Made by a program: the position numbers and the translations under genes. A stretch of DNA of 9,345 nt from a virus (Duplodnaviria > Heunggongvirae > Uroviricota > Caudoviricetes). The notes below the pieces were generated by a model. The model saw only the letters and a list, made by a program, of their open reading frames with translations. It made no database searches and was not told where the DNA came from. Shown here one piece after another: positions 1-9,345 of the stretch. Within the stretch, counting starts at the first letter, position 1, and every line of letters begins with the position of its first letter. The stretch lies in IMG/VR virus record IMGVR_UViG_2545824708_000014. The stretch is one strand, 5' to 3'.

Positions 1-877
<877 letters not shown>

Positions 878-881
<4 letters not shown>

Positions 882-1384
882 CTGCGTCGTCGCTCCGGCT
901 TCAGTGATTTACGCAATTCCCGCGCCAGAAAATAGCGTGTCCAGCTGCGGTTCTTTTCAAGCGTTTCCACCATGAAGTTATTACGTGGAGCCAGTCGCCA
1001 GCCGCTGCCACCGGATGCACCACGATGATGGCTGCGACGACGCTTTGCCCCTCGCCTCACGCCATAGAACAAAAAAGCCGGATAAAAATCACCGGTGATA
1101 CGGCGGTTTCCCTCTCCATTACGCTGGTTAGGGGCTATACGTGCCATAAAACCAGGGCGATGTTTACTGGCTCTGGGTACCATGTAACCAATCGAACGTG
1201 CCAGGCGTCCGGTCTGATAACCGGGGTTTTCACCCGGTGCCGACCGCGCACGGCGCATCACCAGCCGACGGGCATCACGCATATGACGCTGACCAATCGT
1301 GACAAACGCCCGCCGGACACGGGCGCGGTTAAAGCGCATCTCCGCGGGCTGCTGAAAATCAACGTGCAAAAAGGAAGTCGTCAT
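878..1384 (-). CDS. HK97 gp10-family phage protein (neck / tail-completion-like)
   Basis: 168 aa, arginine-rich, with motifs TGRLARSIGYMV and FYPAFLFYGV resembling the GxLRxSI and YAxFxEYG signatures of the HK97 gp10 family. RBS GGAGG sits 5 nt before ATG 1384. Confidence 0.7.
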
Positions 1385-1769
1385 TGTTGCCTCCGTGACT
1401 CTGCCTACATTCGCCCAGCTCCGTACACTCCAGCAGCAGAAAGCGCCGCGCCCCGTTCAGATCGCGCTGACGTTTCACCCGGTACACACTGTCACCGCAG
1501 ACCACCTCATAATCAGCGGTGATCCCCCGGCGGTAACGAATGGTGATGTAATGGGTGATGGCGTCCCCGGTCTGCGCGGTTTCCTGCCAGGTGGTGGCAC
1601 TGGTCTGGACAACCTTCGCCCATGTCCGGAACGCAACCGGGTATTGAGGCTCCACGCCAAAGTTATCCGCGGGCATATCCACCCGCTGGCGGATCAGGAC
1701 GCGTTTATTCAGTTCACCAGGGTCCGGCAGAATGTAGGTTGCGCTGGTCTGCGCCTGACGAATTTTCAT
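1359..1769 (-). CDS. Phage head-closure / head-tail joining protein
   Basis: 136 aa. Start overlaps the gp6-like gene's stop (ATGA at 1766..1769). It lies between the gp6-like connector and the gp10-like gene, the canonical position for this protein. Its 3' end overlaps the next gene by 26 nt. Confidence 0.65.
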   Translation of the reverse strand: MKIRQAQTSATYILPDPGELNKRVLIRQRVDMPADNFGVEPQYPVAFRTWAKVVQTSATTWQETAQTGDAITHYITIRYRRGITADYEVVCGDSVYRVKRQRDLNGARRFLLLECTELGECRQSHGGNNDDFLFAR

Positions 1770-2089
1770 TGCGGGAAATACCTGTACGGGCCGACAAGCC
1801 AGTTAAAGCTCATTGGCAACTCCATTTTCTCAACGTCTGTAACCGACGAGCGATTTTCGTAAAAATGGCTGATAAGCATCAGCATCCCCAGACGAATATC
1901 ATCCGGCAGGTGCAGCCCGTCCGGATCGCTGTCCGGAATGGTTTCATCCGGTGCATAGAGCTTCCGGTTCAGATACGTTTCCGTCCGCTTTTGCGCCGCA
2001 CAGGCCAGCAGTTGCAGATGGCGGTCATCAGCATCGAAATCCTCATCCAGCCGGAGTTGGGCTTTAATCTCTTCCATTGTCAGAAGCAT
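1766..2089 (-). CDS. Phage gp6-like head-tail connector (adaptor) protein
   Basis: 107 aa. The N-terminus MLLTMEEIKAQLRLDEDFDADD is typical of gp6-like connector proteins (MxLxEVKxHLRID...). It is the first gene after the capsid block. Confidence 0.75.
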   Translation of the reverse strand: MLLTMEEIKAQLRLDEDFDADDRHLQLLACAAQKRTETYLNRKLYAPDETIPDSDPDGLHLPDDIRLGMLMLISHFYENRSSVTDVEKMELPMSFNWLVGPYRYFPQ

Positions 2090-2091
2090 AC

Positions 2092-2292
2092 TCAGCCCTC
2101 TTTACTGGTCGTGGCTTTTTTCTCTTTTGCTGCTTTACTGCTTTTTGTACTGGTTCCGCGCTCTGCTAACCCGGCCTGAAGTGCAATCTCCTGCACCCGG
2201 GCAGGAAGCGCCCCGTCGTCATACTCACCGGCCCGAATGACCTCAACACGCATACCGTCCGGTGACCATTTCAGATCTTGTTTCAGGATCAT
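2092..2292 (-). CDS. Small hypothetical protein with a Lys/Ser/Thr-rich C-terminal tail, between the capsid and connector genes
   Basis: 66-aa ORF packed tightly between the capsid hairpin and the gp6-like gene, with ATG at 2290..2292. No recognisable motif. Could be a small capsid-associated or decoration-like protein. Confidence 0.45.
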   Translation of the reverse strand: MILKQDLKWSPDGMRVEVIRAGEYDDGALPARVQEIALQAGLAERGTSTKSSKAAKEKKATTSKEG

Positions 2293-2312
2293 GATTCTTC
2301 ACCCGTCAGAAC

Positions 2313-2334
2313 AGGGGCGCGGTTCCGCGCCCCT
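2313..2334 (-). other. Perfect GC-rich hairpin immediately downstream of the major capsid gene
   Basis: AGGGGCGCGG (2313..2322) and CCGCGCCCCT (2325..2334) are exact reverse complements, read directly from the sequence. It lies 7 nt past the capsid stop. No U-tract follows on the coding strand, so it is not a classic intrinsic terminator. Confidence 0.45.
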
Positions 2335-2340
2335 GAGTGA

Positions 2341-3546
2341 TTACGCCGCTGCAATCTTCAGCAGTTTGATGGCCTGCGAATCGACCAGCATCCCGCCGGT
2401 GCGCTTGGTGGTATAAAAACCGACAAACGGTTTATTGGTGTACGGGTCACGCAGAATGCGGGTGCCGATACGGTCAACGATGGTGTAACCCCGTTTGAAG
2501 TTACCAAATGCAATGGCTTTCGCATCAGCGGCGATATCCGGCATCTGTTCGTTTTCAGCGATACCGTAACCCGCCAGAGAGGACGGCTGCCCCAGTTCCA
2601 GCCCCGGACGCCACAGATAGTTACCCTCGGTGTCTTTCAGCAGACGGATGGCAAACAGGCTGTTGTTGTTCATCATGAACTTCGCGCCGGTGCGGTGTGC
2701 CTTACGCAGCGTGTAAATCAGTTTGATAATGGCGTCTGCGGTCACCGCCGTCGCTTCGCCGGATACAATATGCTGAAGTTTGCCGAACGCCCGGACCTTA
2801 TCGGTTTCATCCGTGGATTCATACGCCAGGAACCCTTTCGGCTTCTTGGTACCATCGCCGGTGGTAAAGGCAATTTCTTCCTGTTCGGCAAATTCGGTTG
2901 CCAGCTCGCTGTTGATCCAGGCCTCCACGTTGAAAAAGGCATCATCCAGCATTTTCTGGGTGGCCTGCGGGTTACCGTAGATTTCCCCCATGAAAGGTTC
3001 AATCAGTCCCAGTCTGGAGGTGGCAGTCTGGGAGCGCGCGTCAGTCTCGCCAACCCATCCGGAAGCCGTGCCGCCCAGATTCACCAGTTTTTTGTAGTCG
3101 GAACCGCCAACGGTGATCACCGCGGCTTCCTGGCGCATCACCACTTCATCTTTCAGCAGGGTCAGAATGTTGCGATCCAGCGCTTCCGGCACGGCATAGC
3201 CACCGTCTTCATCGGTGCCCACCTGTAATGCCTTGCGCTCCAGATCACGCAGACCATCTTCACGGCCTTTACGCAGGAAGCCCACAAACGCTTCTTTATG
3301 CTCGGTGGCCAGTTGATTCTGCGCACCACCTGCCGGACGTTTCAGCTCAATCAGCTCTTTTTCAAGGTCGCTTTTGAGATTTTCCAGCTCGCTGAGTTTC
3401 CCGTTCAGGGTTTCCACCTGCCCGGCAAGTTTGCCTTTTTCCTGCTCAATCGCATCCACGCGCTTGTCGTTCTTTGCCTTGAAGTCGTCAAACTTCTGCT
3501 GCAGCTCCTGCGCGACCTGTTCGACATCTTTAATATCAACCGCCAT
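2341..3546 (-). CDS. HK97-family major capsid protein with N-terminal coiled-coil delta (scaffolding) domain
   Basis: 401 aa. The N-terminal ~100 residues are heptad-like and charged (delta domain); the C-terminal region is HK97-fold-like (...GYGIAENEQMPD...FVGFYTTKRTGGMLVD...). RBS AGGAGA lies 6 nt before the ATG. It follows the prohead protease directly. Confidence 0.9.
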   Translation of the reverse strand: MAVDIKDVEQVAQELQQKFDDFKAKNDKRVDAIEQEKGKLAGQVETLNGKLSELENLKSDLEKELIELKRPAGGAQNQLATEHKEAFVGFLRKGREDGLRDLERKALQVGTDEDGGYAVPEALDRNILTLLKDEVVMRQEAAVITVGGSDYKKLVNLGGTASGWVGETDARSQTATSRLGLIEPFMGEIYGNPQATQKMLDDAFFNVEAWINSELATEFAEQEEIAFTTGDGTKKPKGFLAYESTDETDKVRAFGKLQHIVSGEATAVTADAIIKLIYTLRKAHRTGAKFMMNNNSLFAIRLLKDTEGNYLWRPGLELGQPSSLAGYGIAENEQMPDIAADAKAIAFGNFKRGYTIVDRIGTRILRDPYTNKPFVGFYTTKRTGGMLVDSQAIKLLKIAAA

Positions 3547-3560
3547 CGTATTTCTCCTGA

Positions 3561-4211
3561 TTAGAAGTTCAGATTTTTCAGTGCATTCAGTGCAGAGCCC
3601 ACATCCTCAGCGTCGCGCAGGGACAGTGCGCCATAGCCCCCGGCCATGAATGCTTTGGCCTGGGTACGGGAGAGTCCGACATCACGCAGGACTCTTTCGA
3701 TTTTTTTCTGTTCAGGGATTTCCCCGCGGGCCAGCGCGTTCTTGACGTCGCTGATCCGCGCCTCGTCGTTAGACGGAAACGTCACCAGACTGACTTCCCA
3801 GAGGTCGATTTCTTTCAGCAAAAAGGCTTCTTTCGTCCGGTCGTATTCCCAGTCTTTCAGGACGTACCCAATAGAAAGGCCGGTTAACGAACCGGCCTTC
3901 ATGTGTGCATGTGCGCGTTTTGCCAGGGGATCATCATCAATGAGCAACCGCCCCCTGACGTAAAGCCCGACATCGTCTTCCTTCATTTCGGTGTAAACTC
4001 CGATGGGCTCATCCATGCGGTGCTGCCAGAGCAGCGCAGGTAACGCTTTTCTGTCACTCCACGCCCGCAGGGAAGCAGCAAATGCCCCGGACATCACCAC
4101 ATCATCGTGGCTGTCCTTTACACCAAAGACGGAGCCATACCCTTCAAACTCACCGGAGTCACTGACAGATTTCAGACTCAGCGGTACATCAAGACGTTGT
4201 TTCGTCTGCAT
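3561..4211 (-). CDS. HK97-family prohead maturation protease
   Basis: Motif EFEGYGSVFGVKDSHDDVV matches the conserved N-terminal signature of HK97-type prohead proteases. I chose ATG 4211 because AAGGA sits 8 nt upstream; the longer ORF from 4247 has a CCTCC context and no SD. It overlaps the portal 3' end, as is typical. Confidence 0.85.
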   Translation of the reverse strand: MQTKQRLDVPLSLKSVSDSGEFEGYGSVFGVKDSHDDVVMSGAFAASLRAWSDRKALPALLWQHRMDEPIGVYTEMKEDDVGLYVRGRLLIDDDPLAKRAHAHMKAGSLTGLSIGYVLKDWEYDRTKEAFLLKEIDLWEVSLVTFPSNDEARISDVKNALARGEIPEQKKIERVLRDVGLSRTQAKAFMAGGYGALSLRDAEDVGSALNALKNLNF

Positions 4212-5430
4212 TGGCGTTATCCTTCTGCTTACCGGCTTTACTGCCATCGGAGGGGTTCGTGGTCATGTTCATCGGTGTGAGATAGACATCACCACCGGGA
4301 CGCGGATTCATATCTTCGAGGTCGCGGCAGTCATTGGGAGAGTAAATTCCCCAGTTGATCCCGGTAGCGTAGGCTTCAAAACGGGACTTCATATCCCCGC
4401 GCAGTAAGGCCCCGGCGTTAAATTTGGCGTAATAAACGCCCTGCTTACTTTTTCGTACCAGTCCGGTGTTGATCCGCTGCTCAATGCGGGTCAGATACGG
4501 CACCAGTGAATAGTTGATAAATCCCAGCCCCAGCTCTTCGATATTGTTGAAGGTGGCGCGATCGGTGTTCTGCACCATGTGCAATGGCACCCGGAACAGA
4601 CGACAGATTTCTTCAAGCTGAAACTTGCGGGTTTCCAGGAACTGGCTGTCCTCGGCGTTCAGCGCCATCGACTTCCAGTCCAGCCCCATCTCAAGGATCA
4701 TCGGGCGGTGAGCATTGCCAAGCCCGGTGTGACGCTCCTCAAAATCTTTCTTCAGGCGCTCGTAAGCCTGATCTGACAGCGTCTGCTCTGTACGCAACAC
4801 ACCCGACGTCACCGCACCATTGCTGAACAGTCTGGCCCCGTGCTCTTCGGTCGCTGCCGCCAGCGATATTGCCTCGCGGGCATAGGCGATGGGATTCAGC
4901 CCCACCAGTCCGTCCAGCGTCAGCGTGCGCACATGCCAGATATCTTCCTGGCTCAGCACATCCGTGGAGCCGTCCGGGAATGTGACCTGATAGACCGGCT
5001 CCCAGCTACTGTTAAGCTTCGGTACCACACAGCCGGGATCGACGGGCAGCAGTTCAGCCACTTCGCCAAATGCTTTCACTTTGTAGGCGTAAAAGTTTCC
5101 CCGCAGGCACAGACAGGTGACCACCAGCTCCCAAAACTCCTGCGGCGTCATATAGCCATTGGGATGCGTGGAAATCAGCTTATGCAGACGTTCGCCGGTG
5201 GCTCTCTGTTTCAGGTTGCCGTTCAGGTGATACAGGTTGCAGGGCAACATCCCGACCGACTCTGCCAGCACCCTGACGCAGGAAAAAACCGCCGTCAGTC
5301 GCATGGCCCGCTGACTGCTGATCTGCTTTCCGGTATAGGTGTCGTAGGACAGCCCGATAGCGTCCGCCAGCTCTGCTGGCGTGGTCACCGGTGCGTCACT
5401 TTTCCGTTGAAATAATCCCGAAAAGAACAC
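4189..5430 (-). CDS. Phage portal protein, HK97 family
   Basis: 413 aa, in the canonical position between large terminase and protease. GTG start at 5428..5430 with GGAGG 6 nt upstream; it overlaps the stop of the preceding small ORF (TAGTG). Confidence 0.85.
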   Translation of the reverse strand: MFFSGLFQRKSDAPVTTPAELADAIGLSYDTYTGKQISSQRAMRLTAVFSCVRVLAESVGMLPCNLYHLNGNLKQRATGERLHKLISTHPNGYMTPQEFWELVVTCLCLRGNFYAYKVKAFGEVAELLPVDPGCVVPKLNSSWEPVYQVTFPDGSTDVLSQEDIWHVRTLTLDGLVGLNPIAYAREAISLAAATEEHGARLFSNGAVTSGVLRTEQTLSDQAYERLKKDFEERHTGLGNAHRPMILEMGLDWKSMALNAEDSQFLETRKFQLEEICRLFRVPLHMVQNTDRATFNNIEELGLGFINYSLVPYLTRIEQRINTGLVRKSKQGVYYAKFNAGALLRGDMKSRFEAYATGINWGIYSPNDCRDLEDMNPRPGGDVYLTPMNMTTNPSDGSKAGKQKDNANADETTS

Positions 5431-5612
5431 TATTTACCTCCGCCGACAGACGACTGTGTACGGTCGAGATATCGCGCCACCAGCCACGACCAGAACAGGC
5501 ACAGCGCCCCGGCAACAACAAAACCCGCCGGGGGATAAATCAGCCAGGCACCATACGCCAGCAAAAGCGCACCCAGCACGCCCACCAGAGGCGCTAAAAT
5601 CAGCATGATCAT
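5430..5612 (-). CDS. Small hydrophobic protein with two predicted transmembrane helices, embedded between terminase and portal
   Basis: 60 aa, [49 protein letters not shown]..., i.e. two hydrophobic stretches. RBS GAGGT sits 5 nt before ATG 5612, and its stop overlaps the portal start. Confidence 0.55.
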
Positions 5613-5623
5613 AATTACCTCAG

Positions 5624-7357
5624 TTAAAGCGAGCGGATCCCATAGGACTCAATGTGGTCAGACAGCGTGTCTTCTTTCTCGTACAGCATGGCTCTGCCAA
5701 CCGCCATAATCAGCGCAACTGCACCGTCAATTTTGTTTTCCGCCTGCTCTTTGACGGGCTTCACCACATCATCGTTACCCGGCATGTTTTTGCCGACCAC
5801 GTTGCCGATACACCAGGTCATGATGGGATTGCCGTCATGATGAAAACGTCCCGATTCAATCGCTGCTTCCAGCTCTTTCATCGGATCGGACATATTGGTG
5901 AAGTTCTGGACGATAGTGACGGGATTCAGGTCTTCATCAGCAAGGTCATGTGACAGCCCGGTCGCCCCGAAGGGGTCGATGGGTGACTCGCTGACCGGGC
6001 TGATTTTGTTCGCCGCTTTGGCCTCTTCGAGGATGTAGCGATAATCCACCTCTGCACCATCGGTAACGGTCAGGACGCCCATTTCCACCCATTTCTGAAA
6101 GCGTTCGGCTGTCCGGCGATCTTCATTTTTCTCGACGCTGTACACCGTGTCATACGGTACCCAGAAACGCGGGGCCACACTGTAGTAATGCGTTTTACCG
6201 TCAATCTCGCGGGTATAAAGTCGCGCCATGCTGTTCATATCCAGTTTACGCGCCAGGTCAAAGGCCAGAATGCACGGCTGCCCCTCGAATTGCTCAAGAG
6301 TCAGTGATTTATCCTCGCAGCTCTGCCAGCTCACCAGGTTGAAATACGCCGAACGCGCCGACACCCAGATATTGAGGTGTTTTGTTTTAAAGACGTTTGC
6401 TAGACGGGCGTTATTTTTCGCACGCTGTTGCTGACTTAACAAAAACTCACGGTAAACCGACACCCCGATATTCGGGTTGGCTTTTTCCAGCACCTGTGGG
6501 TTGGTCCAGTCGTCACCTTCGTCAACGGTATAGATGATCCCGAACAGTTCATCGTTGGGTACCGAACCGTTGAGCATCTCGATAACTTCCCGCCGTTTGT
6601 CGTAGCACGGCCCCTCAATGTTGTCCCCGGCAGTAGTAATGGCCCACATCAGTGGCTGACGTCGCGCCCCCATCCCGGTAAGCATCGTGGTGTAAAGCGC
6701 ATCGGTGGCGTGCTCGTGATATTCATCCACCACCGCATAGTGGGGTGATGATCCATCACCGGGGTTACCGATCAGCGGTTCAAACCGCGCGCCATCCTCC
6801 GGACGGTTCATGTTTGAGGCGTTAACCTCAATCCCGAACGCTTCCGTCAGCATGGGTGTGCGTTTACACATCAGTCGTGCCGGACGAAAGACTTCCCATG
6901 CCTGTTTCTCCGTCGTGGCACCGGAATACACTTCCGCGCCGAACTCGTTATCACAGGCAAAACAATACAGGGCAACACCGGCAGAGATTGCCGATTTGCC
7001 GTTCTTACGGGGGATTTCGGTATACACCTCCCGGAAGCGGCGCAGCCGGGAGCCTTTATTGACCCAGCCAAACGCGCAGCAGATCACAAAGAGCTGCCAC
7101 GGCTCCAGCGTGATGGGCATCCGTTTGAATGCCCACTCACCCTTGGTGTGCGGCAACAGCTGAATAAATTTCGCGGCCCGTTCAGCCTGGTCCTTGTCGA
7201 AGCGGTAACGAAACGACTTACTTTTTTCCGCCATCAGGTCATCAAGATGGCGCTGGCAGGCCTGAATCACAAACTGGCAGGCCACAATCTTTCCGCGCAC
7301 GACATCACGGGCATACTGATTGGCAGCATTTACGTTGGGGTAAGATTTCCGGCTCAT
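5624..7357 (-). CDS. Phage terminase large subunit (Terminase_1-type ATPase/nuclease)
   Basis: 577 aa. Walker A-like PRKNGKS near the N-terminal third. ATG overlaps the small terminase stop (ATGA at 7354..7357). Length and position are typical for TerL. Confidence 0.9.
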
Positions 7358-7848
7358 GATTCGATGATTTTCAGAAACGGGTTAGTGGCTTTCTTCTGCC
7401 CCGCCAGGCCAATCAGACGCTGGCGGCTGCTGGGGTCGAGTCCGAGCATTGCCCCCGTGCTGCTCATCTCGGACTCCTGTTCTTTCTTGGCGGTCAGCTC
7501 CGGATTTTTGACCATGCCACCCATTGCACCGGTGATGGTGTTGCCCTGTCTGGCAATATTTTTCACGGCACGTCGCCAGAACTCATAGGCCACGCACCAC
7601 CGCTCAAGTACCGCCAGGTCAGTCACGCACAGCAGGCCCTGACCGCAGAGTTCTTTGGTTGTCAGTTGCCACATGATCGTGGCGAGAGGGAGATCTTCTT
7701 CAGCGAACCACTCCGGTGGCTCAACACCTTTGATGGGCGTAAAAACAGGTTCATCTTTATTCAGGGCTCGCTTGCCGGGGTTTCCGGCCAGCGCCTTGCG
7801 CGCCGTTGGCTTGGGGCGACGCCCGGAACGCCCCGCCGTTCCAGCCAT
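7354..7848 (-). CDS. Phage terminase small subunit, P27 family
   Basis: The N-terminal motif ...[11 protein letters not shown]... is characteristic of P27-family TerS. I chose ATG 7846..7848 (AGGAG 8 nt upstream). The track's longer ORF begins at a GTG at 7857 that abuts the SD. Confidence 0.8.
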
Positions 7849-7898
7849 ATGCGGCACTCCTGGTTAAATTTCATTTTTCGCGGGTATAAAAAAACGAT

Positions 7899-7947
7899 GG
7901 GGCGGGCAGTCCGGAAGACGTCAGGCCGCAGGGATTTGACCCGCCCC
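7899..7947 (-). promoter_or_regulatory. GC-rich dyad GGGGCGGG-N33-CCCGCCCC in the HNH-TerS intergenic region; candidate cos-site region and/or terminator-like structure
   Basis: 8-bp perfect inverted repeat at 7899..7906 and 7940..7947, read directly. On the phage-sense strand it is followed after 4 nt by T7. It lies between the HNH endonuclease and terminase genes, where cos sites sit in HK97-like phages. Confidence 0.35.
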
Positions 7948-7973
7948 TCCCCTCAGGCAGTTGAGAATTATTA

Positions 7974-8324
7974 TCACTTCAACCGTTCACGGGCCGTCTT
8001 CGCCTTATGACACGGCCAGCACAGACTCTGCAGATTACAGTCGGCATCAGTGCCGCCATGCGCTTTAGGGATGATGTGGTCAACGGTTTTCGCCTCGCGC
8101 ACCACACCAGCACGCAGGCACAACTGGCACAGGCCTTTGTCACGCTTGAGCACACGTTCACGGATAACATCCCATTTCGAACCATAACCGCGCTGGTGTC
8201 GGGACTGGCCTGGCTTGTATTGCTTCCAGCCTTCGCTTTTGTGGCTTTCGCAATAGCCTGACGAGTCAGTGGTGGTATGGCGGCAGCCGCGAACGCGGCA
8301 GGCTTTTGGGGTTCGTGGGGGCAT
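7974..8324 (-). CDS. Phage-associated HNH endonuclease
   Basis: HNH motif ...VDHIIPKAHGGTDADCNLQSLCWPCHKAKT... plus an N-terminal Cys cluster CRVRGCRH...YCESH. I chose ATG 8324 because AAGAGGA sits 8 nt upstream; the track ORF extends 21 codons further to 8387 with no RBS. Confidence 0.85.
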   Translation of the reverse strand: MPPRTPKACRVRGCRHTTTDSSGYCESHKSEGWKQYKPGQSRHQRGYGSKWDVIRERVLKRDKGLCQLCLRAGVVREAKTVDHIIPKAHGGTDADCNLQSLCWPCHKAKTARERLK

Positions 8325-8474
8325 TGCATAATCCTCTTGGATGGTTCGCGTACGATACGTGGCACCCTTCTCAGAATCGAATCGCACTCCATTCCGGTTT
8401 TGCCATAAACGATCTTTTATGCTTCGCTGGATGTAGTTGATAGTTGTTGAAACTCAATGAACAGGAGTTCACAA

Positions 8475-8810
8475 ATGAATAGTTATGAATGGGCATGGCT
8501 TTTGAACAAAGATGACACCCTATACTTTTTCCCCGTAGGCCATTCTGTAGAAGGTAATTACAAAATTCACTTTGAGTTGAGCGGTAGTTGTAACCTTAGA
8601 GTCTCAGATGCTGAATTGCATGGTAAACCTGTACTGCTGTTCGAATACTTCGATGAAGATGATGACCGCCCTGCAATAATCGAAATATTAGAAACAACCA
8701 CTACAACTGTGGAGGCGATGATCGCACATCTGAATAGTATCGATAGTATTTACCATGAACCGATTTACAAAGCTGTTTACGAGTGGGCTGTAAAGTTTTT
8801 CTATCGATGA
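8475..8810 (+). CDS. Hypothetical acidic protein (111 aa) in an AT-rich islet; no family recognised
   Basis: Open frame with AGGAG 7 nt before ATG 8475; the track's upstream ATG at 8457 lacks an SD. Contains an acidic run EYFDEDDDRPAIIEILETTTTT. Base composition is clearly AT-richer than the phage block. Confidence 0.55.
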   Translation: MNSYEWAWLLNKDDTLYFFPVGHSVEGNYKIHFELSGSCNLRVSDAELHGKPVLLFEYFDEDDDRPAIIEILETTTTTVEAMIAHLNSIDSIYHEPIYKAVYEWAVKFFYR

Positions 8811-8910
8811 TACTTCGTTATCTTTCTGGCATTCACAATACCTTTACATATTAATGACATGCCAGCACAATACTGTCACTTACAACCGTTCGGATTACCT
8901 AGAGAAAAGT

Positions 8911-9027
8911 ATGATTCAGGATTTACTGATCGAAGCAATTAGTCACGATAGGATGCATAAAAAGTTAAATGAACTGAATGGCTACTTCTACAATCGCAAA
9001 CATGAAACACAAATACGTGATGAGTGA
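8911..9027 (+). CDS. Short ORF (38 codons), probably the 5' remnant of a gene interrupted by IS3; its stop codon TGA is the first three bases of the IS3 terminal repeat
   Basis: ATG at 8911 preceded by purine-rich AGAGAAAAG. The frame runs with no stop until TGA at 9025..9027, which is the start of TGATCTTACCC. Translation MIQDLLIEAISHDRMHKKLNELNGYFYNRKHETQIRDE. Confidence 0.3.
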   Translation: MIQDLLIEAISHDRMHKKLNELNGYFYNRKHETQIRDE

Positions 9028-9345
9028 TCTTACCCAGCAATAGTGGACACGCGGCTAAGTGAGTAAACTCTCAGTCAGAGGTGACTCACATGACAAAAAC
9101 AGTATCAACCAGTAAAAAACCCCGTAAACAGCATTCGCCTGAATTTCGCAGTGAAGCCCTGAAGCTTGCTGAACGCATCGGTGTTACTGCCGCAGCCCGT
9201 GAACTCAGCCTGTATGAATCACAGCTCTACAACTGGCGCAGTAAACAGCAAAATCAGCAGACGTCTTCTGAACGTGAACTGGAGATGTCTACCGAGATTG
9301 CACGTCTCAAACGCCAGCTGGCAGAACGGGATGAAGAGCTGGCTA
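9025..9345 (+). mobile_element. IS3 (IS3 family) left end: terminal inverted repeat plus the 5' part of orfA; the element continues beyond the window
   Basis: Sequence from 9025, TGATCTTACCCAGCAATAGTGGACACGCGGCTAAGTGAGTAAACTCTCAGTCAGAGGTGACTCACATG, matches the IS3 left end as I recall it, and runs directly into the orfA start. Confidence 0.85.
9090..9345 (+). CDS. insE: IS3 transposase OrfA (InsE-like, helix-turn-helix), 3'-partial at window edge
   Basis: Translation MTKTVSTSKKPRKQHSPEFRSEALKLAERIGVTAAARELSLYESQLYNWRSKQQNQQTSSERELEMSTEIARLKRQLAERDEELA matches my recollection of IS3 InsE. SD GAGGTG precedes the ATG. No stop occurs before the window ends. Confidence 0.9.
   Translation, partial: MTKTVSTSKKPRKQHSPEFRSEALKLAERIGVTAAARELSLYESQLYNWRSKQQNQQTSSERELEMSTEIARLKRQLAERDEELA

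Follow-up and report, generated by a model that had tools for sequence, protein, structure and literature searches.

An open stretch of 125 bp separates the gene of an HNH endonuclease from that of the small terminase in this phage-derived DNA, and it raises the question of what kind of signal has been kept there. An earlier note had put forward two answers on the strength of a GC-rich dyad, a run of T and an A/T-rich stretch: the region could be the packaging site (cos) and thus mark the ends of the phage genome, or it could be a terminator that separates the HNH gene from the late operon. Here we weigh these answers against the mapped ends of related phages, against the pattern of conservation in divergent relatives and against the folding of the region. 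Throughout, the window denotes the whole stretch of DNA analysed, 9,345 nucleotides in length.

Genes and sequence elements of the region

All phage genes considered here have the minus strand as their coding strand. The intergenic span lies between the HNH gene and terS at 7849-7973, exactly where the earlier note had placed it, and Pfam agrees on the identity of both neighbours. The genes are as follows.

7974..8324, minus strand: HNH endonuclease, 116 aa (Pfam PF01844, E 5e-15)
7354..7848, minus strand: small terminase (TerS) of the P27 / Terminase_4 family, 164 aa (Pfam PF05119, E 2e-21)
5624..7357, minus strand: large terminase (TerL), 577 aa (Pfam TerL_ATPase and TerL_nuclease)
4189-5430, minus strand: portal (ORF)
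3561-4247, minus strand: prohead protease (ORF)
2341-3546, minus strand: major capsid protein (ORF)

Judged by the ORFs, by Pfam and by the RefSeq annotation of an identical locus, this gene order fits the HK97 type, with HNH and the small terminase upstream of TerL, portal, protease and an HK97-fold capsid protein, and the ORFs of all six are full length. The HNH protein, which combines an N-terminal zinc ribbon (CxxxxC...CxxH) with a C-terminal HNH domain, is 97% identical to that of SfI and 39% identical over 113 aa to the HNH nickase of Bacillus phage phi105 (E 2e-16, zinc ribbon included), and its HNH domain shares 41% identity over 46 aa with HK97 gp74 (E 4e-10). TerL is likewise related to its HK97 counterpart, gp2 (26% identity over 523 aa, E 1.5e-30). 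TerS is 99% identical to the TerS of SfIV; comparison with HK97 gp1 gave no similarity (BLASTP E 7; phmmer; profile hmmsearch; hhalign probability 0.2%), and gp1 itself has no Terminase_4 match in Pfam. Sequence searches found no PDB relative of the window's TerS, and a single-sequence AlphaFold model of it reached a pLDDT of 39.

Read on the minus strand, the gap starts with TAATAATTCTCAACTGCCTGA GGGGAGGGGCGGG TCAAATC CCTGCGGCCTGACGTCTTCCG GAC TGCCCGCCCC ATCG TTTTTTT and continues with ATACCCGCGAAA AATGAAATTTAACC AGGAG TGCCGCAT ATG, the HNH stop codon TGA being at 7976-7974 (minus) and the ATG of terS at 7848-7846 (minus). We divide it into the following elements, in the order in which they are met on the minus strand.

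7940..7952, minus strand: G-rich block GGGGAGGGGCGGG, which includes the left dyad arm (7947-7940)
7933..7939, minus strand: TCAAATC motif, abutting the G-block; it begins 41 nt ahead of the point where the cohesive 10-mer ends
7912..7932, minus strand: variable spacer with a fixed length of 21 nt; it carries a GACGTC palindrome in this clade
7909..7911, minus strand: GAC, directly 5' of the cohesive end
7899..7908, minus strand: proposed cohesive-end 10-mer TGCCCGCCCC, the cosN equivalent, which includes the right dyad arm (7906-7899)
7888..7894, minus strand: T7 tract, +5 to +11 from the predicted top-strand nick
7876..7887, minus strand: ATACCCGCGAAA, the most conserved block, +12 to +23
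7862..7875, minus strand: A/T-rich block AATGAAATTTAACC, with a mean information of 1.17 bits among relatives (see below)
7857..7861, minus strand: Shine-Dalgarno sequence AGGAG of terS, 8 nt before the ATG, recognised from the sequence

The dyad is present where it had been described, with GGGGCGGG at 7947-7940 on the minus strand, exactly 33 nt in between and CCCGCCCC at 7906-7899. The T-run that was said to follow it is also there, at 7894-7888, except that it begins 4 nt past the stem, after ATCG, and not directly. An A/T-rich stretch does precede the Shine-Dalgarno sequence, which occupies 7861-7857. Scans for other kinds of signal were negative: a promoter consensus scan of 7300-8600 found no promoter, and an Rfam scan of the whole window, with E values up to 1, gave no match in the gap and returned only a chance mir-200 match inside terL. 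Inspected by eye for IHF binding, TCAAATCNCTG is a poor match to WATCAANNNNTTR.

Correspondence with mapped phage ends

We searched phage records by megablast and joined the ends of each record, such that the comparison could run across the junction. The search matched the serotype-converting phages of Shigella flexneri and their relatives. Over the 91-nt core at 7862-7952 the window is identical to SfII at 91 of 91 positions, to SfIV at 89, to SfV at 88 and to SfI at 87, and all but one of the differences from SfI, SfV and SfIV fall in the spacer at 7912-7932.

The ends of SfI, one of these phages, have been mapped. When its virion DNA was sequenced by run-off from primers placed in HNH and terS, the reads lacked the 10 nt 5'-TGCCCGCCCC-3' in comparison with the prophage, from which the authors concluded that packaging is of the cos type (PMC3636060), and the cos of SfIV was found by sequence analysis to be that of SfI, SfII and SfV (PMC3851460). 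The 10-nt gap of SfI corresponds to 7908-7899 of the window, and the right arm of the dyad therefore lies within the cohesive end. A gap in run-off reads, instead of an overlap, implies recessed 5' ends; from this, and from the 10-nt 3' ends of HK97 and phiE125/phi644-2, we infer that the cohesive end is a 3' overhang. The SfI gap would then place the bottom-strand nick at 7909|7908 and the top-strand nick at 7899|7898.

Two more distant systems give independent ends. The HK97 record ends with ...GGGGGGGGGATCAAATCTTCAAAACCTTTGCCCCAAATGAC CGCCGCCAAA and starts with GTTTGAATTTAACGCTAACCCGATTTTTTTAG..., so that its junction reads GAC CGCCGCCAAA | GTTTG, and the phage has 10-nt 3' overhangs (PMC9410871 Fig. 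1 legend; PMC11331095). The phiE125 record ends with ...GGGAC CGCCCGCTTC and starts with GTCGAATTTTCACGCCCGCGAAATT, its junction being GAC CGCCCGCTTC | GTCG; ten-base 3' extensions, 3'-GCGGGCGAAG-5' and 5'-CGCCCGCTTC-3', have been described for phi644-2, and the same CGCCCGCTTC sequence is given as the cos site of phiE125 (PMC2920897). The ends of HK97 and of phiE125/phi644-2 and TGCCCGCCCC of the window share one column of a gap-free alignment, and each of these 10-mers is preceded by GAC.

On this evidence we put the probability that a lambdoid prophage of the SfV/SfI/SfII type has its cos site at 7849-7973 at about 90%, by sequence correspondence with relatives whose ends have been mapped. 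The proposal of the earlier note that the region marks the genome ends, as part of an HK97-style module assisted by the HNH protein, is thus supported by the SfI mapping in a nearly identical phage, and the comparison that it suggested, with mapped cos sites of HK97-family phages, brings the HK97 and phiE125/phi644-2 ends to the homologous column. Its premise that the HNH protein acts together with terminase in HK97 cos cleavage agrees with the literature, in which both gp74 and terminase are needed (PMC9410871; PMC11331095). The site as such is already known: it has been mapped in SfI, and its sequence is common to SfII, SfIV and SfV.

One discrepancy concerns the exact place of the cuts. The records of SfV (U82619/NC_003444) and SfIV (NC_022749) end with ...CCTGACGTCT and start with TCCGGACTGCCCGCCCC, which corresponds to a break at 7916|7915, 7 nt to the left of the SfI-derived nick, and the SfI cos is described as being like that of SfV with one base different (PMC3636060). 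The region could accordingly be a cos site that is cut at these record boundaries. However, the SfIV record was linearised by analogy with SfV and not by mapping (PMC3851460), 7916|7915 falls inside the non-conserved spacer, and the mapping in SfI is explicit and coincides with the independent ends of HK97 and phiE125/phi644-2 at the homologous column. The cross-family alignment of sequences thus favours the SfI mapping in this 7-nt discrepancy, and we consider cleavage at the record boundaries very improbable.

A conserved architecture with fixed spacing

To see which parts of the region are maintained over larger distances, divergent relatives were gathered by tblastn, by TerS alignment and by a scan of one genome. 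They span Enterobacterales, Xenorhabdus/Photorhabdus, Gilliamella, Pseudomonas, Burkholderia and Comamonas, with a TerS identity of 48-100%; a scan of viral contigs with a single TerS protein as query returned near-identical loci only. The DNA upstream of terS was anchored on CCGCG[AT]AA, which gave 78 unique sequences, and a weighted information content was computed for each block. All 78 align without a single gap, and every block is present in the window: a G-run followed by TCAAA, about 21 variable nt, GAC, a C-rich 10-mer, a T-tract, AYACCCGCGAAA and an A/T-rich stretch. The mean information per block in these 78 relatives is listed below.

Upstream of the G-block: 0.05 bits
G-block: 1.21 bits
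TCAAATC: 0.96 bits, the conserved form being TCAAA(T/A)
21-nt spacer: 0.49 bits, with conserved length
GAC: 1.34 bits
10-mer: 0.99 bits
T-tract: 1.44 bits
AYACCCGCGAAA block: 1.69 bits
A/T block: 1.17 bits
Shine-Dalgarno area: 0.36 bits

Within the most conserved part, CCGCGAAA is nearly invariant in Enterobacterales, Pseudomonas, Burkholderia, Comamonas and Moraxella. The distance from the ATACCCGCGAAA block to the nick is constant, at 15 nt, whereas its distance to the start of terS varies from 29 to 102 nt, and for this reason we regard the conserved DNA as tied to the cut site and not to the translation of terS. The context of the nick is similarly maintained, with AC in 76 of 81 unique relatives and AC^YG in 72 of the 81. 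Neither the fixed-spacing consensus nor the link between AC^YG and the HNH protein was found described in the searchable literature, which misses most subscription journals; we offer the architecture, together with the match of AC^YG to HNH nickase specificity, as modest new leads.

The inverted repeat and the T-run

The same relatives allow the dyad to be judged. Taken alone, it could well have arisen by chance: 172 of 2000 dinucleotide shuffles of the 125-bp region (8.6%) contained a perfect inverted repeat with arms of 8 bp or more and a loop of 3-60 nt, and the whole 9.3-kb window contains eight of them. The arms are perfect in the SfV/SfII clade, but pairing at all eight positions is kept in only 4 of the 78 unique relatives. 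Mean complementarity in register is 4.4 of 8, no better than in registers shifted by -1, -3 or -4, and the longest inverted repeat is merely 5 nt in 48 of the 78. At the central pair, C:G occurs in 6 relatives, C:C in 20 and G:G in 24; none of the eight pairs showed compensatory change or in-register covariation across the 78, and RNAalifold returned an empty consensus structure for the family as a whole.

The idea of the GC dyad as a conserved unit does not survive this comparison, given that its right arm is cohesive end, its left arm is part of a G-rich block of its own and relatives have lost the pairing between the two. The dyad is incidental, a by-product of separately conserved cos blocks, and it exists only because the G-rich block and the C-rich cohesive end happen to lie 33 nt apart in this clade.

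A different way of rescuing the dyad would be to see it as functional at the level of DNA: it could form a cruciform, or it could offer two inverted half-sites to a dimeric protein that binds cos, with a centre near 7923. The perfect arms of the SfV/SfII clade agree with this, as does the finding that all family members have two G-rich runs on opposite strands, an upstream one on the top strand and one at the cohesive end on the bottom strand, with a distance of about 41 bp, or about 4 helical turns, between them. The absence of compensatory change, the 5-nt maximum in most relatives and the frequency of such repeats in shuffles nevertheless argue against it, and the nicks at 7909|7908 and 7899|7898 are inside or at the edge of one arm and not symmetric about the centre of the dyad. 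We therefore regard a role of this kind as unlikely.

A smaller dyad conserved within the spacer was also considered and rejected, as its stems are 3-6 bp long with centres scattered among relatives. Some clades do carry spacer dyads of their own, for example GAAGGC-GCT-GCCTTC in Burkholderia.

What remains is the second answer of the earlier note, namely that the GC stem and the T-run form a Rho-independent terminator which ends HNH or early-right transcription ahead of the late head operon. The likeness lies in the coding strand, on which a T-run comes after a GC-rich inverted repeat, and the minimum-free-energy fold of the RNA does pair both 8-nt arms, with the U7 run after them. Relatives also fold slightly better than their shuffles on average, with a mean per-sequence z of -0.79 (below -2 in 9%), which we attribute to the G-rich and C-rich blocks being segregated and facing each other. 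On the other hand, the fold of the region itself is no better than that of shuffles (z = 0.06), the loop measures 33 nt where about 3-10 nt is usual in terminators, the U-run starts 4 nt past the stem, and a terminator consensus scan of 7300-8600 gave no match in the intergenic region. In lambdoid phages, moreover, late transcription generally has to run through cos before it arrives at the head genes. The two parts also behave differently in relatives: the 8-bp stem is restricted to the 4 of 78 mentioned above, with the weak in-register pairing and the empty consensus already described, while the T-tract persists in relatives that lack the stem and directly adjoins the invariant ACCCGCGAAA block. 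Since the stem is unconserved and the T-tract is kept without it, we reject both the terminator and the dyad as a structure, and we give hardly any credence to a terminator at this place.

A proposed packaging mechanism

With the region read as a cos site, homology and conservation allow a mechanism to be proposed. As concatemers are packaged, the HNH protein together with the terminase holoenzyme would make two staggered nicks. The bottom-strand nick would fall between 7909 and 7908 at AC^YG (top strand AC^TG; bottom strand CA|GT), and the HNH protein is the likelier enzyme for it because homologous HNH nickases from next to cos have a specificity of the CG|GT type, with which AC^YG agrees. 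The HNH protein of phi105 nicks YG|GTY, and related cos-adjacent HNH enzymes nick CG|GT (Xu and Gupta, PMC3592412). The top-strand nick, between 7899 and 7898, would probably be made by TerL. The sequence context suggests this division, bottom strand to HNH and top strand to TerL, while previous proposals gave one nick to each of the two proteins with the strands unassigned (PMC11331095; PMC12967558), and a 2026 paper on the HNH protein of Skunavirus still calls the cooperative generation of nicks by HNH and TerL unresolved (PMC12967558).

Some caveats belong to this comparison. When acting alone, HK97 gp74 and other HNH proteins of packaging systems seem to lack specificity, which concerns the assignment of strands, as does the annotated end of phi105, which is displaced by 1 nt from the AC^CG position. 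The clade of the window has AC^TG, not AC^CG, which concerns the context of the nick.

For the small terminase, the closest guide is HK97, whose TerS binds CTAACCCGATTTTTT at +15 to +29 past the cut and reads a C:G pair at +21 together with the shape of the adjacent A/T tract (PMC11331095). Downstream of the cut in the window there is a GC core flanked by A/T tracts, with T7 at +5 to +11, ACCCGCG at +14 to +20 and A5 at +21 to +25. The T-tract, ATACCCGCGAAA and the A/T block (+5 to +37) would together be the likely cosB-like binding site of the Terminase_4 TerS, and we take the GC core with its A/T flanks as the likeliest site because it is the most conserved DNA here. Binding of TerS at the ACCCGCGAAA block is likely by analogy with HK97, not by homology. 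The T7 run is accordingly proposed to be part of this cosB-like recognition region and not the tail of a terminator. Further upstream, the G-run/TCAAATC block at 41 bp may be an element like cosQ of lambda that is read by TerL and HNH within the packaging machine, a role that we propose because the block lies ahead of the nicks, where the packaged DNA ends.

The distribution of these blocks among phages carries a further hint. HK97 and D3 share the upstream half of the site but not the downstream half, and the TerS of HK97 is not of the Terminase_4 family; this pattern fits an upstream half that is read by the homologous TerL and HNH proteins and a downstream half that is read by whichever TerS family is present. 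We tentatively suggest, at rather less than even odds, a modular core of about 90 bp, in which the upstream half (G-run/TCAAA at -41 and AC^YG), common to HK97 and D3 and present in modified form in Bacillus phi105, goes with TerL and HNH, and the T-tract and ACCCGCGAAA go with the Terminase_4 TerS. If this is true, AC^YG would be the HNH protein's own nick site, with the bottom nick made by HNH and the top nick by TerL, and cleavage or termination would depend on the G-block as an element of the cosQ kind.

State, spread and meaning of the prophage

The window is 100% identical to an E. coli chromosome, in which the element occupies the e14/icd locus, with ymfL, ymfR, pinE and mcrA nearby. 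One IS3 has replaced the tail genes, and a second is found between HNH and the lysis genes. The HNH-cos-terS segment was found in 1163 of 5426 complete E. coli genomes.

This leads us to ask whether the site is still used. It could be a cos by descent that is now inert, a part of a decaying remnant whose packaging genes are not expressed and in which nothing is cut; the interruption of the element by IS3 on either side of its packaging and head genes (compare the ORF at 134-574 of the window), along with the loss of the tail genes, would be in keeping with such decay. We take this possibility seriously, although it is not the one to which we lean. The core of the cos is identical to that of the viable phage SfII, the ORFs for HNH, TerS, TerL, portal, protease and capsid have kept their full length, and the site could be used in trans by a co-resident SfV-like phage, in a region as widespread as the genome counts indicate.

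Reading the region as a cos site has several implications. The site fixes the genome ends and the start of packaging for a family that is present in about one fifth of complete E. coli genomes and among the serotype-converting phages of Shigella, and with the site defined, sequence alone is enough to annotate prophages of this family and to predict the ends of their virion DNA. A defective prophage with an intact cos could have its DNA packaged in trans by a related helper phage. Furthermore, the consensus and the nick context translate into concrete mutations with which to ask how HNH and TerL divide the two cos nicks between them.

Comparison with known systems

The lambda cos, with its order of cosQ, cosN and cosB, comprises an upstream element, staggered nicks and a small-terminase site ahead of the small-terminase gene, a layout which in part we infer for the present site and which is alike in both. 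The lambda cos has 12-nt 5' overhangs, no known HNH partner, and R-sites and an IHF site in cosB, and its sequences are unrelated to those here. The present site departs from the lambda type in the 10-nt gap seen in SfI, in the 10-nt 3' extensions of relatives and in the presence of an HNH partner.

The phi105 cos has GAC^CG bordering the cohesive end on the left, with a homopolymer-rich run and TTAAATCCCT about 20 nt upstream. It differs in its annotated 3' end of 7 nt (GCGCTCC), which begins one nucleotide to the right of AC^CG, in its upstream run, which is C-rich and not G-rich, and in its TerS, which is barely similar to that of the window (E 0.35). Pseudomonas phage D3 and HK97 resemble the window in the upstream half, with a G-run, TCAAA in the same register, GAC or GGACA and a C-rich end. 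D3 would show the same 1-nt offset as phi105 if its cohesive end is a 9-nt overhang. The most conserved block of the present family, ATACCCGCGAAA, is absent downstream of the ends of both HK97 and D3.

The HK97 cos resembles the present site in being flanked by the HNH gene (gp74) on one side and by terS on the other. GAC precedes its 10-nt 3' overhang, its G-run is in the same register and its TCAAATC starts exactly 41 nt from the end of the record; its TerL and HNH proteins are homologous to those of the window, and cleavage needs terminase and HNH (PMC9410871; PMC11331095). It differs in the TerS site, which is CTAACCCGATTTTTT at +15 to +29 in HK97 as against T7-ATACCCGCGAAAAA at +5 to +25 here, and in its small terminase, as gp1 has no detectable homology to the window's TerS and is not a Terminase_4 protein.

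The Burkholderia phages phiE125, phi1026b and phi644-2 share the small terminase family as well, with a Terminase_4 TerS about 50% identical to that of the window and an HNH gene upstream. Both the order of the blocks and their spacing match, and the 10-base 3' extension CGCCCGCTTC is at the homologous column; the differences are the 10-mer itself (CGCCCGCTTC versus TGCCCGCCCC), AC^CG in place of AC^TG, and another spacer. Finally, SfI, SfII, SfIV and SfV have the same site and the same flanking genes (HNH, P27-family TerS and TerL). Nothing in the site differs from theirs, and what sets the present case apart is the element that hosts it, a prophage at the e14 locus of E. coli that has been truncated by IS3.

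Conservation of the cos core

The core of the cos region (window 7862-7952), about 90 bp long, could be aligned without gaps across the compared loci L094-L179, drawn from relatives in Enterobacterales, Pseudomonas, Burkholderia, Comamonas and Moraxella whose TerS proteins are 48-100% identical. Within this core, CCGCGAAA is nearly invariant across the same alignment. We found no description of the cos-core consensus in the searchable literature.

JAEWTL010000102.1 (L100), a 5.6-kb contig deposited as 'MAG: Bacillota bacterium', encodes a TerS 99% identical to that of E. coli, and its cos core is identical. This contig probably comes from an enterobacterial prophage and was mis-binned into a Bacillota MAG.

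Variant arrangements in relatives

Several relatives depart from this layout. In the Photorhabdus and Xenorhabdus loci (L117-L138) and in that of Caballeronia (L152), the conserved cos block lies 63-102 nt from the terS start, compared with ~30-35 nt in other relatives, and the extra DNA between the two is T-rich (…CACTGTTTTTGAGCACGGGAGG…). Another example is the order found in Phytopseudomonas and Pseudomonas sp. PA15 (L146-L148), namely GCAGAC CGCCCGAACG ACGGGGGGAGCC followed by the T-tract, in which the GAC and C-rich element is displaced ~9 nt upstream and an additional G-run is inserted. Vibrio phage H2 PGK-2017 (L095, 535-901) leaves no room for the cos blocks, because only 6 nt separate the HNH stop codon from the terS start. 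One CCGCGAAA lies within the end of its HNH coding sequence, at the usual distance to terS, and neither the G-block nor the T-tract is present beside it. In this clade, cos is presumably located elsewhere.

Prophage locus and other features of the window

Two further features lie on the plus strand of the window:
134-574 (+), IS3-family transposase fragment at the window's left end
8457-8810 (+), ORF of 117 aa upstream of the HNH gene and encoded on the opposite strand to it

The E. coli chromosome NZ_CP180607, which is identical to the window, carries two IS3 copies (L013, the locus in that chromosome, 19877-21054 and 10199-11361): one replaces the tail module directly after the head-closure genes, and the other separates the lysis genes from the HNH gene. 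The prophage occupies the e14/icd locus there (ymfL, ymfR, pinE, mcrA), and the 117-aa ORF is annotated in the same chromosome as hypothetical protein WP_001505012.1. A weak mir-200 hit within the terL coding sequence (window 5759-5833, minus strand) was rejected as a chance match (Rfam 25.9 bits against a gathering score of 86 bits, E 0.058).

Nick context and record ends

At the position of the inferred bottom-strand nick (window 7907-7911), the conserved AC^YG fits CG|GT / YG|GTY, the published specificity of cos-adjacent HNH nickases (PMC3592412).

The GenBank records of SfV (ends L001/L002) and SfIV (L003/L004) break at window 7915/7916, within the non-conserved spacer and 7 nt upstream of the nick mapped in SfI; either the 2002 paper mapped the ends differently or the linearisation was arbitrary. 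The record of Pseudomonas phage VW-6S (L182/L183) ends 5 nt inside the predicted cohesive 10-mer (…CTAGACCGTCC) and has a terminal duplication of ~64 bp, a pattern suggestive of an artefact of assembly around physical cos ends. In phi105 (L184/L185), the cohesive end is annotated as 7 nt long and lies 1 nt to the right of the site GAC^CG.

Follow-up and report, generated by a model that had tools for sequence, protein, structure and literature searches.

An IS3 Insertion Truncates a 189-Codon Accessory Gene, Encoding a Putative Small PD-(D/E)xK Nuclease, in an HK97/e14-Like Prophage of Escherichia coli

INTRODUCTION

In phage lambda, the bor gene occupies the slot between the lysis genes and the cos/terminase region and is oriented against late transcription. 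An HNH endonuclease gene next to the terminase genes is a known arrangement of HK97-like cos phages. A D...(D/E)-x-K residue layout on an alpha-beta-beta-beta-alpha-beta core characterizes the PD-(D/E)xK nuclease superfamily. In phage phi80, taiEcA is a defense gene that is expressed from the lysogen and acts by tail assembly inhibition (TaiEcA/AtiEcA), and its shutoff by convergent late transcription in lytic growth has been reported (PMC11364771). The genes of the phi80 slot are expressed from the lysogen, and Tai homologues are located "predominantly upstream of the packaging module" (PMC11364771).

The DNA analyzed here (the window, 9,345 nucleotides) belongs to an HK97/e14-like Escherichia coli prophage and ends within an IS3 element that has split a 189-codon gene. 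This gene shares its slot and orientation with lambda bor. The phi80 gene orf63/taiEcA (204 aa) has the same position and orientation, and its product also has a size of about 200 aa in common with the 189-aa protein. However, TaiEcA has no sequence relationship to the 189-aa protein or to the 111-aa protein encoded next to it, and Tai has not been described as a nuclease. Homology with Tai was rejected, with hhalign probabilities of 1.6% for the 189-aa family and 0.4% for the 111-aa family. The insertion agrees with described IS3 insertional inactivation in the length of the element, its repeats, the 3-bp duplication, the orfA/orfB frameshift, and the simple split of a coding sequence. The mechanism here is no different, and the target gene alone is new to the literature searched.

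RESULTS AND DISCUSSION

Genomic context of the accessory genes

The minus-strand genes of the window encode head proteins, a portal protein, YmfR, the large terminase, a P27-family small terminase, and an HNH endonuclease. The HNH endonuclease gene (7354-8387, minus strand; Pfam HNH E value, 7.6e-15; RefSeq CDS, 7974-8324) lies directly upstream of the genes for the P27-family small terminase and the large terminase, which is the ordinary arrangement. After the HNH/terminase genes, the 111-aa ORF and then the truncated gene follow on the plus strand (Table 1). The next genes in IS-free genomes are again on the minus strand and comprise a lysis cassette (Rz1, Rz-like, endolysin, and holin) and a DNA methyltransferase gene. 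The plus-strand gene pair thus lies between the lysis and packaging modules and is therefore transcribed against the late operon. The G+C content falls from 55.7% in the structural genes (583-8387) to 38.3% at positions 8388-9024; that of the full 189-aa gene is 35.1%, and the two plus-strand genes range from 35 to 40%. This drop fits horizontally acquired morons.

Homologues of the 189-aa protein are encoded in the same slot and on the opposite strand in Enterobacter, Klebsiella, and Yersinia prophages with unrelated terminases, and a Pectobacterium locus is not obviously phage. In two E. coli-type loci (L044 and L046), the 189-aa gene is intact, and a minus-strand ORF of 151 aa that includes a hydrophobic segment (4369-4824) takes the place of the 111-aa gene, which indicates that the slot exchanges its cargo even within the E. 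coli lineage. In a Klebsiella electrica prophage (L012, 4773-5650, plus strand), the gene for the 189-aa homologue is followed by a 56-aa ORF, a ClpP-family protease gene, and then the lysis cassette; the ClpP-family and 56-aa genes are further variable cargo of the slot.

TABLE 1 Features of the accessory gene slot and the IS3 junction in the window
Feature	Position	Strand	Remark
111-aa acidic ORF (phrog_14397), function unknown	8475..8810	+	Apparently an independent moron
Weak sigma-70-like site, TTTACA-17-CACAAT	8843..8871	+	Consensus match only, in the 100-nt gap between the ORFs
Remnant of the accessory gene, codons 1-38 of 189	8911..9024	+	phrog_12494 family, putative PD-(D/E)xK nuclease
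GAG, left copy of the 3-bp target-site duplication	9022..9024	.	Also codon 38 (Glu); adjoins IRL
TGA, first 3 bases of the IS3 left inverted repeat	9025..9027	+	Stop of the truncated ORF
IS3, left 321 nt	9025..9345	+	Terminal repeat of ~39 nt from 9025, orfA (insE-type); identical to the element in NZ_CP180607 (L002)

Truncation of the 189-codon gene by IS3

IS3 truncated the 189-codon prophage gene at codon 38/39. In the window, the frame that opens at ATG 8911-8913 runs for 38 sense codons (MIQDLLIEAISHDRMHKKLNELNGYFYNRKHETQIRDE) and then meets TGA 9025-9027. The initial annotation had recognized this stop as the first three bases of the IS3 repeat, and its coordinates were confirmed by reading the window. 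IS3 begins at 9025 with its left end (TGATCTTACCCAGCAATAGTGGACACGCGG...), and positions 9025-9345 are identical to the leading 321 nt of the complete element (1258 bp) in NZ_CP180607, which is labeled in RefSeq as "IS3-like element IS3 family transposase" with a programmed frameshift and a joined CDS. The orfA start is ATG 9090; the gene continues past the window end, and its N terminus is read in the window. The -1 frameshift from orfA to orfB, leading into the DDE transposase, follows the RefSeq joined CDS, with the frameshift signal lying outside the window. The terminal repeats of IS3 are imperfect and of the form 5'-TG...CA-3'. Pairwise alignment of IRL and IRR revealed about 39 nt with 8 mismatches or gaps, both ends starting with TGATC; a repeat search with a 9-nt seed missed them because they are too imperfect.

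The complete genome NZ_CP180607 differs from the window by 2 mismatches over 4946 nt. In the locus extracted from it, IS3 occupies positions 4626-5883 (1258 bp) and has GAG on both sides, whereas IS-free loci have a single GAG. In silico removal of IS3 and one GAG restored an ORF of 189 aa, which is collinear with that of the IS-free allele WP_160504043.1 and differs from it by 2 nt and 1 aa (L138I). The initial annotation had placed IS3 inside a longer gene, with the 3' part on the other side of the element, and had expected a 3-bp duplication of GAG or an adjacent triplet; both the insertion and the target duplication were thus predicted correctly from the sequence alone. In the IS-free genome NZ_AP022107 (L001), the site matching window position 8911 opens the 570-bp CDS of WP_160504043.1 (189 aa). 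IS-free loci were also searched for a stop at the position where the window frame ends, and none was found; the frame continues for 151 more codons.

The chance of a 38-codon open frame in random sequence is about 0.16 by our own arithmetic, which is not beyond chance, and the stub is recognized as the 5' portion of a real gene by homology rather than by frame length. Nor is the in-frame TGA remarkable; IS3 stops the other two frames after 6 or 12 codons. Upstream of 8911 the frame is open back to ATG 8854 (57 aa). The start at 8911 is favored because the RefSeq CDSs of IS-free alleles and the N termini of all homologues (MIQ.LL...) agree on it.

The 625 nt to the left of IS3 were found in 80 of 5426 complete E. 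coli genomes. About 77 of these 80 are uninterrupted, and three carry the IS3 junction (CP180607, CP182220, and CP189657, with human, rabbit farm, and human sources). RefSeq leaves the stub unannotated in the IS3-bearing genome. All three match the whole 9.3-kb window at 99.9 to 100%, including the second IS at its left end. The second IS and the high identity common to the three genomes point to one event inherited by descent. The same left junction is present in three IMG/VR contigs, and the right junction is present in one other.

Conservation and distribution of the 189-aa family

The 189-aa protein belongs to phrog_12494, a family of unknown function in PHROGs. Its close homologues (59 to 72% identity) are from Yersinia, Pectobacterium, Citrobacter, Enterobacter, and Klebsiella, and the 38 N-terminal residues are conserved in a family spanning six enterobacterial genera. 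A profile search of 1.84 billion representative proteins recovered only 42 family members at E values up to 1e-3, and a scan of species-representative genomes recovered only 2 loci. A tblastn search of 50,697 phage genomes (INPHARED) gave no match, and no sequenced phage in this collection encodes the 189-aa protein. Neither the 189-aa nor the 111-aa protein matched Pfam, NCBIfam, or PADLOC at thresholds, nor any defense model of PADLOC-DB v2 at E values up to 1. A literature search by protein and PHROG identifiers returned no paper naming the proteins.

The alleles confirmed as intact in the fetched loci evolve under purifying selection (median dN/dS, 0.14; 65 allele pairs). Further disrupted alleles, each with a frameshift, are those of L048 and P0024. 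The distant members of the family are solitary chromosomal genes that adjoin RecJ/TusA or CopC/CopD, among housekeeping genes.

A putative small PD-(D/E)xK nuclease

Residues K30, E32, D64, E85, and K87 are invariant in 33 family members, down to about 20% identity, and R36, E54, P56, D93, and D106 are nearly invariant in the same sequences. The AlphaFold model of the 189-aa protein, built with 14 homologues, has a pLDDT of 84 and a pTM of 0.84. Three N-terminal helices are followed in this model by strand-strand-strand-helix-strand, which gives an alpha-beta-beta-beta-alpha-beta core (helix 29-46, strands 50-53, 65-68, and 80-89, helix 97-107, and strand 117-127). D64 is predicted beside strand 2, and E85-x-K87 is predicted within strand 3. 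The subthreshold Pfam matches of individual members (HSDR_N, PDDEXK_4, PDDEXK_9, and DpnII-MboI) all fall into one clan. Foldseek searches of PDB and BFVD with the model gave nothing significant, and sequence-profile searches of PDB were empty. From the residue pattern and the predicted fold, the intact protein is probably a small PD-(D/E)xK nuclease, of which E32, D64, E85, and K87 would be the putative metal-binding/catalytic residues. The stub in the window retains K30 and E32 but not D64, E85, or K87, and the start codon, K30, and E32 are missing from the 3' fragment; from this motif map, we infer that the IS3 allele is null.

R.SwaI (5tgq) is the closest solved structure among the PD-(D/E)xK restriction-fold enzymes, which also include EcoRV, BglI, and NgoMIV. 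However, the 189-aa protein shares only 13 to 15% identity with these enzymes, is much smaller than SwaI (226 aa) and EcoRV, and passes no Pfam model at threshold. No methyltransferase gene was found within 4 to 6 kb in the Enterobacter, Klebsiella, Pectobacterium, or distant chromosomal loci. Since no methyltransferase is consistently linked to it, the protein is not a classical type II restriction-modification enzyme. The methyltransferase gene of the E. coli prophage lies past the lysis cassette on the opposite strand, and its pairing with the 189-aa gene as a type II system was rejected on genomic context.

Relationship with the 111-aa neighbor

The initial annotation had suggested that the truncated gene and the 111-aa ORF may be the remains of a two-gene cassette. 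The two could form an obligate system, either a nuclease toxin with an acidic inhibitor or antitoxin or a sensor with an effector, in which IS3 would have orphaned the partner. The genes are adjacent, co-oriented, 100 nt apart, and both of low G+C content; they are invariably paired in the listed complete genomes and in about 25 IMG/VR loci of the E. coli type. The 111-aa protein, of which the AlphaFold model is poor (pLDDT of 55), carries an acidic segment, DEDDDRP, as a possible nucleic acid mimic. However, tblastn searches with both proteins over 78 loci found the two genes together only at loci with a 189-aa allele of 95% or higher identity to the present one, that is, in the E. coli lineage, and even there L044 and L046 have the 189-aa gene without the 111-aa gene. 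All 189-aa homologues of 70% identity or less lack a 111-aa homologue (within about 4 to 6 kb per side, as far as the contig extends). The 189-aa homologues are often encoded 36 to 40 nt from a divergent small-terminase gene and have no upstream partner; in Klebsiella, the distance to the divergent terminase gene is 41 nt, again with no partner upstream, and in Enterobacter, the homologue is encoded behind an unrelated 75-aa ORF (hhalign probability of 0.3%). The homologues of the 111-aa protein, from Escherichia, Pectobacterium, and metagenomes, occupy the lysis-terminase slot alone. A promoter-like site also lies between the two genes (Table 1) and may serve the truncated gene alone; in promoter and terminator scans, the number of sites did not exceed that in shuffled sequence. 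An obligate two-gene system is thus very unlikely, and the suggestion of a cassette did not hold, because all diverged relatives examined have one gene but not the other. This distribution argues for two independent morons that are neighbors by chance, and it lends no support to a restriction-modification or toxin-antitoxin reading of the pair. A metagenomic protein of 119 aa in ENA (P0027) shares 95% identity with half of the 111-aa protein and 92% identity with 14% of the 189-aa protein and may represent a deletion allele fusing the two neighboring genes.

Origin of the truncated allele and possible role of the intact gene

A single simple IS3 transposition into codon 38/39 split the 189-codon moron gene. 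The terminal TGA of IS3 ends the 5' fragment at residue 38, and the remaining 151 codons form a 3' fragment 1258 bp away, past IS3 and outside the window. The intact product would be a small solitary PD-(D/E)xK nuclease, which may be expressed from the lysogen and act on incoming nucleic acid in prophage-borne defense or exclusion, and the loss of its gene would belong to a wider decay of the prophage, from which tail genes beside the second IS have also disappeared. This explanation, in which the insertion is observed and the later steps are conditional, is very probably correct.

The 38-codon ORF could instead be a native short gene or a chance frame whose stop coincides with IS3, as 38 stop-free codons are not improbable and RefSeq does not annotate the stub. 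However, the IS-free loci read through this point for another 151 codons, the 38 residues are the conserved N terminus of proteins from six enterobacterial genera, and the downstream fragment lies exactly behind IS3 and its duplicated GAG, which makes this reading extremely improbable. An assembly artifact, a repeat-induced misjoin at an IS3 copy, is just as improbable; both junctions, the perfect 3-bp duplication, and collinear flanks occur in three independent complete genomes. Three IMG/VR draft loci (L076, L077, and L078) do have contigs joined right after or inside IS3, but these joins touch their right side only. In these drafts, a single N follows or lies within IS3 (after approximately positions 6124, 2597, and 6372, respectively), and the sequence beyond it is a terminase/HNH segment that is only 95% identical to the prophage studied here. 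A rearrangement in the right flanks of L076 to L078 was rejected, because these flanks are N-joined scaffolds of concatenated draft contigs and hence no evidence.

Selection might also have favored the insertion if loss of the nuclease relieved a cost, such as self-damage or a block to DNA acquisition, so that the allele spread. The same junction in three complete genomes from different sources and the frameshifted alleles of L048 and P0024 are compatible with this idea. However, the three genomes fit one event by descent, as judged from their second IS and near-identity over 9.3 kb, and most locus-bearing genomes are uninterrupted, with the low dN/dS of intact alleles given above. Selected loss is therefore improbable, and neutral decay is enough to explain the insertion since the prophage was already defective.

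The positions and orientations of lambda bor and phi80 taiEcA are the grounds on which a lysogen-expressed defense or exclusion role is proposed for the intact 189-aa gene, and by this analogy such a role is possible but not the likelier case. The location of distant homologues among housekeeping genes and the lack of a match to any known defense model or INPHARED phage argue against it. It is rather unlikely that phrog_12494 would be a new family of minimal solitary PD-(D/E)xK nucleases in the lysis-terminase slot of lambdoid prophages, acting as single-gene anti-phage or exclusion systems that the lysogen expresses and that convergent late transcription silences in lytic growth.

The insertion is a textbook IS3 knockout and part of the ordinary decay of an already defective prophage, which would not surprise a specialist. 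The sole lead worth following is the uncharacterized nuclease-like family. Its gene is a conserved accessory gene that selection maintains in enterobacterial prophages, with a clear catalytic-motif signature, no annotation, and no known partner, and it lies in a slot known for defense (Tai) and lysogenic-conversion (bor) genes. If it does encode a defense nuclease, few single-gene systems would be smaller, and the three strains with the natural IS3 knockout would be ready negative controls, with the allele of the window as the isogenic control.

A second IS element and decay of the prophage

A second IS3-family element of about 1257 bp occupies window positions 1-582 and continues leftwards (1826-3082 in locus L080), on the same strand as IS3. 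Its IRL is TGTAGTGGCACACTAAATTTGGCCACC, and its IRR ends in ...TTGACCACTACA at position 582; we take these ends to resemble those of IS911. A matching 3-bp duplication is absent from its flanks, with gcg on one side and agg on the other. The element abuts a head-tail gene (579-881, minus strand) that is described in RefSeq as "missing C-terminus," and IS-free relatives match only window positions 583-9025. The tail module has apparently been deleted beside this second IS, and the prophage is considered defective because that module is gone. On the far side of the element lie the e14-type tail-fiber assembly gene, pinE, and mcrA.
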